IMG/VR virus record: IMGVR_UViG_3300032236_001024
Coordinates: 138,142 to 202,141 of that record
DNA length: 64,000 nt
Source: a virus
Lineage: Duplodnaviria; Caudoviricetes
Direction: 5' to 3' (one strand)
In this document: one piece after another, positions 1 through 64,000 of the stretch
How positions within the stretch are numbered: the first letter of the stretch is position 1
How the letters are laid out: the number at the start of each line of letters is the position of its first letter
Notes under the pieces: generated by a model
Databases searched by the model: none
Told to the model about the DNA's origin: nothing
Seen by the model: the letters and a program-made list of their open reading frames with translations, nothing else
Position numbers and translations under genes: made by a program

Positions 1-232
1 AATCATAATCATGTATTTTAATATTGATCTTACGTTTTGAATTGATTTTATTAATAGTACGGTTTAGAACAACTTGCCAGTTTTCACAACACCATGTGAC
101 AATTTTATCAAGGGTTGTGTAATCTTTTTCATTAATATCCCAATAATTATCACCATACTTTTTTTCAAAGTACCAACGCTCAAATACATAAGCTGACCAA
201 TCAGTTTTATACGGTCCCATATAAACTTTCAT
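1..232 (-). CDS. hypothetical phage protein (partial, runs off window edge)
   Basis: Manually read ORF MKVYMGPYKTDWSAYVFERWYFEKKYG..., ATG overlaps the upstream stop (TAATG). Confidence 0.55.
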   Translation of the reverse strand, partial: MKVYMGPYKTDWSAYVFERWYFEKKYGDNYWDINEKDYTTLDKIVTWCCENWQVVLNRTINKINSKRKINIKIHDYD

Positions 233-399
233 TAGTCTTCCCTTTCCACTTTCAAACCTTGTTTGGCAAACCAAGTGATAGCTATCAATTTTTCTTCATC
301 TGTGTAATAAGAAGATTCCAGAACCATATTAATTCTTTTTAGGATATCTGTCAACCAATTTATTTGTGCTTGCTTAAGGTCAAGTTCAACATTCGCCAT
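232..399 (-). CDS. small hypothetical protein (55 aa)
   Basis: Manually read ORF MANVELDLKQAQINWLTDILKRIN..., coupled to both neighbours. Confidence 0.5.
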   Translation of the reverse strand: MANVELDLKQAQINWLTDILKRINMVLESSYYTDEEKLIAITWFAKQGLKVERED

Positions 400-1157
400 C
401 AGAACACCATCCAGTTATTTTTATAATCCATACGATACTTTTCATGATTTACAATTCCCATCAAAGTCTTATCAGGCGGGATCATGTTGTATCTTGCTGT
501 CTTTTCATTTGGCTGTGTATAAGATTTCTTTTCTTCAATTGCAGCAATACAAGGACTAGGATCAACTACACGAAGAGGAATACTAAAAGCATTAGTAACA
601 CCCATCATATGATCAATAGAAACACCAAGAGGAAGCATAGGCAATCTATCAAGTGCTTCTAGACATGCATTCGCAGTCCATGGGGTCAATGCATAAGCAT
701 GTGTTCCTTCAAACTTTGTGATATCAACTTTCGTATAAGGAGCATCAATACACTCATAATCATCACGATTATCAAACCGATAACCTAAAAAAACAAATTC
801 ATGATCTACAACGTCCACATCAAGAAAATTCTTTTTAACCAATGCATCATGTTCAAACACTGCAACAGCACCTTTATGATCTGCAGCAATCTTCTTCCAT
901 ATAGCAAGATGACCAGTTATACAACACTGTTCCTTAAACCATACATCAAAAACAGGATCATCCTTATTTTCTTCTACAACACGATTTACACGAAATCCCC
1001 ATTTCTCATGTATATGATCAACAGTTGTAGGAAGCTTCAAACCAAGAAAAGGAGTTACTGGAATGCCATGCTCTTCGCAGGACTTCTTACACTCTTCCAT
1101 ATACTTAATTGAATTTGGCTCATCAATGTAAAGAATATATGCATGTTCAATTTTCAT
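399..1157 (-). CDS. glycosyltransferase family 25-like protein
   Basis: CITGHLAIWKKI, AVFEHDAL and GTHAYALTP match GT25 motifs (GCxxSHxxxW, xEDD, txaYxit). Confidence 0.7.
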   Translation of the reverse strand: MKIEHAYILYIDEPNSIKYMEECKKSCEEHGIPVTPFLGLKLPTTVDHIHEKWGFRVNRVVEENKDDPVFDVWFKEQCCITGHLAIWKKIAADHKGAVAVFEHDALVKKNFLDVDVVDHEFVFLGYRFDNRDDYECIDAPYTKVDITKFEGTHAYALTPWTANACLEALDRLPMLPLGVSIDHMMGVTNAFSIPLRVVDPSPCIAAIEEKKSYTQPNEKTARYNMIPPDKTLMGIVNHEKYRMDYKNNWMVF

Positions 1158-1237
1158 ATTTCACCTTATGATTTTTTAAATTTTCTTCCTTTATAATACC
1201 CTAAAGATATCCATTTTTCAAGATCATCTTTTTTTAT

Positions 1238-1630
1238 TTAGGCGTCTCTCGTAACAAAGTGAGGACGAATCTTGGTAGGTTCAAAATACTTCTGAACAAC
1301 TTCAAATACTACATCATCTTCGAAGTCTTTGCAAGAGAAAACATCCATATAGAAATCACCATTGTTTTCACAGAAGTGACCAGCAATATGTGATGTTTCA
1401 ATCATCTGAACAAAACTAATACCAGCCTTATCAGGATCATGTGTTGCAAAACGACTAATTATTGGTTCTCCATATGCAACCATGTCAATAGCAAAAACTA
1501 ACTCTTTTACAAAATTATATACATTTTCTTCAGAAGTAATCAACTCATGATTACCACCAGAACAATCCAAAAGCAAGTGCCAGCCCCAAGGTTCTACAAT
1601 CATTTCATTTCTCCATAAAAAAGAATACAC
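1238..1630 (-). CDS. speD: pyruvoyl-dependent S-adenosylmethionine decarboxylase family proenzyme
   Basis: WGWHLLLDCSG, self-cleavage-like IET-SHIAGH, DVFSCKDF; true start probably MIVEPWG. Confidence 0.8.
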   Translation of the reverse strand: MYSFLWRNEMIVEPWGWHLLLDCSGGNHELITSEENVYNFVKELVFAIDMVAYGEPIISRFATHDPDKAGISFVQMIETSHIAGHFCENNGDFYMDVFSCKDFEDDVVFEVVQKYFEPTKIRPHFVTRDA

Positions 1631-1648
1631 CCTATGTATTCGGTTGTG

Positions 1649-2413
1649 TTAAACAGGTCTTCTATAATCTAAAACATAATTAACGGGGAAATAAGCAACA
1701 TTTACGGATTTGCTTTGGTTTCCACCAAGAACCTTCACGTATAGTTGATTACCTTCCCATTCATAACCATTAAAGAAACCGACATGTCCTGTTTCTGAGC
1801 TTTTTCCACGCTTCAAAACAACAATGTCCCCTTCTCTAGGGGTTTTAGTTTTAATACCATAAGAAAGAAAACTTCTAGCCATAAGACTATCTGTTCCTTC
1901 ATATCCAGTACGACGAAGTACTGCATTAGCAAAAGCAGCACACCATGGCGTCCTTACAGGATCAACAGGTGTGTCATGTGTAGTCGAAGCTTTGAGATAA
2001 GTTTTAATTTCTTCTCTATTCTTTCGAGTATTTAGCCCCTCAAGTCTAGAAGCTTCATTTATAATTTTAGTTTTGGAATTGTTAAATCCTTGATTTGAAA
2101 TATCAGCAACTTTATTGGTCTGACGAGGTTCAAATTTAGTAGGAACAAATCCAATATTTTCACAAGCAAAAAATGCAGAAGCTGAAATATCAGAACCAAG
2201 ATTATAATTATTATAACACTGTGTTTTCAAATCTGCAATAGTTGGTGTTTTATCTTTTACCTTATTTTTTACTTGTTGTTTTTTTGTCACTTTTTTCTTT
2301 TCCTTCACAGGAATTACAGAAGAAAGTGGTTCAGCATATACATTATTTGGAATCATTTCTCCAATAGCAAATACACCTAATAATGCAAATACTGAAGTAT
2401 TTATTTTTTTCAT
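1649..2413 (-). CDS. TIGR02594-type NlpC/P60-like peptidoglycan hydrolase with signal peptide
   Basis: PWCAAFANAVL, ARSFLSYG, GDIVV, GHVGFF, VLGGNQS; hydrophobic N-terminus. Confidence 0.8.
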   Translation of the reverse strand: MKKINTSVFALLGVFAIGEMIPNNVYAEPLSSVIPVKEKKKVTKKQQVKNKVKDKTPTIADLKTQCYNNYNLGSDISASAFFACENIGFVPTKFEPRQTNKVADISNQGFNNSKTKIINEASRLEGLNTRKNREEIKTYLKASTTHDTPVDPVRTPWCAAFANAVLRRTGYEGTDSLMARSFLSYGIKTKTPREGDIVVLKRGKSSETGHVGFFNGYEWEGNQLYVKVLGGNQSKSVNVAYFPVNYVLDYRRPV

Positions 2414-2561
2414 TTTAATCTCCTCTCATATGCAGCTATAAATGACAACTTGCTGCAGTATGAACACATAGGGTGTATGTGTATTTATTGTTTTTTAATA
2501 CTTGTTATTCTTCCTTTATAAAATCCATCCCTCATTTATATAATAGTCTTATTGATATTGC

Positions 2562-2569
2562 TATTTATA
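2562..2569 (-). promoter_or_regulatory. T4-type late promoter TATAAATA
   Basis: Exact TATAAATA on the minus strand upstream of the 1649-2413 gene. Confidence 0.55.
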
Positions 2570-2586
2570 TAAATGAGGTGTTTATG

Positions 2587-2657
2587 CTGAGAGACAGGGA
2601 CTCGAACCCCGATAAGCAGATTCAAAGTCTGCGGTCCTACCATTAGACGATCTCTCA
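2587..2657 (-). tRNA. tRNA-Gln(UUG), no encoded CCA
   Basis: TGAGAGA/TCTCTCA acceptor, GCAGA-CT-TTG-AA-TCTGC anticodon arm, GGTTCGAGTCC T-arm. Confidence 0.93.
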
Positions 2658-2703
2658 ATTATTGACATAGTTTAATATGATTTGTTAACTATGTCAATTA
2701 ATA

Positions 2704-3501
2704 TTATGACTTACAGATTCTTTTCTTATCGTCTGCGATAGTCTTTAAATCAGTTACAGGAACTGGATTCTTAATATTCTTGGCATCTGGAACAGGGAAT
2801 GACAAACTTGACATTTTTTCGATATCGTTAACTGTTACTTGATACGTAGCAAAATCAGATACCAATCCATCCTTATGAGGGAAATAGAAAGCATAAGATT
2901 TCTTAGTTACATTATTAATAATAATTTTAAATAGAGCATCTGGAACAACTACTTTGTTTGCTCCAATAGTTTTTATTCCACCAATATTACCAGCAATAAT
3001 AGTATGAGCCTGCTTTGAAGAATACACCCATGCTCTACCAGCTGATTCTAAGTTCTTCCATACACCACGATTAACAGAAGGAAGTTGTGGTGACATATTA
3101 GACATATAAAATGATTCACGTTCTACAGCCAAATCCCAAGACTGATCAGCATCATTAGCAAGATGCCCCTGATCATAACCAGAACCAGCATAATCAGTAG
3201 GCTTAGGCGAAGCAGCACCAAGTGACTGATCTGCAGTGAATGCATTGGTACGTGGAATACATCCAATAGCATGATCAGGTGTTAGTGTCCAAGAAACCCA
3301 ATCAGGTGTCTTAGTCTGTGGATTAAATGCAAGCAAATAACCTGTACGACAAACAAGTGTATAACCAGTCTTAATTGCAGGCTGACCATAAGGAATATGA
3401 ACAGCGCACTGAGCAATAGGAAGAGGTGGTGCTTGGTCTGCAGCGTATACACCAAATGATGAAGCCAAGAACAAGAAAGAAGTAATTAATAATTTATTCA
3501 T
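2704..3501 (-). CDS. secreted DNA/RNA non-specific endonuclease (NucA/EndA family)
   Basis: Signal peptide, YDQGHLA, FYMSNMSPQLPSVNRGVWKNLE, VVVPDALFK. Confidence 0.9.
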   Translation of the reverse strand: MNKLLITSFLFLASSFGVYAADQAPPLPIAQCAVHIPYGQPAIKTGYTLVCRTGYLLAFNPQTKTPDWVSWTLTPDHAIGCIPRTNAFTADQSLGAASPKPTDYAGSGYDQGHLANDADQSWDLAVERESFYMSNMSPQLPSVNRGVWKNLESAGRAWVYSSKQAHTIIAGNIGGIKTIGANKVVVPDALFKIIINNVTKKSYAFYFPHKDGLVSDFATYQVTVNDIEKMSSLSFPVPDAKNIKNPVPVTDLKTIADDKKRICKS

Positions 3502-3533
3502 AATATTTCTCCAAGAAATTATATACCCCTTAT

Positions 3534-4325
3534 TTAGGCATAAAATTTCTTGGTGGCTCTAGCTTCAAATAACCTAGTACTAGTTACTGATGAAATATCT
3601 TTGATATTAAATGCATTTGTTTCTTTTTCAGAGCACACCCACATTTCATCTTTATATCTAATAGATGCATGTCTGAACCATTCATGCCAATGATCTTTTT
3701 GTAAATCAAACCACCATTGATCTGTAATAGGATCAGGCAATTTTTTCACATGAGATGATTTAGTCCACCAAAAATTTCCACTATAATGAGGCTCAGGCTC
3801 AGTCATATAATTTGTTCCTGCAACGTCAAAATTACTGTCTAGTGAATTTATACATTGCTTCCATTCATCAATGACTCCCCATACAAGATATTCTTTCCAA
3901 TAATAATAATTTATAAAACAATCAAAATTATAAGTTTTCAAATATCTTTCAAATGATGTAATTCCTTTTGAATGATTGTAAAGAAAATATGCATCTTCTT
4001 TACATGCATGATCATATAAAAGTTTTATTGTAGTATTTTCATTAACTTGTGGAGGAAATGAATGAGCATCATTCAGTGACAATAAATTATTATCATTCCC
4101 CATAGGATTATCATATGCTGTGAACTCATACTTATTCGAAAGAGTTTTAGCTAATCCATATGCTAATCTGATATTATCTATGTTGCCGATTACTATTAGA
4201 TGAATTTTTTCTAACTCATCTAATAGTCCAGAGTCTTCCATTTTTTTATAATTATCTAAAAGAAATGAAGACCATGCAGCAACATCATCTGTCAGATATA
4301 GATGATAGTACGCATATTTTTTCAC
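3534..4325 (-). CDS. hypothetical protein of glycan-cluster type
   Basis: YNHSKG...HYSGNFWWTKSSHV motif; coupled to the sugar methyltransferase genes. Confidence 0.55.
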   Translation of the reverse strand: MKKYAYYHLYLTDDVAAWSSFLLDNYKKMEDSGLLDELEKIHLIVIGNIDNIRLAYGLAKTLSNKYEFTAYDNPMGNDNNLLSLNDAHSFPPQVNENTTIKLLYDHACKEDAYFLYNHSKGITSFERYLKTYNFDCFINYYYWKEYLVWGVIDEWKQCINSLDSNFDVAGTNYMTEPEPHYSGNFWWTKSSHVKKLPDPITDQWWFDLQKDHWHEWFRHASIRYKDEMWVCSEKETNAFNIKDISSVTSTRLFEARATKKFYA

Positions 4326-5584
4326 TTCTTCATCTCAACCTTTGGGAAATAAGTAATGAAACGATCATACTGATGTTCTTCCTTATTCCTACGTTCCTTA
4401 ATCTTATTACGAATCTCATCAAAGAAATTCCATGCAAGAGGAACGAAAAGAGTTGTACCAATATTATCAATAGCATCAGCTGATACAATCGGTATGGAAG
4501 AACCGGGAGTAAATCTTCCCTGCTTCAATGGATTATCATCAACAATAAAATCAAGCTTGATCTTAGAATAGTTGAGTAGAGTCATACCCTTTGCAGCTGC
4601 GCCATAACCAACAACATTCCAACCAATATCATTCTGACGAACAAAATCAGTTTCGTACTTAAGTTTAGTCACAATATTCTCAGCATTCTGTGCATACTTA
4701 ATATAAGTATCTTCATCATAACGCTTATTATTTCTTTCAATCTGAATCAATTGATCAATCTTACCTTCGAAGAAAGGAAAACGAATTTCAGGATTCTTTG
4801 AAATAACAAACACGTAACTAGTGCCATGAATTGGCATATACTGAACATCAAGAAGATGAAGACCAGCTCTCTTACACAATTCATTCATAGACTGAATATT
4901 AAAGAATGAAATGTGCTCATGATAGATGGTATCAAATTCATTGTTTTCAATCATGAATGCCTGTGATGTTTGAATAAACAACAAAGTATTATCATGCATA
5001 GCGTGTTTTGCAGTTTCCAAGAACCCAAGAGGATTTGGTCCATGTGCAAATACATTCTGTGCAGTGATAACATCAAATGTCATTGGGTCGCCATCAGGCG
5101 AAAGAATAGTATCATCAAGGAAATCTTCACCAAAGTAATCGCACCATACTGTGTGATTCTTAGAAGAACGCTCATACAAATTTTGAGCAGGGTCAACACC
5201 ATAAGTAATGAATCCCAATTCCTTAAAATAATCTAATTGAGTACCATCATTGCATCCAATATCAAGTACAGACAATTGCTTATCAGTTTCACCAAGCGTA
5301 GTTTTTACATACTTGGCAAAATGACCACAATGACTATGCATTGTAGTGGCTGTTCCACTAACATAAAGATAATCATCAAACATAAGATGAGGATCGACAG
5401 AATGAGTTAACTGAATGTGATAACAATCAGTACAACGATTAATAGCAAGAGGATACTCTTCCTGCACATCGTCTTTATTCAATTTATAAGAGTTTGCAAG
5501 AGGCTGAGTATTAAGATCAAGAGTAAGCTTAAGATTGTGTGATCCACATGCCACACATGATGTAAGTTCTGTACAATTTTCCAT
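4322..5584 (-). CDS. NDP-hexose C-methyltransferase (Zn-finger + SAM-dependent MTase)
   Basis: CVACGS and CTDCYHIQL Zn motifs, VLDIGCNDG, YHEHISFF, GYGAAAKG. Confidence 0.88.
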   Translation of the reverse strand: MENCTELTSCVACGSHNLKLTLDLNTQPLANSYKLNKDDVQEEYPLAINRCTDCYHIQLTHSVDPHLMFDDYLYVSGTATTMHSHCGHFAKYVKTTLGETDKQLSVLDIGCNDGTQLDYFKELGFITYGVDPAQNLYERSSKNHTVWCDYFGEDFLDDTILSPDGDPMTFDVITAQNVFAHGPNPLGFLETAKHAMHDNTLLFIQTSQAFMIENNEFDTIYHEHISFFNIQSMNELCKRAGLHLLDVQYMPIHGTSYVFVISKNPEIRFPFFEGKIDQLIQIERNNKRYDEDTYIKYAQNAENIVTKLKYETDFVRQNDIGWNVVGYGAAAKGMTLLNYSKIKLDFIVDDNPLKQGRFTPGSSIPIVSADAIDNIGTTLFVPLAWNFFDEIRNKIKERRNKEEHQYDRFITYFPKVEMKK

Positions 5585-6273
5585 TATTTAAATGCTCCAA
5601 TATTTGCTTCTTCAATTCCTCTACTAAACTTTCGAGTCATTTCAACAAGAGGTTCTTTTTCGAACACAACCATACTATCATAAAATGATATTCCAGACAA
5701 GCCAGTTGACATATTCTTTTTTTGTTCAATTTGACCATGACCATCACGCATATGGTTGTAATTAAGTACATCGACAAAATTTTTACTATACTCATTGAAT
5801 GACATTAGATTTTTATATCCACCGCCAAATTCACCCCAATAACTTGTATGTGTATCTTCACATACATACACACCACCTTCATTTATTATGGGGAAAACTT
5901 TTTCAAATGTTGTGATCTGTTGATTCATCGTATGACCACCATCTTCAACAATAGCATCAATATTACCAATCTCAGAAAGTGTTCTATCCCAAAAATCTTT
6001 AGATGATTGATCGCCAATAATAATTTTTATATTTGGATTGTCATATACCAATTCAGCACATTTTGGTTCAATATCAATACCATACAATTTACTTTCTGGA
6101 CCAAAATACTTGGACCACATTTCAAGTGATCCACCATTTTGAACTCCAACCTCTACAAATGTTATATTTTTTCCTTTAAATTTATGAAAATGTTTTTCAT
6201 AAACATCGAAATACCTATCCCATTTATCAGAGAATTTATTCAATCCATAGAATATTTCTCTTAATGTACTCAT
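5584..6273 (-). CDS. class I SAM-dependent methyltransferase (sugar O-MTase-like)
   Basis: VEVGVQNGGSLEMW, YGIDI, IGDQS, IVEDGGH, YVCEDTHTSYW. Confidence 0.8.
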   Translation of the reverse strand: MSTLREIFYGLNKFSDKWDRYFDVYEKHFHKFKGKNITFVEVGVQNGGSLEMWSKYFGPESKLYGIDIEPKCAELVYDNPNIKIIIGDQSSKDFWDRTLSEIGNIDAIVEDGGHTMNQQITTFEKVFPIINEGGVYVCEDTHTSYWGEFGGGYKNLMSFNEYSKNFVDVLNYNHMRDGHGQIEQKKNMSTGLSGISFYDSMVVFEKEPLVEMTRKFSRGIEEANIGAFK

Positions 6274-7310
6274 AGTTCAATCCATTCTTTATTTGCAAGA
6301 GACCAATCAACAACTTCTTGGATACGTTCCTTCAAAGTCAAACGAGGTTCCCAACCAAGCTGACGCATAAAATCACCATCCAAAGCATAACGAAGATCAT
6401 GACCGGGGCGTGAAGTATGAAAGTCAACCATTTCATAATTAAGCTTCTTGCCTTGTGCATCAGCAATATATGTAGCAAGCTGTAGATTATTAATTTCTTC
6501 CTTGCCAACAACATTAAACTTAGGGCACTTTGCATGACCATAATCAGGTGTATAAACAATCTTCTTCTGTTCTTCATTTAAGTGAAGAAGAAAATACATT
6601 GCCTCTGCAACATCCTTAGCATGAATATAATAACGAGAACCGGGAATTGTCTTAGAAGAATCTGAATGAATAGTAATAGTTTCTTCATCACGAACTTTAC
6701 GGATACACATAGGAATAAACTTTTCTGGATGCTGACGCTCACCAAAAACGTTCATAGTATGCGTAATAAAGATAGGAAGCTTATAAGTATTCTCATAAGC
6801 AACACAAAACTCTTCTGCAGCTGCTTTAGAAGCAGAATAAGGATTAGTAGAATTATACCTATCACGTTCCTTATATGAAACACCTGGAGGTGCAACACCA
6901 AAAATTTCATCTGTACTGAAATAAATGAACCGCTCTAGATTCTTTAATGTACGTGCAAAGTTAAGAATGTTTACAGTACCTACAGTATTGTCCATAACAA
7001 ATTCCATGGGATGCGTAATAGAACGATCAACATGGCTACTAGCAGCAAGATGCAAGATTACATTAACATCGCCAATGAAATTATTATTGATCTCTGTGAT
7101 TTCTGCCTTAAGATCATGCCATACAATCTTGACTCTCTTACGAGTTTCAGCATCATACTGAGATACTACACTATGCAATCGGTTTAGATTACCAGAATAA
7201 TCCAAACGATCTAATGTAACGATTTCCCAATCTGTCTTCTTAAGGAAAAGATCAATAATGTGATGCCCAATAAACCCAGCACCACCAGTGATAAGAACAC
7301 GCTTTGTCAT
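6270..7310 (-). CDS. rmlB: dTDP-glucose 4,6-dehydratase-like SDR
   Basis: GGAGFIG, HLAASSHVDRS, STDE, YSASK, RPGHDLRY. Confidence 0.85.
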   Translation of the reverse strand: MTKRVLITGGAGFIGHHIIDLFLKKTDWEIVTLDRLDYSGNLNRLHSVVSQYDAETRKRVKIVWHDLKAEITEINNNFIGDVNVILHLAASSHVDRSITHPMEFVMDNTVGTVNILNFARTLKNLERFIYFSTDEIFGVAPPGVSYKERDRYNSTNPYSASKAAAEEFCVAYENTYKLPIFITHTMNVFGERQHPEKFIPMCIRKVRDEETITIHSDSSKTIPGSRYYIHAKDVAEAMYFLLHLNEEQKKIVYTPDYGHAKCPKFNVVGKEEINNLQLATYIADAQGKKLNYEMVDFHTSRPGHDLRYALDGDFMRQLGWEPRLTLKERIQEVVDWSLANKEWIEL

Positions 7311-7335
7311 TTATTTCTCCATATTAAAATTTTTA

Positions 7336-8106
7336 TTATTCAGAATTGTCCTGAATTTTCCACGCTCGCAAAACTTCAACAGATTTCTTGTATTCGTAAT
7401 TATAACCAAGCTTCTCTGTCATGTATTTAGGGAAGAATTCTTTGGTCAAATATTCCATTTCTTGATATGCTTCAGAATGATCATATGTACTTTCATCTGG
7501 TCGCATATGCTTCACAGTATTCTTATGTATAACATATGCAGTGGTTTGTAAATACTGACACCAAATTAAATCCAACCCCCAAACACCTTTTTTGAATTTA
7601 TAATCAGCCAACAACCTTAAAAGTTTTCTAAAGTTATCATTCCTAAAGAATGGCATCCCACATTCAATAAAATCTGTTTGTGTATAAAATAATTCTGGAT
7701 TGTGTTGCATTAAAGGCCAATTTGACCATGATGTGACAGCTTGATGAAACATTCCAAAATCATAGTGTCTAGCAATTGCTAATGCCTCATTCACTGATTG
7801 AATATCAGTAGCAAAATCATCATCAAAGCATCCAATATAATCGTAGTCTTCCCATTTAATTATTTTAGATGCTTCTTCAATAATATTCCACTTCAAACCT
7901 TTACGGCGAATGATATAATCATATGTTCCCGGTTCTGGTTCAAAATCATTATATACTATTGCACATGTATCGTATGTGCGTTCAGGTTTAGTAAATCTCC
8001 AATGATTATCCTTATCATAATCATCATCAAAAAATAACCCAGTTCCCAATGCAACAAATATTAATGCTCTATTCATATTAAAACCCCGTTCTGTACGAGT
8101 TGTCAA
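7336..8106 (-). CDS. DUF707-like putative glycosyltransferase
   Basis: YDYIGCFDDD, FIECGMPFF, WGLDLIW. Confidence 0.6.
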   Translation of the reverse strand: MTTRTERGFNMNRALIFVALGTGLFFDDDYDKDNHWRFTKPERTYDTCAIVYNDFEPEPGTYDYIIRRKGLKWNIIEEASKIIKWEDYDYIGCFDDDFATDIQSVNEALAIARHYDFGMFHQAVTSWSNWPLMQHNPELFYTQTDFIECGMPFFRNDNFRKLLRLLADYKFKKGVWGLDLIWCQYLQTTAYVIHKNTVKHMRPDESTYDHSEAYQEMEYLTKEFFPKYMTEKLGYNYEYKKSVEVLRAWKIQDNSE

Positions 8107-8785
8107 TTCTGATCTTATTTATCAAGGCTGGCATATCCCTGTTATATACAATTCCTTCTGCGTTCATCATAGGAACTGCTTCTGGAATAGTCGAAGTTGT
8201 TGTAGCATATGGCGTATGATGAAGAAGATTGGTAATTAAATAATTCTGATTCATCATAAAATACTGTGTATCATATACAAAATTATCGCCCCAACAAATA
8301 TCTAAACCATCAATAATAGGAATCCAATTATTTCTATGAAGAAACATAAGCATTCCAAATCCAAGATGTTCACGGAAATGATATGGGTTTGGGCTATGAA
8401 CAATATCAATCGTTCCAGTCGTCACAGGAATTTGTGGTGTATCTTTAACACCGGGAGAAATACCATACACTCCCCTATGAGGAGAAATATGAGGATAAAT
8501 TCTATGAAACAACTTAAGATCAAATATCAAATCATCGCCATAAAGACAAATCTTATCATACTTTACTTCTGGTACAGCATAATTCCATGCTGGGTTTACA
8601 TAAATGTTTTTCCCAAAAGTATGCATAGTGATATTAGGATGATTAAGAATTTCAATATTTGGTCTTTCTTCTGGGTTGTTATCAATAATAAAAATCTCAC
8701 CCACATATGAGCTAGATAACATATCCCCAAGAAATTGATAAAATGGTTTATATTTCCACATTGTGGGTACAATAACACTAATCAT
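8078..8785 (-). CDS. GT-A fold glycosyltransferase (family 2-like)
   Basis: ISVIVPTMW, EIFIIDN, NIYVNPAWN, GDD, WGDN. Confidence 0.75.
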   Translation of the reverse strand: MISVIVPTMWKYKPFYQFLGDMLSSSYVGEIFIIDNNPEERPNIEILNHPNITMHTFGKNIYVNPAWNYAVPEVKYDKICLYGDDLIFDLKLFHRIYPHISPHRGVYGISPGVKDTPQIPVTTGTIDIVHSPNPYHFREHLGFGMLMFLHRNNWIPIIDGLDICWGDNFVYDTQYFMMNQNYLITNLLHHTPYATTTSTIPEAVPMMNAEGIVYNRDMPALINKIRIDNSYRTGF

Positions 8786-8794
8786 AATAACCTC

Positions 8795-9511
8795 TTAAAG
8801 ACTGATTAAACCATGACCAAAAAATTTAGTTTCTTTAGTTCCAAATCTGCTTTCATTCATTTGCTTATAATAATATCCATGCCAACTCAACTTACAAAAA
8901 TACATCTTATTATTTCCAACAGCAAATGGAATTAATGTAGGATATGAAAGCATATACTTACATACGCCTTCAACAACACTCATCCACCAATGATTAGTAA
9001 TATCATCAATGATGACAACACCTTCATTGTGAATTAAATCACTAGCAATCTTTAAATCGTTGATTGTATGCTCTACTGTATGACCACCATCAACGGACAT
9101 GAAACGAAGAGAACCAGCTGGAATAGTTTTTCTCATAATATCTTTGGAATCTGTAGAATCTTCTTCAAGCAAGATAATATTATTTCCCTTATGCCTATCA
9201 TACTTGATGATATTATCAGCGAACATATCCTTTCTTCCTTGACCAGAATTATCAATGTTCAAGTGTTGAAGATCAAATACATCTACAGCATATGACTTAT
9301 ATTTTTCTTCGATTGCTTGATTTAAGAGAAGGAAAAGTTTTCCATGATGAATACCAATTTCACATGCGCCGCCTTCTTTGTTTAGCGGCAAACTATCAAA
9401 ATGGTCTACAATTTCTGCCACTCTTTCGTGACACCATCCCTCAACATTATTAAATCCATTATTCACATAATTTTCAATATACTTATTATTAAAATTCATA
9501 ATATACCTCAC
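8795..9511 (-). CDS. class I SAM-dependent methyltransferase
   Basis: CEIGIHHGK, FMSVDGGHT, GVVIIDD. Confidence 0.8.
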   Translation of the reverse strand: MRYIMNFNNKYIENYVNNGFNNVEGWCHERVAEIVDHFDSLPLNKEGGACEIGIHHGKLFLLLNQAIEEKYKSYAVDVFDLQHLNIDNSGQGRKDMFADNIIKYDRHKGNNIILLEEDSTDSKDIMRKTIPAGSLRFMSVDGGHTVEHTINDLKIASDLIHNEGVVIIDDITNHWWMSVVEGVCKYMLSYPTLIPFAVGNNKMYFCKLSWHGYYYKQMNESRFGTKETKFFGHGLISL

Positions 9512-9552
9512 TCATTTTCTTCATAATATACTATTATTTATGTAATGTCAAT

Positions 9553-9580
9553 AGGGGGTAGAATTGATTTCCTACCCCCT
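9553..9580 (-). terminator. putative intrinsic terminator hairpin
   Basis: AGGGGGTAG / CTACCCCCT 9-bp inverted repeat just after the autotransporter-like stop. Confidence 0.6.
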
Positions 9581-9589
9581 AAAGTATTA

Positions 9590-11620
9590 TTAAAATTTAA
9601 TCTTCAATCCAACCATACCAACAGCGGCAGTATATTCCTTGCCTTTATCAAATCCACCAGTTAAATCAAAATATACATCCTTAAAGATTTCATTTTTAAC
9701 AGAAGCACGAATTTGTCCTACTGTTTTGAAATCCTTAGATTGTGTTACTCTGGTTTCTACACCAAACCAATCAATATCATATCTGACACCAACGTATGGA
9801 GTATAAGTGAATGAACTATCTTTTTCTGGAAGTGTTGAAAGAAGTGGTGAACCAGTTTCAACAGCTGATGAAATCATTGATTTATTCAATGTAACACCAA
9901 CAAGTGGTCTGAATCCACTATAATCTTCTCCAGAATAAAAAGTAAAATCAGCATAATAGTTCTTTACTTTTACCTTGCTTGAGTTGGCAAGAGCAAAGAT
10001 TGGAAGTGAAATTGATGTATTATAGTCAGTCACACCAAATCCAATAGATGCTTTTGTCCATACTTCGCTTTGCTTGTTGAGAATATAAGCAGTAGCGCCA
10101 TATGAATCAGAACCAGAAGTTGTGTTTAGATATTCATGACTATTTGACTTGTTAAATGTGCCAGCAATACCTAAAGTATTATTCTCAATTGTATTTTGAG
10201 CACCAAATCCAAGTGAACTATTACGAATTGTTCCACCAATCTTGGCATATCCCAATGAAGGAGTTGTCCATGCACCATCTTTTGTTGAAATTACATCAAC
10301 TAAAAATGGATTAAAATTACGGACAGCAATCGCATCTTTTAATCCAGCTGCGGAAACAGAAGCAGTTTGATTGGAAGAAGTAGAACGAACAATATTATCT
10401 CTTACAGTAGTAACAATAACTTCATTAGTTGTCACTGGTGTTTGTACAACTACATTAGTAGTAGATGTAGTTACAACAGGAGTACCATCAGTAGAAGTTG
10501 TTGAATTATCAGAATATGTGGTTACTGTAACAGGTATTGTAGTTGTAGTTGTAGTTCTTGGAGTAGTAGCTGTAGTCACAACAGTAACTGGTGTAGTTGC
10601 TGTATTTACAACAGTTCTTGGTGTTGTTCCAACAACAGTAGTAGTTCTAGTTATATCAATTGTCTTTGGTGTTTTAGCAGCAACATCACGATTACTTGAT
10701 GTATATGTTGTTGGTGCAAGTGTTGTAGTTGATACTGTAGTAGTTATTCCTCTTGTAGTAGTAGAGGATGTAGTTGTAGTACCATTAGAAGAACTTGAAG
10801 ATACTTTTGGTGTTCCAGCTGCAGTACTTACTACAGTTGGAGGTGGTGGTGTTCCAGTATTACCGTTTTGAGCAGCTGCGCCATTACCATTAGCACTAAT
10901 TGTTCCGCCAACAGTACCAGCAACAATACCCTTAATGATATCGTCGAGTGCAGTTACGTTTTGCTTTTGTGCAGTAGTAGCTGTTGCTGCGGTGCTGAAA
11001 CGAGTAGAATCGAGCCAATTTGTATCAGCAACTGTAACAATAGTACCTGTTACACCTTGACCAAGATTACCAGCACGACCAATCCATGACATACCAGAAA
11101 CAGCACCAGCACCGTCAGAAATAAGTGGAATGCCTTGACTATTTACGATAGCAGAAACAGCTGCATAGTTAACAGTGATGCCAGCAGTCATATACTTTGT
11201 ATTAACATTGCTGGATACATTGTTTGTCATAGCAGAATTTGCACCGATAGTGGTAGTTCCACCACCTAGATTAGTAATAAGTGCAGCAACTGAATTATTT
11301 CTTGCCTGACAACAACCAGGATTTTCAGTTACGAAATAAGCAAAACCGCCATTTGTAACATATGTCTGATACTTTGTTTGTTCACTAGCAGTCAAAGCAG
11401 CAGAATATCTTAAGTCCCAAACTTGTTGATATGTGCTTGTGGCAGTTGGAATTTGTGCAAGGTCTGTAGTTACAGTTACTGTATGACCAGCAGCTTCTAG
11501 TCTGCCCTTGACGTTATTAGTAACTTGATCGTATTGTGCATCGATAACAAGAACATTATCGGCATATGCAGTTGTTATGAGTGCGAATAGCATAGCTATC
11601 GCAGTTAATATCTTTTTCAT
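9590..11620 (-). CDS. autotransporter-like outer-membrane protein with Thr-rich stalk
   Basis: Signal peptide MKKILTAIAMLFALITTAYA, globular N-domain, long Thr/Val-rich linker, C-terminal amphipathic beta-strands ending GLKIKF. Confidence 0.7.
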   Translation of the reverse strand: MKKILTAIAMLFALITTAYADNVLVIDAQYDQVTNNVKGRLEAAGHTVTVTTDLAQIPTATSTYQQVWDLRYSAALTASEQTKYQTYVTNGGFAYFVTENPGCCQARNNSVAALITNLGGGTTTIGANSAMTNNVSSNVNTKYMTAGITVNYAAVSAIVNSQGIPLISDGAGAVSGMSWIGRAGNLGQGVTGTIVTVADTNWLDSTRFSTAATATTAQKQNVTALDDIIKGIVAGTVGGTISANGNGAAAQNGNTGTPPPPTVVSTAAGTPKVSSSSSNGTTTTSSTTTRGITTTVSTTTLAPTTYTSSNRDVAAKTPKTIDITRTTTVVGTTPRTVVNTATTPVTVVTTATTPRTTTTTTIPVTVTTYSDNSTTSTDGTPVVTTSTTNVVVQTPVTTNEVIVTTVRDNIVRSTSSNQTASVSAAGLKDAIAVRNFNPFLVDVISTKDGAWTTPSLGYAKIGGTIRNSSLGFGAQNTIENNTLGIAGTFNKSNSHEYLNTTSGSDSYGATAYILNKQSEVWTKASIGFGVTDYNTSISLPIFALANSSKVKVKNYYADFTFYSGEDYSGFRPLVGVTLNKSMISSAVETGSPLLSTLPEKDSSFTYTPYVGVRYDIDWFGVETRVTQSKDFKTVGQIRASVKNEIFKDVYFDLTGGFDKGKEYTAAVGMVGLKIKF

Positions 11621-11679
11621 ATATTGCTCCTTATGATTGATACATATCAAATAATATCATCACATCATAACGAACATAG

Positions 11680-11687
11680 TATTTATA
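11680..11687 (-). promoter_or_regulatory. T4-type late promoter TATAAATA
   Basis: Exact match ~60 nt upstream of the autotransporter-like start. Confidence 0.6.
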
Positions 11688-11692
11688 TAAGA

Positions 11693-11768
11693 TGGTAGTC
11701 CGTGACGGGATCGAACCGCCGACACTCTGCATGTAAAGCAGACGCTTCTACCTCTGAGCTAACGGACC
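11693..11768 (-). tRNA. tRNA-Val(UAC)
   Basis: TCTGC-TT-TAC-AT-GCAGA anticodon arm, T-arm, encoded CCA. Confidence 0.95.
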
Positions 11769-11773
11769 AAATT

Positions 11774-12412
11774 TTACATTAACTTATCTACAAATTCTAA
11801 AAGCAATTGGTGATGTTCACCTTTATGCCAGAATTTATTTATATACTTATATTGATCTTCATACCAAAATTCTTCACTCTCTGGATGACAACCAATCAAT
11901 CCTATATTACCCTGAATGATTGCCATTGGCTCATCATTAGAATATTTGGCTATAGTATCATAATATCCAGACCCTGTAAAGGTGCAACCATCATAAAAGA
12001 ACATTTTTTGTTTCTGACCTAGCCATTCTATATCAGCAACAGTTCCGTAACTTCGTTTTATGTCAGATGTTGGACGCTTAATATATTGTACTGCGTCTAC
12101 ATCTTTAAGGAGATCAAAATATCTAGACCCAGCCCAATAAGCACCCATACAAATACCCACATACCTGCCGCCTCCATCAACAAACGATGCAATTTTGTTA
12201 GCTTTAGTACGTGTAAAAAAATCGAAATAGGAATCAGAATCACCAATCCCACCAGGAAAAAGAATCCCATCAGACTCATTTAAAACCTCGTCCAGATCAT
12301 CATTAATAGTAAATATTTTAATTTCATATTTTGGTGATAAAGATTTTATCATTCCATCACAACATTGTCTGGAACATTCAGGATGATGCTGAAACAAAGC
12401 TATTCTTTTCAT
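11774..12412 (-). CDS. BPL_N / class I glutamine amidotransferase-like protein
   Basis: FPGG, YVGICMGAY nucleophile elbow, GCHPE. Confidence 0.75.
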   Translation of the reverse strand: MKRIALFQHHPECSRQCCDGMIKSLSPKYEIKIFTINDDLDEVLNESDGILFPGGIGDSDSYFDFFTRTKANKIASFVDGGGRYVGICMGAYWAGSRYFDLLKDVDAVQYIKRPTSDIKRSYGTVADIEWLGQKQKMFFYDGCTFTGSGYYDTIAKYSNDEPMAIIQGNIGLIGCHPESEEFWYEDQYKYINKFWHKGEHHQLLLEFVDKLM

Positions 12413-12450
12413 GATATCTCCATCTTATGATGGTATTTATGATATTTATT

Positions 12451-12536
12451 TGGTGGGAAGAGATGGATTCGAACCAACTCACCTATAAGGAACGGTTTTA
12501 CAGACCGTCGCATCTCTCCAACTATGCCGCCTTCCC
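12451..12536 (-). tRNA. tRNA-Tyr(GUA)
   Basis: ACGGT-CT-GTA-AA-ACCGT, long variable arm, CCA. Confidence 0.95.
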
Positions 12537-12542
12537 ATAATA

Positions 12543-12618
12543 TGGTGCTGCCAGAGAGATTCGAACTCCCGACAACCTGATTACTAATCAGGTGCTCTAC
12601 CAACTGAGCTATGGCAGC
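12543..12618 (-). tRNA. tRNA-Thr(AGU), rare A34 anticodon
   Basis: GCTGCCA/TGGCAGC acceptor (G1-C72, C2-G71), CCTGA-TT-AGT-AA-TCAGG, CCA. Confidence 0.92.
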
Positions 12619-12769
12619 ATTTTAGTGCAAAAAGAATGAAAGAAATGTAAGTACGAAAATAGGCATCCAAAACAGGAAAGCTACAATTCTACTCACTTCA
12701 AAAGCAGCTTCTGCTTTTTTTATAAGATTATCTTTATCGTATACAAACAATTTCTTTACTCCTAAATTT

Positions 12770-12846
12770 TGGTGCCCCAAGTTGGATTCGAACCAACAAC
12801 CCTCAGTTTCTAAGACTGATACCTCTACCAATTGGGCTATAAGGGC
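12770..12846 (-). tRNA. tRNA-Leu(UAG) with short variable region
   Basis: TCAGT-CT-TAG-AA-ACTGA, Leu-type D-loop AATTGGTAG, A73, 5-nt variable region, CCA; 77 nt. Confidence 0.88.
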
Positions 12847-12850
12847 ATTA

Positions 12851-13678
12851 TTAGATATTTATACCATACTTTTCAAAGATTGTCAATACCTCTGGATCAA
12901 TAGAATTTCTGTCTGCAGGTAAAAGAACATTGCCTCTGGTATCAGAAAAAACATCCTTACCATTTTTAATATTATCAACAATATTGTTAATATCTCTTAC
13001 TCGTTCACTATTAAATTCTTGATGTGAGTAAGTTATTATTTTATGTTGAATAGTTTCAGGTGATCCCCAGAAACTAAGATGCCAACCTCCACCATATATG
13101 AATGGTATCTGGTGTCCCCAACGACTTTCTCTTATCCATTGAGGACCATTTTGTTTTGCTATTCTATTTGTACAAAGAACAGTTCCAAAACAGTCGTTCT
13201 CTTGCAAATAGTTAAAATTGTAATAAAACATATCTTGTTTGAAGCCAATCATAGGATTGTATTCATAATCGATATGTTGTAATGCCATATCTATTCCATA
13301 CTTGGAAGGAATTTCATCAGCATCACCTATTAATACAAGAGCATCATCTTCAAAAAATTCTAATGCCTTTGCAATATGATTCCTTTGATATTGCTCTACT
13401 GCCCAATATCCTGTATCTCGACTTCCTGGGTCTAGGGCATATTGTCGCAAAGAAAAATCATAATTGTTTTTGTTTATAAAAACTGGATAATAAAATATCT
13501 TGTCAATATAATTTTTATATCTATTGATGTTGTCTAAAAAATTTAACGATTTATCAGCACCATTAAAACTTATATTAGCCTCAACTATAATAAATTTATC
13601 AACTTTATCATATAGATATTCTAATCTACCTTCAAGTATATCATACTCAGTTGAAAACATAAAACAATCAAGTAACAT
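12851..13678 (-). CDS. glycosyltransferase family 17-like
   Basis: DCFMFSTEYDILEGRL, VEQYQRN, GDADEIP, GGWHLSFWG. Confidence 0.85.
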   Translation of the reverse strand: MLLDCFMFSTEYDILEGRLEYLYDKVDKFIIVEANISFNGADKSLNFLDNINRYKNYIDKIFYYPVFINKNNYDFSLRQYALDPGSRDTGYWAVEQYQRNHIAKALEFFEDDALVLIGDADEIPSKYGIDMALQHIDYEYNPMIGFKQDMFYYNFNYLQENDCFGTVLCTNRIAKQNGPQWIRESRWGHQIPFIYGGGWHLSFWGSPETIQHKIITYSHQEFNSERVRDINNIVDNIKNGKDVFSDTRGNVLLPADRNSIDPEVLTIFEKYGINI

Positions 13679-13687
13679 ATTAAACCC

Positions 13688-14725
13688 TTATATCAATTCT
13701 TTAAGTTTATTTTCTAATGCATTTATTCTATTATCATGAATTTCATTTTTGTTTTGATCAGAAAGATTGCACAACTCAATTGTAATAAAATCAGATAAAA
13801 CCTTTGAATCATAACCATTCGTATTATTTATAAGAGTGTTCATTCTATTTTTCATGTTACAAAATTCATATACTAAATGTTCTGCATAAGGTCCAATCAA
13901 TTCTCTTATCACATCTCTAGTAATATCTGGATTACTATAATTAAATGATTCAGTTCCATATATCGAATGATACAATCCAGCCAAAAGAACTTCATCAGAA
14001 ACTTTATTCTTTCTGTTCTCCAAACTCAACATAGTGCCAAAAAGATGTTCGAAAAACGATCTACCACTATGCTTCACATCAGAAGAAATTTTTGTGATGA
14101 ACTTCATCTGTGGACATACAATAGCAGGATCAATAGTTTTAATAACAAGAACAGACCTTAACACTGTACATGCTCTTGATAATGGTCTAGAAGCATGAAG
14201 TGTCTTTGATTCAAATATAAAAACTTTACCCAATCTTGGTAGAACTGATGCTACAATCTCATTCGATTCATCAGTCTTCAAATTCTCATATATAACAGTT
14301 TCTCCACCCCAATCTATATTCCATGTTGGGTTGAGATAAATTACAGCTGTTTCAGAAAGAGCAGATTCGCCGTACTTTTTAATTATCCATGAATCATCTT
14401 GGTGAGCATATCCTTCAGTACCAAAAGTATATCCATTGATATACGTTCTATAAAATCCTCTAGAACCAATCACAGACTGAATGATCTGCCATATTTTATT
14501 AATCTCAGGATAATTATTCAGATAAGGAGTATCATTATGATCACATGGGATACGAGTGCTATTTGTTATAAGTAATTTATTCCAATGCCCCTGATCATAT
14601 GACTTATTATTATTGGATCGCCATCCATATGTGAGACCAGTATTAACATACTTCCTGCGGACTGTATTAGTTAATTCTAGATCATCACCTTCCAATTGGA
14701 AGACAGCACTTTTTACACTGTTCAT
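13688..14725 (-). CDS. 2OG-Fe(II) oxygenase fused to a DUF6817-like domain
   Basis: HQD, IYLNPTWNIDWGGET, LHASRP...R; C-terminal HSGRSFFEHLFGT and AGLYHSIYGT. Confidence 0.75.
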   Translation of the reverse strand: MNSVKSAVFQLEGDDLELTNTVRRKYVNTGLTYGWRSNNNKSYDQGHWNKLLITNSTRIPCDHNDTPYLNNYPEINKIWQIIQSVIGSRGFYRTYINGYTFGTEGYAHQDDSWIIKKYGESALSETAVIYLNPTWNIDWGGETVIYENLKTDESNEIVASVLPRLGKVFIFESKTLHASRPLSRACTVLRSVLVIKTIDPAIVCPQMKFITKISSDVKHSGRSFFEHLFGTMLSLENRKNKVSDEVLLAGLYHSIYGTESFNYSNPDITRDVIRELIGPYAEHLVYEFCNMKNRMNTLINNTNGYDSKVLSDFITIELCNLSDQNKNEIHDNRINALENKLKELI

Positions 14726-14759
14726 ATATAATTCCTCATTTTCACCGTATTCGTATTTA

Positions 14760-14767
14760 TATAAATA
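14760..14767 (+). promoter_or_regulatory. late promoter TATAAATA (overlaps a minus-strand copy at 14754-14761)
   Basis: TATTTATATAAATA gives exact matches on both strands between divergent genes. Confidence 0.6.
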
Positions 14768-14795
14768 TTTGAATAATCATATAGGGCAATCATAA

Positions 14796-15704
14796 ATGTG
14801 TACAATTGTTGCAAAATATTTTAAGAAAACTGGTTGGGTTTTAGCCAAGAATCGTGACCAAGATTATGTTTCTCAAATATCTTTTGAAGACGAAAAGGAC
14901 AAAAAAGTTGGCGAAATACTTCTTATGTATGACTATGAAACAAAATACAAAGAAGGTATGAATTATAAAGGACTAGTCATAATAACAACCAGTCTTACAC
15001 CTACTCTTCTTGGTGAAACAAACGGAAAAGATGGAAAAAATATAGAAATTGCACTCCATATGACTGATCCAATGGAGGCTGCAAAGTTTTTAGTCAAAAA
15101 TAAAATGACTGGTTATATTTTCTGTGCGACACCAGAAAAATTAGTTTTAGTCGAAGCAGCAAAAACTGATCAGGGAAAAGGCGAATATCATAGTACAATT
15201 CGTGAAGTTTCAAAGACTGAAGTTGTAGCTCGCACAAATCATGGAATTGATTTTGAATGGGCAGGATTCCAATATGGCGTCATGAAACAACAAGACATTT
15301 GGAGAAAATCTAGCGAAATGCGTATGGAACAAGCATTAAAGGCAACCAAAAATTGTAAGGATGCCAAAGAAATGATTGAAGCCATGTCTAGTAAAATGAC
15401 TAAAGACTTGCAATTCAATGTCTTTAGAGTAGAAAATAAACCAAGACAAATGCGTACAATATTTCAATCAGCTTATGTTCCATCTGAAACAGTATTAATA
15501 ATCAGACCAATTCAATGCAAGATGGATGTTAACGTAAGCCGTGAAAAAATCCATATTGAAATTCTTGACAACACAGAACTACATAAAATTTATGATGGAA
15601 GAATAAAACACTTCTCAAAAATCGTACAAAAGAGTGATGAAGAATTCAAAACTGTTGTTCAAGAAGAACAATTTTTAGGATTTAGAGAATACGTAAATTA
15701 TTAA
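14796..15704 (+). CDS. N-terminal nucleophile (Ntn) hydrolase-like protein
   Basis: M-C-T start, LAKNRD, ARTNHG. Confidence 0.7.
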   Translation: MCTIVAKYFKKTGWVLAKNRDQDYVSQISFEDEKDKKVGEILLMYDYETKYKEGMNYKGLVIITTSLTPTLLGETNGKDGKNIEIALHMTDPMEAAKFLVKNKMTGYIFCATPEKLVLVEAAKTDQGKGEYHSTIREVSKTEVVARTNHGIDFEWAGFQYGVMKQQDIWRKSSEMRMEQALKATKNCKDAKEMIEAMSSKMTKDLQFNVFRVENKPRQMRTIFQSAYVPSETVLIIRPIQCKMDVNVSREKIHIEILDNTELHKIYDGRIKHFSKIVQKSDEEFKTVVQEEQFLGFREYVNY

Positions 15705-15707
15705 TAA

Positions 15708-15785
15708 TGGTGCATCAGGAAGGATTCGAACCTTCAACCTTCGGTTTCGAAGACCGCTGCTCTCATCCAGTTGAGCTACTGATGC
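15708..15785 (-). tRNA. tRNA-Arg(UCG)
   Basis: CGGT-CT-TCG-AA-ACCG, A20 in D-loop, CCA. Confidence 0.9.
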
Positions 15786-15981
15786 TGAATAAATTATCAA
15801 CCAATCCTTTAGCTTCTTCTTCAGTAAATTCCTGCAAGAAAATACGAAAAGATGCCTGACACATATTAGATGCAAGAAGAAGTAATTCATTTCTATCATT
15901 AGTCATATATATTTGCATTTCAATTGGTGCAAATAATTCTTGTTTCCTCTTCAATAGACTTTGTATCTGTTTTTCATCCAT
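15763..15981 (-). CDS. hypothetical protein; 3' end overlaps tRNA-Arg
   Basis: 72-aa ORF whose stop codon lies inside the tRNA 5' part. Confidence 0.6.
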   Translation of the reverse strand: MDEKQIQSLLKRKQELFAPIEMQIYMTNDRNELLLLASNMCQASFRIFLQEFTEEEAKGLVDNLFSISSSTG

Positions 15982-15997
15982 TATAACAACCTATTTT

Positions 15998-16075
15998 TGG
16001 AGGGGAAGATGGGAGTCGAACCCACCTAAAAAGGTTTTGCAGACCTTGCCATAACCGCTCTGGACTCACTTCCCC
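15998..16075 (-). tRNA. tRNA-Cys(GCA)
   Basis: AAGGT-CT-GCA-AA-ACCTT, U73, CCA. Confidence 0.9.
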
Positions 16076-16085
16076 GTATAAATGA

Positions 16086-16158
16086 TGGTGGAGTAAGTGG
16101 GACTCGAACCCACCTCAGATTCCTTGCAAAGGATTCCTGCTTGCCCTGAGCCTACCCC
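16086..16158 (-). tRNA. atypical tRNA-Ala(UGC), shortened D region
   Basis: G3-U70 pair, loop TT-TGC-AA, intact T-arm, CCA; 73 nt with the 8/9 connector apparently missing. Confidence 0.7.
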
Positions 16159-16167
16159 AATTCTTAT

Positions 16168-17598
16168 TTAGTAATCGTAACGCTCATTCATGATAGTCTT
16201 GAGCATGATTGCTTCTGGAGTGAAATCATCCATATCAGCTGCAAGAACTGACTTGACGATTGCAGGAGAGAAACCAGAAACAAGAGCAGCACCACGAGTA
16301 TCATACTTCACAGGTACGTTGTCGTTAGCATTAAGGTTCCAGAAGATGATATTAGGCACCTTATAACCAGCTTCAGTATACTTGCGAGCAATCATTTCCA
16401 TTGCAGAATCATCATGGTGAGTGCACTGATCAAACTGCATATCAGAAAGGATCAACAAAGCTTCAGGCATTTCCTCTTGAGGAACATTACCATTCTTTGC
16501 AACAACAAGGATATTATCCAAAGCCATATGAAGATTGGTGTTCATTTCCCACTTCGAAGTCACCATCTGCTTGATCTTGTCGAGGATGTTGCCACGAAGA
16601 TTAAGCAACTGAGGCTGTGAAGAAAACGTTAGGAACGTATCTTTGAACTTACCTTTGTTCTTGTCAGCAAGATACAGACCCAGTGAGACTGCAACTTCAA
16701 GACAAGTTACAGTAGACTTCGACTGCCAACCACCAGCTTTTGTAGTCATTGATCCAGAAACGTCAACTAGAGGAAGGATGTTAGCATCGCCAATATAGTT
16801 AGGCAAAGCTTCCCACTGAGCAAGGATATGATTCAAATTATGCTGATCATAATGATCATAATGATTAATCATACCCTTCAGCACATCATAAGGATACACT
16901 GCACCAGCGTTAACCTTGACTTCCTTCTTGACTTCAGGATCAGTCGAAACGAGAGCAGCAGTCCATTCCTTATACTTTTCAGTATGACGAGAGAACGCCT
17001 TCTTATAACGACCAGAAGCAACAGAAGGAACATGGTTGAAGTTGATGTTATCCCAATCATTGGCGCACATCTGAGTTTCAACAACCTTAGTCAGTTCAAC
17101 CAGACGTTTACGATAGAACTTAGGAGTCCAACCAAGGTGGTTACGAAGCTTCACAGCTACTTCACCTTGACGAGGCATCCACTTAGCACAGAGACCATTT
17201 GAATCCTCAAGGGCATAACGAATTTGTTCAAACGCATAGTATTCAGCACGAGTGCCAACAAGAACCAACAGATCATCCCAGCGTCCAAGTTCAGGAACCT
17301 TACGCATCATAATCATACAATAGTCCAAATCTTCCTTAGCGAGATCAACAAGGATATCACGAAAAATCTTGCGTTCTCCTGCACCTCCACGAACGTCACG
17401 AGCCCAAAGTGCAACACGAGTTGCAAGATCAAGGTTCTCAACACGAGCAGCAGTCCATGAAGGAATTACATCCTTGCCACGCATAGCACCAATCTTAAAG
17501 AAAAGATCAGTAACTGCGTTGGCAGTGGACTTACGAGCCTTCATACCATTCTGGGTACGAACCTCTTGATTGATTACAGCATTCACGAAGGTATTCAT
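16168..17598 (-). CDS. Ro60/TROVE-like RNA-binding protein with vWA domain (DUF2828-type)
   Basis: LWARDVRGGAGER, GRWDDL, AKWMPR, VDVSGSM (MIDAS), LILSDMQFD, IFWNL, LVSGFSP. Confidence 0.85.
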   Translation of the reverse strand: MNTFVNAVINQEVRTQNGMKARKSTANAVTDLFFKIGAMRGKDVIPSWTAARVENLDLATRVALWARDVRGGAGERKIFRDILVDLAKEDLDYCMIMMRKVPELGRWDDLLVLVGTRAEYYAFEQIRYALEDSNGLCAKWMPRQGEVAVKLRNHLGWTPKFYRKRLVELTKVVETQMCANDWDNINFNHVPSVASGRYKKAFSRHTEKYKEWTAALVSTDPEVKKEVKVNAGAVYPYDVLKGMINHYDHYDQHNLNHILAQWEALPNYIGDANILPLVDVSGSMTTKAGGWQSKSTVTCLEVAVSLGLYLADKNKGKFKDTFLTFSSQPQLLNLRGNILDKIKQMVTSKWEMNTNLHMALDNILVVAKNGNVPQEEMPEALLILSDMQFDQCTHHDDSAMEMIARKYTEAGYKVPNIIFWNLNANDNVPVKYDTRGAALVSGFSPAIVKSVLAADMDDFTPEAIMLKTIMNERYDY

Positions 17599-17616
17599 TT
17601 CACTTTCTCCTTTTCT

Positions 17617-17675
17617 ACAGATTCAACTTTTGTTTGTTTTCAAGACAAATTTTGGTTTGTTGCGGAACTGAATCT
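17617..17675 (-). ncRNA. Y-RNA-like unit 1 (abuts the TROVE gene RBS)
   Basis: AGATTCAG-TTCCGCAA...TTGAATCT-GT closing stem; shares motif with units 2 and 3. Confidence 0.6.
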
Positions 17676-17682
17676 AAACTCA

Positions 17683-17775
17683 ACAGGATACACTTACTGT
17701 GGATTCGAACCACTAAGTCTGATTAAAAGTCAGATTGATAACCAATATCAAGTAATTGTTTGCTGAAGGTATCCT
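17683..17775 (-). ncRNA. Y-RNA-like unit 2 with tRNA-Lys(UUU)-like cloverleaf
   Basis: AGGATAC/GTATCCT stem, CTTCAGCAA bulge, then TTACT/AGTAA, D-like TGATA-TTGGT-TATCA, TCTGA-CTTTTAA-TCAGA, GTGG-TTCGAAT-CCAC; no CCA. Confidence 0.75.
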
Positions 17776-17783
17776 AAAACTCA

Positions 17784-17901
17784 ACAGACTGACCCCTACT
17801 TTCATTTTTTTATAGTGGATTTCATCGAAACATAACCACTTTGATTGCCTGTGGGGCAATTACCTAGCTTTTTTGATAGGTTTATGCTGAATAGTCAATC
17901 T
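17784..17901 (-). ncRNA. Y-RNA-like unit 3
   Basis: AGATTGAC-TATTCAGCA...GTCAGTCT-GT closing stem with internal hairpins (ATTGCC/GGCAAT, AGTGG/CCACT). Confidence 0.6.
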
Positions 17902-17919
17902 AAATTCTATTAACGTATA

Positions 17920-18153
17920 TTAAAGCATTCTCGACACAGTGTCAACATCAAAAATGCCTTCAACGAAATTTTCTGCACAATCTTCTGCATAACTTATGCT
18001 ATGCCTACTAACATCACGAACTTCTACCAAAACATCGTTAACATACAATCTAACATGATAACCATTATCTGCTTTGATTATATCAGCACGACGCTTTTCA
18101 TTATTCAAACTACCTGAACTATAAAAGCTAGACAAAACCATGAGTGACTCCAT
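17920..18153 (-). CDS. small hypothetical phage protein
   Basis: 77-aa ORF, C-terminal YAEDCAENFVEG. Confidence 0.6.
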   Translation of the reverse strand: MESLMVLSSFYSSGSLNNEKRRADIIKADNGYHVRLYVNDVLVEVRDVSRHSISYAEDCAENFVEGIFDVDTVSRML

Positions 18154-18161
18154 GTCGTAAT

Positions 18162-18245
18162 TGGCGGAGGGTAAAGGAATCGAACCATCAACCTTGCGGT
18201 GGCAGAGTTTTCAAGACTCTTTGAGCACCTTGCTCGCTACCCTCC
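18162..18245 (-). tRNA. tRNA-Ser(UGA)
   Basis: AGAGT-CT-TGA-AA-ACTCT, long variable arm, G73, CCA. Confidence 0.92.
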
Positions 18246-19412
18246 AATTATTAATTCAGTGATCATTTCAGCTGTTGCAGGACTTAGCGTCCAACCCAAA
18301 TGACCATGACCTGTATTATACCATACATTATCTATTGTCCTACACTTTCTAACCACAGGAAGCATGTTTGGAGTCATAGGACGCAAACCAGCCCAAGGAT
18401 TAGTGTGTTCTGTAGATATATATGGAAAATTCTTACGCACCCATTTTACTAGTGGATCGATTCTGTCCATTCGAATATCATAGTTAATACCAGCAAGTTC
18501 TGCCGTACCAGCTACTCGAAGTCTAGAACCCAACCTAGATGTTACAATCTTTGCTTCATCATCAAGAAGACTTACCACAGGGGCGTCTTCAATGCCATGA
18601 CCAACATCAAGAGTAATACTATACCCCTTCACAGGGTAAATGTCAATAGGGTCATGCAACTTTTTTGAGAATTCTGCACTATTTACACCAGCACAAAGAA
18701 CAACATGATCATACAAAGAACGTGATTCTTCAGGATCAGCCTTCATACCATACTCAAACTTTACATTGTATTTTGATTTGAGAACTTTTTCCATTTCAAC
18801 ACAGAACTTGTGAATATCGCCATTCATATCAGATGGTGTGAAGGTTCCGCCGATAATGTCCTTAGAATACTGGAGCGAAGGCTCATAGTGCATCACCTGA
18901 TTTTTGGTCAGTATGAAACGTTTGATACCAATTTTTTCATAGACCTCATCACAGCTACGTTTTGCAGCTTCAAAGTACTCTTCGTTTTTATAAAAATGAA
19001 GGATACCTTGCTTAGTTAGATTGAAGTTGATCTTTTCCTTTTCTGCAATCTCAAGATAATGTTTTCTTGATTCAAGTCCCATTTGTGCGGTAGCAATCGT
19101 TCTCTCATTCGCATCACCAGTGAGGCTATGATAAAGAAATTTGCTGATCCACTTGTATTTTGAAATCGATGGAGTTGGATTAATCAACAAAGGCGCATCC
19201 TTCTTGATCATCCATTTCATTCCCTTGATGACATTGGGAACTGTAGTCCATACATCACTGTTGCTAACTGAAAGCTGACCACCATTTGCATATGAGGTTT
19301 TCATAGCTGGGTAGTTCTCTTCGTCAATTACAGTAACATCAACTCCACGCCTAGCTAAACTATATGCAGTTGTTATTCCTGTAATACCAGCACCAATAAC
19401 AAGAATTTTCAT
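18237..19412 (-). CDS. dadA: D-amino acid dehydrogenase-like FAD oxidoreductase
   Basis: VIGAGITG, TSYANGGQLS, YPVKGYSIT, LRVAGTAE, WAGLRPMTP, NTGHGHLGWT. Confidence 0.85.
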   Translation of the reverse strand: MKILVIGAGITGITTAYSLARRGVDVTVIDEENYPAMKTSYANGGQLSVSNSDVWTTVPNVIKGMKWMIKKDAPLLINPTPSISKYKWISKFLYHSLTGDANERTIATAQMGLESRKHYLEIAEKEKINFNLTKQGILHFYKNEEYFEAAKRSCDEVYEKIGIKRFILTKNQVMHYEPSLQYSKDIIGGTFTPSDMNGDIHKFCVEMEKVLKSKYNVKFEYGMKADPEESRSLYDHVVLCAGVNSAEFSKKLHDPIDIYPVKGYSITLDVGHGIEDAPVVSLLDDEAKIVTSRLGSRLRVAGTAELAGINYDIRMDRIDPLVKWVRKNFPYISTEHTNPWAGLRPMTPNMLPVVRKCRTIDNVWYNTGHGHLGWTLSPATAEMITELIIGG

Positions 19413-19430
19413 TTTACCCTCATATTAAAA

Positions 19431-19504
19431 TGGCACCAGTGGAAGGAGTCGAACCCTCGCCTGCGGTTTTGGAGACCGCCGTGCTACCGTAACACTTCAC
19501 TGAT
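19431..19504 (-). tRNA. tRNA-Trp(CCA)
   Basis: GCGGT-CT-CCA-AA-ACCGC, G73, CCA. Confidence 0.95.
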
Positions 19505-19505
19505 A

Positions 19506-19955
19506 TCAAAATCTCTTAAGAACTACACCAACTTCTATAGCTCCAACAGCTTTAGAATTATAGAATGGATCAGGCATCAATCGAACTCTAGCAAAAACAT
19601 TATCACACTTGATTGATGACTGCAATCCTATCATTGGAGTAACATCATATTTATATCCAGTGACAACTCCATAATAAGCGCCAGCATGTAAATTCAAACA
19701 ACCAGATATATTTGCTTTGAAAGGACTCCAATCAACACCAAAATAAGTACTGTTTCTACGAATACTATTATGATAGTTTCCAACTTGTGCTCCAAATTCA
19801 TCCATATCAAGTCTAAGACCAATACCATAATTTTTTTCATTAAAATTATGATTATCTAGATGTTTGGAAAATCCATGTCCAACAACAGAAATCTCTTGTG
19901 CTTGAACAGAACTAATAGCAATAGAACTCAATAGAGCAATAATTAACTTTTTCAT
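19506..19955 (-). CDS. small outer-membrane beta-barrel (PagP-like)
   Basis: Signal peptide, SKH...NEKNYGIGL, GNYHNS, GVVTGY, C-terminal Phe. Confidence 0.6.
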   Translation of the reverse strand: MKKLIIALLSSIAISSVQAQEISVVGHGFSKHLDNHNFNEKNYGIGLRLDMDEFGAQVGNYHNSIRRNSTYFGVDWSPFKANISGCLNLHAGAYYGVVTGYKYDVTPMIGLQSSIKCDNVFARVRLMPDPFYNSKAVGAIEVGVVLKRF

Positions 19956-19974
19956 GATGATTCCTTTGAATGGT

Positions 19975-20064
19975 TGGCGGGGAGTATAGGATTTGAACCT
20001 ATGGTAGACTTTCGCCTACGCTTCGTTAGCAATGAAGTGCTTTAGACCACTCAGCCAACTCCCC
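19975..20064 (-). tRNA. tRNA-Ser(GCU)
   Basis: Loop TT-GCT-AA, long variable arm, G73, CCA. Confidence 0.93.
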
Positions 20065-20964
20065 CTTTCTTTTATACATTTCTGAAATGAAAACACTAAG
20101 ACACATATCGTCTAGACCATATTGACAATCAACATAATCAGATATTTTTGAATCTGGTGGAATCAATGAAGTAACAGGATCGCCTTCACGCCTACCAGTT
20201 TCAATAACTTTGAAATTGATACCAGTCACATTTTTCATCGTATTAATAACATCACGACAACTATATTCATTGCCTGATGCAACACATTCATACTCTGTAT
20301 TCTTTGGATTGTCAACTGCTTTAACAACTGAATCAACCAAATCTGATACATGAATATAATCTCTGATACATGTACCATCGACGGTATCATAATCAGTACC
20401 AAACAAATGCATGTATGGTCTAATCCCAACCGCAGTCTCTGCAGCAATTCTAATTATGTGGGTCGCTTTGCCAATTTGACTAAATGATCCATTATTGCCA
20501 GCAACATTGAAAAATCTAAAGATGGTGTAATTTGTGTTTTTTTCTTTTGCATGTTCTTTAATGATACTTTCTGCTAAGAGTTTGGATTGTGCATATGGTG
20601 ATGATGCAGGATCAAATGCAGCCGCAGTGGATGCAAAAATAAAATTATCTGTTGGAGCATGTTTAAGAATGTTCTTTGTTCCAATAATATTGGTATTTAC
20701 ATAATACCAAGGAACACTAACAGACTCACCTACAGCAAGTAGAGCAGCATAATGGATAACAACATCATAGTTACCCCAATACATATCATGTCTGATATCA
20801 CTAATCATATTCTTTCTTACAAATGGTGATATATCATTTGATGAAGGTTTAATGTCAAGTGAATCAACTACATATCCACATTCAGCTAATCTCTTAATCG
20901 TATGTGAACCAATATAGCCATATCCACCTGTCACTAAAACTTTTTTCATTACATCCTCAATCAA
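20026..20964 (-). CDS. galE: UDP-glucose 4-epimerase-like
   Basis: TGGYGYIGSH, AVGESV, YAQSK, FRFFNVAG, DGTCIRDYIHVSDL, RREGD. Confidence 0.85.
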   Translation of the reverse strand: MIEDVMKKVLVTGGYGYIGSHTIKRLAECGYVVDSLDIKPSSNDISPFVRKNMISDIRHDMYWGNYDVVIHYAALLAVGESVSVPWYYVNTNIIGTKNILKHAPTDNFIFASTAAAFDPASSPYAQSKLLAESIIKEHAKEKNTNYTIFRFFNVAGNNGSFSQIGKATHIIRIAAETAVGIRPYMHLFGTDYDTVDGTCIRDYIHVSDLVDSVVKAVDNPKNTEYECVASGNEYSCRDVINTMKNVTGINFKVIETGRREGDPVTSLIPPDSKISDYVDCQYGLDDMCLSVFISEMYKRKGELAEWSKALHC

Positions 20965-20968
20965 ATAG

Positions 20969-21043
20969 TGGAGCGGAGAATGGGGATCGAACCCACGACC
21001 AACAGTTTGGAAGACTGTGACTCTACCACTGAGTTACCTCCGC
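20969..21043 (-). tRNA. tRNA-Gly(UCC)
   Basis: ACAGT-CT-TCC-AA-ACTGT, U73, CCA. Confidence 0.95.
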
Positions 21044-21053
21044 AAATTATAAA

Positions 21054-21617
21054 TTACTTACCTCGTTCTTCTTCAACAGCACGAGCATTCAGATGTGCCA
21101 TAATATTTTCTGGTGAAGATACGCCATAAGGATCATCTTCTGCGTTATCAACGTAACCTGGCTCTTCAAACCAAGCTTCAATCAAACCATTGTTAACAAC
21201 CGCAGCATATCGCCAAGAACGACGTCCAAACCCAAGGTTGTACTTGTTCACAAGCATATCCATCGCCATAGTAAACTGACCATTACCGTCGGGGATAACC
21301 TTTACGTTCTTAATTTCCTGCTGCTTCGCCCATGCATTCATAACAAACGCATCGTTGACTGACAAACAATAAATCTCATCGATGCCATGAACTTCCTGAA
21401 ACTCGTTATACATCTGTTCGAAGCCAGGAAGCTGGAATGTAGAACAAGTAGGAGTGAAAGCACCAGGAAGCGAGAAAAGAATAACACGCTTCCCAGCAAA
21501 ATAATCAGCAGTCGTCATATCCTGCCAACGATAAGGGTTTGGTCCCCCAATCGAATCATCACGAACACGAGTCTTGAAAATAGTATCAGGAACTCGCTTA
21601 ACAATCATATCTTTCAT
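21054..21617 (-). CDS. peroxiredoxin (Prx5 type)
   Basis: LPGAFTPTCS, SVNDAFVM, DGNG, RSWRY. Confidence 0.92.
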   Translation of the reverse strand: MKDMIVKRVPDTIFKTRVRDDSIGGPNPYRWQDMTTADYFAGKRVILFSLPGAFTPTCSTFQLPGFEQMYNEFQEVHGIDEIYCLSVNDAFVMNAWAKQQEIKNVKVIPDGNGQFTMAMDMLVNKYNLGFGRRSWRYAAVVNNGLIEAWFEEPGYVDNAEDDPYGVSSPENIMAHLNARAVEEERGK

Positions 21618-21638
21618 AACAAAACTCCATATTATATA

Positions 21639-22940
21639 TTACTTATTGATACGGATAACGCCATCCTTATCAACCTTGTTTGCAAACTTCTTAGCAGCTT
21701 CGTCGCTAACACCTTTAAGCTTCAAAGCAGAAACAACACCATGACCTGTTTTACCTTGTGTAAGTCCAGCCTGTGCATGACGATCAAACGTATTATCATC
21801 TTCGTCACCACCCATAACAGGATAACGTTTACCAGACTTTACATCTTCAACATGAGTTGGCTTTGGTGTTCCCTTTGCTCTTTTATAAACCATTGCAACT
21901 ACACCACCTTTATGAAGTGCTGCTGCTGCTTGCTTATCATTTGATTCTGGATGATCAGAACCAGTATGTGAAAGAGCAAGATGATAATTCTTTGGAAGAT
22001 TTGGATGATCTACTCTATTATGCATCTTTGTATAATCATAGAATTGTGCTTCTGAATGGCGCTTAAATAATTCTGGTGCATGATGTTCCCATGCAAAATC
22101 AGAAGTAACATTTAAACGAACTCCAGGCTTATAACCTTCTTTTGTTGCAGACTTAACATGCTTACCAACTTCATCATCAAGGATTCTTGCTGCATGTTCT
22201 GGGTGCTTGGCAAGAAAATGTGTCTTAAATACTTTACTTGCAAGAGCAGAATCTGGATATTGTCTATTACCACCAGCTTCAGTTCCAAGACAATTTGCAC
22301 GACAATCATGAGAAGCTCTTGGACAAACATCAAATCCATGAAGACCACTTGTAGCATGTGGTGCAAGTGCAAATCCCATAGTATGAACACCTTCACCTGT
22401 AGATTTTCTTGTTTTACCATTTTCGTTAAGAAGCTTAGGTGCTTTCTTGTATCCACGAGATTTGGCAAAATCTTCAAAAACTTTTCTTGATTCTTTTAAT
22501 TTTGCTCTACTTTCAGCAGGAGTTTCACTTGCCATACCACCAAAAGTTTTACGAAATCCTTCATGTATTTTCTTATGAAGATTTTCACCAACACCAATAC
22601 CTTCTTCTCTTGCCTTATCGATAAGAGCTTTTGTCTTTGGCATATTCATAGCTTTATGTGCTACTGCAGGTGGTGCAGATGATGCAGATGATGCAGTTGT
22701 AGAAGCTGGTGCTGGAGTAGATGCGCCACTTTTACCAACTAACTTACCGGGTTTATCGCCACGATTAATATCAAAAAGAGTTGCTTCATCAAGATCAACT
22801 TCTTCTGAAAGATTTTTCTTTTTCCCATAAGGATCAGAAGGACCACTTACATGAAAAAGAAAATCATGTAAAACCTTTGGTACTCCCGGTAGATCACTCT
22901 CTGACATAGATTCTGTAAGAAATGCACTGAATGAAAGCAT
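21639..22940 (-). CDS. Gp88-like Cys-motif protein with capsid-targeting-like N-terminus
   Basis: MLSFSAFLTE start; CPRASHDCRANC, VRLNVTSD, QFYDYTK, NYHLALS. Confidence 0.6.
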   Translation of the reverse strand: MLSFSAFLTESMSESDLPGVPKVLHDFLFHVSGPSDPYGKKKNLSEEVDLDEATLFDINRGDKPGKLVGKSGASTPAPASTTASSASSAPPAVAHKAMNMPKTKALIDKAREEGIGVGENLHKKIHEGFRKTFGGMASETPAESRAKLKESRKVFEDFAKSRGYKKAPKLLNENGKTRKSTGEGVHTMGFALAPHATSGLHGFDVCPRASHDCRANCLGTEAGGNRQYPDSALASKVFKTHFLAKHPEHAARILDDEVGKHVKSATKEGYKPGVRLNVTSDFAWEHHAPELFKRHSEAQFYDYTKMHNRVDHPNLPKNYHLALSHTGSDHPESNDKQAAAALHKGGVVAMVYKRAKGTPKPTHVEDVKSGKRYPVMGGDEDDNTFDRHAQAGLTQGKTGHGVVSALKLKGVSDEAAKKFANKVDKDGVIRINK

Positions 22941-22972
22941 GTTTGAATTCCTCTAAAAATTGATTTATTCTA

Positions 22973-22980
22973 TATTTATA
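22973..22980 (-). promoter_or_regulatory. T4-type late promoter TATAAATA
   Basis: Exact match ~33 nt upstream of the 21639-22940 start. Confidence 0.7.
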
Positions 22981-23128
22981 TAACTTTCTTATTCAAGATT
23001 TTAGAAGGCTTGAACTTTTTACCTATAGAAGGAGCTTTTGGCTCCTTCTTTTCTTTCGGTTCTTGATTGAACTTTTTATTAAGCTGTTCAACAAACTGAT
23101 GAAAGGTTACGATCTTTGGCTGGTTCAT
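22976..23128 (-). CDS. 50-aa Lys-rich protein (not in the ORF track)
   Basis: GGAG RBS, MNQPKIVTFHQFVEQLNKKFNQEPKEKKEPKAPSIGKKFKPSKILNKKVI. Confidence 0.6.
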   Translation of the reverse strand: MNQPKIVTFHQFVEQLNKKFNQEPKEKKEPKAPSIGKKFKPSKILNKKVI

Positions 23129-23140
23129 TTCTTACTCCTA

Positions 23141-23647
23141 TTAAGCTGCAAGCAATTCTTTCATACGATCTGCCGCAATAGAAGCAGCAAACGCATTAGG
23201 TTTAACCATTGGAGTGACATTACACATACCACGAATATATCCAATAGCTTCGTTAAGAACACATGATGAACCATGCATTTCATCAGGATTGATATCCAGA
23301 TGAACTTCTACATAACGATCTTCAAGAACTTCTGCCAACTGTAAATACAGTTCTGCAACTTTATAAACCTCAGTCATCAGACGCATACGAGGACGATCTT
23401 TCCTCGTCATATCGTAATCTCGCTCACGATGAACTGAACCAAAAACCTTACATCCATTTTTACCGTTGATGTGAACAACAACTGCTAGAGTGTAATCTGC
23501 ATACCATATGCCCTTGACATTAAGTTTCTCAGAATCAGCACCAATATAAATCTTAGTGTCTTCTCCTTGTGTAGAAATAAATTCAATAACTTCGTCGATG
23601 TTCATATTCTGCATATTACACTCTCCTATGTTAAAGCTGGGACTCAC
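23141..23647 (-). CDS. RNase H-like YkuK family protein
   Basis: KIYIGADS, EVHLDINP; true start likely MQNMNID. Confidence 0.75.
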   Translation of the reverse strand: MSPSFNIGECNMQNMNIDEVIEFISTQGEDTKIYIGADSEKLNVKGIWYADYTLAVVVHINGKNGCKVFGSVHRERDYDMTRKDRPRMRLMTEVYKVAELYLQLAEVLEDRYVEVHLDINPDEMHGSSCVLNEAIGYIRGMCNVTPMVKPNAFAASIAADRMKELLAA

Positions 23648-23775
23648 GTAAATATAGAGGCAAGTAAGGAACTCGTACTATATATTTGTCCCGAATGTGT
23701 CTGGCATTGCGACTAGTAGTTATGGTAATTACGCACGACTTTATCTCATAACTCTAGTATCCAGATCAAACTCTA

Positions 23776-23994
23776 TTACTTAATAATGAAAGAATCTTTC
23801 ACTATATCAAGATGGTCGAAGTAATATCCAGCCGCCTTCAAGAAGGTTTCGACTTGACCAACGACAACATCAAGAGGCGCATCAGTACCATCAAACGTAA
23901 GAGTATTGAAAGTATTTAATGGATAACCTTCGATGTGCATATTCTCATGCTCTACGCTCAGAGTGTAAGTTACCTTGTAGTTTTTATCAGTCAT
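23776..23994 (-). CDS. small hypothetical phage protein
   Basis: 72-aa ORF ending FLKAAGYYFD. Confidence 0.6.
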   Translation of the reverse strand: MTDKNYKVTYTLSVEHENMHIEGYPLNTFNTLTFDGTDAPLDVVVGQVETFLKAAGYYFDHLDIVKDSFIIK

Positions 23995-24154
23995 GATGAA
24001 CCTCTTTCATTTCTTTGATCACTTCTTTCTTCTTCAACTTATCTCTAAAGTCTTGGACCGTACAACAGCGACAATATAAAAGCTTATATTTCTTACCACG
24101 TAGATTAAAGTTACCAGCGTGAAGATTGCTTTTTGCCATGTACTATCCTTAAAA

Positions 24155-24228
24155 TGGTGCCCCCACACAGAATCGAACTGCGAATTGCTCATTACAAGTG
24201 AGCTGTTATACCATTTAACTATAGGGGC
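24155..24228 (-). tRNA. tRNA-Thr(UGU)
   Basis: GCTCA-CT-TGT-AA-TGAGC, CCA. Confidence 0.95.
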
Positions 24229-24287
24229 AAAAACTGTTGTGGGCTAACCGTGGACCCACACGAGTCTATTTAGCGACCAACCTATAT

Positions 24288-24363
24288 TGGCTCCCCCGCT
24301 TGGACTCGAACCAAGGACCATTCGATTAACAGTCGAATGCTCTACCAACTGAGCTACAGGGAA
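24288..24363 (-). tRNA. tRNA-Asn(GUU)
   Basis: TTCGA-CT-GTT-AA-TCGAA, G73, CCA. Confidence 0.95.
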
Positions 24364-24369
24364 AAATAC

Positions 24370-24618
24370 TTAGTTACAAACTCGACGCTCGATGTAATCA
24401 CCACGATGTGTACGATCCCATGTAATATAACAATGAGGACGACGAGGCGGAACAACTACATAAGTAGGCTGTTCGACATAAACTGGACGAGGAGGAGGAG
24501 CAGTAAGTGCTGAACCTACAATCGCACCAGCAACACCAGCTGTAGCCAATTGCTGTTCTCTTGCCGTACAGCCAGCTAATGATACAGCAACTGCACCAAT
24601 AATCAAGAACTTTTTCAT
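24370..24618 (-). CDS. small lipoprotein
   Basis: MKKFLIIGAVAVSLAG-C lipobox, Gly-zipper-like AGVAGAIVG, Pro-rich tail. Confidence 0.7.
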   Translation of the reverse strand: MKKFLIIGAVAVSLAGCTAREQQLATAGVAGAIVGSALTAPPPRPVYVEQPTYVVVPPRRPHCYITWDRTHRGDYIERRVCN

Positions 24619-24806
24619 TACTTCTTATCCACTACTTCAAGATCAAGACCAGCTGCACGAAGCCAAGTGTTGAGATTATCCCTCACTTCTTCTACAGGGC
24701 GATTTTCCCAATTCATGCTAACAGAAACAATATCGTCATGTGTGTTAGCATCACGAAGAGTGTAGCTCACGTTGTAGTTGTCTTTTGTCTTACTTGCTTT
24801 TGCCAT
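24618..24806 (-). CDS. small hypothetical protein
   Basis: 62-aa ORF with GGAG RBS, coupled to the lipoprotein gene. Confidence 0.6.
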   Translation of the reverse strand: MAKASKTKDNYNVSYTLRDANTHDDIVSVSMNWENRPVEEVRDNLNTWLRAAGLDLEVVDKK

Positions 24807-24842
24807 TTTAAAACTCCATGTTATAAGGGCGAACCGTGTATT

Positions 24843-24850
24843 TATAAATA
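24843..24850 (+). promoter_or_regulatory. T4-type late promoter TATAAATA
   Basis: Exact match ~37 nt upstream of the ART pair. Confidence 0.7.
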
Positions 24851-24886
24851 CTACATCAAATCAATCTCAATGTCAATAGGGTTATA

Positions 24887-25708
24887 ATGAAAACTTTCAA
24901 ATTATTTGTCGAAGAAAAAAATAAAGAAATACCTTGTGTGATAATTCATCAGGGCGAACATTCTATTTCTAAAAGCGACATTAAAGAAGCATGGGGTGAG
25001 GGTAATGAGTGGGTTCATTCAGAGGCAGATCATAAAAAACATGATAAAGCCTTAGCAAAAATAAGTAATGATGCCAACTCACATATTGGCAAAACTTCAG
25101 GGATAGTTCAAAAAGAAATGGAACAAAGACATTCGTTTTCAAGAGTGTCATTAGATGAAATGAATGCTGTTAAAAAATACACAAATCATAGTAGAACTTT
25201 AAATGATACTCTTTATAATAGCCATGTAGATAAAAAACCTTTGGATGGCTATTATACTAATAAAATAAAAGATTTAGATTCTGCCGTAACACGTTATAAA
25301 CTACACACACCTTTAACTGTATTTTCTGGTGTAAAATTTCATCCAGAAAAAGAAGCTTCTAAAACTCCATCAAGACAAGTTCATCTTCCAGCATACACTT
25401 CTACATCATTAGATTTACCAGTTGCAAGACAATTTGCTTCAGCCCATACACCTAACCCAGATGATCATGAAAGCGACAGAACTGAACATCATGTATTAGC
25501 AATTCATCTTCCAAAAGGACATCATGGATTGTATATTGGAAAGATGTCAAAGCATCGTGGAGAAAAAGAATTCCTTTTACCAAGACATACAAGATTAAGA
25601 ATTAGTAGTAAACCACCAATTATAGCGACTCATCCAACATTAAAAGGTCACACAGTACATGTATGGGATGCTCATGTCGTAAGGAGAAATAAAGATGAAA
25701 ACTTTTAA
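24887..25708 (+). CDS. ADP-ribosyltransferase (VIP2/Alt-like) paralog 1
   Basis: YT..S..LN, LTVFSG, YTSTSL, IHLPKG, EKEFLLPR; N-term MKTFKLFVEE. Confidence 0.8.
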   Translation: MKTFKLFVEEKNKEIPCVIIHQGEHSISKSDIKEAWGEGNEWVHSEADHKKHDKALAKISNDANSHIGKTSGIVQKEMEQRHSFSRVSLDEMNAVKKYTNHSRTLNDTLYNSHVDKKPLDGYYTNKIKDLDSAVTRYKLHTPLTVFSGVKFHPEKEASKTPSRQVHLPAYTSTSLDLPVARQFASAHTPNPDDHESDRTEHHVLAIHLPKGHHGLYIGKMSKHRGEKEFLLPRHTRLRISSKPPIIATHPTLKGHTVHVWDAHVVRRNKDENF

Positions 25709-26678
25709 GAAATTTGTAGATGATAAAAATAATGTTCCTGCGGTATTAATTTCTCAGGGTAAGCATTCTATTCCTCGTGATTCAAAAGAAAAAGAAGTAC
25801 CATCATTGATGAACATGCATGGTGGACATGCTAGAGACCCAAAAGACAATGTTCCATCATTAATGAATATGCATGGTGGTCATGCAAGAAAACCTGATAA
25901 GAAACTTAAAAAAGAAGAATGGGATACCAAAAAAGGTGAGTGGACAGGTGATGCAGCTAAACATGGTGCAAATAATTCAACACTTAAACATGCGGACTAT
26001 GCATCTGAACATCAAGATAAGATGGATAATAATGCAAATCCTCATATAGGTAGCAATACACATGAAGTTCAAAGCGAGTTAGAAACTCGTCATGATATGA
26101 GTAAACTAGAACCTAATGAAAGAGCAGCTTTAGGACATTATAGCAGTTCTAGTTTTTATTTAAACCGTGATTTACATGATGCTCGTGCTGAAGGTAGAGG
26201 ACCAAGCCCAGAACATAAAGAACAAACAGAACATCTTGACTCAGCTTTAAAAAAACAAAAACTTTCTTACCCACTCACTGTTCATCATGGTGCATATGCT
26301 GATATTGGTAAGGAAGCTGCTAAAACTTCATCAAGAGAAGTTCATGTTCCTTCATATACATCAACATCAATTAAACCTTCTGTAGCAATGAGATTTTCTA
26401 ATATTCATCATGATCCACAAACAGGTAAAAGTGTGACTCATGTTCTTAGAATTCATCTTCCAAAAGGTCATCATGGAATTTATCTTGGTACACGTTCACA
26501 ATTTTCAAATGAACATGAATTTCTTATGCCAAGAAATACTAGACTTAGAGTAGCTCAACACCCAGAAATTCATCCACATCGTCATGATAAAGATACTGAA
26601 GTTCATGTATGGGATGCTCATCCTGTTGAACATCATGAAGACGATCATGGTCAAAAGAGTTTTGATTTCAATAAGTAA
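25695..26678 (+). CDS. ADP-ribosyltransferase (VIP2/Alt-like) paralog 2
   Basis: LTVHHG, YTSTSI, IHLPKG, EHEFLMPR; N-term MKTFKKFVDD. Confidence 0.8.
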   Translation: MKTFKKFVDDKNNVPAVLISQGKHSIPRDSKEKEVPSLMNMHGGHARDPKDNVPSLMNMHGGHARKPDKKLKKEEWDTKKGEWTGDAAKHGANNSTLKHADYASEHQDKMDNNANPHIGSNTHEVQSELETRHDMSKLEPNERAALGHYSSSSFYLNRDLHDARAEGRGPSPEHKEQTEHLDSALKKQKLSYPLTVHHGAYADIGKEAAKTSSREVHVPSYTSTSIKPSVAMRFSNIHHDPQTGKSVTHVLRIHLPKGHHGIYLGTRSQFSNEHEFLMPRNTRLRVAQHPEIHPHRHDKDTEVHVWDAHPVEHHEDDHGQKSFDFNK

Positions 26679-26681
26679 TTA

Positions 26682-26702
26682 GTGGGGGTCTAGTGCCCCC
26701 AC
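26682..26702. terminator. hairpin between convergent genes
   Basis: GTGGGGG / CCCCCAC inverted repeat. Confidence 0.55.
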
Positions 26703-27016
26703 CTATCTTCATTACGTTGATAATCATAATGAAGACCCCAGAAATTAGCATAAAGATCATGTAGATCATAATCATTGACACTATTCTTAAAATTATCATA
26801 CTTTATATTCATGATTGAATCAGCAACAAGCTTTGCAAATTCTTCCTTTGAACAGAAAACACGATAATTATAATCGGTAGAACCACCAACGATAATTTCC
26901 TTATCAGGAAAAATGTTTTCAATATCTTTCCTACGCCTTGCACGAACAACTAGACCATTAGGATCAGCACGATCCTGAACCGCAGAACAAAACCCATCAT
27001 TAAAGCAGAACCACAT
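26690..27016 (-). CDS. hypothetical phage protein
   Basis: 108-aa ORF, MWFCFNDGFCSAV...VRARR...TDYNYR. Confidence 0.65.
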   Translation of the reverse strand: MWFCFNDGFCSAVQDRADPNGLVVRARRRKDIENIFPDKEIIVGGSTDYNYRVFCSKEEFAKLVADSIMNIKYDNFKNSVNDYDLHDLYANFWGLHYDYQRNEDRWGH

Positions 27017-27019
27017 TTT

Positions 27020-28399
27020 TCACTCCTTATATGTGTCTAGCAACTTCTTTTTTCTCTCCATGAAATTCTTGTGCAAGTCTTGCCAATTAGAAAGTCCAGA
27101 GTTTTTAAAAAGGCTATGAACGTGAGTATCGTCCATCTTCCTTACACTGTCAAGTCCTTTTTTCTCAGCTTCCGGATGTTGTGCAAAAACACTTTTAAAC
27201 ACATGACCAGATGCTTGATTGTTGTCTCTCAATGATTGATGTTCGCCAATATCAGGACCATAATCTTTATGACCACCTCTGGCTCTGAATTCGAATGATC
27301 CGCCATGATCAATAGCATGAAGATCACCATTCTTGTGCTTCATAATATTATCGTGTTCCAAACCAACAATATCCCAATTCTTAGTCAATGTAGCAGCATG
27401 ATACATCTTACCAATATGATGTGCTTGCTCTGGAGTTGTATCATTAAACTCTCTTGGTTTCATTGATTTTAAATCAGGATTGTATTTCGTAACAATAGCA
27501 TGTCTACCATTGATCATTTCATGCTTTGGTTGAAGAGTATGAATACCCATATGATGATATATTTGACCAGTCAAAGCTTCTGACTTTGCCTGATCTCCAT
27601 TATTGTAGTATTTTATATAATACTTTTTACCATTTTTGTCAGTATGAATTCCACCTTCATTGGAACCCATCTGTGTTCCTCCTTCTGGTGTATATGTAGT
27701 ATCTTCTTTGAAATAGATATCATATGTACTTTCAACAAAGAAACTCTCATGCATTGAGACTTGTGAAGGCGCATCACCTTTTCTCTTTGGTGCAGTTTCA
27801 GGTGTGTGATATTCAATCTTTCCACGAAGATAAGCACGATGCCCATGCAATGTAACTTCTTCTGCAGAACGAATAGCTCGACCTTTTTCATCAACAAAAA
27901 GATGATGACGCTTTGGATTGAAGCCAGCAACAACACCATTGAAGTTGTGTGATGCATCATGATACTCACCATCTACTGATGCCATAGGAAACTTGTTTTG
28001 TGTTCCAGTAGCAATAGCTTCACGCCCTTTTTGATGAACATTGAAGTGAGCATTACGAAGAGTCACAACATGACCATATTGTTGTGCTTCACCACCATAG
28101 AAACCTCTACCCTGACGATACCCACTCTTGTTAGTGGGTTTATGCATCGTTAAAACAGGAACACCAGTGTTGTTCAAAACATTGATGTTAAGACGAACTC
28201 CAGTGAGATCACCGTTTTTCTTCTTGATACCCTTAGCCATAATACGCTTAGAGGTTGTGTCAGTGTTCAAAGCTTTCTGAACTTCATCATCAGAATGAAG
28301 TTTTCCTTCTGGTGCAGAACGATTTTTATACAAAGGACTTTCTTCTGCTTGAACAATTTTTCCTTGTCTTTCTTCTAAGAAGAGTTTAAACGATTTCAT
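27020..28399 (-). CDS. two-domain protein: unknown N-domain + atypical (HipA/PI3K-like) kinase
   Basis: MKSFKLFLEE start; GSNEGG, YYIK, SEAL, NWDIVGLEHDNI, IDHGG. Confidence 0.6.
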   Translation of the reverse strand: MKSFKLFLEERQGKIVQAEESPLYKNRSAPEGKLHSDDEVQKALNTDTTSKRIMAKGIKKKNGDLTGVRLNINVLNNTGVPVLTMHKPTNKSGYRQGRGFYGGEAQQYGHVVTLRNAHFNVHQKGREAIATGTQNKFPMASVDGEYHDASHNFNGVVAGFNPKRHHLFVDEKGRAIRSAEEVTLHGHRAYLRGKIEYHTPETAPKRKGDAPSQVSMHESFFVESTYDIYFKEDTTYTPEGGTQMGSNEGGIHTDKNGKKYYIKYYNNGDQAKSEALTGQIYHHMGIHTLQPKHEMINGRHAIVTKYNPDLKSMKPREFNDTTPEQAHHIGKMYHAATLTKNWDIVGLEHDNIMKHKNGDLHAIDHGGSFEFRARGGHKDYGPDIGEHQSLRDNNQASGHVFKSVFAQHPEAEKKGLDSVRKMDDTHVHSLFKNSGLSNWQDLHKNFMERKKKLLDTYKE

Positions 28400-28430
28400 G
28401 GTAGTCAGGCTCCTTAATATTATTGAATAT

Positions 28431-28952
28431 TTAGGTCTTTGTTAATTTGACCTGAAGACATTCAGTTATAGGAACCTGACGTACATACTCACCTTCCGCC
28501 TTACGGTTTGACCAAGGCTTCAAAGGATATTCAAGAATTTTACGACTATCAATCACAACAGCCCTTGTGCATTCTTTGTTTAGTTGAACGTATGACACGC
28601 CATACTTTTCATGAAGCTTGAAAGGAATTTTCTTGGTGAAGCTTTTCTCACGCCTCCACTGATGATCTTTGCGTTCGATGCAGTTGATCTCACGGAAAGG
28701 AAACTTGATATCACCTTGCCAGTTACCATGACGAACCTCAATCTCCCAGCAATGAACAACTTCATCCTTATCATTCAACGTCAGAAGATCGATACCATGA
28801 GCATTGGGATTATCGATGGTACGAAACTTGTCAAACTTTTTATTGAGGAATTCCTTCATGGCGTCACGCCCAAGCTGGTCATACTGAATGTGGTCAGCAC
28901 GATCAAACTTCTTGATTACCCCAACCATCCCACGCCGTTCTGCTTCGCTCAT
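28431..28952 (-). CDS. PD-(D/E)xK nuclease-like protein
   Basis: GIDLLTL...WEIEVR acidic motif. Confidence 0.5.
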   Translation of the reverse strand: MSEAERRGMVGVIKKFDRADHIQYDQLGRDAMKEFLNKKFDKFRTIDNPNAHGIDLLTLNDKDEVVHCWEIEVRHGNWQGDIKFPFREINCIERKDHQWRREKSFTKKIPFKLHEKYGVSYVQLNKECTRAVVIDSRKILEYPLKPWSNRKAEGEYVRQVPITECLQVKLTKT

Positions 28953-28984
28953 GATCGCCTCCTGTACCTATTTTATACCACACA

Positions 28985-29797
28985 TCAAAGACTATTGCAA
29001 TAGTCAAATGCAGCCTTAAATGTAACATTTTCTGTAAGATTGTATGCTTGTTTTGCTAAATGACAATGTTCACTTTCATACCATTCAGGGTCCATCAAAA
29101 AATGAGTTCCCCTATTTTCTTGAGCATCTCTTTTATTAATTCTTTTACCAAATTGCTCAATTCTTTTTGTCATGTTTTCATTCCAAGGACAAAATTTGTA
29201 TTTCAATGTGAAAATACTATCTGATGTTATCATACCAGTATTATTATGCAATGCATGTCTTCCTATTGAATAACACCCACTACTCATATTATGATAATAT
29301 CTACTATACAATATATAATACAAATCATTTGTCAAACCAGAATTGACATCATTTGCTGTATAATTGTTTATCATACCATGATGTTTTTGCTCTATTAATG
29401 ATTTAGAATGTGTTGGCAAATCTTTTAAATTTTCATCTACCATGCATACTGCATGTGTCTTCAAATAATTTGCATTATTTTTTTGCATATAATCATTAAC
29501 ATCATTCAATGACATGGATGTTAAAAGAAATTCGCCTACAGTGAGAGCTATCTTAAATCCTTCAACTGTAGTTTCATGTTCTTTAACTTCATTATCAATT
29601 GCTTGAGCATCAAAATCATTAGTAGTTGTATCGACAATCTTCCAATTAGAAGGACATAGTTCTTTGCATATCTCTAATGATCTATCTGTTGAATTATGAT
29701 TGATCATGATACCATAATCAAACAACTTTTTGTGATGATTAATCCACCATGGTAAAAGATATTCTTCATTATAGAAGTGTGTGATGACTGTATTCAT
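28985..29797 (-). CDS. GT2-like glycosyltransferase paralog C
   Basis: MNTVITHFYNEEYLLPWW, STDRS; start trimmed to the conserved Met. Confidence 0.65.
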   Translation of the reverse strand: MNTVITHFYNEEYLLPWWINHHKKLFDYGIMINHNSTDRSLEICKELCPSNWKIVDTTTNDFDAQAIDNEVKEHETTVEGFKIALTVGEFLLTSMSLNDVNDYMQKNNANYLKTHAVCMVDENLKDLPTHSKSLIEQKHHGMINNYTANDVNSGLTNDLYYILYSRYYHNMSSGCYSIGRHALHNNTGMITSDSIFTLKYKFCPWNENMTKRIEQFGKRINKRDAQENRGTHFLMDPEWYESEHCHLAKQAYNLTENVTFKAAFDYCNSL

Positions 29798-30594
29798 ATG
29801 TAACTCATACAATAATTGTGAGCGTTTAAAAACGATATATCAGTTCTAAGATCATAAGCATATTGTGAATAATGTATATGATTTTTATCAATATCTTCTA
29901 ATGATACTAAATGAGTGTTGCCTCTACCTTGATTTAAATCAGATTGTGGTACTCTTTCACCAATTTGAAGCATTCTTTTTTTAAGATTTTCATTCCAAGG
30001 TGAATATTTATATTTTAAAGTAAAAACATTTGTTACTCCAGAATGAATCATATCATGAACCATGTGTCTTCCTGGGGTATATTTTCCAAATGGCTGATTG
30101 TGATAAAATCTTCCGTATACCAATTTAAAATTTTCATTCCATCCATAAATTGTTGGGCAATCTTCAATCACGCCATGATATTTTTGAAAAAAAAGAGGAT
30201 AATCATATGATGGTAATTCATCTGAATACATATCAACCATACGCACACCAATTGTTTTTATACATTGCACGTTAAAATGTTTCATATAATCATTTAAATT
30301 ATTTAATGATATTGGAGTTAGAAAAAATTCTGTGGTGGTTAAAGCTATTTTAAATCCTTCTACAGAATTTTCATGAAACTTTACTTCCATATCACATTTT
30401 TCAGCATCAAAATTTTCATTGATACTATTAACAATCTTCCAATGTGGAGGACACAATTCTTTACAAATTTCTAATGATCTGTCTGTAGAATGATAATTGA
30501 TCATGATACCATAATCAAATAATCTTCTATGATGTTTGATCCACCAAGGTAAAAGATATTCTTCATTATAGAAGTGTGTGATGACTGTATTCAT
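29794..30594 (-). CDS. GT2-like glycosyltransferase paralog B
   Basis: Same N-terminus; start trimmed to the conserved Met. Confidence 0.65.
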   Translation of the reverse strand: MNTVITHFYNEEYLLPWWIKHHRRLFDYGIMINYHSTDRSLEICKELCPPHWKIVNSINENFDAEKCDMEVKFHENSVEGFKIALTTTEFFLTPISLNNLNDYMKHFNVQCIKTIGVRMVDMYSDELPSYDYPLFFQKYHGVIEDCPTIYGWNENFKLVYGRFYHNQPFGKYTPGRHMVHDMIHSGVTNVFTLKYKYSPWNENLKKRMLQIGERVPQSDLNQGRGNTHLVSLEDIDKNHIHYSQYAYDLRTDISFLNAHNYCMSYI

Positions 30595-30595
30595 T

Positions 30596-31387
30596 TTACA
30601 ATCTCCTACAATATTCAAACGCTGCATTAAATGAATGATCGTCTCTTAAATCATGAGATAAATTTAAGAAATGTTTATACCATCCATTATGATCTTGCGC
30701 CGAATGTAGTGGATAATCTGAAGAAGCGTCTCTTACCTTAGATTCATATTTTAAAATTCTATCAATCGAAATATCATTCCATGGTGAATACTTATATTTC
30801 AATACAAAAACATTATTGACATGCATAACATTATCACAATCTACCAGATTATGTCTTCCCGGCGAATACTTTCCAAATCTGTTATTATGATAGTATCTAC
30901 CAAAATTGTGATTCCATGCATCAGGCAACCATGGTTGATTTGGATCAACATAATTTCTAATTACGCCATGATGCTTTTGTACAAACAATGGTAAACCATG
31001 CGATGGTAAATTGTTTGTATCATTATCTACCATACATACACCAGTTGTCTTTAAGTAGTTTATATTATTATCAATGATAAATTTATTGATATCATTTAAC
31101 GGACATGGTGGTAATAAAAATTCAGTGACAGTAAGAGCTATCTTAAATCCTTCAACTGTGCTTTCATGATATTTAACTTCTAAATCATTTGTTGAAGATA
31201 AAAAAACTTCGTTTATCGTATCAACAATTTTCCAATGTGGAGGACATAATTCTCTGCATATCTCTACAGAACGATCAGTAGAATCGTAATTAATCATAAT
31301 ACCATGATCAAATATTTTCTTATGATGATCAATCCACCATGCAAGCATATACTCTTCATTATAGAAGTGTGTGATAACTGTATTCAT
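30596..31387 (-). CDS. GT2-like glycosyltransferase paralog A
   Basis: Same N-terminus; start trimmed to the conserved Met. Confidence 0.65.
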   Translation of the reverse strand: MNTVITHFYNEEYMLAWWIDHHKKIFDHGIMINYDSTDRSVEICRELCPPHWKIVDTINEVFLSSTNDLEVKYHESTVEGFKIALTVTEFLLPPCPLNDINKFIIDNNINYLKTTGVCMVDNDTNNLPSHGLPLFVQKHHGVIRNYVDPNQPWLPDAWNHNFGRYYHNNRFGKYSPGRHNLVDCDNVMHVNNVFVLKYKYSPWNDISIDRILKYESKVRDASSDYPLHSAQDHNGWYKHFLNLSHDLRDDHSFNAAFEYCRRL

Positions 31388-31411
31388 AACCAACTCCAAT
31401 ATTATATTGGT

Positions 31412-31419
31412 TATTTATA
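31412..31419 (-). promoter_or_regulatory. T4-type late promoter TATAAATA
   Basis: Exact match ~25 nt upstream of the GT triplet. Confidence 0.7.
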
Positions 31420-31420
31420 A

Positions 31421-31498
31421 TGGTCCTCTGTATCGGATTTGAACCGATGATCTTCACGCTTGAAAGGCGGATATGTTTGACCGCTACACTAACAGAGG
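31421..31498 (-). tRNA. tRNA-Glu(UUC)
   Basis: Loop CT-TTC-AA, CCTCTGT/ACAGAGG acceptor, CCA; weak anticodon stem. Confidence 0.85.
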
Positions 31499-31503
31499 AT
31501 ATA

Positions 31504-31593
31504 TGGCGGAAGAGGTAGGATTCGAACCCACGATACCCGTTAAGGTATGCTAGTTTTCAAGACTAGAGCCATCAACCACTCGGCCACTCTTCC
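31504..31593 (-). tRNA. tRNA-Ser(UGA), second copy
   Basis: CTAGT-CT-TGA-AA-ACTAG, long variable arm, G73, CCA. Confidence 0.95.
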
Positions 31594-31597
31594 ATAT

Positions 31598-31674
31598 TGG
31601 TCTTGGCGGAGAGATTCGAACTCCCGACCCTCTGGACCCAAACCAGATGCGCTACCAGACTGCGCTACGCCAAG
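31598..31674 (-). tRNA. tRNA-Pro(UGG)
   Basis: TCTGG-TT-TGG-GT-CCAGA, C1-G72, CCA. Confidence 0.95.
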
Positions 31675-31683
31675 TTATTCTTT

Positions 31684-31760
31684 TGGTTGGGACAGATGGA
31701 CTCAAACCATCGACCTCACGATTATCAGTCGTACGCTCTAATCAACTGAGCTATGCCCCA
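31684..31760 (-). tRNA. tRNA-Ile(GAU)
   Basis: TACGA-CT-GAT-AA-TCGTG, CCA. Confidence 0.93.
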
Positions 31761-32149
31761 ATTAAACCTGAATATTTGTGTCTTTCTCTATTACCTTTAC
31801 CCTTGTTTAAGGCTTTCCATGTCTCAGTAAGAGAATGACAATTCGGACACAAAACTTTTAAATTTTCTTTTTTACAGTTCGAACAATCACCATCGATATG
31901 ATCGATTTCTAATGGAGAATTTCCTGTTTTTGGATTAATTTTATTCCAGCCACATTCTACACACTGAAAATTTGATTGTTCTAACATATATTTTCTTACA
32001 GCTGTTTTAATTCTATATCCAACTTTGTATCCATGATCTGATCCTTTTAACCAATTTTCTACAACATCACGAGATTTTTTATCTCCTTGACATTTATTAC
32101 TACAATATTTTCCAGTTTTTATTTCTGTTTTACAATTTAAGCAGTGCAT
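31751..32149 (-). CDS. HNH endonuclease (free-standing, in tRNA cluster)
   Basis: CxxC/CSNKC Zn motifs, LEIDHIDGDCSNCKKENLKVLCPNCH; own TATAAATA at 32181-32188. Confidence 0.88.
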   Translation of the reverse strand: MHCLNCKTEIKTGKYCSNKCQGDKKSRDVVENWLKGSDHGYKVGYRIKTAVRKYMLEQSNFQCVECGWNKINPKTGNSPLEIDHIDGDCSNCKKENLKVLCPNCHSLTETWKALNKGKGNRERHKYSGLIGA

Positions 32150-32191
32150 CTAAACCTCCGAGTTTACAGCCTTCTGCTTTTATTTATAAAA

Positions 32192-32267
32192 TGGTAGACC
32201 CTCCGGGGCTCGAACCCGGGACAATTCGATTAAAAGTCGAGTACTCTACCTACTGAGCTAAGGGTCC
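32192..32267 (-). tRNA. tRNA-Lys(UUU)
   Basis: TCGA-CT-TTT-AA-TCGA, CCA. Confidence 0.95.
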
Positions 32268-32274
32268 AAACTTA

Positions 32275-32461
32275 TTAGGAGTGATGTTATGTTATGGATA
32301 TGGATAGACCGCCATATCGTTCGCTTTACTCTGCAATCTTATTTCAGGTCATGACTCCTATTTCGATTGCAACTCAGTTTATGCCGTGCCTGCAGGACAG
32401 AGAGCTTTAGGGACTGTGCGCTGCCCAGGAACACTGGGATTTTCCATAACACCACACCTAA
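32275..32461 (-). ncRNA. candidate 187-nt structured RNA
   Basis: 5' TTAGGTGTGGTGTTATG pairs with 3' CATAACATCACTCCTAA (16 of 17 positions); internal CCCAG/CTGGG, TGCAATC/GATTGCA, ATATGG/CCATAT helices. Confidence 0.55.
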
Positions 32462-32464
32462 CAA

Positions 32465-32580
32465 GTTGTTTCTACAAAGAAGTACCGTTCTGTATAGGAT
32501 TTGCACCTATCTTTCACCCGACTCCGCAGATGTGTCCTAACTTATAGACGAACAAAACGATACTCCTTTGAAGAAACAAC
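32465..32580 (-). ncRNA. tRNA-like cloverleaf on an extended ~29-bp stem
   Basis: GTTGTTTCT.CAAAGGAGTATCGTTTTGT pairs with ACAGAACGGTACTTCTTTG.AGAAACAAC; inside D-like GTCT/GGAC, CATCT/GGGTG arm, ATAGG-TGCAAAT-CCTAT T-like arm. Confidence 0.65.
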
Positions 32581-32696
32581 CGTTACACCCACGATGGGGT
32601 AAGAATCCCTACTCAGAGAGTACGAATCCCCGATGTTTCTCGTTCCAACAATGTCAAACAGCGTATGATGTACAATACCCCACTCCCATATCCGTG

Positions 32697-33314
32697 TCAA
32701 CTACTATTTTTAGGATATGGCATTATTTTATATTTCAAACTTTGTAACAACTCTTTCTTTCTTTTCCCCTTAGCATTCAAAAACACATACCTGTGTTTTC
32801 TTGGTCTAGGTTTGAGAGAGAACTTGTCGCCATAAAGTTCTTTCAATTCCTGTGATGAGTATTTATCTGCAATTGTCTGACAATGCCTATCAATACCATC
32901 AACAACCCAATTCGTTCTCTTAGCAGATAGTCCTGTATAATACCAGTTTGTTGCCTGATACACAATACCTAAATGCCCTTGTTCTATCTCAGCATATGAT
33001 ACAACAATCTCCTTACCACATTGTTTGATTGTATTCCCTATCAAGAAACTTTCACCATTCCTTGGTACTGAATCACAAACCCACAACCTAGTAAGTTCTA
33101 CTACATTGTTTACATTATCATCACCAGCAATTCCTCTCCTTAGAGGCGCAGATGATGGTGTACCATATACTACAACACCTTTGCATTCATCATCCAGAAA
33201 CAATCCAAATGCAACACTACAAGGTGCTTTTCTATGAAGATAATGCTTCTCAACAATTATCTTCATAGCAGTGTGATAATCAATCCTCTTGATACAGTAG
33301 TTCTCAAGAGCCAT
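32697..33314 (-). CDS. Mom-like (GNAT-fold) DNA modification protein
   Basis: HYLHR, GVVVYG, ELTRLWV, RNGESFLIG, VSYAE, GIVYQATNW.YTG. Confidence 0.78.
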   Translation of the reverse strand: MALENYCIKRIDYHTAMKIIVEKHYLHRKAPCSVAFGLFLDDECKGVVVYGTPSSAPLRRGIAGDDNVNNVVELTRLWVCDSVPRNGESFLIGNTIKQCGKEIVVSYAEIEQGHLGIVYQATNWYYTGLSAKRTNWVVDGIDRHCQTIADKYSSQELKELYGDKFSLKPRPRKHRYVFLNAKGKRKKELLQSLKYKIMPYPKNSS

Positions 33315-33426
33315 GATTATTCAAAACAAATGATCTTGAATCGTGTATTATCGACCCAATATCCTACAACCCACTTACCCAACTCGACACTATAAGTCTT
33401 GATGATCTTTTCCATTTCACTCTCCA

Positions 33427-33615
33427 TCAATACAACAAAGTTTCTTTCCTGAGATAATCAGGAGTTGTTTCTCTAACATACTCTTGGATATCTTTCAATA
33501 CGTCTTCCTCATCCTCTGGGATCAATACAACATCCATATAGTTAGCGTTGTATTTTACAGCCTCATACGTAGATGGCTGGTAGGAAGGTTTTCTTTTACT
33601 ATCTTTTGGAGTCAT
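33427..33615 (-). CDS. small hypothetical protein
   Basis: 62-aa ORF downstream of a TTGACA promoter. Confidence 0.5.
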   Translation of the reverse strand: MTPKDSKRKPSYQPSTYEAVKYNANYMDVVLIPEDEEDVLKDIQEYVRETTPDYLRKETLLY

Positions 33616-33713
33616 CTATTTATATCCTTTCAATCAGACATGGCTAGTATACAGGATAAAAAAAGCTTGTCAAGAAAAAAATCTCACTTTTTAGGGTGAG
33701 ATTTGTATTTTTT

Positions 33714-35093
33714 TTATTTAAAAAGACTCTTGATCTTTTGCTTTTTATCTTCATCCAATCCACCAAACTTGGATTTGGAGAAGACTGGTTTCTCATCAGC
33801 AATATCTTCTTGTGCTGACTGTTCAACGTCATACAATCTCATCTTGGCTCTGTCAATACCCACTACAAACTTTTTATGGATTGTAGGATCATTGTAGCGA
33901 TTCTTGAGTTGCTTGATCATGATCTGATTCAACTCTTCAAGTTTTTCAGAACTGATCAATGCAAACATAAAATCTGCTGTTGCAGGCAAACCAAATGATT
34001 CGGATGTATCAGTTAACTCAACATCTGAGTTTCCGTATCCGCTTCTAGTTGTCTGAGTTGCAGAGACAATTGGAACATTAAACTCAACAGCAAGTCCTCG
34101 TAGCTCTTCTGCAATAGATTTAATGTAGGTGTAGCTATTAACATTAGAACCAGTTTTAATACGAGAAGAACAACAGATATTGAGATAATCAATATAGATG
34201 ATATCAGGAATGAAGTTTCGCTTGATACGCAACTCATTGATCAAATGCCTAAAGTGTGCTGCACCAGCTGATGCTGTTGGATATTCTTTTATGATAAGTT
34301 TTCCAGTCGTTTTTTCCTTAACACGATTGATCTTTTTATCATACACATCTTTTGGAAGAAGAAGCAATTCATCAACAGTGACGTTAAGCAAATTAGCATC
34401 AATGCGTTCTGCAATCTTTTCTTCTGCCATTTCCATCGTGATATAAAGAACATTCTTTCCTTGTGCCAGATTGTTTGTAGCACAATGACACATGAACAAT
34501 GATTTACCAACACCAGTACCAGCAAGAGCAATATTCAAACTCTTATTGATAAGACCGCCTTTGGTAATCTTATTCATATAATCCAAATCAAATGGAATAC
34601 GTTCTTTCTTCTCATGATAGAAATCAAATCGATCATCAGAGTTATTAAAATAATCATGACCAATAGACACATCAAAAGATACTCCCAAAGCTTCTGTCAG
34701 AAGATTGGGAATTGAACCTTTTGATTGTGAACTTGTTTTATCATCAAGGATTTTGATTGATGCCATGATAGCATTATAAATGGCTTTGTCCTGACAAAAC
34801 TTTTCAGTTGAGTCAAGCAGCCATTCAATCTTAGTATCTTCTTTATTAAGGTCATCAATCAAGGTCTTTGAGTCCTTGAAGATGTTTTCAGAAATACCGT
34901 CCTTGTTATCTAATTCAAGATACAAAACTTCTTTTGTAGGAAGCGCATTGTACTTCTCTACATAATCCTTGATTAGATTATAAACAGTCTTATCCGAAAG
35001 ATTATGAAAATACTCATCCTTAATAAAAGGAAGAACCTTACGTGAGTAAGGTTCGTTGTAGATCAGATGAGATAGAATTGTTTTTTCGATCAT
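33714..35093 (-). CDS. 41: replicative helicase (T4 gp41)
   Basis: AGTGVGKS, ITMEMAEE, IDYLNI, SATQTTRSG, TSESFGLPATAD, KQLKNRY. Confidence 0.96.
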   Translation of the reverse strand: MIEKTILSHLIYNEPYSRKVLPFIKDEYFHNLSDKTVYNLIKDYVEKYNALPTKEVLYLELDNKDGISENIFKDSKTLIDDLNKEDTKIEWLLDSTEKFCQDKAIYNAIMASIKILDDKTSSQSKGSIPNLLTEALGVSFDVSIGHDYFNNSDDRFDFYHEKKERIPFDLDYMNKITKGGLINKSLNIALAGTGVGKSLFMCHCATNNLAQGKNVLYITMEMAEEKIAERIDANLLNVTVDELLLLPKDVYDKKINRVKEKTTGKLIIKEYPTASAGAAHFRHLINELRIKRNFIPDIIYIDYLNICCSSRIKTGSNVNSYTYIKSIAEELRGLAVEFNVPIVSATQTTRSGYGNSDVELTDTSESFGLPATADFMFALISSEKLEELNQIMIKQLKNRYNDPTIHKKFVVGIDRAKMRLYDVEQSAQEDIADEKPVFSKSKFGGLDEDKKQKIKSLFK

Positions 35094-35348
35094 TTACTTC
35101 TTTCGATTGTGTTTGATCAGACCCCCAATAAAGGTTTCTAAAAATCCGTACATGAATACGCATATAGCAATAATAATAATGAGACCAGCAATAACTGTGA
35201 ATGGCAACCATATAGGTGAGAGAACCCATAGCCAATCCCAATCAATATGTCCAGTAAGCTTAAGCCCAATGAACAGGATTGTCAATAGTCCACTAAATCC
35301 AATACCGTTATGAGTTACCTCAACGGTTTCTCTATCCTTAAGACTCAT
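35094..35348 (-). CDS. small membrane protein
   Basis: GFSGLLTILFIGLKLTGHIDWDWLWVLSPIW, two hydrophobic segments. Confidence 0.7.
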   Translation of the reverse strand: MSLKDRETVEVTHNGIGFSGLLTILFIGLKLTGHIDWDWLWVLSPIWLPFTVIAGLIIIIAICVFMYGFLETFIGGLIKHNRKK

Positions 35349-36399
35349 CTTCACCGTCCTCTTCATCACGAATCAAAGAACCAGACACAGTTGTATACTT
35401 ATTCTTCAACCAATCTGCAAAGTCAGTTTCATCAAACAACTTCTTCCAGAAAGCACCATTGCTTTCAATATCAGCCATTCGCATCTTGTCGCCAATGAAT
35501 TCACCAGTCGCACTATCAAAACGCTGGAACCATCCAACAGAAGGCTTGACAACATACTTACCTTCTTCTGCAAGTTCAACAAGGCCAGACCACTTATTAA
35601 TACCACCTTCATAGGTGACGTTAATAGGAATCTTGCTCTTTTCCTTTACATAACGAGACTTCTCGATATTGATGATGAAGCTATAGCCATCAATTTCCTT
35701 TGTCTTTGCATCCTTGTCTTGCTGACGACCAAGAATCCAGATTGTATCAGCGGAATAATAGATACCAGTACCACCACTGACAACATCCTTGCTATACATT
35801 TCAAGAGTCTTGTAGGTATGGTTGACAACAATCAAAGGAATATTCTTGAGCGTCAAGTGAGGTGTGACAATACGGAACAATGACTTCAATGCCTTTGAAC
35901 GAGACATATCAGTGACAGACTTGCTATCCATTGCATCTTCGACTTCTTTCTTGGAAGCAAGATTGCCAACAGAGTCAACAACAATAATAACATGATCATT
36001 ACGGTCAATATTTTGCAATTGATTTGCAATATCGAATTTCAATTCTTCAATGTCGGTGATTGGAACGTGAACAACACGATTCATATCAATATCAAAAGAT
36101 TTAAAATAACCTTCTGGCGTACCAAACTCAGAGTCATAAAAAAGCATAACAGCATCTGGATACTTCTTTAGATATGCAGCTGCCATAAGCAAAGAGAATG
36201 CAGACTTGAAGTGCTTTGAAGGACCAGCAAGAACAGTAAGACCGGGAGTCAAACCACCATCAATGTTACCAGACAATGCGACATTAATCATGGGAATGCT
36301 TGTTGGGATCATATCCTTCTTACCATAAATCTTGCTCTCAGAGAGAACAGAGATTTGCTTGATCTTTGAATTCTTAATAAGACGATCTACTAGTGACAT
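35338..36399 (-). CDS. uvsX: RecA-like recombinase
   Basis: AGPSKHFKS, YDSEFG, DSVGNLAS, SGGTGIYYSAD; start set to MSLVDRL. Confidence 0.96.
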   Translation of the reverse strand: MSLVDRLIKNSKIKQISVLSESKIYGKKDMIPTSIPMINVALSGNIDGGLTPGLTVLAGPSKHFKSAFSLLMAAAYLKKYPDAVMLFYDSEFGTPEGYFKSFDIDMNRVVHVPITDIEELKFDIANQLQNIDRNDHVIIVVDSVGNLASKKEVEDAMDSKSVTDMSRSKALKSLFRIVTPHLTLKNIPLIVVNHTYKTLEMYSKDVVSGGTGIYYSADTIWILGRQQDKDAKTKEIDGYSFIINIEKSRYVKEKSKIPINVTYEGGINKWSGLVELAEEGKYVVKPSVGWFQRFDSATGEFIGDKMRMADIESNGAFWKKLFDETDFADWLKNKYTTVSGSLIRDEEDGEDES

Positions 36400-36409
36400 A
36401 ATATTTTCC

Positions 36410-36661
36410 TTAACTTTCGAGGATTGAATTGAGTTTTGCAATAAATTCGTTGATTCTTTCTTCACGATTAGGCCAATTGATTGTTGGCTTATCTGGATTC
36501 TTCTTTAGGTTATTTAACAGTGGCATAATCATGCTGTGCATTTCACTACACTTGCTCTTCCACTTCATAACATCTGCTGACTTTGCAGTCAAGTCACCTT
36601 GCATCTTTTTTGATGACTCTTCATGATTATCTGAAAATGTAAATCCAAAATCATCTGTCAT
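36410..36661 (-). CDS. small hypothetical protein between gp43 and uvsX
   Basis: DDFGFTF...PLLNNLKKNPDK..INWPNR. Confidence 0.7.
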   Translation of the reverse strand: MTDDFGFTFSDNHEESSKKMQGDLTAKSADVMKWKSKCSEMHSMIMPLLNNLKKNPDKPTINWPNREERINEFIAKLNSILES

Positions 36662-36666
36662 TTATT

Positions 36667-38007
36667 TTACTCCCAAAATTCGTCTAGTGTGTTTCTCTTT
36701 TCGACTTGCCAACCAATCACATCAAGAATGGTTTTGATCGGTTCGACAAATGCCTTACTGTATTGTAGTTCATAATCAATGTACTTGTCAAGATTCAATT
36801 GACGAGGAATATTATGATGACATGCTATCACGTTTTCTTTGATAGGATTTGGCATCTTCATATAACAGAACTTGATCTTATCTCCATCTTGGATAAGAGG
36901 ATAACGCTTATCCAATCCTTCTTTCTTCAAAAGATTATTATACACAAGTGATGCACGGACATGCATTGGCGTACCTGACTTGTATATATCATACTTATCA
37001 GACCACTTAGAAAGATTCTTGCAACCACGGGGGAATGCAACTTCTTCAAACGAAAGCTTCTTGAACTCTTGACGGAAATCAGCGATGAACTTTATCATAT
37101 CATCTTCCTTTTTTGTCATGAGAACTTCCATAGCTTTCTTGATATTATCTCGACAAGCTTGTGGAGTAGATGAACGAACAGCTTCGATGCCCATCATCTT
37201 CAACTTAGGTTCATGATATTGAACACCTTCGTTGTTCCATACATGTAAGATGTAACGCTTTTTCGCAGTCCAAATACCTTTGCTTGCAATAGACTCACGC
37301 TTCATCTGCATCTTCTGTGCATATGCATTCATGTATTCTGCTAGTTCATTGTAGCACTTATCAATGAATGCTTGAACCTTAGTCTCACAGAATGCATCGA
37401 TAGCACCAACAATGAATGGAGCATCATCAGTGTTGAGAAGTTTTACCATTTCTGCCATCTTCACATAAATTGAATCAGTATCAGATGCAATCACATAATC
37501 AACATCCTTTGTCTTGCATACCTTGTTCATAAATTCATTCATCTTCTTTTCAATCCACTTGATTGAAAGCTGACCAGATAGAGTAATAGAAGTAGCAAGA
37601 TTATCATCATACCAACGGAAGTACTCATTAGACAACGCACCATATGCAGAGTTAAGCTGAATCTTCTTAGCCAACTGCATATTATGATTGCGAGCAATCA
37701 TCTTCACGTTCTCTTCTGATGGTGAAGCTTCTTGTGCTTTCTTAGCTTCGATCATGCGCTGCTTGAACACCACACGATCATTGTACATGTTCTCCATCAG
37801 AGTAGGAAGGAAGCCCTGCTTTCTTATATCATACAATTCTTTATTTGGCGTAATCGTTAGATTATAATTCTGCAATATGCTGGTATCAATTTTTTTACAT
37901 AATGCATTTTCAACACTCATATATTTTTTAATATAAAGTATCGAATTCAAATCCTCTATTTCGCAAATTATTTCTTCATCAGACATAGTGTCTATTGATC
38001 TGAACAT
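36667..38007 (-). CDS. 43: DNA polymerase gp43, C-terminal part (fingers, motifs B/C, thumb)
   Basis: GFLP, KIQLNSAYG, ASDTDSIY, KKRY, MGIEAVRSSTP, C-terminal clamp motif TLDEFW. Confidence 0.95.
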   Translation of the reverse strand: MFRSIDTMSDEEIICEIEDLNSILYIKKYMSVENALCKKIDTSILQNYNLTITPNKELYDIRKQGFLPTLMENMYNDRVVFKQRMIEAKKAQEASPSEENVKMIARNHNMQLAKKIQLNSAYGALSNEYFRWYDDNLATSITLSGQLSIKWIEKKMNEFMNKVCKTKDVDYVIASDTDSIYVKMAEMVKLLNTDDAPFIVGAIDAFCETKVQAFIDKCYNELAEYMNAYAQKMQMKRESIASKGIWTAKKRYILHVWNNEGVQYHEPKLKMMGIEAVRSSTPQACRDNIKKAMEVLMTKKEDDMIKFIADFRQEFKKLSFEEVAFPRGCKNLSKWSDKYDIYKSGTPMHVRASLVYNNLLKKEGLDKRYPLIQDGDKIKFCYMKMPNPIKENVIACHHNIPRQLNLDKYIDYELQYSKAFVEPIKTILDVIGWQVEKRNTLDEFWE

Positions 38008-38540
38008 TTGTTACTCTTCTTTCTATTTTCTGAAATAGTTAAATATTGAAGATTGTCTGGATGATGTTTTCCACCTTTTGAAATGGGTATTATATGATCA
38101 ACTTCATAACCTTTTGGACATTCAATGTACATCTTCATTGTACGTTCTTTTTCTTCTTTAGTCAAATCAACTAAAGCGTCCCGCATGTATGCTCTTCTAT
38201 TAGCAGCAACATTATTTAACATTTTTCTCTTATGATTTGCACCAAGATATCTATAATCAGAAGAACATTTATGGGAACAAAATTTTATCTCCCATCTTCC
38301 CTCATAACGAGAAGGAACAACTTTAAAAATATTTTTGCAATGTTGGCATATCTTTTCTAACTTACGTTCTTTATTTTCATTTTCAAGATTTTTAGGTTTT
38401 TTTATATCAAATTCTTGACATTTTTTCTTTATTAGAACTGAAGAACATCCATAAAATGATGCTATCCAGTCTCTTGTTTTATTTTGAATTATAAAAAGTT
38501 TATATAAATCTTCTTTTTTTATTAAAAATTTATGCTTCAT
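37992..38540 (-). mobile_element. HNH homing endonuclease gene inserted in gp43
   Basis: HTH-like N-term, CxxC...CSHKC, VDHIIPISKGGKHHPDNLQYLTISENRKK; AT-rich relative to the polymerase. Confidence 0.88.
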
Positions 38541-38560
38541 TTTATCCTCACTATGTTAAA

Positions 38561-39859
38561 CTACTTATGTCTATTTAGTGAATTTTGAAGTTGATAAATT
38601 CTTTTATGTATATGAGTTTCTGATACCATATTTTCTGGTGAAATTGCATACTGCATGATCAGATGTGGATATAGTGAATTCAAATCGAATGACACCACCC
38701 AATCATGCATACCAAGCAAGGGGTCTTTCACATATGCACCAACGATCTGTTCGTCCTTGTGGGTACGTTTGTTCTGAGGAATGACGATGCGTTGATTGAT
38801 AAGGTAGTTGTGAATGATAACATCCCACAAGCGCACAGAAGTAAACGCATCTGCAAAGTTCACCTTCGCATCATACGCAATAGCATAAACCTGTTCAATA
38901 AATTTCAGCTTGTCATCAAGACGATCAACAAGATCAACGTCCTTGATATTGTACTCAATGAAAAGCTGATAGTTCTTCTTATACAAATCAAACAGCGATT
39001 CATACTCAGAGTAATCAAGCTTGCGTTCACCAAGTTCAATGTGGGCGATGTGATCTAGACGATATGATTCTTGATTGGTGAATGAGAACTTCCTATAAAG
39101 TTGCAGATAATCAAGAATTGTAATTCCAATAGGAAGATACGACTTCTGAACAGAACCAAACTTTTCTACTGTACGTTCTTCAATGATGCCCCAAGGAGAA
39201 ATCTTCTTAGCCATTTCATTGCCAAGCAAACTACGCACACGATTGATGATGTAAGGAATATCGAAGTACTCGACGTTCCAACCAGTCACAACATCAGGCT
39301 GAAACCATTTGGAACGCCAGATATCAAGAAACTTGATGAGCAAAGATTCTTCATCCTTACACCTAAAGTACTTCACATTCTCATTATCAGTTTTGAATTC
39401 ACCACAACCAAGAACGATATAGAACCCATCCTTCTTCATTGTGATAGCAGTGATCTCTTTATCAGCTGTCTCGATATTAGGAAACCCTTGATCAGCTGCA
39501 ACCTCGATATCGATGTTTACGATAGAGATTTGCTTTGGGTCATAATCGATTTCGCCGGGATAATAATCGTTGATGAATGGGTAGACGAATTGTGTCATGC
39601 CATAAATCTCAAAGTTGGAAACATCCTCATACTTCTTTGCGAAGTCACGAGCATCTTTTGGCGAGTCAAAGTCCATACGCTTTACAGCATCACCTTTGAG
39701 TGTCCTGAATTCAATCTCATCCACATTGTTTGGATTGTTATTGTGGACAAACAGATACGGCTTGCAAGGTATCTTTTCAAACACACGATTCCCACCATCG
39801 TAACCACGAAGCAGGATGTTGTCGAAGTGAAGATGTGCATGGGTGTAAAATTTGCTCAT
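38561..39859 (-). CDS. 43: DNA polymerase gp43, N-terminal part (exonuclease + motif A)
   Basis: IDIEV, GWNVEYFDIPY, YNIKDV, GAYVK, SFDLNSLYPH, then a stop. Confidence 0.95.
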   Translation of the reverse strand: MSKFYTHAHLHFDNILLRGYDGGNRVFEKIPCKPYLFVHNNNPNNVDEIEFRTLKGDAVKRMDFDSPKDARDFAKKYEDVSNFEIYGMTQFVYPFINDYYPGEIDYDPKQISIVNIDIEVAADQGFPNIETADKEITAITMKKDGFYIVLGCGEFKTDNENVKYFRCKDEESLLIKFLDIWRSKWFQPDVVTGWNVEYFDIPYIINRVRSLLGNEMAKKISPWGIIEERTVEKFGSVQKSYLPIGITILDYLQLYRKFSFTNQESYRLDHIAHIELGERKLDYSEYESLFDLYKKNYQLFIEYNIKDVDLVDRLDDKLKFIEQVYAIAYDAKVNFADAFTSVRLWDVIIHNYLINQRIVIPQNKRTHKDEQIVGAYVKDPLLGMHDWVVSFDLNSLYPHLIMQYAISPENMVSETHIHKRIYQLQNSLNRHK

Positions 39860-39931
39860 ACGAATACCTTATACCAAAGTGAGCCAAGATGCAAGCTAAA
39901 AATTAGGGGGCAATGAAGCCCCCTAACAAGA

Positions 39932-40096
39932 TTATTTTCTACAATTTTCCATTGCTAAGTTCAAGATATCTCCACGAGTAATGCCAATATCAGCAAGTTC
40001 TCTATCAGTCAAATTAGATAGCTCATTGATGATACTGTAATATCTTGTACTGACCGAAATTTCTTTCAGCCAATAATCTATCCATGTTTTTATCAT
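39932..40096 (-). CDS. DUF1127-like small protein (54 aa, not in the ORF track)
   Basis: Manual translation ...INELSNLTDRELADIGITRGDI matches the LxxLxDxxLxDIGxxR motif. Confidence 0.8.
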   Translation of the reverse strand: MIKTWIDYWLKEISVSTRYYSIINELSNLTDRELADIGITRGDILNLAMENCRK

Positions 40097-40103
40097 TTAT
40101 TTT

Positions 40104-40625
40104 TTATTCTGTGATAAGTTGTTTCTTTGACTTCTTTGCAGTAACTTCTGTTTCTGCATCGTCGGTGATATCAATCTTCTTAGGCTTCTTGCTTTCTGGA
40201 ATAATATGCTCAAGCCAAATCTTGAGGATACCATTCACCATCGAAGCATTGTTCACAACAACATTATCAGCAAGCGAGAAGGTACGAGTGAACGCACGAT
40301 CCGCAATTCCCTTATGAAGATATTGTACATCAATACCATCAGATGTGAGAGTATCGATTGTGGTATTTCCCTTGACGACAAGCTTGTTCTCTTCAAGAGT
40401 CAATTCGATATCCTGCTTACCAAATCCAGCAACAGCAAGTTCGACAACGTAAACATTTTCGTCTGTCTTCTTGAGATTGAATGGAGGATATCCATTCCCA
40501 GCTGTCTTCTGAATGTGTTCGTAAGTTTCGGTCATCTTTTGAGCCAGCTTATCTGCTCCAACAAAAAACTTATCGAACTTGGCAAGGTCAGCGAATGTGT
40601 GATCGAATTTATATGGTGTATTCAT
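40104..40625 (-). CDS. small heat-shock protein Hsp20 (IbpA-like)
   Basis: YPPFNL, ELAVAGF, YLHKGIADRAFTRTF, NGIL, IPESKKPKKI. Confidence 0.92.
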   Translation of the reverse strand: MNTPYKFDHTFADLAKFDKFFVGADKLAQKMTETYEHIQKTAGNGYPPFNLKKTDENVYVVELAVAGFGKQDIELTLEENKLVVKGNTTIDTLTSDGIDVQYLHKGIADRAFTRTFSLADNVVVNNASMVNGILKIWLEHIIPESKKPKKIDITDDAETEVTAKKSKKQLITE

Positions 40626-40736
40626 CTCATTTCTCCTATGTTAGCGAGATTCATAAATATGCCGTCCAATTATGCTACGGCATAAATATATTTAGGTTGG
40701 ATTGAAGCAAAAATCAAGAGTAGAGGATAAAAAAAT

Positions 40737-41189
40737 ATGGCTGATGAACCAAATAAACCACATACTGAAGATTTTGCTACTGCGAAGTGGAGACCCTTTA
40801 TGGGTTGGACATATATGGCTATATGTTTCTTTGATTTTGTTATTGGTCCTGTTATGAATGTGGCATTTTCTATTATAACAAAAACACCACTGATACCTTG
40901 GAAGTCACTCACACTAGACAATGGTGGATTGTTCCATCTTGCTATGGGTGCAGTTCTAGGTGTTGCTGCTTATGGAAGAACACAAGAGAAGGTCGCTAAG
41001 ATTGATAATGGTATTCCGTTGCCGGGATCGCCTACACCATCTGCACCGTCTCCTGCACCAGCACCAATGCCTGATCCTACACCAGTCCCTGCGCCTGTAG
41101 TATCAGCACCAGCACCAACTGCAATAGTAAATGCTGATCCTGCACCAGCACCAACACCAGTTGTGTCAACACGCAAAAGATTTAGTTAA
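40737..41189 (+). CDS. holin-like membrane protein with Pro/Ala-rich tail
   Basis: WRPFMGW, hydrophobic segments, GVAAYGRTQEK; CATAAATA upstream at 40681. Confidence 0.65.
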   Translation: MADEPNKPHTEDFATAKWRPFMGWTYMAICFFDFVIGPVMNVAFSIITKTPLIPWKSLTLDNGGLFHLAMGAVLGVAAYGRTQEKVAKIDNGIPLPGSPTPSAPSPAPAPMPDPTPVPAPVVSAPAPTAIVNADPAPAPTPVVSTRKRFS

Positions 41190-41447
41190 AAAATATTGGG
41201 GCGGTTATGCCGCCCCTTTTATCTTGAAGTGCGTAAACACGTTGTCCTTATCAAAGGATTGAACATCACGTATCCAAGCTAGAGCATCTTTTTCTGTTGC
41301 AAAATGCAATCTATCTTTAATGGTTAGACCGTTTAGAGCGCCTCTATTGAGGAGTTTTTCGAATTCAACAACATATCTACAAGTCTTTTCTTTTAGGTCA
41401 GTCATTTTCAGTCTCCATTTTTGCACCAGTCTATTTATCAAAAAAGA

Positions 41448-41523
41448 TGGTAGGCGTGGAGGGAATCGAACCCCCAACCAGACTATTATGAGTAGTCGGC
41501 TCTGACCGTTGAGCTACACGCCT
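41448..41523 (-). tRNA. tRNA with CAU anticodon (probably Ile2; Met not excluded)
   Basis: GACTA-CT-CAT-AA-TAGTC, paired 1-72, no initiator GGG/CCC, CCA. Confidence 0.85.
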
Positions 41524-41692
41524 ATTGGTATTTAGAAGGGAACAATAAAGTCCTCTCCAACTGAAATTAATCTTTCCAGATTCTTGATCTCAGTTTTCAA
41601 TTTCTCTACGTTTTCGCCGTTCCATTCTGCTTCACTCAATTGCTTTCGTTTAGCTTTGAGTACATCATATGTACGGGGGAAAGGATCGTTCA

Positions 41693-41938
41693 TTACATCA
41701 TACCAATCTTTTGCATGTAAAGTTCAAGAAGTGTCTCTTCCTCTTGACGCTCTTCCCTTGACTTACGACGAAGAGAAACGATCTTGCGGACAATCTTGGT
41801 ATCATATCCTGCAGACTTCACTTCAACATAAATCTCCTTGATATCCTCAGAGATTGCTCGCTTGTCTTCATCCAGTCGCTCAATACGATCAATGTATCCC
41901 AGCAACTGATCCTTATTCACATTATCACTCATTGTCAA
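41693..41938 (-). CDS. DUF2312/GapR-like nucleoid-associated protein
   Basis: IDRIERLDEDKRAISEDIKEIY..KSAGYDTKIVRKIVSLRR...EEETLLELY. Confidence 0.88.
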   Translation of the reverse strand: MTMSDNVNKDQLLGYIDRIERLDEDKRAISEDIKEIYVEVKSAGYDTKIVRKIVSLRRKSREERQEEETLLELYMQKIGMM

Positions 41939-41986
41939 TATCCTTTTAGAGAAAGTGGAGGGGGAGATTTCTCTCCCCCGTTTTTA

Positions 41987-42928
41987 TTAGGCAGCGTCAG
42001 CGAATTCCACTGCCTTTTCCAGAGCCAGAACCTTGCGGTTGCGGTTGGGACCATACCATGCAGACTGCAAACGAGTCTCAGGGTTATGACCAAGAACGTG
42101 ATCGGTGGTGAAGGTCACAGCATTGAAAGCCTGCCACCACGAACCCTTACCAAACTCTGCTCCCGGCTGAGTGTCGAGAACTTCCATAACCTGAGTCGCA
42201 GGACGAGAAAGAACCTTCTTGTTCTCCTTTGACATAGCAGGAAAGATAGCCTGCAGATATTCAGTGAGGTTTTCCTCATTGTACTGGCGAGACGAAAGAA
42301 ACTCAGCAGTTTCCTTGTAGGTGTCCATCTTGGTGTGAGCGATACCCAAAGTGCGACGAACCATATCAGCATCAAAAGCACGGCGATGGTTCAACTTCAC
42401 CATAAGGTCACTAGAAGTACCAAGAGCCAAGGTGAGCGTGTTGTTGCAGACCACACGAATGGGAGTAAACCGAATGTCAATCGACTTACCATATTCATGA
42501 GGATTGCTGAACAGAAGATACGAATCCACACGATCACCACCAAGGATTTCGAAGCTATCCTTGACCTTGGCGAGAGCCCAAACATTCTTACCCTCACGAA
42601 GCGAACCAGCAGTGTGCATTTCCATGTCACCAGCCATCACGAAGTCATGAAAGAATTCGAAAGCTTCGTGATTCTGGACAGGCTTCCAGTCAGCGGAAAC
42701 CATCGTCAGAATCTTGTCGTCAGACGAACGAACCAGGGCCTGAGTGTCAGTGACAATCTTTTTACCCTTGCGAGTGATGAAGGTCGGAACCTTCTCAACC
42801 GTCCAATCCAAACCAGCCTCTACGAGCATCTGGTCAGGAGTGAGATCATGATGAACGCTCTTGCCAAGACCATGCCAAGGGGTTTCACCAGCGTAAGCCA
42901 TCGTTTCCATATTGTGCGCCATAACCAA
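41987..42928 (-). CDS. DUF932/DUF945 (TIGR03299-like) phage protein
   Basis: MAYAGETPWHGLG, PVQN.EAFEFF, TAGSL, FTPIRVVCNNTL. Confidence 0.85.
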   Translation of the reverse strand: MVMAHNMETMAYAGETPWHGLGKSVHHDLTPDQMLVEAGLDWTVEKVPTFITRKGKKIVTDTQALVRSSDDKILTMVSADWKPVQNHEAFEFFHDFVMAGDMEMHTAGSLREGKNVWALAKVKDSFEILGGDRVDSYLLFSNPHEYGKSIDIRFTPIRVVCNNTLTLALGTSSDLMVKLNHRRAFDADMVRRTLGIAHTKMDTYKETAEFLSSRQYNEENLTEYLQAIFPAMSKENKKVLSRPATQVMEVLDTQPGAEFGKGSWWQAFNAVTFTTDHVLGHNPETRLQSAWYGPNRNRKVLALEKAVEFADAA

Positions 42929-42967
42929 GTTCCTTTCAGTTCATGAGTCCCTTGACTCAATATAAAG

Positions 42968-42996
42968 ATACTACCCTATCACCATTTCCGTGTCAA
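42968..42996 (-). promoter_or_regulatory. sigma70-like early promoter
   Basis: TTGACA-N17-TAGTAT. Confidence 0.65.
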
Positions 42997-43015
42997 CTGC
43001 TTTTTTGAAAAAAAT

Positions 43016-43612
43016 TCAACTTCCATCATCTTCGTCGAGATTTTCTTCGTCCTCGTCTTCCTTATTCCATTCCTTCCAATTTTCGTAGTCATCCTCAAGG
43101 TTGAAATCTTCAATCAGGCTCTCAGGAATGTCATCACGCCAATCTTCATCCTCAAAGTCAACATTGTAACATTCATCGCCATCTTCGCTGGTGTAGATAC
43201 CAACAAAAGACATACCTTCCTCACGATACTTAAGCTCAACAATAAAACCAAGGTCTGTGAGTGCTTCCATAGCTGTCACAGGTGGAGACCATGCAGATTG
43301 GAACCATCCTGTGGCGGATTTGGTCTCAGGATCATAATCAAACTCTCCTTCCGCAATTTCCCACTTTGTTCCCCAATTTTCGACACGCCATGAGTACCAG
43401 CTTGCATGACCAAACTTTTCGAGATTTTCAGCCTCCAAAGCCTTAGCACGATCATTGTAACCTTCGCCAATCCCAACTTCAACAAGAAGTTCAGGAGGAC
43501 AAGGAACAAATTCGTTCAGGAAATTTCCTTCCTTAAACGCTTTATCAAGACGCTCCATCATAGCGGGGTCTTCATGTGAGATATGAATTGAATTGTCGCA
43601 CCAGTTAGGCAT
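43016..43612 (-). CDS. DUF1281/YubB ferredoxin-like protein
   Basis: MPNWCDN, WYSWRVENWGTKW, FQSAWSPP. Confidence 0.78.
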   Translation of the reverse strand: MPNWCDNSIHISHEDPAMMERLDKAFKEGNFLNEFVPCPPELLVEVGIGEGYNDRAKALEAENLEKFGHASWYSWRVENWGTKWEIAEGEFDYDPETKSATGWFQSAWSPPVTAMEALTDLGFIVELKYREEGMSFVGIYTSEDGDECYNVDFEDEDWRDDIPESLIEDFNLEDDYENWKEWNKEDEDEENLDEDDGS

Positions 43613-43623
43613 AGGTTCTCTCC

Positions 43624-43857
43624 TTAGTTTGTATAACGGAAATAGCAGTCAACGATATCTTTCAGTTGTTGATCTGCTTCATAGTAATAGTCCTCATCCA
43701 TGATGGCAAGAAGAATCTCTTCATAATCATCTGTTGAAAGATGATTCTTCAAAACCTTTAGATATTTCTGACCTGTATCAGTATTCCTCACCTCTTCCTC
43801 AAGAGGATCATACATAGGCTGTTCAGCCATCTTTGGGAATTGCACAACATTGCTCAT
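43624..43857 (-). CDS. small hypothetical early protein
   Basis: 77-aa ORF with RBS. Confidence 0.6.
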   Translation of the reverse strand: MSNVVQFPKMAEQPMYDPLEEEVRNTDTGQKYLKVLKNHLSTDDYEEILLAIMDEDYYYEADQQLKDIVDCYFRYTN

Positions 43858-44090
43858 TCTTCAAACTCCAGATTAAAGTGTTTAGCAATCATTTCTGATG
43901 GGAGGAATGTATCATATTCCTCAGTAAGTGCCAAGTCAGAAACTTCCACACATTCCTGAATGATCAATTCAGCAAAATCTCGAAGGATATCGTTGATTGA
44001 ACCAAACATATCGCCAACATAGGCTTTGTCTCCTTCAATCATGAATCCAGCTTCGTTTGCAATTTCCAACAGTCGATCCATTTTCATCAC
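43854..44090 (-). CDS. small hypothetical early protein
   Basis: 78-aa ORF, FAELIIQEC. Confidence 0.6.
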   Translation of the reverse strand: MMKMDRLLEIANEAGFMIEGDKAYVGDMFGSINDILRDFAELIIQECVEVSDLALTEEYDTFLPSEMIAKHFNLEFEE

Positions 44091-44355
44091 GCAGCCACCT
44101 TATCACGAAAGTTAACACGGAACTTCATCATCTTCAAGTTATCCTCAGTGCCGCAAATCTCAACACGCTTGTAGGCATACATGTCCATATACTGAATCAT
44201 GATCCAAGGAACGATGGTTCCAGCAGCGTTGAGACCCAGACGCATATCGACAACCTCACCACGCATCAGACCAGCTGAACTGGTATAGCGAACACGATCA
44301 CCAAGCTTCACGCCACCAACCTTGTCCACATTGTAGGAATTCGTATCCATGACCA
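44087..44355 (-). CDS. small hypothetical early protein (approximate; start moved to after the conserved leader)
   Basis: Leader ATCATCAACTGATGGAGA precedes MVMDTNSY. Confidence 0.55.
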
Positions 44356-44373
44356 TCTCCATCAGTTGATGAT
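44356..44373 (-). repeat. conserved early leader, copy 1
   Basis: ATCATCAACTGATGGAGA downstream of a TTGACA promoter. Confidence 0.7.
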
Positions 44374-45199
44374 TGATATTAGCATACCCACAAACGGTGT
44401 CAACTGTTTTTTTATTCAGGCGCATCCGTAGGAGGTGATGTGCGTATGTCTGTTAGACCATTTTCAGCACATTCGTCTGGATATTTTGCCCACATTTCGC
44501 CAAAAAGCACCATGCGGACTGCATCTGCACCATGAATGTCAATCACATCAGAATACAACACAACCGCATTGTAATACTGATCGAATGACCAAAAATCTCT
44601 TACGTTAACATTTTGTTCTACAATTTCTTCGTCCATTAGTCAACCCCTATCTTGGAAGAGAAACGAAATTATCTTCGCATTCTCTAGGGTATTTAGCCCA
44701 CATTTCCGTCAGCATGGTCTGGACAGCATAATCCACTCCCGGCACATCTGAGATTTCAGCAAGGAAGATGATCTCTTCCATATATTCAGAGAACTTCCAA
44801 TCACTGCGCTTCATGACAATTTATCCTGTTCAATAGTAATAATTTGAAACCAAATGAACTGAGCCTCACGCTCAAATTGCTGAGTTGTAGCTTCAGAAAA
44901 GTCCAAAACCATGTTCTGGAATACCTTACGAGCAGCAGCTTCATCGCAGTTGAAAAGGTTCATGATTTGCTTGATGTAGATCATTGTTCTCTCCTATATT
45001 AGCGAGGGGCGAAAGGATTGTGGTCCTTGAAGTCGATGGTATACAAGTCCATGCTCTCACGATAGTACTGATCTTCCAGCTTGTCAAGAATTTTCATAGC
45101 TTCATGGTAGTCATTCAACTGAATTTTCTGATCAACACTGTAACGCTTGGTCTTACGATTCATGACCTTGCAGATGATGGTGTAGCGAGACATTTGCTT

Positions 45200-45247
45200 T
45201 CTCCGTTGTTGATGATCATTTATATGATAAAAACAGGGTGGTGTCAA
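45200..45247 (-). promoter_or_regulatory. early promoter + conserved leader, copy 2
   Basis: TTGACA-N17-TATAAA then ATCATCAACAACGGAGA. Confidence 0.7.
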
Positions 45248-45570
45248 GCGGCTTTTTTAGCCGCTTCTTCAGAAAGTTGCTTCCAGTACTTGACGATACG
45301 AGGAGTACCACGAACGTCAGTCCTAAGCCACTGATTTACCTGCCATTCCAGCAGCGTACCATGTTTGATGAAATACTTGGCAGTGATCGAACCTTGACGA
45401 GCATCAGCCTGCGTAAAACCACGATTATTCTGATGCGTAGCAGCATTCACAACCTTTTCGTCCTCAGTCTGGCGACGAAACAGAGCAACACAGGCTCGAC
45501 CAACAATGCGAGTCAGCTTTTCCTGATCAGCGGTTTCGATCATGTTGAGAAGAGAGTTCTTGGTAAGCAT
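45244..45570 (-). CDS. hypothetical early protein (start MLTKNSLL)
   Basis: Follows leader copy 3; QTEDE...HQNNRGFT. Confidence 0.65.
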   Translation of the reverse strand: MLTKNSLLNMIETADQEKLTRIVGRACVALFRRQTEDEKVVNAATHQNNRGFTQADARQGSITAKYFIKHGTLLEWQVNQWLRTDVRGTPRIVKYWKQLSEEAAKKAA

Positions 45571-45575
45571 TGGTA

Positions 45576-45624
45576 TCTCCATCAGTTGATGATCTTTTAT
45601 AGACCATGATGGAATTTGTGTCAA
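45576..45624 (-). promoter_or_regulatory. early promoter + conserved leader, copy 3
   Basis: TTGACA-N17-TATAAA then ATCATCAACTGATGGAGA. Confidence 0.7.
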
Positions 45625-45668
45625 ACAAAAAAATAGCCCCGAAGGGCTATTTTGCAATTATTTTTTTA

Positions 45669-46073
45669 TTAATATTTGTTACCAATTGTGTATTTTGTAA
45701 CAAGATTCCACTTGTCTTTTTCCTTGAAAGGAATGATCTTGATCTGGTTCAATGGTGATTGCAATTCATCCACCTTGTCTGGATCAACAATATCGAGCAA
45801 TTCCCATTCTTCTAAAAGAGTGACAATCCTGTTGCGTCTGGCAACATCACTCTCTGCTAGTGTGGAATCTTTTCCATCAAGCAAAAATAATTCCTTGAAG
45901 TGAACTATGTAGTATTTCCCCTGCTTATGAAGAATGTGGCAGGATTGATATAGAGTATTTTCTTTTTTTGAGGCTAGACCAATACGAGAAAGGGTTTCTT
46001 TAATTTTCAAGAAATCTTCTGGATTCTTTAATCTAACTTCCACCAATTGATTGAGATTGAACATTATTACCAC
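45669..46073 (-). CDS. regA: translational repressor RegA
   Basis: FLKIKETLSRIG, LYQSCHILHKQGKYYIVHFKELF.LDG, KYTIG. Confidence 0.96.
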   Translation of the reverse strand: MVIMFNLNQLVEVRLKNPEDFLKIKETLSRIGLASKKENTLYQSCHILHKQGKYYIVHFKELFLLDGKDSTLAESDVARRNRIVTLLEEWELLDIVDPDKVDELQSPLNQIKIIPFKEKDKWNLVTKYTIGNKY

Positions 46074-46452
46074 CTTTTATTAATTTTCTTATTATCAGGT
46101 CCAATTGCTCATTAGTCAGTACATTACCAATTTCACGAGCCTTTGCATAGTTTACGTTATAATATTCCATGATGGCTTCAATCTTAGGTTCATCCTCTTT
46201 TTTATGCCACTTAGAATACCTTTTGCCTTTTCGTATACTATTTAGGTAATAATCATTTTGAAGTTTGTTATCAACATTGGGATACATGTTAATCTCATTG
46301 GCATACATAACAGTATCTTTATAATAAGAAAAAGCCTTATTAATAACATAAGGCTTGTAGAAAGTTTCAGCAAGATCAGGATTTTCAGAATCCCTAATCA
46401 GGTCTTGTTTGCTATCATTAATTGCTTTGACAAAATCAAACGGATTCATCAT
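46033..46452 (-). CDS. 62: clamp loader small subunit (gp62)
   Basis: PFDFVKAIN, YKPYVINK, synteny between gp44 and regA. Confidence 0.9.
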   Translation of the reverse strand: MMNPFDFVKAINDSKQDLIRDSENPDLAETFYKPYVINKAFSYYKDTVMYANEINMYPNVDNKLQNDYYLNSIRKGKRYSKWHKKEDEPKIEAIMEYYNVNYAKAREIGNVLTNEQLDLIIRKLIKGGNNVQSQSIGGS

Positions 46453-47387
46453 TCAAACTCAATGTCGATCATGATGCGTGTGAATGCAGCAACAAGATTG
46501 ATTTCAGGATCAGCCACAAACGCAGCTTTATATTGATATTCAGCCAAGATCAAAACCAACTCTGGGATAGAGTTAGATTTAACAACATCATTAGACATAT
46601 CATAAAGCTTACGGAATGTGGTGGTAGTATCAGTATCAGAATTCTCTGCTACCCATTTACGCATTTCACCAAAGTTTTTATTCTTTAAATGATTAACCAA
46701 AACTTTGATATTATCGTTTGAGGGGTTAACAAAAATACCAGTATCAATAGAACCATTAACGGAGTATCTTTGGAGTTCGTTGATAACTCTTCGCCAATCA
46801 GGTACGTGCTTAGAAATAAGTTCAGCGACAACAGACTTATCAAAAGTAATTCGCTCAGTATTGAGAACATGTATAATCCTTTTCATAAATTGAGAAGCAA
46901 GCTTTGGAAGATCATCCTTCGTAATCTTAAACTCTATGACTGAACAGCGAGAATGTAGCGGTTCAATGATTCTGTTCTTAAAATTGCAAGTGAGGATGAA
47001 ACCACAATTCTTTGAGAATTCTTCCATAAAATTTCGCAAAGCTGGTTGTGTGCTGTTTGCGTTGAGGTAATCAGCTTCGTCCAAGATGACATACTTTCTG
47101 CTTCCAGTAAAAGACACTGTGGATGCAAAACTGAGGATTTCGTTGCGAAGGGTATCAATATTTCCATTCATACTTCCATTAATTACAATATAATCAGCAT
47201 CAATCTGATCAAGCATAGCACGAGCAACTGTTGTCTTACCAACACCAGCTGAACCAGACAAGATCAAATTAGGGATATCATTTTGAGAAACGAAAGCCCT
47301 GAAGGTCTCTTTAAGACCATCAGGTAAAATGCATTCGTCAATAGTCTTGGGTCGATACTTTTCTACCCAGAGAAATTCATCAAGCAT
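46449..47387 (-). CDS. 44: clamp loader large subunit (gp44)
   Basis: WVEKYRPK, GSAGVGKTT, ILDEAD, SRC. Confidence 0.96.
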   Translation of the reverse strand: MLDEFLWVEKYRPKTIDECILPDGLKETFRAFVSQNDIPNLILSGSAGVGKTTVARAMLDQIDADYIVINGSMNGNIDTLRNEILSFASTVSFTGSRKYVILDEADYLNANSTQPALRNFMEEFSKNCGFILTCNFKNRIIEPLHSRCSVIEFKITKDDLPKLASQFMKRIIHVLNTERITFDKSVVAELISKHVPDWRRVINELQRYSVNGSIDTGIFVNPSNDNIKVLVNHLKNKNFGEMRKWVAENSDTDTTTTFRKLYDMSNDVVKSNSIPELVLILAEYQYKAAFVADPEINLVAAFTRIMIDIEFE

Positions 47388-47399
47388 TTGATTTTCCTA

Positions 47400-48065
47400 T
47401 CAAGAGTTGTACTTGGATTCTGCCTCAGTCATTACGAAATATTGAATATTATCGCCAGTGAATGATGAAATACCTTTTGAGTTAATCTTAATATCATAAC
47501 TCAAAGGAAGCAACTTAACAAGATACTCAACACGGAAAACCATATTAAAAATCTTTTCAGTTGGTCCAACTTCAATGCTAAATGTATCAGATGTTGGATT
47601 CCTAGAATTGATAGCACAAACCTTAATAGTTTTACCATCACCAACAACTGCAATATTAGGAACTTGAAGAACTGCAGCTGCTTTCAATACCTTATGAAAA
47701 TCATAATGATTGATAGAAAACTCAACATCAGCTGGGTCAACAACAATCTTCTTATCTTCTGGAGGCGCAATGATTGATGAAACATCAGCATATGTATAAT
47801 TAACAACCTGATTGCCAGAAGCAATCGTTAGTTGATGATCACCAAAATCAATATCATGATCTTGGAAAAGAGAAAGAACGCCAAGAAACTTTGGCAATTC
47901 ATAGATTGCAAACTGTTGAGGAAAACTCTCCTCAACAACTGCAGTGGCGTAAATAGACCTTTGAGTACCAACAGTCTTAAGAACATTTCCCGGTCGCACC
48001 AAAATAGAACCATTGATGCTAGAAAAGTTTTTCAAGATATTGATAGTATTTTCACTGATTTTCAT
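47400..48065 (-). CDS. 45: sliding clamp (gp45)
   Basis: LKNFSSIN.SI, FAIYEL..FL, synteny. Confidence 0.92.
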   Translation of the reverse strand: MKISENTINILKNFSSINGSILVRPGNVLKTVGTQRSIYATAVVEESFPQQFAIYELPKFLGVLSLFQDHDIDFGDHQLTIASGNQVVNYTYADVSSIIAPPEDKKIVVDPADVEFSINHYDFHKVLKAAAVLQVPNIAVVGDGKTIKVCAINSRNPTSDTFSIEVGPTEKIFNMVFRVEYLVKLLPLSYDIKINSKGISSFTGDNIQYFVMTEAESKYNS

Positions 48066-48088
48066 AATATAGTATTCCTTTTCACGAG

Positions 48089-49054
48089 TTAGATAGGCTT
48101 GAACTTCTTCAACATTTCAGGACTTGCGATTGTATCTATTGGTATAGCCTTTGGAACTGTCGGAACTGGTGCTGCAACTTTTGGAACAGCAGCGCCGGGT
48201 TTAAACTTATTCAAAAGGTCTGCATCAGCAGTAGCAGAAGCGCCAATAGATGCAAGTGCGGGAAGCTTACCAGAAAATACATATGTACCAGCATGTTGCA
48301 AGTGCATCCATGGGCACAACCAAACCTTCATTCCCATCTGACGAACATTCTGACAGAACATATAATCTTCTGAAAGATAACGACGAGTCTTAGGGTCAAT
48401 GATACAATCAAAGTAAGCATGGATTTCACGAGAACCATCAAACTCTGCAGTGCGAACATGGTCTGGCTTATAAGAGTACTGAGGATAATGCTGCCTGTAC
48501 TTGTCGAATGTAGGACGACGAATCATCATAAATCCAGTACCAGTCTCTAACACTTCTGCAGGTTCGTCAAGTCGAATTGTCTTGCTCGTCACACCATCTT
48601 CCATTGCTGGATTGAAAACAAAGTCACCAACAAAATCTTCAAGAGCATTAGGATTCTTATCTGCAGCACCAGCATTAACTGCCTGCAAAATCTTTTCCCA
48701 TGTAATACACTTCTTAGGATAAGGTCCAGCAATAACATCATAAGGCGAATCCTCATCCTGTAATGCCATCAATGCAATAACATCTTTTGGATCAAATCCA
48801 ATATCAGAGTCGATGAACAAAAGATGATGAGCATCTGAACGCAAGAATTCATCAACACAATAGTTTCTTGCACGAGTGATTAATGACTCATTAAAAAGAA
48901 AATAAGAACGGATTTCAATTCCATACCTTACACACATAGCAGTCAAATCACACATAGACCTAGTGTAAATACCACCAGCAACACCACCATACATTGGTGT
49001 TGCTACAAATAGCTTTCTATTTCTTAGCTTTTCAATATCAATTTTAATTTCCAT
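48089..49054 (-). CDS. GT-A-like protein
   Basis: LFVATPMYGG, ESLITRARN, FIDSDI, YLSEDYMFC. Confidence 0.65.
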   Translation of the reverse strand: MEIKIDIEKLRNRKLFVATPMYGGVAGGIYTRSMCDLTAMCVRYGIEIRSYFLFNESLITRARNYCVDEFLRSDAHHLLFIDSDIGFDPKDVIALMALQDEDSPYDVIAGPYPKKCITWEKILQAVNAGAADKNPNALEDFVGDFVFNPAMEDGVTSKTIRLDEPAEVLETGTGFMMIRRPTFDKYRQHYPQYSYKPDHVRTAEFDGSREIHAYFDCIIDPKTRRYLSEDYMFCQNVRQMGMKVWLCPWMHLQHAGTYVFSGKLPALASIGASATADADLLNKFKPGAAVPKVAAPVPTVPKAIPIDTIASPEMLKKFKPI

Positions 49055-49056
49055 TA

Positions 49057-49446
49057 TTATTTTCCTCTATAATGATCAACATAAAGACACATCATAACAT
49101 AATGTAATGCCTTCATCAAGTCTGCTTTGTTGTTTCCGTTCTTTTTTCCATATCGCCAGAGATACTTGAGTGCTGTATTCCTGAAAGTGTCTGTGGAGTT
49201 ACCAAGTGCAATCCACGCATCAAAGCATTCGATTGACTCTTCATCTGTCTTGTAATGCTGAGAATAGGTTGCGTCGATGTAATCTTTGAAATCCGCAATG
49301 ATATCTCCTTCTGCATACTTATAATAAAAATTATTCCCATGTCTTTCTGGGATATACTTATTTTCAAAAGTGAACGTCACTTCTGGTTCAGGCATATTCT
49401 CATACGCTTCTTCTACTTGCTTATATGCAATATCTTTCTTCACCAT
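49057..49446 (-). CDS. DUF3310-like hypothetical protein
   Basis: ALKYLWRYGKK...DLMKALHY. Confidence 0.65.
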   Translation of the reverse strand: MVKKDIAYKQVEEAYENMPEPEVTFTFENKYIPERHGNNFYYKYAEGDIIADFKDYIDATYSQHYKTDEESIECFDAWIALGNSTDTFRNTALKYLWRYGKKNGNNKADLMKALHYVMMCLYVDHYRGK

Positions 49447-49459
49447 AATATAAATCCTT

Positions 49460-49843
49460 TCACAAAGTAATACAGTCTCTTAGAATTCTTTCAACATCAG
49501 GTGGTTCCCAACCTTCTGGCTTTTGAACCTTACCATCTGCACGGCGAATAACCTTACCATCAACAAGCTTCGCCATGTTAGAAGCATGTACTTCTTCAAA
49601 AACATCATCAAGAGGAATGCCATAAGAAACAGCAGTTCCACAAATAATATAAATCATATCAGCAAGAGCATCAGCAACTTCTACAAGATCATTATTAAGT
49701 TCTGCTACAACATATTCTGTATACTCTTCTGCAAGAAGCTTCTTACGAAGTTCACGTTCTTCTTTAGAAGGAAATTCTGGCTTCTCACCAACACGTTGCT
49801 CAAAAGCTCGTTGAAAAGCTCGCACATCTGTAAACATACTCAT
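49460..49843 (-). CDS. MazG-like/PRA-PH nucleotide pyrophosphohydrolase
   Basis: EEYTE, EVADALADMIY, VHASNMAK, GKVQKPEGW. Confidence 0.85.
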   Translation of the reverse strand: MSMFTDVRAFQRAFEQRVGEKPEFPSKEERELRKKLLAEEYTEYVVAELNNDLVEVADALADMIYIICGTAVSYGIPLDDVFEEVHASNMAKLVDGKVIRRADGKVQKPEGWEPPDVERILRDCITL

Positions 49844-50118
49844 TACTTGACTCCTTTTGACATATCTTCGAATTTAGCACCTTCTGTGAGAAGGCGATTA
49901 ACTTCATCAGATATCATCTTTTCAACTTGTGGGGTGATTTCCGATTCTTTCAGCTTATACGCTGTTGTCTTGTCATTGTCAATCTTATATATATCCGCTA
50001 AGATATAAAGTCTACCACTTTCCTCATCTTCTTTAATAAATTCATCATCTGGGAAAGTTACGAAATAATCACCAAGTCTAAATCCCGGTCTCTTATCTTT
50101 GCTTATTTCTTTTACCAT
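49843..50118 (-). CDS. hypothetical protein
   Basis: 91-aa coupled ORF. Confidence 0.6.
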   Translation of the reverse strand: MVKEISKDKRPGFRLGDYFVTFPDDEFIKEDEESGRLYILADIYKIDNDKTTAYKLKESEITPQVEKMISDEVNRLLTEGAKFEDMSKGVK

Positions 50119-50599
50119 TTAATTTCTCCATTTTCTTGAACGCTTGTTCTCTATGAATACGATTTGCTCTTTTATGAAATAAAATACCATTCAAATGATC
50201 CAACTCGTGTTGAAAAACTCTGGCAGTCAAACCATCAAATACTTTAGTTACAATAGTACCAGATGGTGTCTGAAAACGAACACGAATTTGTTTTGGTCTC
50301 TTTATCTTAATAAGAAGGTTTGGATAAGAAAGACAACCTTCTTCTAAAACAATTTGTTCTTCTTCCATATGAACAATACGAGGATTGAAACAGACAAAAT
50401 TTTCTGGATGACCACGCATCACAAATACACGATGTAACTTACCAATCTGATTGGCAGCAAGACCAATACCATTATTTTCATTCATAATCGTCATGAGTTC
50501 TAATGCAATATCATTAGGATTATCAGGCGAATTTGTGAAATCAAACTCAGGAATAATAGTAGTTAAAAATGGATCATTACCTTTAATAATTTCTGTCAT
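50093..50599 (-). CDS. def: peptide deformylase
   Basis: GIGLAANQ, EGCLS, QHELDH. Confidence 0.93.
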   Translation of the reverse strand: MTEIIKGNDPFLTTIIPEFDFTNSPDNPNDIALELMTIMNENNGIGLAANQIGKLHRVFVMRGHPENFVCFNPRIVHMEEEQIVLEEGCLSYPNLLIKIKRPKQIRVRFQTPSGTIVTKVFDGLTARVFQHELDHLNGILFHKRANRIHREQAFKKMEKLNGKRNKQR

Positions 50600-52308
50600 T
50601 ATGCAATCCTCGAAAAATTCTGACTCTTTTCAAACTTAATCACCTGATTAAATTTATCAAACAACTGATCAGTCTTATGGCTTATGATAAACGTATTTGT
50701 ATCATTTGTCAAGTTCGTCAATATCTTCATGAATTCATTTGTTCCATTAACATCAAGTGAACTATCCATCACTTCATCCATTATAAGAATATTAGTGCTG
50801 GCACTATTACGCATCTTGGCAACCGCTCTCCATGTAAAGAGAATAGCCAAGTTAATACGCATTTTTTCACCTTCAGAGAATGAAGCATAAGAAAATTCAT
50901 CACGAAAGCGAGACTTAATTTTCTCATTGAATGTCTCGTCCAATTCAAACTGAACAAAGAAATCCATAGCAGAAAGATACTTATTGATTAGTTTATTGAT
51001 GACAGGAACATACTGCTTGATGATACGTGCTTTAATACCACTATCTTTCAAGATAAGAGAAGCAACTTGTAAGGAATCCTTAAACCTTGCCAGTTCACTT
51101 TTTTCTTCAATATAACTTTGAAGATCAATCTCAAGCTGCTTCATCTTATCATCAGACACATGTTCATCTGTCTTCTTATTAAGTTCTTCTATCTGCTTAT
51201 TGAGTTTGACAATATATGCTTTATGTCCATTAGCAGTATTGATATGTGCTGCTTGTTTAATCTTTAAATCAGTGATCTTCTTTTTTGTTTCATCAATAGT
51301 GATGATGTGATCGTATACTTTTGTCAATTCAACTTTTAATTGCTCAAGACCATCTTTCGTTTCTTCAATTGAATTATTTTTTTGATGAATAGTATCCGTC
51401 TTAAAACTTTCTTCAATAGATTGTTTGCATGTAGGACAATTATCATGCTTATGATAGAAATCAATCTCTTGTTTGTTCTTGTTTATCTTATCATTCAATT
51501 GACGTTCTAGAATGACTATCTTTTGTTGTTTATTACGAATCTTTGCTTCATCATCAATGTCACTTAAATGACTACCAATTTCATGATTTAATTCATCAAT
51601 CATAAATGTTTCTGATGCAATCAAAGCATTAGTTTCTTCTATCTCTTTCTTAATCTTCTCTATCTGTTCTACGGTATTATCACGCATCTTAGATGCGAGT
51701 AGATTTTCCATTCTGATTTTTTCAGATGTGAGATTGTAATTATACTCTGCTTGTTGAAGAGCCTTAATATTTTCAGTAATATCATCCTTGAGCAGAGAAT
51801 TCATTGTAGAGAAGATTTGAATATCCAAAAGGTCTTCAATAACTTCTCTACGTGCTTGTGCTGCCAACTGCATAAATGGAGTGAAAGATGCAGAGCCTAG
51901 CACAACTACCTGACAGAAAGACTTATGATTCAGTTTAAGAATCTGCGTCTCAAGAATCTCTTGATAGTCTTTCGATTCGGCATTTTGATTTAATAGATTG
52001 TCATTCTGATATACTTCAAACACAGTAGGCTTTATACCACGAATGACTTTATATGAAGCAGAACCAATATTAAACTCAACCTCTACCACAAGTTCTTTTT
52101 TGTTGATAGAGTTGAGCAATTGAGGCTTATTGATTTTACGAAATGGTTTGTTGTATAAGGCAAACGAAAGTGCATCAAGCATTGTTGATTTGCCTGATCC
52201 ATTCTCACCTACAATCAATGTGGTGTTTGACTTATCAAGTTGAATTTCGGAAAAAGCATTCCCAGTGGAGAGAAAGTTTCTCCATTTTAAATTACGAAAT
52301 ATTATCAA
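50599..52308 (-). CDS. 46: recombination nuclease ATPase subunit (gp46)
   Basis: GENGSGKS, coiled coil with CPTC hook, FSEGEK, MDEVMD. Confidence 0.95.
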   Translation of the reverse strand: MIIFRNLKWRNFLSTGNAFSEIQLDKSNTTLIVGENGSGKSTMLDALSFALYNKPFRKINKPQLLNSINKKELVVEVEFNIGSASYKVIRGIKPTVFEVYQNDNLLNQNAESKDYQEILETQILKLNHKSFCQVVVLGSASFTPFMQLAAQARREVIEDLLDIQIFSTMNSLLKDDITENIKALQQAEYNYNLTSEKIRMENLLASKMRDNTVEQIEKIKKEIEETNALIASETFMIDELNHEIGSHLSDIDDEAKIRNKQQKIVILERQLNDKINKNKQEIDFYHKHDNCPTCKQSIEESFKTDTIHQKNNSIEETKDGLEQLKVELTKVYDHIITIDETKKKITDLKIKQAAHINTANGHKAYIVKLNKQIEELNKKTDEHVSDDKMKQLEIDLQSYIEEKSELARFKDSLQVASLILKDSGIKARIIKQYVPVINKLINKYLSAMDFFVQFELDETFNEKIKSRFRDEFSYASFSEGEKMRINLAILFTWRAVAKMRNSASTNILIMDEVMDSSLDVNGTNEFMKILTNLTNDTNTFIISHKTDQLFDKFNQVIKFEKSQNFSRIA

Positions 52309-52315
52309 GGAAACC

Positions 52316-53383
52316 TCACTCTATGGTTTGCGCTTTCGTATAAAGATCAGTGACAATCTTTTCTACTCTATTTTTAACATCTGTATTAGCACTCATGCTA
52401 GTAAGATACTTACGAAGAATGGTCATTGTGTCTTCTGCTTCGTTTATTATATCAGCATCCTCTTCAAGATGCAAATTCAAATGATCTTCGACTACTTGCA
52501 AGTCATAGACACCACGCTTTTCAAGTTGACCAATAAACATATCAAACCTATAAGGATCAATCTTATTTTTAATGATAACTTTGACATGTCTTCCTGCATA
52601 ATAAGAAAGATCATATCCTTCTGGTTCATGACCAGCAGTCACATCATCATAAAAGAATTTCTCAAACATTGTATATGGATTTTCAATGAATTCTAATTCT
52701 CTCGTTTCCGTGTCAAATACGTGGAAACCTTTTTTATCGTTGTAGTCAGCCCAAGTAAATTCACAAGGTGAACCCAAATAGTGGATATTGCTCCGACTAC
52801 TGCGATGGTGATAATGACCACTACACACAGTATCAAACCTATTAAATATATTAGGATCATCACCATCTGATGGAGGAGCGCCAACATACATTGGGAAACC
52901 AGCAAGTTCCAAATGACCGAAAAGAATTGGACTACGTGTTTCATTAATTAACCTCAAAGATAATTCACGGTTCTCATCACAAATCCATGGAGTCATCAAA
53001 ATTGGTGTTCCATCAAAAGTGCATGATACTGGATTATCATAATAAACATTAAATGTAGGATACTGATGCTCTACAAGTTCTTTTAATGAATTGACATTGT
53101 TTGTGTTCTTATAATAAGTATCATGATTGCCAGCAATAATATGAAAGTCAATATTTCTTAAAACAATCTTTTCAAGAAAATCTTCTCTCAATCTTTGAGC
53201 AGTGGCAATATTAATATACTTGCGACGATCAACGAGATCACCCAAATGGACAACACATTTGATATTATATCTATCAATATAAGGAAAAAATATTTCATCA
53301 ATAAAATCCTTCATATTGTTAAGCATAACGGGAGAGTCGTTTTTGACGCCCCAGTGTGTGTCGCTTATTAAACAAATTTTCAT
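52316..53383 (-). CDS. 47: recombination nuclease subunit (gp47)
   Basis: SDTHWG, HLGDLVD, GNHD, GHYH. Confidence 0.95.
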   Translation of the reverse strand: MKICLISDTHWGVKNDSPVMLNNMKDFIDEIFFPYIDRYNIKCVVHLGDLVDRRKYINIATAQRLREDFLEKIVLRNIDFHIIAGNHDTYYKNTNNVNSLKELVEHQYPTFNVYYDNPVSCTFDGTPILMTPWICDENRELSLRLINETRSPILFGHLELAGFPMYVGAPPSDGDDPNIFNRFDTVCSGHYHHRSSRSNIHYLGSPCEFTWADYNDKKGFHVFDTETRELEFIENPYTMFEKFFYDDVTAGHEPEGYDLSYYAGRHVKVIIKNKIDPYRFDMFIGQLEKRGVYDLQVVEDHLNLHLEEDADIINEAEDTMTILRKYLTSMSANTDVKNRVEKIVTDLYTKAQTIE

Positions 53384-53658
53384 CGAATAGAATTCTTTTT
53401 ATTTACAGGGAAATGATAATTCTTTTGAAGATTTGTATTATGCTTATTGATTGCTGAAATAGCATAATCACGAATAGCTTCAAGCCTAAGAAGATAGTTC
53501 ATCTTCTCATTAGGATGAGCGGTAGGTGAATTGATCTTCTCTACAATATCTGTGACACTTGGTGGAACCAAATGCATATTTTCATTATTCATAAAATTTC
53601 TCCACTCCAATTTTTTTATCTTTACGCTTAATAGCTTTCTCTGATTGTTTCTTATCAT
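53380..53658 (-). CDS. small hypothetical protein (true start probably internal, MNNENMHL)
   Basis: ORF between gp55 and gp47. Confidence 0.5.
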   Translation of the reverse strand: MIRNNQRKLLSVKIKKLEWRNFMNNENMHLVPPSVTDIVEKINSPTAHPNEKMNYLLRLEAIRDYAISAINKHNTNLQKNYHFPVNKKNSIR

Positions 53659-54142
53659 AAGACTTTACAAGATTCTGCATATAATCATTATCTAGATTTA
53701 CAGTAACTGTCTTTTCATCACCAATAGATTGTTCAGCCAATATACCTTCAAAGTAGAAATTTTCTAAAGTCTTTTGCTTAATATACAAGTGTTTCTTTTC
53801 TTTGTCAATACGCCTCAAGAAAGCATACCAAATAATCTGCGTAAAATATGCAAATGGATTGGTCGATTTTTCTGGATTAAAATTGTTCAAATAATTAATA
53901 CAATTTTCTAGACCATCAGATATCATTTCATCACGATATGTATAGCTGATAAAGTTTGGCTTTAGAGATAGGCGTGTTGCAATCTTGTAAAGACATTCAC
54001 CAATGTAAGGTGGAATACGTGGATGCTCTTCACCCTTTTCATCTGCCGCAGCACAATCACTTTTGTATTGAATGATAGCTGTATAAAATTTCTTATTATC
54101 AATATAATGAATACTAGGCTTTTTCTCTTTTGTCATTTTCAC
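53585..54142 (-). CDS. 55: late sigma factor (gp55)
   Basis: HYIDNK, YIGECLYKIA..LS.KPNF..YTYRDEMISDG.ENC, NPFAYFTQI. Confidence 0.96.
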   Translation of the reverse strand: MKMTKEKKPSIHYIDNKKFYTAIIQYKSDCAAADEKGEEHPRIPPYIGECLYKIATRLSLKPNFISYTYRDEMISDGLENCINYLNNFNPEKSTNPFAYFTQIIWYAFLRRIDKEKKHLYIKQKTLENFYFEGILAEQSIGDEKTVTVNLDNDYMQNLVKSYDKKQSEKAIKRKDKKIGVEKFYE

Positions 54143-55590
54143 ACACTCGCATTATAAATTTTGTAATCAAAACTTTCACTATTGTATATATTTAGACGCT
54201 CCATAAAATGAAGTAATGTAAAATTCATTTTGGTCTTGTGCTTCAAGTCATCTGCAATATCATATACTACTACAGATGACTTTTCAGTTCCTATTCTTAA
54301 TCCTCTACCAATTGATTGTAATGTTCTCACACGAGATTTAGTCGGAGAGCTAAACACAACATTATGAAGATTGCGTATGTTAACGCCTGTTGAAAATGTG
54401 CCATAACTGGCAACAATAATAGCATTGGATTCTCGTTCGACAATGTGTCTAATTGCTTCTCTTTCGCCTCCATCAACACCTCCGTGTATAAAAAAGATTG
54501 GTCGATCAGGGTCTTTATCCTTGATCATATCAAATAGCATCTTACCATGCTTTTCAACAAATTGAAAGAGGATAAGTGAGTTTCCTTCCAAAGAAAGTAC
54601 AAGATTGCGAAGAAATTTGTTACGCCCATCATGTCTTACAAGAAAATCTACTTCATCTTGATAAGTCATAGCTCTTACAAGTTTTCTCTCTTCTTCTTTG
54701 TATCCAAGAACAATTGCTTTGATCTTAAGATCAGCAACATGATTCTGTTCCATCAATTCAGCAGTTGTCGTCACTTTATATACAGGACCAAACAATCCTT
54801 CAAGAACCATCTTGTTTGTTTGTGAACCATCTAGTGTACCAGTAAAACCAAATCTATATCTACAATTGCCAGTTCTTTCCATAATTGTAGTAAGAGACTT
54901 GGCTTTGAATAAATGTGCTTCGTCACCTATGACCACATCAAACTGTTCGAAATAGCTTTTAGGCAATTTGTATATCGATTGCCACGTTGAGATTGTAATT
55001 GGTTTATCTGTTTGTTTATCTTGTCCTGAGTATATTCTATGGACGAAGTTATCAGATACAAAACCATAGTCAGCAAAATCAGAGGAAAGTTGACTAACCA
55101 GAGAAGTAGTTGGAACAATAATAAGAGTCCGTGCATCGTAGTACCTCGTCAATAGATAAATGATTAATGATTTGCCAGAAGCAGTTGGCGATAAAAAAAC
55201 GCCTCTGTCATACTTTATTGCATGACGAAAGGCGTCGATCTGATAGTCACGGGGTGTTAGAGTCAACCCACAATCACTGAAAAATTCTTTTATATTATCA
55301 TTAGAAAGAACAGTAAGATTTGGTTTGCAATTGTCATCATACTCAACATCATAATCTCTAGAAGATGCAAATGATGATACTTCTTTTATTAAACCAAAAT
55401 ACAACAACGCAGTCATTGTATTATACAACCTTATGCGACCGTCCCAAAATTTATTACGAACAGCAGGAATAAACTTAGCGCCGGGAACTGTAAATGTAAA
55501 ATGGTCACAAAGTTCCTGTGCAACAGATGGATCACATGTTACTCTAGCATATACTTCATTTACTTTCGTGACATATAACTTGTCACGCAC
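54139..55590 (-). CDS. uvsW: UvsW helicase
   Basis: SPTASGKS, GDEAH, GFTGT, YGTFSTGVNI, QSIGRGLR. Confidence 0.96.
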   Translation of the reverse strand: MRDKLYVTKVNEVYARVTCDPSVAQELCDHFTFTVPGAKFIPAVRNKFWDGRIRLYNTMTALLYFGLIKEVSSFASSRDYDVEYDDNCKPNLTVLSNDNIKEFFSDCGLTLTPRDYQIDAFRHAIKYDRGVFLSPTASGKSLIIYLLTRYYDARTLIIVPTTSLVSQLSSDFADYGFVSDNFVHRIYSGQDKQTDKPITISTWQSIYKLPKSYFEQFDVVIGDEAHLFKAKSLTTIMERTGNCRYRFGFTGTLDGSQTNKMVLEGLFGPVYKVTTTAELMEQNHVADLKIKAIVLGYKEEERKLVRAMTYQDEVDFLVRHDGRNKFLRNLVLSLEGNSLILFQFVEKHGKMLFDMIKDKDPDRPIFFIHGGVDGGEREAIRHIVERESNAIIVASYGTFSTGVNIRNLHNVVFSSPTKSRVRTLQSIGRGLRIGTEKSSVVVYDIADDLKHKTKMNFTLLHFMERLNIYNSESFDYKIYNASV

Positions 55591-56017
55591 CTACTTTAAA
55601 TTTTTCAAATTCAATCGCATTCTTAATTTGAAATCCTCTATCTTTAATTGATTTAATAATTGATTCTAATACATCTACTTTTTCTTGTTGAACAGCAATC
55701 TTCAAATTCAACTTGATAACATCTTGGTCTGCTTCTATATGCATAGGAACATCTGACTTCAACACATTCAATTGAAATGGTTGCCAACCAAGTTCCTTCA
55801 AATCTTCTGGAGGCATTATACCACGATAATAATCATACTTCAACTTAATAAATTCTTTTCGTTCTTGCTCTAACTTTTTCAAAAGCATATTCTCATCAGA
55901 AAAAATGCGAAGATATTTACTATGCATTTTTGGAAGCTTTAGACTTTCATTACCAAGTTCAGTACGATCAATATCACAATCTTCACCCCACATATCGTGG
56001 ATTTCATCAAGCTTCAT
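55583..56017 (-). CDS. uvsY: recombination mediator UvsY
   Basis: W.EDCDID...L..ES..LP..HSKY, RGFQIKNAIE; synteny. Confidence 0.88.
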   Translation of the reverse strand: MKLDEIHDMWGEDCDIDRTELGNESLKLPKMHSKYLRIFSDENMLLKKLEQERKEFIKLKYDYYRGIMPPEDLKELGWQPFQLNVLKSDVPMHIEADQDVIKLNLKIAVQQEKVDVLESIIKSIKDRGFQIKNAIEFEKFKVGA

Positions 56018-56026
56018 AATAAATCC

Positions 56027-56548
56027 TTATAGTTTTTTTATCCTGAATATCTTATATTTGAACGTGACTGTATTAGTAACATAGTTCACATCCGAATCAG
56101 TTGATGTGAAGTTTATATCACTTAATGATGTTGGAAACAAGTCCTGAAATGAAACTTCTATGTTTGGAACCATACCACTGTTCATAATGGTCAATGTTCC
56201 ATCAGAATAAATGCCTTCTTGTTGTCCCGGTTTTGAATCTTGAAGACGTTTATATTGTGCATAATCTTCTGGGAAACCAAGAGCTGTCATCCAATTATAT
56301 ATTTCAAAATAATTTTGAAAATCTTCATCAACTCTAAAAGTAACATTAAGGTCGCCAAAATCTAGGCGATCACCAGCAAATTCTAGAACCTTAAATGGTG
56401 ATGGAACTTGAATATAACCAAGAGACATTGAGGGAAGATTAATATCAGTCACAAAAAAATTCAAGTTCGGGGCTCTTGCAAGCGTGAACTTGAATCCTAG
56501 TGGTGAAAGAAAATTAATATTGTCAGGTTGATTTGTTAAAAGAGCCAT
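56027..56548 (-). CDS. 3: tail completion/terminator protein (gp3-like)
   Basis: NFLSPLGFKF, F.VDED..NY.EIYNW, FPTSLS; CATAAATA upstream. Confidence 0.82.
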   Translation of the reverse strand: MALLTNQPDNINFLSPLGFKFTLARAPNLNFFVTDINLPSMSLGYIQVPSPFKVLEFAGDRLDFGDLNVTFRVDEDFQNYFEIYNWMTALGFPEDYAQYKRLQDSKPGQQEGIYSDGTLTIMNSGMVPNIEVSFQDLFPTSLSDINFTSTDSDVNYVTNTVTFKYKIFRIKKL

Positions 56549-56572
56549 AGCATAAATCCTTGTTTATCCTAT

Positions 56573-57013
56573 TTATGCTACTTCAACAATCTCCAGATGA
56601 TCCTTCACGATTTTGAAATTGACACAGTTTTCCAGTGGCGCATCAGTTCTAAAATACTCTCGTCCACCATCAACAAATGTATCTTTCTTTGAACGATAGT
56701 CCCAACGATAACGTGAATAAATAATTTCATCATCTACAACTGCACCTGTATACACAGGAACAGAAGCAGTGAATCCATTTGAAATCATCAATCCACCACG
56801 ATGAGGATGAATGTACATAGCAAAGTAATTAGAACCATAAGGATGTGCTTCCTCTGTATAGAAAATAGCGGCTGGGAAATTACACCATTCCCCAGAACTA
56901 CCTTTGATACAAGACTCAAGAACATACTTTGCCTTATACTTCTTTTCAATAGTCTCAATCATTTCTGGTGTAAGAAATGAACTTTCAGTATTAAACTTCA
57001 TTTTCTTCCTCAA
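56573..57013 (-). CDS. hypothetical phage protein
   Basis: 146-aa ORF, YSRYRWDY...VDGGREY. Confidence 0.6.
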   Translation of the reverse strand: MRKKMKFNTESSFLTPEMIETIEKKYKAKYVLESCIKGSSGEWCNFPAAIFYTEEAHPYGSNYFAMYIHPHRGGLMISNGFTASVPVYTGAVVDDEIIYSRYRWDYRSKKDTFVDGGREYFRTDAPLENCVNFKIVKDHLEIVEVA

Positions 57014-57371
57014 TTTCTAGTGGACCATCGAACCACACTTCTGTGTCATCACATTCCCAGCCCAATTCTTCAAGACCTTCATCATAATTTTCATCATAGG
57101 CTTCTTGAATGAGTTCCTGTTCCTCTTCATCCATATCATCAGGAAATTCCCAATCAGCCCAACAACCATCATCAAATGAATGATCAATCACATCACCAAC
57201 TGAATAGATTTCAATTGATTCATCATCTTCCTTGACAGCTGGCTTTTCAGCATATCGAGCATAGCCCCAACGCCAACCAGTGCTATAATAAATGGTCTGT
57301 CCATCCTTAGTCCAAGACTGTTTCTCAGTGATAGACTTTTTGTATTTTGTACTAACTTTCCAAGTTGTCAT
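56991..57371 (-). CDS. acidic hypothetical phage protein
   Basis: 126-aa ORF, GWRWG. Confidence 0.6.
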   Translation of the reverse strand: MTTWKVSTKYKKSITEKQSWTKDGQTIYYSTGWRWGYARYAEKPAVKEDDESIEIYSVGDVIDHSFDDGCWADWEFPDDMDEEEQELIQEAYDENYDEGLEELGWECDDTEVWFDGPLEIEEENEV

Positions 57372-57372
57372 T

Positions 57373-57930
57373 TCAAGTTTCTCCCAGTTTTTTATTCATT
57401 TCAAGTTTGAAAAAAATTGCATCTTCGATTTCTTTAAATCTTTTACGTATTCTCTTTTTTGTTATACTACAAATACCATCTGCGACCCACATATTTGTTT
57501 TATCTTTATAAACACCAGATACACCAGTTGTATTTCTTTTAGAAATTGATTTATTTCTATTATTATCTGCTATTGAACCAGACCTTAAATTTTCAGGTCT
57601 ATTATCATCTTGTACTCTATTAATATGGTCGATTATATCTGGTTCTGTGCCATAATACATTTTAAAAATTATGCGATGCTCTTTCCATTTAATATTATTA
57701 AGAATTATACGACGATAGTTTTGTCGATTATCTTCTCTTGATCCAGCAATTTTACCAGAATGTTTTTTATTAAAATTGCTGTAAACTCCAACATTATAAT
57801 GAAAATGATGTATAGGTCTTTCTTTCCAATACAACACACCATTCACTTCGTCAAGAATAAAACATTCGTTTAAGTATTTAACTGTTGGTAATTTCTTGGG
57901 CAAGTTCATATCAAAAAGTCCTCCATTCAT
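57373..57930 (-). mobile_element. HNH-AP2 type homing endonuclease gene
   Basis: HRII, IDHINRVQDDNRPENLR, NTTGVSGV. Confidence 0.85.
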
Positions 57931-58228
57931 ATTCTGAGTTGCGAGTCTTGAACTTCATATAGTCCTCACGCTCTTCAAGAATCTCCAACACAGGACTAGT
58001 CTGCCACCAGTCTTGCGAATCATAGGTGCGACCATAGTATGAACCAACACGAACGCCACACCCCAAACGGGGGCGTGTTTCACTTTCGATAGGATTATAG
58101 TTTTCTTCATCTAAGATTTCGCATAATGGTCCAGAGTCACCTCTACCATCACTCAATCGAACCAATGAATACCTCATACCAATCTCCCTACTGTTAGCTA
58201 GTAGCTTCTTTGATTTATATCCTGCCAT
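57911..58228 (-). CDS. hypothetical early protein
   Basis: DWWQTSPV motif; true start probably internal. Confidence 0.55.
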   Translation of the reverse strand: MAGYKSKKLLANSREIGMRYSLVRLSDGRGDSGPLCEILDEENYNPIESETRPRLGCGVRVGSYYGRTYDSQDWWQTSPVLEILEEREDYMKFKTRNSEYEWRTF

Positions 58229-58229
58229 A

Positions 58230-58748
58230 TCACCACTCTGGTCCTACAGTCTTTTCTGTGCGCTCATAGATATAGCTAAAGTCTACGCCATATGCAGGAA
58301 CGACAAGAAGCTTCTGAGGCATATTGTTGAAATCTCGCTCACCAAGAACCCCACTGATGAATAGTGTATCAGGGAACTTCTCTGGTGTCAAGCGACGAAG
58401 AATGTTAGCTTGCATGTCACACTTGGCTCTGAGACGCTGAATCTCAGCTTCAAGTTCATCAACCTTTGCCTCTGCCTCATTACGTTGCTTCATCGCAAAC
58501 TCAGCGACACCATTAGCATAGTGTGCTTCTTCCTTATAATGTTCTACATCTTCTTCCTTATTGGCAATTGTCTGCTTCAATTCCATGATGCCACCAGCAC
58601 CAGATTCCAGTTGCTTAATTCTGTTCTTAGCAACTAGCCAACGATCATAATACATATCTGCTTCATCATCAGTCATTATTACCTCCCAGCCATCATGATC
58701 ATCTGCAAGTAACAGACTTTGCGCTTGAATGAACGCTCCTGATTCCAT
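58230..58748 (-). CDS. hypothetical coiled-coil protein
   Basis: 172-aa ORF; start uncertain. Confidence 0.5.
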   Translation of the reverse strand: MESGAFIQAQSLLLADDHDGWEVIMTDDEADMYYDRWLVAKNRIKQLESGAGGIMELKQTIANKEEDVEHYKEEAHYANGVAEFAMKQRNEAEAKVDELEAEIQRLRAKCDMQANILRRLTPEKFPDTLFISGVLGERDFNNMPQKLLVVPAYGVDFSYIYERTEKTVGPEW

Positions 58749-59059
58749 TCATAAATGATAATCTTAGGACGTTCAAGATTGGTTTTTTCAAATTTGATTT
58801 CCAACTCAGGAGGAAGAAGAATGCCCAAGTGACGAAGTGTCCTATGAGCATTTATCTCCAGTCCAGAGAGAAGCTTTTTGTCATACCAGCATCGTGCTAG
58901 AACAGCACCAAGATAGTCCATAACTCTTTCTTTGATATCATCTGCATCAATCACAGTCTCAATTGGTGGCTCACGATCAAAATCATCATGATGATATGTA
59001 GGCGAAACACCATTATTGATCATGTCACGGCTATATACAAGTGCAGGAAGCATATTCAT
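58679..59059 (-). CDS. hypothetical phage protein
   Basis: 126-aa ORF. Confidence 0.55.
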   Translation of the reverse strand: MNMLPALVYSRDMINNGVSPTYHHDDFDREPPIETVIDADDIKERVMDYLGAVLARCWYDKKLLSGLEINAHRTLRHLGILLPPELEIKFEKTNLERPKIIIYEWNQERSFKRKVCYLQMIMMAGR

Positions 59060-59409
59060 TAAAGCCTCACTTCTCCGAAAAAGTTTTCATACTCTTCATC
59101 TGTCATGAGATTAGGACAAAATGCCCAAAGATCACCGTCTTGCCAAAGATGCCATTGATTACCTTCTGTATCAAGTAGGAAAGCAGAACCCATAACATCA
59201 CTCCATGCATCCCAATACTCAGGATGATGTGGTCCTTCTTTCAAAATTGTCAAATCTTGTTCACTGATATATGACCAAGGCTTGGCAAAATTCTCAGCAA
59301 AAGCTTGAGGAATGAAAATTCCATGACCATCATTAATGAGAAGGCAGAGACCATCAGACATTAGAATTCTCCTTGTAGTGCAAGATACCAACACCAATCG
59401 CCATTCCAA
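59059..59409 (-). CDS. hypothetical phage protein
   Basis: GIFIPQ.F...GP.HP.YWDAW; true start probably MSDGL. Confidence 0.55.
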   Translation of the reverse strand: MEWRLVLVSCTTRRILMSDGLCLLINDGHGIFIPQAFAENFAKPWSYISEQDLTILKEGPHHPEYWDAWSDVMGSAFLLDTEGNQWHLWQDGDLWAFCPNLMTDEEYENFFGEVRL

Positions 59410-59463
59410 TAGTCAGCACGATGAGCGGTCCAAAGATAATGAGACAATCAGTTGTAGACATGC

Positions 59464-59904
59464 TCAGACTCTTATATCAAGTTTATTGAGTGACTTGTCA
59501 TGCACATTCCACATCTTCTTTGTACCAGAATTGCCGTGAGTGTTAACAAAATCTTTGACTCGACCTTCAAAAACAATGTTCATACCATTATTATCTACAG
59601 AATATGCATAGATACACAACTGATCATTTTTAGTCGAAGGAAAAATTTCATAATAATAGTCAATATCGAAATGAGCATCACTACCAGTTGTCATGTAAAC
59701 ATCGCCACCCTTTTTCTTGTTCGCAGCAACGAAAGCTGCGGCAAAATCACAAGATTCATAGCGAGGCAATTCCCATGCAAAAGGAATAGCTTTGGTCAGA
59801 AATTCTGCCGCACCTTCAGGATATCCATCCGAATGCTTGTAGACAGAATATGCATCATTAGAGACATTCTGATGAAAGAATGTGAAAACTGCACGAGTAC
59901 CCAT
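59464..59904 (-). CDS. hypothetical phage protein
   Basis: MGTRA...YKHSDGYP. Confidence 0.65.
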   Translation of the reverse strand: MGTRAVFTFFHQNVSNDAYSVYKHSDGYPEGAAEFLTKAIPFAWELPRYESCDFAAAFVAANKKKGGDVYMTTGSDAHFDIDYYYEIFPSTKNDQLCIYAYSVDNNGMNIVFEGRVKDFVNTHGNSGTKKMWNVHDKSLNKLDIRV

Positions 59905-59921
59905 TGTAATTATCCTTTCGA

Positions 59922-60212
59922 TTAGAGGTAGCAGATACGAGTGTCGTCGGTGAGGAAAAACAAATCTTCAGTAGAAGGTTTGTCTGTGATTTCATAAGCA
60001 CTGTTATTGATGCCGGGAGGATGACCAAACGGAACTTCATTCTCACCAAGATAACGATAACCTTTGTAGTTGCCAGTCTGCATGAGAACATCTTCAAGAA
60101 CGATCATCATGGACTTGCGACCTTCTGGACTGATTACAGAACCAGCCAACATCCTGTTGATGGAAGTCTTGAATTCCTGAACATCAAAAGTTTTGCGCTT
60201 TGCCATAACCAT
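59922..60212 (-). CDS. hypothetical early protein
   Basis: Follows leader copy 4; GNYKGYRYL. Confidence 0.6.
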   Translation of the reverse strand: MVMAKRKTFDVQEFKTSINRMLAGSVISPEGRKSMMIVLEDVLMQTGNYKGYRYLGENEVPFGHPPGINNSAYEITDKPSTEDLFFLTDDTRICYL

Positions 60213-60228
60213 CTCCGTTGTTGATGAT
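60212..60228 (-). repeat. conserved early leader, copy 4
   Basis: ATCATCAACAACGGAGA downstream of TTGACG...TAATAT. Confidence 0.7.
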
Positions 60229-60278
60229 TCATATTAGCATAAAAAAAGGGGGCGTCAACCCCCTTTTTGAATTATTTT

Positions 60279-60542
60279 TTAGCCAGTCTGACGCTGCATA
60301 GCGAGATACTGATAGCCAGCAGCGATAACATGACGCATAGGCTTGCCAAGTTCATACTTGAGAGTTGTTCCCTTAGTGGTCTTGTGCTCACGAAGGAAGA
60401 TAGGGAACCCCTTCATGCGAAGATCAGAAACAGTGGCACGAGGATTGGCAACGCCAAAACGAGCCTTGATCTGACGCTTGGTAAGCTGCTCACCAGACTT
60501 GAGAGCAATGAGGACACGATCCATCTTGGTAATGTTAGTCAT
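60279..60542 (-). CDS. helix-turn-helix protein
   Basis: LKSGEQLT..QIKARFGVANPRATVSDLR..G. Confidence 0.7.
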   Translation of the reverse strand: MTNITKMDRVLIALKSGEQLTKRQIKARFGVANPRATVSDLRMKGFPIFLREHKTTKGTTLKYELGKPMRHVIAAGYQYLAMQRQTG

Positions 60543-60597
60543 AATGTAACCTTTCTTTCACAGTTGATACTGCACACCTCTTGTGTGCATGTTGGGT

Positions 60598-60677
60598 ATA
60601 ATAAGCGAGCCAAAAACGAATGTCAACACCTATTTTGAACTTTTTTTCGTTGACATGCATTTTCTTTTCTGTATAAT
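60598..60677. promoter_or_regulatory. divergent sigma70-like promoters
   Basis: Minus: TTGACA-N17-TATTAT (60598-60626); plus: TTGACA-N16-TATAAT (60650-60677). Confidence 0.7.
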
Positions 60678-60709
60678 ACGGATTGTGATAATGAAATTGG
60701 AGATTAGAG

Positions 60710-61048
60710 ATGGAAATCAGGACCAAGTACGACATTGGGCATACCTTTTGGGTTCCTCGTTGTCATATTGAATATGAGACAGAAACTTTGGTATTCGAAG
60801 ATAATGAATGGACTCGTGATGTTCAAAAGTATGTTGGATATGCCAAACAGAAGTTTGTTAAAAAAATTGTTGCAACCACATCTTCTAATGATAGAGTTCA
60901 CATTCAATATTACGTTTTGAATATCGGTGAGGAAAATGCAATGTCTCAGGTATATAGCGAAGCTGATATCACCAATAGGACTGAAGAAGAGGCTTATGCT
61001 CTTGCCATGGAATATCAAGCAAAAGAAGAAGAGTATTTCGGAAATTAG
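60710..61048 (+). CDS. hypothetical protein
   Basis: MEIRTKYDIG, GGAG-like RBS. Confidence 0.6.
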   Translation: MEIRTKYDIGHTFWVPRCHIEYETETLVFEDNEWTRDVQKYVGYAKQKFVKKIVATTSSNDRVHIQYYVLNIGEENAMSQVYSEADITNRTEEEAYALAMEYQAKEEEYFGN

Positions 61049-61104
61049 TGCTTGACACCACATATGGGTATGGTATGGTCTTCATATGAACAACGGAGGT
61101 TCAC

Positions 61105-61350
61105 ATGCAAATCGAGATCGACTTTCACAGTGCTGTTATCAACCGCATGGTTGTTGGTTCTGACTTCAAGTTGAATCAGTTCATCACATGGAACGGTGAC
61201 AATCTGTTTTGTGTATACGAGTTTGTACGCAATCAGATTGTGGTTCAGGTTGATCGTTTCACTCTTGATCGTGGTTGTCATCAGTATGATGCTATCGATC
61301 ATGCCAAACAATATTTCGTTGACACACATAACTTCAGGGTGTACGCATGA
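61105..61350 (+). CDS. small hypothetical protein
   Basis: GGAGG RBS, TTGACA upstream. Confidence 0.6.
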   Translation: MQIEIDFHSAVINRMVVGSDFKLNQFITWNGDNLFCVYEFVRNQIVVQVDRFTLDRGCHQYDAIDHAKQYFVDTHNFRVYA

Positions 61351-61556
61351 GCAAGATCACACACAAGGTTATATATACATCATTGTCTTATTCGTACAAT
61401 GATCATCAGGACTTTAACAACAATGAACGCTTCTTTCATTCGGAAGATAGTGCAAAGAAGTTCATTGAAAATGTTCTTCAATTTGCTGAACAAAAATCAG
61501 CAAAGATATACGAAGTATCAAAACATGAAGCTGAAATGGCTGCGAGGTGGGACTAA
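61347..61556 (+). CDS. small hypothetical protein
   Basis: ATGA overlap with the previous ORF. Confidence 0.55.
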   Translation: MSKITHKVIYTSLSYSYNDHQDFNNNERFFHSEDSAKKFIENVLQFAEQKSAKIYEVSKHEAEMAARWD

Positions 61557-61975
61557 TGACTAAAAAACTTGTAATGGTAGAAGCACTTTCTCAATATCGC
61601 ATGAGGTATGTCTTCGAAGTAGAAGACGATATCGATCATGCTTTGGATGAGTTTGTGATGATCGATGGTACAGAAGACTTGAAGGAATTCAGTCAACATC
61701 ATCTTGGACCATCTGTTATCCTTTCTCATCGTGAGATAACTAAGGATGAGTATCTGAATATCTTCAACGAAGATAACGATTATTTGAAGTCATGGGATGA
61801 TGAAAAGAAAATGACTTTCATCAATATCCTTGATTATACAAAGGAACCACCTCTTGCATCATATTATGGTGAAGAAGCTAGGGATGTTCTTTGGGATATT
61901 TCAAAAGATGTTTATGGTTCAATAACTAAAGAACAAATTGATAAAATTATCAAAGATATAAATGTAGAAAAATAA
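61547..61975 (+). CDS. hypothetical phage protein
   Basis: LSQYRMRYV.EV...EFSQ.HLG. Confidence 0.65.
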   Translation: MGLMTKKLVMVEALSQYRMRYVFEVEDDIDHALDEFVMIDGTEDLKEFSQHHLGPSVILSHREITKDEYLNIFNEDNDYLKSWDDEKKMTFINILDYTKEPPLASYYGEEARDVLWDISKDVYGSITKEQIDKIIKDINVEK

Positions 61976-62059
61976 AAAAGGGGAGCATTTCTGCTCCCCC
62001 TAGTTTGCGGCTTGAAACCGTCTTGTATTGCCCCACCTTTGAACCAGTGGGGTTTACTA

Positions 62060-63415
62060 TTACATGATGTTTGTAATAAGTGTTCTGCGATAGTATGCGT
62101 TAGTGTTCTGAACGATAGTTCCATCAGAAAGATCAGGTGTACCAACAACTGACTTAGCAAATGGGTTTGCAACCATTCCGTAACGAGTCTTGAATCCGAT
62201 CTTTGGCTGGAATGTATCCTGACCAACTGCACGAACCATCTGGAGAGGAACGTATGGGCAATAGAAGATACCAGCGTCGAATGCATTGGCTCCCTTATAA
62301 CCAACTGTCATATAGTTGCCAGTTGTATATGGGTCAATGTAAACACGGAAACGACCATTGAGAACACCAGCGAAAGTGTTACCAGTGTCATCTACCTGAA
62401 GGTTGTTGCTGTTAAGAGCAGGGGTGTAGTCAAGAACACCAGCCATCTGAAGAGCAGAAGCAACGTCTGAAGAACAGATGATGATGTTACCCTTACCACG
62501 ACGAGTATCCTTGGCAATCTGGTTAGCTTCACGTTCAGTCTGGAACATAAGACCCTTAAACTTTTCAACTGACCAACGACCATTTGAGTCGGTGTCAAGA
62601 TCGAAAGTGCCAGGAGTTGTAGTGCCAACCTGTGCACCAGCAACAGCTGAAAGGTTAATAGTACGAACTACTTCACGATTGATTTCAGCAAGAATTTCAG
62701 ACTGAAGAATGTTAGCAAGTTCAGTCTCAGCATCAAGACCATGAACAGCCTTGAGGTCTTGTGAAAGTTCCATAGTGTATTCTGCCTTGAGAGCACGACT
62801 CTTTGCAGTGACAGAAACCTTGTCAATGCTGAAAGCCATTTCTGGGAATGTATCAGCAGTACCACCAAGACCTTCAGCAGTAGCAGTGTTCATACCAGAC
62901 TTAAAGTTATATGAAGAAGATGAACCAGTTGGTGAAGTTCCAACCTGACCAGCACCGATAGAACCAGTATAAGCATTGTTGAATCTATCAGTTGACTTTT
63001 CAGTGTTTACTTCGTCATAGAATGTTTCAGTTCCCTTAGCAGTGCTATTAGCATACTGTGAACGCATTGCGAAGATAAGTCCAGTAGGACCAGTCATTGG
63101 CTGAACGCCGCAGATATCATATGCAATGAGGTTAGGAACAGAACGACGAATAAGTGAGATAAGAATTGGGTCGTAACCAGCAACGCCAGTACCACCAGCA
63201 CCACCAAAACCACCAGTACCAGCAGCATTGATTGGAGTTTCACTCAATAGAAGTGACTGTGGGTTGAAAGAAGCTTGTTCCTTGATTGCCTTTTCTGTGT
63301 TCTCAAGAAGCTGTGCAGTCGTATTACGACGATGCAAATCAGTGATCTTGGGAAGATCAGGATGTTCAAGAAGAGGCTTCCACTTTGCAATTAAATTTTC
63401 ATTTAGAATGTTCAT
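62060..63415 (-). CDS. 23: major capsid protein (gp23)
   Basis: GVQPMTGPTGLIFAMR, EMAFSIDK..VTAKSRALKAEY, EINRE, FYCPYVPLQ, FQPKIGFKTRYG. Confidence 0.98.
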   Translation of the reverse strand: MNILNENLIAKWKPLLEHPDLPKITDLHRRNTTAQLLENTEKAIKEQASFNPQSLLLSETPINAAGTGGFGGAGGTGVAGYDPILISLIRRSVPNLIAYDICGVQPMTGPTGLIFAMRSQYANSTAKGTETFYDEVNTEKSTDRFNNAYTGSIGAGQVGTSPTGSSSSYNFKSGMNTATAEGLGGTADTFPEMAFSIDKVSVTAKSRALKAEYTMELSQDLKAVHGLDAETELANILQSEILAEINREVVRTINLSAVAGAQVGTTTPGTFDLDTDSNGRWSVEKFKGLMFQTEREANQIAKDTRRGKGNIIICSSDVASALQMAGVLDYTPALNSNNLQVDDTGNTFAGVLNGRFRVYIDPYTTGNYMTVGYKGANAFDAGIFYCPYVPLQMVRAVGQDTFQPKIGFKTRYGMVANPFAKSVVGTPDLSDGTIVQNTNAYYRRTLITNIM

Positions 63416-63450
63416 TTATTTTCTCCTTTAGGAAATGTTATTTGTAATAT

Positions 63451-63458
63451 TATTTATA
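63451..63458 (-). promoter_or_regulatory. late promoter of gp23, TATAAATA
   Basis: Exact match ~36 nt upstream of the start. Confidence 0.8.
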
Positions 63459-63463
63459 AATTT

Positions 63464-64000
63464 TTACTTTTTAATTGTCTTAGAAAGCGAAGAAACATAC
63501 AAGTCCATAGCTGGGTCTAGCGAAGAAGTTGCCTTAACTTCTGGCTCTTCAACACTTTCACTCAGAAGCTGGTCTTCAACAACCTTTACTTCAGTCTTAG
63601 TTGTGAAATATGTTTCCTTGATAATATTTGCCTTCTTACGAAATTCATCTGCATCAGAATAGTCAACAGCTTCTACAAGCTTAACAAACTTATCTTTCTG
63701 AGTTGAAGTCATTCCTTCTGAAAGATTAGAAGAAATTTCTCTCACTTCCTTTTCATTTACAATCTTAGAAAGTTCGATGTTATCAGCTGTTGTTTCGTTA
63801 ACAAGAGCTTCAAGTTCCTCAATGCGTTCAGCCATTGATTCAACAATGTCAGCCTTGTCATCAGGGATTTCTACGTAATGCTCTTCAAATAGACCCTTCA
63901 ATCCAGTAAGGAATGATTCAGTTACTTGAGCACGGATGTTGTTTTCTACTGCAAGCTTATTCTCAGAAATCCACTCTGCTACTGCATAGTTTAGATATGA
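63464..64000 (-). CDS. 22: prohead core scaffold (gp22), partial
   Basis: YLNYAVAEWISEN, GLKGLFEEHY.EIPDDK, KETYF; frame open to the window edge. Confidence 0.92.
   Translation of the reverse strand, partial: SYLNYAVAEWISENKLAVENNIRAQVTESFLTGLKGLFEEHYVEIPDDKADIVESMAERIEELEALVNETTADNIELSKIVNEKEVREISSNLSEGMTSTQKDKFVKLVEAVDYSDADEFRKKANIIKETYFTTKTEVKVVEDQLLSESVEEPEVKATSSLDPAMDLYVSSLSKTIKK

Follow-up and report, generated by a model that had tools for sequence, protein, structure and literature searches.

Eukaryotic tRNA-Thr(AGU) is edited to IGU by ADAT2/3. In bacteria, Thr tRNAs with an encoded A at the wobble position (A34) are found in Mollicutes and Lactobacillales. The Mycoplasma capricolum Thr(AGU) is unmodified (Andachi 1987), and in vitro it decodes ACU, ACC, and ACG (Andachi 1987; Inagaki 1995), according to the summary of that work given in PMC11066159. 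Thr(AGU) of Oenococcus oeni is unmodified as well, despite the presence of TadA (PMC8072771). Among phages, tRNA sets of the T4 and T5 type offset codon usage or neutralize tRNA-targeting immunity (PMC6409571; PMC12409363); T4 and T5 themselves carry Thr(UGU), not AGU. Several cultured Streptomyces phages (Vash, Lilbooboo, and the Immanuel3/HaugeAnator group) do encode Thr(AGU), and the Vash record annotates its gene with "codon recognized: ACU."

The gene described here resembles each of these systems in part. As in the T4 and T5 sets, it lies within a tRNA region of a T4-like phage, in this case one of 21 genes, and the tRNAs match A- and U-ending codons. T5 variants differ at a nuclease cleavage site, whereas in the phage Thr(AGU) it is the wobble base that differs, and the cleavage motif is intact. 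The Streptomyces phages are small siphoviruses of high-GC hosts with one to few tRNAs, and their tRNA bodies are unrelated to the one studied here. The phage shares with M. capricolum, as the latter is described in secondary accounts, an encoded AGU tRNA alongside Thr(UGU), the lack of Thr(GGU), an AT-rich genome, and the dominance of ACU and ACA. However, the Mollicute tRNA is part of a minimal cellular set covering the whole codon box, whereas that of the phage is an add-on to the set of its host. Lactobacillales (O. oeni, Leuconostoc, and Pediococcus) also have an A34 Thr tRNA, but theirs is chromosomal and distant in sequence. The bacterial copies, including those of Mollicutes (loop CUAGUAA) and Lactobacillales, carry C32, and their identity to the phage tRNA is below 80%; a 76-nt tree is too short to resolve descent. 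At 11 Leuconostoc loci, Thr(AGU) adjoins Leu(UAG), as it does in the phage and its relatives, which may be a coincidence because the tRNA sequences are distant. The eukaryotic tRNA has the same anticodon at the gene level, but the phage genome encodes no ADAT-like enzyme, the host is bacterial, and inosine is not expected.

A Thr(AGU) tRNA gene in a T4-like phage

The phage record comprises 202,141 bp with terminal repeats, has a G+C content of 35.7%, and encodes 21 tRNAs and a tmRNA. The window, meaning the whole stretch of 64,000 nucleotides that we analyzed, is its final 64 kb, in which ARAGORN called 18 tRNA genes, all on the minus strand. A Pfam Gp23 match (E = 3.5e-146) marks the phage as T4-like. 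Its capsid protein is closest to that of Stenotrophomonas phage DLP6 (75% identity) and approximately 66% identical to its counterparts in phiM12, Melnitz, Cr30, and HTVC008M. A megablast search returned no near-identical cultured phage.

The Thr(AGU) gene is located at 12543-12618 on the minus strand and is 76 nt long, with CCA encoded. ARAGORN called it as tRNA-Thr with the anticodon agt, and Rfam RF00005 matched it over model positions 1-71 with 73.1 bits (gathering score, 29), the top score among the 18 tRNA matches in the window. The minimum-free-energy fold is a cloverleaf (z = -3.6), and none of 200 shuffled sequences folded equally well. Its stems are 7, 4, 5, and 5 bp in length. The acceptor stem (GCUGCCA/UGGCAGC) begins with G1-C72, C2-G71, and U3-A70, and A73 precedes the CCA. 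The anticodon stem (CCUGA/UCAGG) closes a 7-nt loop of U32, U33, A34, G35, U36, A37, and A38. By reading of the sequence, the nucleotides engaged in tertiary contacts are canonical (U8, A14, G15-C48, G18G19, G46, T54-A58, and C56). The original prediction had described a cloverleaf with the loop TT-AGT-AA and the pairs G1-C72 and C2-G71, and the gene call, the Rfam score, the fold, and the sequence reading all confirm it.

The identity set recognized by E. coli ThrRS consists of G1-C72, C2-G71, G35, and U36. The phage tRNA has all of these elements and is accordingly expected to be charged with threonine. A role outside decoding, whether as a decoy, as a precursor of regulatory fragments, or as a ligand of a Ro60-like/Y-RNA system, is very improbable, because the molecule has an unobstructed CCA acceptor end, a complete identity set, and an anticodon loop of the canonical seven bases, and because it lies in a row of ordinary tRNAs, even though the genome does encode a Ro60-like protein (Pfam DUF2828/DUF7788 match at 16168-17598). 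Just outside the Ro60-like/Y-RNA-like region, Rfam also reports a tRNA match of 38.9 bits at 16001-16075 (minus strand), to which no ARAGORN call corresponds.

Organization of the tRNA region

Thr(AGU) stands between two other ARAGORN-called genes on the minus strand, Leu(UAG) upstream at 12770-12846 and Tyr(GUA) 6 nt downstream at 12451-12536. The adjacency of Leu(UAG) and Thr(AGU) is kept in five related contigs (L001, L006, L012, L417, and L418), and the position of Tyr(GUA) is shared with L417 and L418. Directly upstream of Leu(UAG), a sigma-70-like promoter match at 12847-12876 on the minus strand (TTGAAA, an 18-nt spacer, and AATAAT; 10/12) could mark where a Leu-Thr-Tyr transcript begins; the number of such matches around the tRNA region is not above that in shuffled sequences.

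The spacer between Leu(UAG) and Thr(AGU) holds a 42-codon open reading frame (ORF) at 12622-12750 (minus strand) that has the ribosome-binding site AGGAG, encodes a product hydrophobic in its C-terminal half, and stops 3 nt ahead of the Thr(AGU) gene. L417 has a homologue at about 3640-3790 (plus strand) with the common motif KAE-AFEV ... LFWMP, and the stop codon of this small ORF falls within the 5' end of the L417 Thr tRNA. Because it is conserved in L417, we consider the ORF to be part of the Leu-Thr tRNA unit.

The partner isoacceptor, Thr(UGU), had also been predicted and was found at 24155-24228 on the minus strand (74 nt; ARAGORN, an Rfam score of 65.8 bits, and alignment). Its body differs from that of Thr(AGU), with the D arm GUUA/UAAC, and relatives bear AGU on a body of this type. 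Across the entire phage genome, the only Thr anticodons are agt and tgt, and Thr(GGU) is absent.

Arg(UCG), at 15708-15785 (minus strand), takes the place of the usual bacterial Arg(ACG), so that the phage has U34 in an Arg tRNA where bacteria have A34/I34, and A34 in a Thr tRNA where bacteria have G34. CGA accounts for only 5% of its Arg codons, and Arg anticodons in the viral sample are acg in 72 cases versus tcg in 28. An FAD-dependent oxidoreductase at 18237-19412 (minus strand; Pfam DAO, E = 6e-59) is flanked by tRNA genes, and an MnmC-like, U34-modifying role for this protein would fit the many U34 tRNAs. Before the window, at record positions 137375-137466 (minus strand), lies a 92-nt gene called as tRNA-Ile(tat) that has its anticodon at position 31 and recurs in L001 at 9185-9276; possibly the tRNA is interrupted or extended. 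Four relatives (L407 at 1399, L410 at 2847, L415 at 2490, and L437 at 3907) carry, between their His and Tyr tRNAs, an amber-reading tRNA with a CUA anticodon, labeled "Pyl" by ARAGORN, which is absent from the phage studied here.

The AGU anticodon is conserved in related phages

A strict search of viral contigs, with positions 34-35 left free in the pattern, yielded one further contig, L001, from a separate sample. Its tRNA is also AGU and is 97% identical to that of the window, from which it differs by a compensatory change of C5-G68 to U-A. An identical anticodon arm, A34 included, is present in 19 IMG/VR contigs, 15 of which were called Thr(agt), and a pattern that joins the common D arm to YUAGUAA occurs in at least 120. 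When 33 homologues were aligned, 98.6% of the cells paired and 13 of the 21 pairs showed compensatory change. None of 500 shuffles was comparable, and slid registers also fell well short of the true pairing. G1-C72 and C2-G71 are invariant in these homologues, even though neither pair was selected for by the pattern; the invariance of the D arm and the loop is uninformative because the pattern fixed both.

The 30 bodies closest to the window tRNA, down to 84% identity, are all AGU and precede the first UGU. In a tree of 214 distinct Thr tRNAs, computed with position 34 masked, separating AGU from the rest took 23 changes, whereas shuffled labels took 64 (never fewer than 54); 76-nt sequences give a weak tree, and its AGU rows had been collected by an AGU pattern. 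AGU is thus clustered on the tree but with about 23 changes, indicating that the anticodon is largely inherited and yet has switched repeatedly. A single origin of the phage AGU tRNAs was rejected on the basis of these changes, within the limits of a weak 76-nt tree, and of at least three body types.

Relatives were also retrieved without regard to the anticodon, by way of the neighboring GATase-like protein (window positions 11774-12412). A Thr tRNA was present at 13 of the 80 loci obtained, with AGU at 9, UGU at 9, and GGU at none. L417 and L418, in which the neighboring protein is 72% identical, have the same order as the window, Leu(UAG)-Thr(AGU)-Tyr(GUA)-gene-...-Val(UAC). Their AGU tRNA has a different, 74-nt body with D and T arms like those of the window's own Thr(UGU), and in L001 both the AGU and the UGU isoacceptor have bodies of the 76-nt type. 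The two anticodons are therefore kept, one gene for each, while the bodies exchange, which suggests that selection acts directly on the anticodon pair. Among 84 viral tRNA arrays with AGU, UGU was also present in 53 and GGU in none.

Conservation of AGU in independent contigs and in syntenic relatives bears directly on whether A34 is genuine. In principle, A34 could be an assembly or sequencing error, or it could have arisen lately by neutral mutation from UGU or GGU in a tRNA gene that is decaying; AGU and UGU are one base apart, and the changes on the tree show that switches between anticodons do occur. However, A34 is repeated in independent contigs from many samples, and a local assembly error is ruled out because independent assemblies share it. 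The stems co-vary, the gene scores best of the tRNAs in the window, AGU clusters on the tree beyond chance, and the AGU and UGU pair is kept even where bodies have been exchanged. Error or decay as the source of A34 is thereby effectively refuted.

A34 Thr tRNAs are rare in cells and recur in phages

The pattern of D arm and YUAGUAA matched 44 stretches in 185,579 bacterial and archaeal species, each represented by one genome. The matches, most of them from Lactobacillales and Mollicutes, fall into three groups: Leuconostoc, Pediococcus, and other Lactobacillaceae; Mesoplasma, Spiroplasma, Williamsoniiplasma, and Portiera; and short contigs of metagenome-assembled genomes (MAGs), at least four of which (L149, L152, L166, and L167) have phage-like tRNA arrays. 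The MAG contigs L149, L166, and L172, with similar tRNAs, look like mis-binned phage pieces with tRNA arrays. The statement that A34 is rare in bacteria therefore holds for this survey and agrees with PMC11066159 and PMC8072771.

Among viral loops that share the D arm, sampled blind to position 34, the wobble base was U in 64, C in 13, A in 3, and G in 1. In 436 viral loci with 3,161 tRNAs, four-codon boxes other than that of Thr rely almost entirely on U34 tRNAs, plus Gly(GCC). A34 is sporadic in these loci outside Thr: Ser aga (8), Ser act (5), Ile aat (4), Ala agc (2), Leu aag (2), and Gly acc (1). Three viral calls of "Tyr(ata)" look like mis-registered CAU loops.

BLAST searches of cultured phages with the full tRNA or the second body type as the query returned mostly Thr tRNAs with UGU or CGU, and the AGU genes of Streptomyces phages surfaced only when the anticodon arm was the query. 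A literature search for phage Thr(AGU) or A34 found no paper discussing such genes, and anticodons are not covered in a 2019 survey of viral tRNA genes. The phage-wide Thr(AGU) pattern appears to be undescribed in the literature searched.

A34 is probably unmodified

The Thr(AGU) loop, U33-A34-G35-U36, fails the determinants of TadA, which are U33-A34-C35-G36 or at least an ANG anticodon. On an orthogonal tRNA in E. coli, editing was partial and confined to ANG anticodons, leaving the AGU variant unedited; the AGU tRNA discriminated between U3 and C3 at approximately 10:1 (PMC11066159). No TadA-like or dCMP-deaminase-like gene was found in the 202-kb phage genome, in which neither PF14437 nor PF00383 gave a match at E ≤ 1 and the zinc-deaminase motif HxE...PCxxC was absent from all six frames. 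A phage-encoded editing enzyme was rejected on these grounds. Given a loop outside the TadA determinants, no phage deaminase, and unmodified bacterial precedents, an unmodified A34 is the better-supported inference.

For the alternative, in which a relaxed host TadA or an unrecognized phage enzyme converts A34 to inosine and the resulting IGU reads ACU, ACC, and ACA, several points can be made. A34 is the base that would be deaminated, the presence of Arg(ACG) in some relatives means that their hosts have TadA, and TadA has broadened to Leu(AAG) in Lactobacillales (PMC13249217, PMC8072771). Nonetheless, we regard inosine as unlikely. The phage has no deaminase of the CDA fold, and the loop presents G35-U36 where TadA substrates present C35-G36. 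E. coli TadA edits ANG anticodons only (PMC11066159), and Thr(AGU) was unmodified in both bacteria examined (PMC8072771 for one; for the other, Andachi 1987 as cited in PMC11066159). In addition, I34 would add little, because UGU already serves ACA and ACC makes up 7% of Thr codons.

Thr(AGU) matches codon demand, but the match is not Thr-specific

Codons were counted in our own ORF calls (203 ORFs, 92% of the genome). The phage uses ACT for 47% of its Thr codons, ACA for 41%, ACC for 7%, and ACG for 5%. Thr makes up 7.5% of all residues and 10.4% of those in the fiber region at 50-100 kb, and ACT is the eighth most used codon. The bias is stronger in structural genes: the 45 Thr codons of the capsid gene comprise 32 ACT (71%), 10 ACA, 2 ACC, and 1 ACG, and two fiber ORFs of 3,099 and 2,930 amino acids contain 317 Thr codons (65% ACT) and 319 Thr codons (59% ACT), respectively.

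AGU had been called redundant beside UGU, but this holds only in part. Each anticodon is the exact complement of a different codon, UGU of ACA and AGU of ACU, and the two jointly give a Watson-Crick match to 88% of the Thr codons. Thr is the sole four-codon box for which the phage has two different anticodons. The benefit of Thr(AGU) may still be small, because a UGU tRNA with a cmo5U-type modification could already read ACU.

We also compared codon usage across viral loci. Median ACT usage was 0.40 in loci with AGU versus 0.30 in other tRNA-bearing loci. When loci were matched for GC content, AGU carriers had an ACT usage of 0.41 versus 0.34, and NNT usage in the other four-codon boxes was 0.42 versus 0.37. 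The Thr-specific ACT excess in this matched set was not significant (P = 0.06, in a sample of related loci for which P values overstate independence), and Thr content did not differ between AGU carriers and other viral loci. Because the NNT excess extends to other boxes, the association of AGU is with a general preference for U-ending codons rather than with Thr. A Thr-specific codon link was therefore not established under the GC-matched control. The original suggestion that the tRNA is matched to ACU-rich phage codons thus stands for this phage, in its overall usage as in its capsid and fiber genes, but the GC-matched comparison does not bear it out as a property specific to Thr. Demand alone also leaves unexplained why only Thr has an A34 tRNA: GGU codons (3004) are commoner than ACU codons (2213) and have no dedicated reader, as the phage has neither Gly(ACC) nor Gly(GCC).

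The AriB cleavage motif is intact in Thr(AGU)

The original prediction had offered evasion of anticodon nucleases as a second explanation for A34. PARIS AriB is the one characterized antiphage nuclease known to hit Thr tRNAs, and it recognizes U36-A-A-U-C|A41 together with U16 (PMC12409363). The phage Thr(AGU) carries the full AriB-sensitive sequence, U36-A-A-U-C-A41, as well as U16, which leaves evasion unsupported. Across the Thr(AGU) family, U39 never varies and conservation of both C40 and A41 is at least 90%, so that the cleavage site shows no diversification. The window's Thr(UGU) has G40 in place of C40.

A broader form of the idea is that A34 is retained as a counter-defense, by which the phage escapes, or holds a backup against, factors that disable certain Thr isoacceptors. 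Thr isoacceptors are real targets, and a type VI ADP-ribosyltransferase modifies Thr(GGU) alone (PMC13617354). GGU is present in none of the AGU-bearing phage arrays, and the phage invests in translation rescue through its tmRNA. We nevertheless judge counter-defense to be an unlikely explanation. The tRNA leaves the AriB determinants intact, and AriB cuts between positions 40 and 41, distant from position 34 (PMC12409363). A destroyed UGU tRNA could not be replaced by AGU, because A34 reads ACA poorly, and the ADP-ribosyltransferase specific for Thr(GGU) is an interbacterial weapon (PMC13617354). In a narrower version, which we would hold to be a long shot, the changed wobble base itself hides phage A34 Thr tRNAs from isoacceptor-specific disabling factors, such as the Thr(GGU) ADP-ribosyltransferase or nucleases that cleave Thr(UGU). 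We know of no antiphage system that targets Thr(GGU). If this version were true, it would represent a class of counter-defense that acts through the anticodon itself and not through its surroundings.

Discussion

Taken together, the evidence favors Thr(AGU) being a functional, Thr-accepting decoding supplement whose encoded A34 is most likely unmodified and reads ACU, and we consider this reading likely to be correct. An unmodified A34 would read ACU by Watson-Crick pairing and ACC weakly, and Thr(UGU) would cover ACA and ACG beside it. Both tRNAs would raise the supply of Thr-tRNA for a Thr-rich proteome biased toward ACU and ACA, chiefly for the capsid and the giant fibers. A phage tRNA only supplements the host pool, and no full set is needed, so the phage could afford a one-codon A34 specialist where cells keep a two-codon G34 tRNA. 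Moreover, ACN is a four-codon box, and loose reading by A34 could therefore not miscode.

Few unmodified A34 tRNAs have been tested: that for Thr in Mollicutes, those for Thr and Ser in O. oeni, and the yeast mitochondrial Arg(ACG), whose function is untested. Why cells avoid such tRNAs is still debated. The phage Thr(AGU) family offers natural material for studying what A34 reads in an ordinary bacterial cell and whether it escapes TadA, and it could show whether "add-on" tRNA sets obey other rules than complete cellular sets. For annotation, A-first Thr calls in phages should not be discarded as errors. The Thr(AGU) of this phage is unusual yet explicable, a member of a large phage family in which the A-first anticodon is under selection.

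What the first reader, a model, noticed from the sequence alone, without database searches (positions are those of the whole stretch)
17683..17775. tRNA-Lys(UUU) mimic mounted on a Y-like stem
Seen: D-like arm with GG loop, an exact Lys anticodon arm (TCTGA-CT-TTT-AA-TCAGA) and a TTCGAAT T-loop in normal D-anticodon-T order, but the acceptor is only 5 bp, continues into the bulged stem and has no CCA, so it cannot be charged. A genuine tRNA-Lys(UUU) exists at 32192-32267. Known: tRNA-Lys(UUU) is the target of the anticodon nuclease PrrC. Inference: a Ro60-protected decoy or inhibitor for tRNA-cleaving defences. As I recall, described YrlA mimics attach through the anticodon-stem position, which would make this architecture different.
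Basis: partly seen in the sequence, partly recalled or inferred. Interest (0 to 1): 0.8.

Follow-up and report, generated by a model that had tools for sequence, protein, structure and literature searches.

The report
Phage Y-like RNA with tRNA-Lys mimic
Just upstream of its Ro60-like ring protein, a 202-kb freshwater phage encodes a small RNA in which a non-chargeable copy of the common bacterial lysine tRNA is clamped inside a conserved "handle" stem. It belongs to a large family of phage RNAs, for which I found no published description, that display tRNA or anticodon-arm look-alikes and may bait host factors that attack tRNAs.

Summary
On the minus strand at 17774-17686 a cloverleaf (D arm with GG, Lys-type CUUUUAA anticodon loop, UUCGAAU T-loop) sits inside a 6-bp closing stem that has a 10-nt 5' bulge (CUUCAGCAAA) and a 3' UGUUGA tail. 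Rfam's tRNA model scores it 30.8 bits; ARAGORN does not call it; no CCA is encoded.

It is unit 2 of three such framed units between a sigma-70-like promoter and a 476-aa gene. That gene's model (pLDDT 92) matches only Ro60/TROVE structures at the top of a PDB fold search.

The same frame lies beside this protein family in over 150 viral and metagenome loci and in E. coli phage Bas63. Twenty-two distinct non-permuted framed tRNA mimics show strong covariation (94.6% paired; 20 of 23 pairs with double changes). They carry anticodon-type loops of about ten identities.

The mimic's 17-nt anticodon arm equals that of genuine tRNA-Lys in over 120 bacterial species. The phage's own tRNA-Lys has a different stem.

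The decoy reading is plausible but untested. The closest relatives (L002, L106) lack the Lys loop.

This scan has met the handle family before on other phage DNA. I found no published description or Rfam family.

The parts
17917..17945 (-). Sigma-70-like promoter (TTGACA, 17 nt, TAATAT) in front of the three-unit array
   Evidence: 10 of 12 matches. The equivalent TTGAC-type promoter is seen before the first unit in L104. Consensus match only; the transcription start is not mapped.
17787..17900 (-). Unit 1: framed RNA (stem GAUUGAC/GUCAGUC, motif UAUUCAGCAUAA, 3' UGUUGAG) with a structured insert
   Evidence: Module finder. MFE z=-2.1. The unit is conserved in L001, L002 and L106. Weak preQ1-I-like match, 19.1 bits, below threshold.
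17686..17774 (-). Unit 2 (the finding): closing stem, 10-nt 5' bulge with the CAGCAA motif, and a non-permuted tRNA-Lys(UUU)-like cloverleaf
   Evidence: own CM 89.9 bits; covariation; fold
17759..17768 (-). Conserved single-stranded handle motif CUUCAGCAAA next to the 5' strand of the closing stem (presumed protein-contact site)
   Evidence: CAGCAA is invariant in the 16-sequence alignment A3. It is present in frames beside the Ro60-like gene in more than 150 loci. Binding is inferred, not shown.
17718..17734 (-). Anticodon-arm mimic UCUGA-CUUUUAA-UCAGA (UUU at 17727-17725)
   Evidence: Identical in window, L001, L385 and L397. The same 17-mer lies in genuine tRNA-Lys(UUU) of more than 120 bacterial species.
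17680..17685 (-). 3' tail UGUUGA, part of the linker CUGUUGAGUUU(U)AG that joins successive units
   Evidence: Dictyostelid Class I RNAs, which have the same handle, end in CUGU in the mature RNA (PMC7919456). The ends of the phage RNA are not mapped.
17620..17674 (-). Unit 3: framed unit that forms the 5' leader of the Ro60-like gene (stem GAUUCAG/UUGAAUC, motif UUCCGCAAC) and holds a Ser(UGA)-type hairpin UUUGU-CUUGAAA-ACAAA
   Evidence: 32.8 bits with R1. The Shine-Dalgarno GGAG follows 8 nt after the stem.
16168..17598 (-). Ro60-like protein gene (476 aa; Pfam DUF2828 + DUF7788; PHROG 850 'RNA-binding protein')
   Evidence: AF2 model pLDDT 92.2. Foldseek PDB ranks 1-13 are all Ro60/TROVE, E 2e-9 to 4e-6, TM up to 0.63. 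Weak TROVE hits with the profile.
32192..32267 (-). The phage's genuine tRNA-Lys(UUU), for comparison: same loop, different anticodon stem (CUCGA/UCGAA)

Best explanation
Unit 2 is a Y-RNA-type partner RNA of the phage's Ro60-like protein.

Proposed RNA: it is transcribed from the promoter at about 17945-17917 as part of a three-unit precursor that continues into the Ro60-like mRNA. Each unit has a closing stem formed by its two ends, a single-stranded (U)UNCAGCAA motif on the 5' side, and a UGU(U) tail. Together these are the handle that the ring protein is proposed to hold.

Cargo: the variable cargo of unit 2 is a non-permuted, non-chargeable tRNA look-alike. Its anticodon arm copies the widespread bacterial tRNA-Lys(UUU) arm.

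Proposed action: the RNP presents this arm to a factor that recognises the tRNA-Lys anticodon arm. The most likely target is a host anticodon nuclease or another tRNA-targeting defence protein (PrrC-, PARIS-AriB- or RloC-like). The mimic would soak it up or occupy it while the phage translates with its own tRNA-Lys, whose anticodon stem differs.

Shown here: the structure, its conservation, the Ro60 fold of the neighbouring protein, the co-occurrence of frame and protein, and the identity of the arm to bacterial tRNA-Lys.

Inferred: transcription and processing, binding by the protein, and the decoy action.

My odds:
- real conserved structured RNA: about 0.95
- partner of the Ro60-like protein: about 0.75
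- anticodon-specific bait or decoy for a host tRNA-targeting factor: about 0.3-0.35
For: (1) Structure. The tRNA model scores above its gathering score. The MFE fold agrees. L001 shows compensatory changes. On 22 distinct framed non-permuted mimics, 94.6% of cells pair and 20 of 23 pairs show double changes. The closing stem is 6 of 6 and the anticodon stem 5 of 5, both 100% paired. Shuffles give 62.8% and slid controls 32-45%.

(2) Partner. The downstream protein has the Ro60 fold. In loci fetched by RNA patterns alone, a homolog of the protein lies in 2 of 115 loci without a frame, 10 of 55 with one frame and 33 of 62 with two or more. Frames are on the gene's strand 114 times and on the opposite strand 3 times. 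Bas63 and Ralstonia phage RSP15, with 37-40% identical proteins, have the same frame. Permuted YrlA-like cores occur in the same frames, with a sub-threshold Rfam YrlA hit in L397.

(3) Anticodon mimicry as a theme. Among 146 distinct units of 140 nt or less taken without regard to cargo, 21 hold a 5-bp/7-nt hairpin with a Y-U-NNN-R-N loop. Dinucleotide shuffles give 2.6 +/- 1.6, maximum 7. About three of the 21 are T-loops. CUUUUAA is the commonest loop. At least 37 distinct framed Lys-type arms exist in viral contigs, some beside proteins only 31-42% identical.

(4) Host-type arm. The 17-nt arm is identical in four phage lineages whose T stems and closing stems differ. It equals that of genuine tRNA-Lys in more than 120 bacterial species. 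The genuine tRNA-Lys of this phage and of L001's phage have other stems. PARIS AriB cleaves bacterial tRNA-Lys, and T5's tRNA-Lys escapes through anticodon stem-loop substitutions (PMC11455837).

(5) Counter-defence hint. Deleting Bas63 g130, a homolog of this protein, sensitises the phage to the Ppl defence system (preprint PMC11482910).
Against: - There are no expression, binding or cleavage data. No RNA run holding this stretch was listed.
- The nearest relatives after L001 (L002/L104/L105 and L106) keep the T arm but not the Lys loop. L107 lacks unit 2 altogether. The Lys cargo is therefore dispensable over short evolutionary distances.
- Known Y RNAs act as tethers and gates, not decoys (Chen 2014; phiLo Ro60-Yrl-PNPase, PMC12135203).
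- Ppl is not known to touch tRNA.
- PrrC recognition depends on wobble-base modification (my recollection). Whether the mimic gets modified is unknown.
- The host is unknown, so 'host-type arm' rests on the arm being widespread in bacteria.
- The count of Lys frames is inflated by a Lys-specific search pattern.
- The covariation alignment was fitted to the model's structure.
Confidence: 0.35

Rival explanations
1. Tether model, the canonical Y-RNA role. The tRNA-shaped cargo recruits a tRNA-binding enzyme, such as an exoribonuclease, the CCA-adding enzyme, or a modification or repair enzyme, to the Ro60-like ring. RNAs threaded through the ring are then processed, degraded or repaired. The L-shape matters; the anticodon identity is incidental or only tunes which enzyme is recruited.
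For: Y RNAs tether Ro60 to PNPase in D. radiodurans (Chen 2014). The phage phiLo Ro60-Yrl complex binds host PNPase in vitro (PMC12135203). [quoted passage not shown] Permuted YrlA-like cargos with no anticodon arm occur in the same frames. L002 and L106 keep the T arm but lose the Lys loop.
Against: It does not explain the many units whose only cargo is an anticodon-type hairpin. It does not explain why the Lys arm stays identical to the bacterial tRNA-Lys arm in four lineages while other stems drift.
Confidence: 0.3
2. Cis-acting leader or autoregulation. The units are mainly regulatory parts of the Ro60-like mRNA. The protein binds its own handle copies, especially unit 3 next to the ribosome-binding site, to set its translation. 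Unit 2's tRNA shape adds stability or a processing site rather than acting in trans.
For: Unit 3 ends 8 nt before the Shine-Dalgarno sequence. A unit in that position is kept even in distant loci that lack the others. All units lie on the gene's strand and mostly upstream.
Against: In Bas63 and RSP15 the frames lie downstream of the gene, among tRNA genes. The cargo diversity and the anticodon-loop architecture are not needed for autoregulation.
Confidence: 0.12
3. Captured tRNA-Lys relic. A tRNA-Lys gene, or part of one, recombined into a pre-existing T-arm-bearing unit within a tRNA-rich region. It persists with little or no function of its own, perhaps serving as an RNase P/Z cut site.
For: The array sits among more than 18 tRNA genes. 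L385 and L397 carry a D arm plus anticodon arm identical to real bacterial tRNA-Lys over 26 nt, which suggests capture. The cargo is lost or degraded in L002, L106 and L107. M. smegmatis YrlA is cut by RNase P.
Against: Four lineages with 64-81% identical proteins keep the arm intact, with compensatory changes elsewhere. Other family members carry intact anticodon-type loops of many identities but reduce the acceptor to 3 bp, which argues for selection on the arm rather than on RNase P processing.
Confidence: 0.13
4. A working tRNA after processing. RNase P, 3' trimming and CCA addition release a chargeable tRNA-Lys isoacceptor.
For: The tRNA model scores just above threshold. The acceptor spans 7 positions. 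M. smegmatis YrlA acquires CCA in vivo.
Against: There is an A.G mismatch in the acceptor, a 4-bp T stem, no encoded CCA, and U rather than A at the discriminator position. ARAGORN rejects it in all four phages. Relatives have only 0-3 acceptor pairs. The phage already has a canonical tRNA-Lys(UUU).
Confidence: 0.04

Closest known systems
YrlA (Y RNA-like A; Rfam RF02553; Chen et al. 2014, PMC4201824; Wang et al. 2018, bioRxiv 10.1101/312249)
   Same: A small RNA encoded beside, and on the same strand as, a Ro60-type gene. The ends pair into a stem with a conserved purine-rich motif on the 5' strand. The other module mimics tRNA (D and T arms), has no free CCA end and cannot decode. It is found in phages as well as bacteria.
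   Different: YrlA is circularly permuted (T arm, capped acceptor stem-loop, D arm), joins the stem through the anticodon-stem position and has no anticodon loop. This element is in normal D-anticodon-T order, joins through the acceptor end and has a canonical 7-nt Lys loop. The 5' motif is (U)UNCAGCAA rather than GNCGAAN0-1G. The RF02553 model gives no hit here. The partner protein is DUF2828/DUF7788, not a Pfam TROVE protein.
Deinococcus radiodurans Yrn1 (Chen et al. 2014)
   Same: Modelled with D-like, anticodon-like and T arms in the tRNA order, attached to the Ro-binding stem at the acceptor position. This is the only published precedent for this topology that I found.
   Different: Yrn1 has a 6-nt 'anticodon loop', no clear D arm and no variable region, and its module binds PNPase. 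The phage element is a full cloverleaf scoring above the Rfam tRNA threshold, with an arm identical to bacterial tRNA-Lys.
Dictyostelid Class I RNAs (Rfam RF01414; Kjellin et al. 2021, PMC7919456)
   Same: The same handle design: a conserved 5' G, a short stem joining the ends with covarying sequence, an 11-nt motif containing ACAGCAA directly after the 5' strand, a variable interior, and a 3' CUGU whose C pairs with the 5' G. RF01414 aligns end to end with 17684-17774.
   Different: The score is 22 bits against a gathering score of 41.5. Class I RNAs are 42-65 nt, eukaryotic and reported as unique to Dictyostelia, and their known binder is the RRM protein Rnp1A/CIBP. No tRNA-like cargo is described for them. 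Whether the likeness reflects common descent or a shared protein partner was not tested here.
Thermus phage phiLo Ro60 with Yrl1/Yrl2 (PMC12135203; PDB 9KOP, 9L5Y)
   Same: A phage Ro60-fold protein with two Y-like RNAs encoded just upstream. These structures are among the top fold matches to this protein.
   Different: The phiLo RNAs have a stem-bulge-stem with a CGAA motif, and no tRNA or anticodon mimicry is described. The phiLo protein is a TROVE-domain protein.
Nuclease-resistant phage tRNAs (T5 tRNA-Lys versus PARIS AriB; van den Berg et al. 2023; summarised in PMC11455837)
   Same: A phage answer to host cleavage of tRNA-Lys that turns on the sequence of the anticodon stem-loop. This phage's genuine tRNA-Lys also differs from the common bacterial arm.
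   Different: Those are working tRNAs that replace the cleaved host tRNA. The element here cannot be charged and keeps the host-type arm, which is the opposite strategy if the decoy reading is right.
Escherichia phage Bas63 (JohannRWettstein) gp130 (PhageMaP preprint, PMC11482910)
   Same: A homolog of the protein (37% identity over 97%), noted by the authors as Ro60-like and as a counter of the Ppl defence system. They guessed that some neighbouring 'tRNA genes' might be Y RNAs. I find four framed units there, one of them a permuted tRNA mimic.
   Different: The Bas63 units lie downstream of the gene and show no clear Lys or other canonical anticodon arm. The preprint describes no RNA.

Membership tests
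tRNA (Rfam RF00005) | Cloverleaf scoring at or above the family's gathering score | tested here: met
   30.8 bits against 29, E=2.4e-4 in the local search. It was not listed in the whole-window gathering-score scan.
tRNA (Rfam RF00005) | 7-nt anticodon loop with U33 and purine 37 | tested here: met
   CUUUUAA at 17729-17723
tRNA (Rfam RF00005) | Free 7-bp acceptor stem ending in a discriminator base and CCA (encoded or addable), i.e. chargeable | tested here: not met
   The acceptor has an A.G mismatch, its 3' strand continues without a break into the closing stem, and no CCA is encoded. ARAGORN does not call it in any of four phages. Processing and CCA addition in vivo cannot be tested here.
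YrlA (Rfam RF02553) | Match to the family covariance model at the gathering score (69 bits) | tested here: not met
   No RF02553 hit on 17400-18200 even at E up to 10. The model is in the library, since it gives 40.9 bits on another unit in L397.
YrlA (Rfam RF02553) | Permuted order T arm, capped acceptor stem-loop, D arm, joined to the Ro-binding stem at the anticodon-stem position | tested here: not met
   The order here is D, anticodon, T, joined at the acceptor end. The definition is from PMC4201824.
YrlA (Rfam RF02553) | GNCGAAN0-1G motif near the 5' end | tested here: not met
   The 5' motif is CUUCAGCAAA. It occupies the same position but has a different sequence.
Y RNA in the broad sense (Ro60 partner RNA) | 5' and 3' ends pair into a stem with a conserved motif or bulge on the 5' strand, plus a variable effector module | tested here: met
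   The closing stem is 100% paired with double changes at 6 of 6 pairs. The CAGCAA motif is invariant. The cargo is variable.
Y RNA in the broad sense (Ro60 partner RNA) | Encoded next to, and co-distributed with, a Ro60 ortholog | tested here: met
   The neighbouring protein has the Ro60 fold. Frames and protein co-occur: 33 of 62, 10 of 55 and 2 of 115 loci with two or more, one and no frames; same strand 114 against 3.
Y RNA in the broad sense (Ro60 partner RNA) | Physically bound by the Ro60 protein | not testable with these tools
   Needs EMSA, RIP or CLIP. No RNA-protein predictor is available here.
Ro60/TROVE proteins (for the partner gene 16168-17598) | HEAT-repeat ring plus C-terminal vWA domain with a MIDAS motif | tested here: met
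   AF2 pLDDT 92. Foldseek PDB ranks 1-13 are all Ro60/TROVE over the full length; vWA-only proteins follow. An invariant D279-x-S281-x-S283 lies at the start of the vWA part.
Ro60/TROVE proteins (for the partner gene 16168-17598) | Significant match to the Pfam TROVE domain or to Ro60 sequences | tested here: not met
   Pfam gives DUF2828 + DUF7788 only. Single-sequence PDB search finds nothing relevant. The profile reaches TROVE proteins only at E 0.014-0.05.
Dictyostelid Class I RNA (Rfam RF01414) | 5' G, short end-joining stem, 11-nt motif after the 5' strand, 3' CUGU | tested here: met
   GGAUAC, then CUUCAGCAAA, cargo, GUAUCC, then UGU. Feature list from PMC7919456. The model aligns over 1-56 of 56 positions.
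Dictyostelid Class I RNA (Rfam RF01414) | Covariance-model score at the gathering score (41.5); length 42-65 nt | tested here: not met
   22.0 bits, E=0.18. The unit is 89 nt.

The most novel reading that the evidence does not exclude
Phages with a DUF2828-type Ro60-like protein run a modular, swappable display system. One conserved handle loads onto the ring protein a set of RNAs whose cargos are copies of host tRNA anticodon arms or whole tRNA bodies: Lys here, and Arg, Cys, Gly, Ser, Glu, Phe, Thr or Ile elsewhere. Each cargo would be a specific bait for a host anticodon nuclease or other tRNA-targeting immune effector, and cargo turnover between close relatives would track the defence repertoire of the hosts. 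That would make it an RNA-based, programmable anti-defence system, and the first assigned function for the tRNA-like half of Y RNAs.
Probability: 0.25. Interest if true: 0.9.

Novelty: new variant of a known kind. Interest (0 to 1): 0.74.

Why it matters
Ro60-Y RNA particles occur from bacteria to humans, yet what the tRNA-like half of bacterial Y RNAs is for has been open since 2014.

This element and its relatives show a second way of building a tRNA mimic on a Y-type stem: non-permuted, with a real anticodon arm. In phages the mimicry extends to specific anticodon arms, and here it is the exact arm of the common bacterial tRNA-Lys. tRNA-Lys is the known target of several anti-phage nucleases.

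This turns a vague idea ('Y RNAs look like tRNA') into testable predictions:
- binding of the handle by the DUF2828-type Ro60-like protein;
- cleavage or sequestration assays with tRNA-Lys nucleases;
- plating tests.

The protein family and the handle are present in tractable phages (Bas63/Felix O1 type, RSP15, and by protein homology Listeria A511 and mycobacteriophages). One homolog already has a counter-defence phenotype.

The finding also flags unannotated RNAs hidden in phage tRNA clusters, some overlapped by probably spurious ORF calls. It raises the question of why the same handle marks the unexplained Class I RNAs of social amoebae.

Tried and rejected
- Expression: the look-up of sequencing runs listed no RNA holder for 17560-17960. 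I did not lay reads, so this says nothing about expression.
- Exact-frame pattern scan of viral contigs: 21 of 23 stretches were chance matches in coding DNA. Only the contigs of L001 and L002 were real.
- TGTTGAGTTT elsewhere in the window: 17 matches against 10.6 expected. The copies at 34014 and 34080 lie in coding sequence. There are no further units in the genome.
- BLAST of unit 2 against 50,697 cultured-phage records: no match. The L397 unit hit only genuine tRNAs over its core. I therefore found no cultured phage with a framed Lys mimic.
- Rfam on 13 related loci: tRNAs only. The large conserved framed RNA of about 230-280 nt in distant loci has no family.
- RNA repair genes in the 202-kb genome: RtcB and Rnl2 HMMs found nothing. 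The Rnl1 search is uninformative because its control rang nowhere. I draw no conclusion from these.
- Idea that the neighbouring FAD oxidoreductase (18237-19412) is MnmC-like, i.e. a wobble-U modifier: rejected. It is D-amino-acid-dehydrogenase-like, 488 bits against 59 for MnmC.
- AlphaFold DB cluster search: only DUF2828/DUF7788 entries, with organism names withheld. I could not test whether Dictyostelium has this protein.
- Single-sequence PDB search of the protein: no useful hit.
- A recent copy of the phage's own tRNA-Lys: rejected, because the arms, D arm and T arm differ.
Full report
WHAT IS THERE.

The window is the last 64 kb of a complete 202,141-bp virus genome with direct terminal repeats. 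It carries at least 19 tRNA genes, all on the minus strand.

The finding also lies on the minus strand. Read 5' to 3' it has these parts:
- UAG;
- a 6-nt strand GGAUAC (17774-17769);
- a 10-nt single-stranded stretch CUUCAGCAAA (17768-17759);
- a cloverleaf (17758-17690);
- the complementary strand GUAUCC (17691-17686);
- UGUUGA.

The cloverleaf has:
- an acceptor-like stem of seven positions with one A.G mismatch;
- U8;
- a 4-bp D stem with GG in its loop;
- the arm UCUGA-CUUUUAA-UCAGA;
- a 4-nt variable region;
- a 4-bp T stem with loop UUCGAAU.

No CCA is encoded, and the 3' acceptor strand runs directly into the closing stem.

Rfam's tRNA model scores the element 30.8 bits (gathering score 29). 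ARAGORN does not call it. The MFE fold of the 89-nt unit returns the closing stem and the three hairpins.

CONTEXT IN THE WINDOW.

The element is the second of three units of one design that fill the gap between a sigma-70-like promoter (TTGACA-17-TAATAT, 17945-17917) and a 476-aa gene (16168-17598). Each unit has a closing stem of different sequence, then (U)UNC(A/C)GCAA, a variable insert, the complementary strand and UGU. Units are joined by CUGUUGAGUUU(U)AG. Unit 3 is the gene's 5' leader.

The gene has Pfam DUF2828 + DUF7788 and PHROG 850 'RNA-binding protein'. With an alignment of 65 diverse homologs, AlphaFold gives pLDDT 92. Foldseek places only Ro60/TROVE structures in ranks 1-13: Xenopus Ro60 with Y RNA, human Ro60, D. 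radiodurans Rsr and Thermus phage phiLo Ro60, at E 2e-9 to 4e-6. vWA-only proteins follow. Sequence methods barely see this relationship. The partner is thus a divergent Ro60-fold protein, not a Pfam TROVE protein.

THE FRAME IS A CONSERVED HANDLE TIED TO THIS PROTEIN.

I fetched 160 loci encoding 60-86% identical proteins. Most have one to five such units upstream of the gene. The closing stems differ in sequence but stay paired, and the inserts range from about 30 to 300 nt.

Scans of viral contigs with RNA patterns alone recovered many more units. In those loci a homolog of the protein is present as follows:
- 2 of 115 loci with no frame;
- 10 of 55 loci with one frame;
- 33 of 62 loci with two or more frames.

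Frames are on the gene's strand 114 times against 3.

The protein family is large: 6,074 clusters at 50% identity and 711 cultured-phage records. In E. coli phage Bas63 (37% identity) and Ralstonia phage RSP15 I find the same handle among the tRNA genes next to the gene.

Some cargos are textbook permuted YrlA-like cores (T arm, capped acceptor stem-loop, D arm). One such unit, in L397, gets a sub-threshold Rfam YrlA hit. Together this makes the Y-RNA reading of the handle well supported, although binding itself is not shown.

THE NON-PERMUTED tRNA MIMIC IS A CLASS, NOT A ONE-OFF.

A covariance model built from 16 such units was searched over all fetched loci. It gave 23 hits, 22 of them distinct.

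On their alignment 94.6% of cells form standard pairs, against 62.8% in column shuffles and 32-45% when partners are slid. Twenty of 23 pairs show changes on both sides. The closing stem (6 of 6 pairs) and the anticodon stem (5 of 5 pairs) are 100% paired. One caveat: the alignment is fitted to the model's structure and includes the seed sequences.

In most members the acceptor is cut down to about 3 bp, followed by an A-rich spacer. The window's version has the longest acceptor.

The 7-nt loop always has U at position 2 and a purine at position 6. The triplets differ between members:
- UUU: window, L001, L385, L397
- UCU: five distinct units
- GCA: two units
- UCC: two units
- UGA, UUC, GAA, UGU, UAU, GAU, ACA: one unit each

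Many other units carry only an anticodon-type hairpin. I took 146 distinct units of 140 nt or less without regard to cargo. Of these, 21 have a 5-bp/7-nt hairpin with a Y-U-NNN-R-N loop, against 2.6 +/- 1.6 (maximum 7) in dinucleotide shuffles. CUUUUAA is the commonest loop; about three of the 21 are T-loops.

A Lys-specific pattern found at least 37 distinct framed Lys arms, some beside proteins only 31-42% identical. That count is biased by the pattern used.

WHOSE LYS ARM IS IT?

The 17-nt arm is identical in the window, L001, L385 and L397 (proteins 64-81% identical), although their T stems, D arms and closing stems differ.

In L385 and L397 the D arm plus anticodon arm, 26 nt in all, is an exact match to chromosomal tRNA-Lys(UUU) genes of more than 120 bacterial species from several phyla.

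The phage's own tRNA-Lys (32192-32267) and that of L001's phage have the same loop but different stems.

This fits a pattern known from T5 and PARIS. There the host nuclease AriB cuts bacterial tRNA-Lys, and the phage's tRNA-Lys escapes through anticodon stem-loop substitutions (PMC11455837). Here the working phage tRNA deviates from the bacterial arm and the non-working mimic keeps it.

The host of this phage is unknown, so this remains an argument from how widespread the arm is.

WHAT SPEAKS AGAINST A LYS-SPECIFIC ROLE.

- L002/L104/L105 and L106 (80% identical proteins) have, at the same place and in the same frame, a unit with a T arm but no canonical anticodon loop.
- L107 goes straight from unit 1 to unit 3.
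- Cargo is therefore exchanged or lost quickly. That is compatible with an arms race but equally with weak constraint.
- Published Y-RNA functions are tethering and gating (phiLo).
- The one phenotype for this protein family, Bas63 g130 countering Ppl (preprint), does not involve a known tRNA nuclease.

COMPARISON WITH KNOWN FAMILIES.

- tRNA: not a member in the functional sense. It passes the Rfam score but lacks a free, chargeable acceptor end.
- YrlA: it fails membership on model score, topology and 5' motif.
- D. radiodurans Yrn1: shares the topology only loosely.
- Dictyostelid Class I RNAs: the handle matches their published design feature for feature (5' G, short covarying stem, 11-nt ACAGCAA motif, variable interior, 3' CUGU). 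Rfam's Class I model aligns end to end at 22 bits, below its threshold. I could not test whether this is homology.
- Literature: searches found no description of this handle, of non-permuted framed tRNA mimics or of anticodon-arm cargos in Y RNAs.
- This scan: earlier reports describe the same 'CAGC-box/ACAGCAA handle' beside Ro60-like genes in other phages, mostly with permuted cargos. The family is therefore not new to the scan. The host-type Lys arm and the breadth of anticodon mimicry are what this report adds.

VERDICT.

- The Y-RNA/Ro60-like reading is well supported.
- The claim that the architecture differs from YrlA is correct.
- The decoy function is a reasonable but untested hypothesis, about one chance in three. 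The classical tether role is the main rival.
- Novelty class: a new variant of a known kind.

Noticed in passing
window 17787-17900 (-): Unit 1 of the array. Its insert ends in a hairpin followed by CCACUAUAAAAAAAUGAAAG, which gives a weak match to the preQ1-I riboswitch aptamer (19.1 bits against a gathering score of 39). The fold z-score is -2.1. The unit is conserved in L001, L002 and L106. It could be a ligand-binding or pseudoknotted cargo, or a chance resemblance.
   Followed up: partly
window 17620-17674 (-): Unit 3 is both a framed unit and the 5' leader of the Ro60-like gene. It holds a Ser(UGA)-type hairpin. Relatives have CGA, GCA or UUG loops at the same spot, with covarying stems. 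This suggests autoregulation by the protein or a sensor in the leader.
   Followed up: partly
window 16083-16157 (-): Directly after the stop codon of the Ro60-like gene lies a 73-nt element with a 7-bp acceptor-like stem, a perfect T arm and an encoded ACCA end, but no recognisable D or anticodon arm. ARAGORN and the Rfam tRNA model do not call it. There are weak hits to tmRNA 3' ends. It is absent at the same place in L001. Unexplained.
   Followed up: partly
window 16001-16075 (-): A tRNA-Cys(GCA) with an enlarged D region. Rfam finds it (38.9 bits) but ARAGORN misses it.
   Followed up: no
L044 about 2034-2273; also L009, L013, L032, L050, L054, L064, L067, L074, L077 upstream of the gene: A large (about 230-280 nt), well-conserved framed RNA, with blocks such as GGGGAUGGGG and CAGAAAAUAAAA, sits in the same handle in many distant loci. 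It has no Rfam family.
   Followed up: no
L416 (Bas63, MZ501086.1) 4216-4280, about 4384-4440, 4838-4903, 4925-5048: Four unannotated framed units lie among the Bas63 tRNA genes, one of them a permuted tRNA mimic. The last two are overlapped by annotated hypothetical CDS bas63_0137 and bas63_0138 on the opposite strand, which are probably spurious.
   Followed up: partly
L002 911-1029; L170 184-299; L076; L063; L540 (RSP15) 518-711: Canonical permuted YrlA-like cores (T arm, capped 7-bp acceptor stem-loop, D arm) are carried in the same ACAGCAA handle. One handle therefore serves both tRNA-mimic topologies.
   Followed up: partly
window 18237-19412 (-): A phage-encoded D-amino-acid-dehydrogenase-like flavoprotein (488 bits to NF009074, just under its cutoff of 494) lies between tRNA genes. 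This is an unusual auxiliary gene for a phage.
   Followed up: no
window 12543-12618 (-): A tRNA-Thr with an AGU anticodon (A34). The same tRNA is present in L001's phage (L093 7557-7632).
   Followed up: no

What the first reader, a model, noticed from the sequence alone, without database searches (positions are those of the whole stretch)
32465..32580. tRNA-like cloverleaf on a ~29-bp extended acceptor helix with a non-standard anticodon loop
Seen: D-like, anticodon-like (6-8 nt loop, no U-turn consensus) and T-like (TGCAAAT) arms enclosed by a long near-perfect helix; no CCA. It cannot be a decoding tRNA, yet the long stem is intact, which argues against simple decay. It is a second tRNA mimic in a genome encoding a Ro60-like protein, and could be an elbow mimic for RNase P, T-box-like or defence sensors (inference).
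Basis: partly seen in the sequence, partly recalled or inferred. Interest (0 to 1): 0.7.

Follow-up and report, generated by a model that had tools for sequence, protein, structure and literature searches.

The report
Clamped tRNA-Glu mimic in phage leader RNA
The cloverleaf is real: it is a tRNA-Glu copy without an anticodon or a free end, clamped on the swappable tip of a long hairpin, inside an uncatalogued ~390-base structured RNA that heads the tRNA gene array of a group of uncultured T4-like lake phages.

Summary
A ~32-bp helix encloses D-like, anticodon-like (6-nt loop) and T-like arms (-50.2 kcal/mol, z -7.65).

The tRNA-like core (32558-32487) descends from tRNA-Glu. Twelve distinct relatives keep the acceptor, D and T stems: 90.9% of cells are paired, and 11 pairs show compensatory changes. 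All have a shortened or altered anticodon arm and a clamped end without CCA, except L188, which keeps a 7-nt anticodon loop and ARAGORN calls tRNA-Tyr.

The hairpin is not free-standing. It is the exchangeable tip of a conserved ~390-nt leader RNA: sigma-70-like promoter, 5' domain, hairpin, covarying 195-nt 3' domain, then a tRNA 3-6 nt downstream. I found about 70 metagenomic loci with 19 unrelated tip types. The same tRNA-Glu module also sits in other clamps in other phage tRNA arrays.

No Rfam family matches (YrlA, GOLLD and ROOL were tested). The Ro60-like protein is absent from two of three near-complete genomes that carry the leader, so the Ro60/Y-RNA link is not supported.

My best reading, which is inferred: an RNA scaffold, possibly self-associating through self-complementary loops, displays a non-chargeable tRNA-Glu body as bait or as a handle for a tRNA-binding factor. 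The closest analogue is GOLLD with its embedded tRNAs.

The scan had already noted this stretch and the neighbouring 185-nt RNA on this same genome, without follow-up. It had not noted them on other DNA.

The parts
32672..32700 (-). Sigma-70-like promoter: TTGACA, 17-nt spacer, TATTGT. It overlaps the end of the Mom-like gene.
   Evidence: 10 of 12 matches. 38 of 53 distinct upstream contexts in relatives have TTGACN-16..18-TANNNT at this place. Transcription itself is inferred.
32585..32664 (-). 5' domain of the leader RNA, 'long form'. It starts with the conserved ACGCUGUUUGACAUUGUUGG and holds seg2 GAAACAUC (32639-32632) and a ~70-nt inserted three-way element. Relatives of the 'short form' have a 9-bp hairpin capped by GAAA instead.
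32461..32584 (-). The long hairpin, which is the finding: a ~32-bp helix plus a three-armed tip.
   Evidence: -50.2 kcal/mol, z -7.65
32570..32581 (-). Conserved 5' strand of the hairpin base (seg3, GGUUGUUUCUUC). It can also pair with seg2.
   Evidence: It covaries with both partners in L170, L097 and L104.
32465..32475 (-). Conserved 3' strand of the hairpin base (seg4, GUAGAAACAAC).
32476..32569 (-). Exchangeable cassette (94 nt here). It is replaced by unrelated sequence of 24-116 nt in relatives.
   Evidence: 19 types; 41 distinct cassettes, 30 distinct basal stems, 91% paired
32487..32558 (-). tRNA-Glu-derived pseudo-tRNA. Acceptor 32558-32552 / 32493-32487. D arm 32549-32534. Anticodon-like arm 32532-32515 (loop CGGAGU). 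T arm 32510-32494 (loop UGCAAAU).
32271..32464 (-). Conserved 3' domain of the leader. A 19-bp closing helix encloses five further helices.
   Evidence: 38 distinct sequences, 49 pairs, 14 with compensatory changes
32390..32395 (-). Self-complementary loop word CUGCAG. Relatives have UAGCUA, CAGCUG or CCUAGG at this place.
   Evidence: 38 of 38 distinct sequences carry a palindrome here
32348..32355 (-). Second self-complementary loop word GUCAUGAC. Three relatives have GUCGCGAC; 9 of 38 sequences have no palindrome at this place.
32192..32267 (-). tRNA-Lys(UUU), the first tRNA after the leader, 3 nt downstream. Its 5' end is the likely RNase P site that would free the leader.
   Evidence: In 38 of 42 distinct contexts a tRNA starts 3-6 nt after the leader. 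RNase P release is inferred.

Best explanation
The element is a pseudo-tRNA derived from tRNA-Glu. It keeps the 7-bp acceptor helix, the tRNA-Glu D arm and a T arm. Its anticodon arm has been rebuilt (6 bp, 6-nt loop). Its acceptor helix continues without a break into a long helix, so it has no free end to charge and no anticodon to read.

This clamped mimic is the exchangeable tip of one hairpin in a ~390-nt non-coding leader RNA. The leader runs promoter, 5' domain, hairpin, then a 195-nt conserved 3' domain, and opens the phage's tRNA array.

Shown here: the fold, the tRNA-Glu ancestry, the RNA family, the cassette exchange, and the conservation of the mimic in several different clamps.

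Inferred:
- The leader is made by host RNA polymerase together with the tRNAs.
- It is freed when RNase P cuts at the tRNA that starts 3 nt downstream.
- The scaffold may pair with copies of itself through two self-complementary loops.
- It holds out a tRNA-Glu-shaped body (elbow, D helix, acceptor helix) that a tRNA-binding factor can bind but cannot charge, decode or cut in an anticodon loop. That makes it bait, a sponge or a recruiting handle. Candidate partners are GluRS, a tRNA-maturation enzyme, or a host defence protein that senses tRNA bodies.
For: - Fold.
- tRNA-Glu origin. Among the window's 19 tRNAs the best match is tRNA-Glu. The 3' half is close to the phage's own tRNA-Glu, with a compensated change in the T stem (AUCGG/CCGAU to AUAGG/CCUAU). 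The L144 relative aligns along the whole of its own tRNA-Glu except for a shortened anticodon arm.
- tRNA model scores. The L144 copy scores 39.7 bits on Rfam tRNA, L099 scores 26.2 and L170 scores 25.
- Covariation. In 12 distinct sequences 90.9% of cells are paired, 11 pairs change on both sides, and the T stem is 100% paired with 3 covarying pairs. No shuffle (0 of 500) and no slid control comes near.
- Selection on the core. The core is 64/66 and 63/67 identical where the flanking clamp is 64-84% identical.
- Other clamps. The module occurs in at least four different clamps, always inside phage tRNA arrays and on the tRNA strand.
- Leader family. There are about 70 loci. The 3' domain has 14 of 49 pairs with compensatory changes. 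A tRNA starts 3-6 nt downstream in 38 of 42 contexts, and a promoter is present in 38 of 53.
- Cassette exchange. There are 19 tip types, the same type occurs on different 5' domains, and a co-occurring variant was seen in the best DNA run.
- Self-complementary loops. These words change only into other self-complementary words, including the adjacent-base change CAUG to CGCG.
- Precedent. GOLLD has a conserved 3' domain, a variable 5' domain, sits at tRNA arrays, carries embedded tRNAs and assembles through kissing loops (10.1101/2024.12.08.627333; PMC12990946).
Against: - No transcript ends or abundance are known for this phage. Only RNA-library contigs of a relative touch the region, and they could be DNA carry-over.
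- No partner is identified.
- The scaffold does not need a tRNA-like tip. Some relatives carry only a 24-nt hairpin there, and most carry tips with no tRNA likeness.
- The window's copy is the most degenerate of the mimics. It has no GG in the D loop, G in place of U55, no side hairpin, and no Rfam tRNA hit at E<=10.
- Part of the apparent T-stem covariation could come from gene conversion with nearby tRNA-Glu genes.
- 15 of 53 upstream contexts lack the promoter motif.
- Self-association rests on few independent changes.
Confidence: 0.5

Rival explanations
1. Neutral passenger. The hairpin tip is a structurally permissive spot, and the pseudo-tRNA is debris captured from the neighbouring tRNA array by recombination. 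Only the strut and the scaffold matter.
For: There are 19 unrelated tip types, including a bare 24-nt hairpin. The window's copy is the most degenerate. GOLLD and ROOL have a disordered, non-conserved linker (10.1101/2024.12.08.627333).
Against: The stems stay paired with compensatory changes in 12 sequences. The core is more conserved than its clamp. The same module recurs in four different clamps in different phages. The loop words are conserved: CGGAG in the window and L180, UCGCGU in four others.
Confidence: 0.15
2. Processing signal. The embedded tRNA shape is there to be cut, by RNase P or RNase Z at the mimic or by RNase III in the ~32-bp helix. Cutting would split the leader or release a small RNA, after which seg3 refolds onto seg2.
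For: The helix is long enough for RNase III. Relatives with a three-way junction leave unpaired bases 5' of a 7-bp acceptor stem (L144). A conserved alternative partner for seg3 exists. tRNA-like 3'-end signals are known elsewhere (own knowledge: mascRNA).
Against: In the window the acceptor helix is fully clamped, with no leader or trailer, which is a poor RNase P substrate (own knowledge). Non-tRNA tips sit on the same helix. No read ends are available.
Confidence: 0.12
3. Conformational switch. The seg2/seg3 and seg3/seg4 pairings are mutually exclusive. The tip, with or without a bound factor, decides which forms, and this tunes folding or read-through into the tRNA array.
For: Both pairings follow changes in seg3 (L170, L097). 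The arrangement persists in L182, which has a different 3' part.
Against: There is no terminator or ribosome-binding site to control. L104 lacks seg2. RNAalifold of the long form leaves seg2 unpaired.
Confidence: 0.1
4. Y-RNA-type partner of the phage's Ro60-like (DUF2828/DUF7788) protein, as the first reader leaned to.
For: The shape is Y-RNA-like: a long stem plus a tRNA-like domain with a 6-nt 'anticodon' loop, as described for D. radiodurans Yrn1 (PMC4201824). The genome encodes a DUF2828/DUF7788 protein that earlier notes call Ro60-like. L182 also carries that gene, 6.5 kb away.
Against: The gene is 15 kb away, not within 4 kb. The protein is absent from 2 of 3 near-complete genomes with the leader. 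There is no TROVE match, no YrlA model match and no GNCGAA motif. The helix sequence is unlike the handle of the Y-like RNAs next to that gene.
Confidence: 0.08

Closest known systems
GOLLD RNA (Rfam RF02032) and ROOL RNA (RF03087): large ornate phage/prophage RNAs at tRNA arrays
   Same: Phage-borne and sited in or beside tRNA arrays. GOLLD has a conserved 3' domain and a variable 5' domain. Both have a non-conserved region that in GOLLD sometimes holds a tRNA (for example tRNA-Phe in Mycolicibacterium GOLLD). They assemble through kissing loops (10.1101/2024.12.08.627333; PMC12990946). The leader here has the same lay-out and has self-complementary loops.
   Different: No match to either covariance model at E<=10. 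It is about half the size (~390 nt). The embedded element is a clamped, anticodon-less mimic at a hairpin tip, not a tRNA in a single-stranded linker. Multimer formation is untested here.
YrlA / bacterial Y RNAs with Ro60 (Rsr) (Rfam RF02553; Chen et al. 2014, PMC4201824)
   Same: A long stem carries a tRNA-like domain with D and T arms and no working anticodon. It is non-chargeable. Phage examples are known.
   Different: It is not next to a Ro60 gene. It has no GNCGAA motif and no model match. The scaffold occurs in genomes without the Ro60-like protein. It is part of a much larger RNA.
Phage T4 species 1 RNA (rnaC), the small stable RNA of the T4 tRNA cluster
   Same: A non-decoding stable RNA in the tRNA gene cluster of a T4-type phage, on the tRNA strand, with a canonical T arm. 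Its function is still unknown (the last point is own knowledge).
   Different: It sits at the 3' end of the T4 cluster, not at the head. It is 139 nt, free-standing, and its ends are not clamped by a long helix. A blastn search of the window's Mom-to-tRNA-Lys spacer (32150-32750) against GenBank phages found only tRNA.
Phage-encoded tRNAs that counter tRNA-targeting defences
   Same: Phage tRNA arrays as counter-measures to host attack on tRNAs. The mimic could be a decoy in the same conflict (inference; own knowledge of the PARIS, PrrC and retron Eco7 work).
   Different: Those are functional, decodable tRNAs with altered anticodon loops. This element has no anticodon and no free end, so it cannot replace a cleaved tRNA.

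Membership tests
tRNA (RF00005) | Score at or above the Rfam gathering threshold (29 bits), or an ARAGORN call | tested here: not met
   No hit at E<=10 in 32270-32800 and no ARAGORN call. The relative L144 reaches 39.7 bits; L099 reaches 26.2 and L170 reaches 25.
tRNA (RF00005) | Free acceptor end with discriminator base and CCA (encoded or addable) | tested here: not met
   The acceptor helix continues directly into the long helix on both strands.
tRNA (RF00005) | Anticodon arm of 5 bp with a 7-nt loop and U33 | tested here: not met
   6-bp stem and 6-nt loop CGGAGU. Eight of the twelve relatives have 0-4 bp there.
tRNA (RF00005) | 7-bp acceptor, 4-bp D stem and 5-bp T stem with a 7-nt T loop | tested here: met
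   The T loop is UGCAAAU (G at position 55) and the D loop lacks GG.
YrlA / Y RNA (RF02553) | Encoded within about 4 kb of a Ro60 (TROVE) gene, on the same strand | tested here: not met
   No TROVE match in the genome. The DUF2828/DUF7788 gene is at 16168-17598, 15 kb away. It is absent from 2 of 3 near-complete genomes with the leader.
YrlA / Y RNA (RF02553) | GNCGAAN0-1G motif near the 5' end (Rsr-binding region) and a match to the covariance model | tested here: not met
   The motif is absent from 32590-32455 (-) by reading. There is no RF02553 hit at this place at E<=10. The criteria come from PMC4201824.
YrlA / Y RNA (RF02553) | tRNA-like domain with T and D arms on a stem formed by the two ends | tested here: met
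YrlA / Y RNA (RF02553) | Binds Ro60 | not testable with these tools
   Needs protein-RNA binding assays.
GOLLD (RF02032) | Match to the covariance model | tested here: not met
   0 matches at E<=10 in the whole 202-kb genome. None in L144/L099 or 12 other loci.
GOLLD (RF02032) | Phage RNA at tRNA arrays with a conserved 3' domain, a variable 5' domain and an occasional embedded tRNA | tested here: met
   This is a likeness of lay-out only.
GOLLD (RF02032) | Homo-oligomeric assembly | not testable with these tools
   Only self-complementary loops that covary were seen.
ROOL (RF03087) | Match to the covariance model | tested here: not met
   0 matches at E<=10. The control genomes also gave none, so this is weak. 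It is also absent.

The most novel reading that the evidence does not exclude
The leader is a new class of self-assembling phage RNA, a small functional counterpart of GOLLD and ROOL. Its rigid arm displays interchangeable RNA baits. The anticodon-less tRNA-Glu body is one bait in a modular, RNA-only host-takeover or anti-defence platform, and the rapid cassette turnover records an arms race with host factors that read tRNA shapes.
Probability: 0.2. Interest if true: 0.9.

Novelty: new variant of a known kind. Interest (0 to 1): 0.72.

Why it matters
Large ornate phage RNAs at tRNA arrays (GOLLD, ROOL) and tRNA-mimicking Y RNAs are known, but what they do is still open. This family offers three things.

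First, it is a compact case of about 390 nt, with a natural series of 19 tip variants on one scaffold. That amounts to a ready-made structure-function experiment.

Second, it shows that one particular mimic, a tRNA-Glu body without anticodon or free end, is kept under selection and moved between different RNA clamps in different phages. This points to a specific, still unknown tRNA-Glu-body reader in the phage-host conflict.

Third, it links two stretches that the scan had listed separately (the 'second tRNA mimic' and the 'orphan 185-nt RNA') into one transcript-level unit. It also separates that unit from the phage's Ro60-like system.

Tried and rejected
- ARAGORN and Rfam, at gathering threshold and at E<=10, give nothing at the site.
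- blastn of the spacer against 50,697 GenBank phages matched only tRNA-Lys. No cultured phage carries the leader at that sensitivity.
- An exact 23-mer of the window's T arm is absent from IMG/VR.
- Synteny through the upstream Mom-like gene failed. Of 80 loci only L001 and L002 share the spacer, and the others have no tRNA array there.
- Ro60 checks: the Pfam TROVE model finds nothing in the genome, and a sequence search of the DUF2828 protein against PDB chains finds nothing. I did not fold it; earlier notes call it Ro60-like, and I did not retest that.
- I misremembered RF01998 as GOLLD. It is a group II intron piece, so one search is irrelevant. The search was repeated with RF02032.
- Sequencing runs: only Logan contigs were available. 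Two RNA-library runs hold contigs of a relative that cover the 3' domain and run on into an L095-type tip. Contigs cannot show ends, strand or level, DNA may be present in such libraries, and the uncovered parts prove nothing.
- Scan of bacterial and archaeal genomes: one true hit, on a 5-kb contig binned with a betaproteobacterial MAG. It is probably a phage contig and only a weak host hint. Three other hits are chance.
- About 16 of the 50 metagenome hits to the 18-mer anchor were unrelated DNA and were dropped.
- Coding reading: the short ORFs across the region are broken by cassette length differences that are not multiples of three.
- Second copy: there is none in the 202-kb genome.
- The other tip types show no Rfam likeness.
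- I did not use structure or complex prediction, because no protein partner is in view.

Full report
**Setting.** The window is the last 64 kb of a 202-kb IMG/VR virus record with terminal repeats. It is a T4-type phage: Gp23 capsid protein, UvsW, UvsX and a split family-B polymerase. Its capsid protein is 69% identical to that of Stenotrophomonas phage DLP_6, and 61% identical to Methylophilales phage Melnitz and to cyanophages. All 18 tRNA genes lie on the minus strand. The finding lies in the 430-nt gap between a Mom-like gene (33314-32697) and tRNA-Lys(UUU) (32267-32192).

**The observation.** On the minus strand, 32585-32460 folds to -50.2 kcal/mol (shuffles -25.5 +/- 3.2, z -7.65). The plus strand reaches only -32.2. 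The fold is a ~32-bp helix with one U-U mismatch. It encloses three arms:
- a 4-bp stem with an 8-nt loop;
- a 6-bp stem with the 6-nt loop CGGAGU;
- a 5-bp stem with the 7-nt loop UGCAAAU.

There is no CCA and no free end. ARAGORN and Rfam see nothing here, even at E<=10.

**It is the tip of a bigger RNA.** Two contigs whose Mom protein is 96% identical (L001, L002) share the whole spacer. The exception is the inside of this hairpin, where unrelated sequence of 109 and 82 nt replaces it. An invariant 18-mer just 3' of the hairpin retrieved 37 related IMG/VR contigs and about 34 related metagenome contigs. A second pattern added more divergent members.

All members share one plan:
- A TTGACN-17-TANNNT promoter, present in 38 of 53 distinct upstream contexts. 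In the window it is TTGACA-17-TATTGT at 32700-32672.
- A conserved 5' start.
- A 5' domain that is either a 9-bp hairpin capped by GAAA or, as in the window, the same helix with a ~70-nt insert.
- The hairpin, with conserved base strands GGUUGUUUCUUC and GWAGAAACAAC.
- A 195-nt 3' domain.
- A tRNA that starts 3-6 nt later in 38 of 42 distinct contexts: Lys-UUU 20, Pro 16, Ile 3.

The genome holds a single copy.

**The 3' domain is a structured RNA.** In 38 distinct sequences RNAalifold finds 49 pairs, 14 of them with compensatory changes. These include the 19-bp closing helix, for example CUURUU/AAYAAG and CUGAUU/AAUCAG. An earlier first-stage note had listed this stretch as an orphan 185-nt RNA. 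It belongs to the same unit as the finding.

Two hairpin loops carry self-complementary words:
- At the first, all 38 sequences have CUGCAG, UAGCUA, CAGCUG or, in an alternative module, CCUAGG.
- At the second, 24 have GUCAUGAC or GUCGCGAC.

The changes U..A to A..U around a two-base centre, and CAUG to CGCG, cannot be pairs within one hairpin. Pairing between two copies is the simplest reading. The number of independent events is small, and nothing was measured.

**The tip is a cassette.** I count 41 distinct cassettes of 19 unrelated types, 24 to 116 nt long. Thirty different basal stems are 91% paired over their first 11 positions, so the long helix is always rebuilt. The same type occurs on different 5' domains (for example L104 and L105). 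The best DNA run holds a second variant with another tip (table 5). Eight types contain a T-arm-like hairpin. Only the tRNA-Glu type is recognised by Rfam.

**The window's tip is a tRNA-Glu derivative.** Among the window's tRNAs, the core 32558-32487 aligns best with tRNA-Glu. Its 3' half resembles the phage's own tRNA-Glu, with a compensated T-stem change. Relatives found through the scaffold (L144, L170, L092/L099, L095/L103) show the same body. L144 aligns along its own tRNA-Glu except for a shortened anticodon arm, and it scores 39.7 bits on the Rfam tRNA model.

A pattern built on the D arm then found the module outside this leader family:
- on the same base helix but with a different 3' part (L182, L185);
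- on an unrelated long helix (L184/L187);
- on a short stem (L180/L186, L188);
- unclamped (L183).

All of these lie inside tRNA arrays of 7-23 genes and on the tRNA strand.

On 12 distinct sequences my cloverleaf gives 90.9% paired cells, against 32-57% when the partners are slid. Eleven of 22 pairs change on both sides, and 0 of 500 shuffles reach any measure. The D stem never varies apart from one G-C to G-U change; this is partly by search design, but it also holds in the six sequences found through the scaffold. The T stem is always paired, with three covarying pairs. The 6-bp anticodon-like stem of the window covaries with that of L180, and both share the loop CGGAG. The core is 97% and 94% identical in two pairs whose clamps are 72-78% and 64-84% identical. 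From my own knowledge of E. coli tRNA-Glu identity, U11-A24, U13-G22, G1-C72 and U2-A71 are GluRS determinants outside the anticodon. The window's mimic has all four. This is a lead, not a test.

**Relation to the Ro60-like system.** The 476-aa protein at 16168-17598 matches DUF2828 and DUF7788. TROVE is not found in the genome. Earlier notes on this genome call the protein a structural relative of Ro60, with three Y-like RNAs upstream. I read those RNAs, and their shared handle is unlike the helix here. The protein is present in two of five large contigs that carry the leader, and in only one of the three that are at least 93% complete. The YrlA criteria (within 4 kb of Ro60, GNCGAA motif, model match; PMC4201824) are not met. 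The Ro60 link is therefore not supported, though it is not excluded for the mimic alone.

**What it is like.** GOLLD has a conserved 3' domain, a variable 5' domain and a non-conserved region that sometimes holds a tRNA. It sits at phage tRNA arrays and assembles through kissing loops; ROOL is similar in setting (10.1101/2024.12.08.627333; PMC12990946). The lay-out here is the same, but neither model matches. T4's species 1 RNA is another non-decoding RNA with a canonical T arm in a T4-type tRNA cluster.

**Mechanism.** Shown: the structure, ancestry, family, modularity and conservation. Inferred:
- early co-transcription with the tRNAs;
- release by RNase P at the downstream tRNA;
- possible self-association;
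- display of a tRNA-Glu body that can be bound but not charged, decoded or cut in an anticodon loop.

The rivals are a neutral passenger, a processing signal, a switch built on the two exclusive pairings of seg3, and a Y RNA. Expression evidence is weak: RNA-library contigs of a relative span the 3' domain and an L095-type tip.

**Verdict.** The finding is a real and conserved RNA element. It is less in another, because there is no tie to Ro60. I rate it a new variant of a known kind, with its function open.

Noticed in passing
window 16084-16153 (-) and 16001-16075 (-): Directly after the stop of the DUF2828/DUF7788 gene lies an acceptor-like stem, a long hairpin and a canonical T arm ending in ACCA. 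Next to it is a tRNA that Rfam scores at 38.9 bits but ARAGORN misses (anticodon loop CUGCAAA, Cys-like).
   Followed up: no
window 32639-32632, 32581-32570, 32475-32465 (-): The middle strand of the hairpin base can pair either with an upstream copy or with the downstream copy of GAAACAAC-like sequence. Both pairings follow changes in relatives (L170, L097), and the trio persists in L182, which has a different 3' part.
   Followed up: partly
L188:2115-2188 (+): A gene with the tRNA-Glu-type body of the mimic but a 7-nt loop with GUA. ARAGORN calls it tRNA-Tyr. It is either a hybrid tRNA or another mimic.
   Followed up: no
L095:1095-1172 (-); L084:3717-3796 (+): ARAGORN calls a tRNA-SeC(TCA), and Rfam gives a sub-threshold tRNA-Sec hit (32.5 bits), inside the tRNA arrays of related phages. 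This may be a UGA-reading tRNA.
   Followed up: no
L082, L115, L116, L112 cassettes (type 2): This tip type starts with a canonical T arm (ACGG-UUCGAUU-CCGU). It also holds a hairpin whose stem covaries around a CUAG/UCUAGA centre; in L082 it reads as the 14-nt palindrome CCAGTCTAGACTGG.
   Followed up: partly
L123, L126, L127, L132, L145, L164, L166, L176: An unrelated conserved non-coding block in other metagenome contigs ends in the same 18-mer as the leader anchor. It is probably a different element.
   Followed up: no
window 31751-32149 (-): A 132-aa ORF with a weak HNH_3 match sits between tRNA-Lys and tRNA-Ile, like the free-standing endonuclease segB in the T4 tRNA cluster. It could drive local gene conversion and cassette exchange.
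   Followed up: no
L175 (CAIJNI010000023.1): A complete leader plus tRNA-Lys lies on a 5-kb contig binned into an uncultured betaproteobacterial MAG. This is a weak hint to the host group, or a binning artefact.
   Followed up: no
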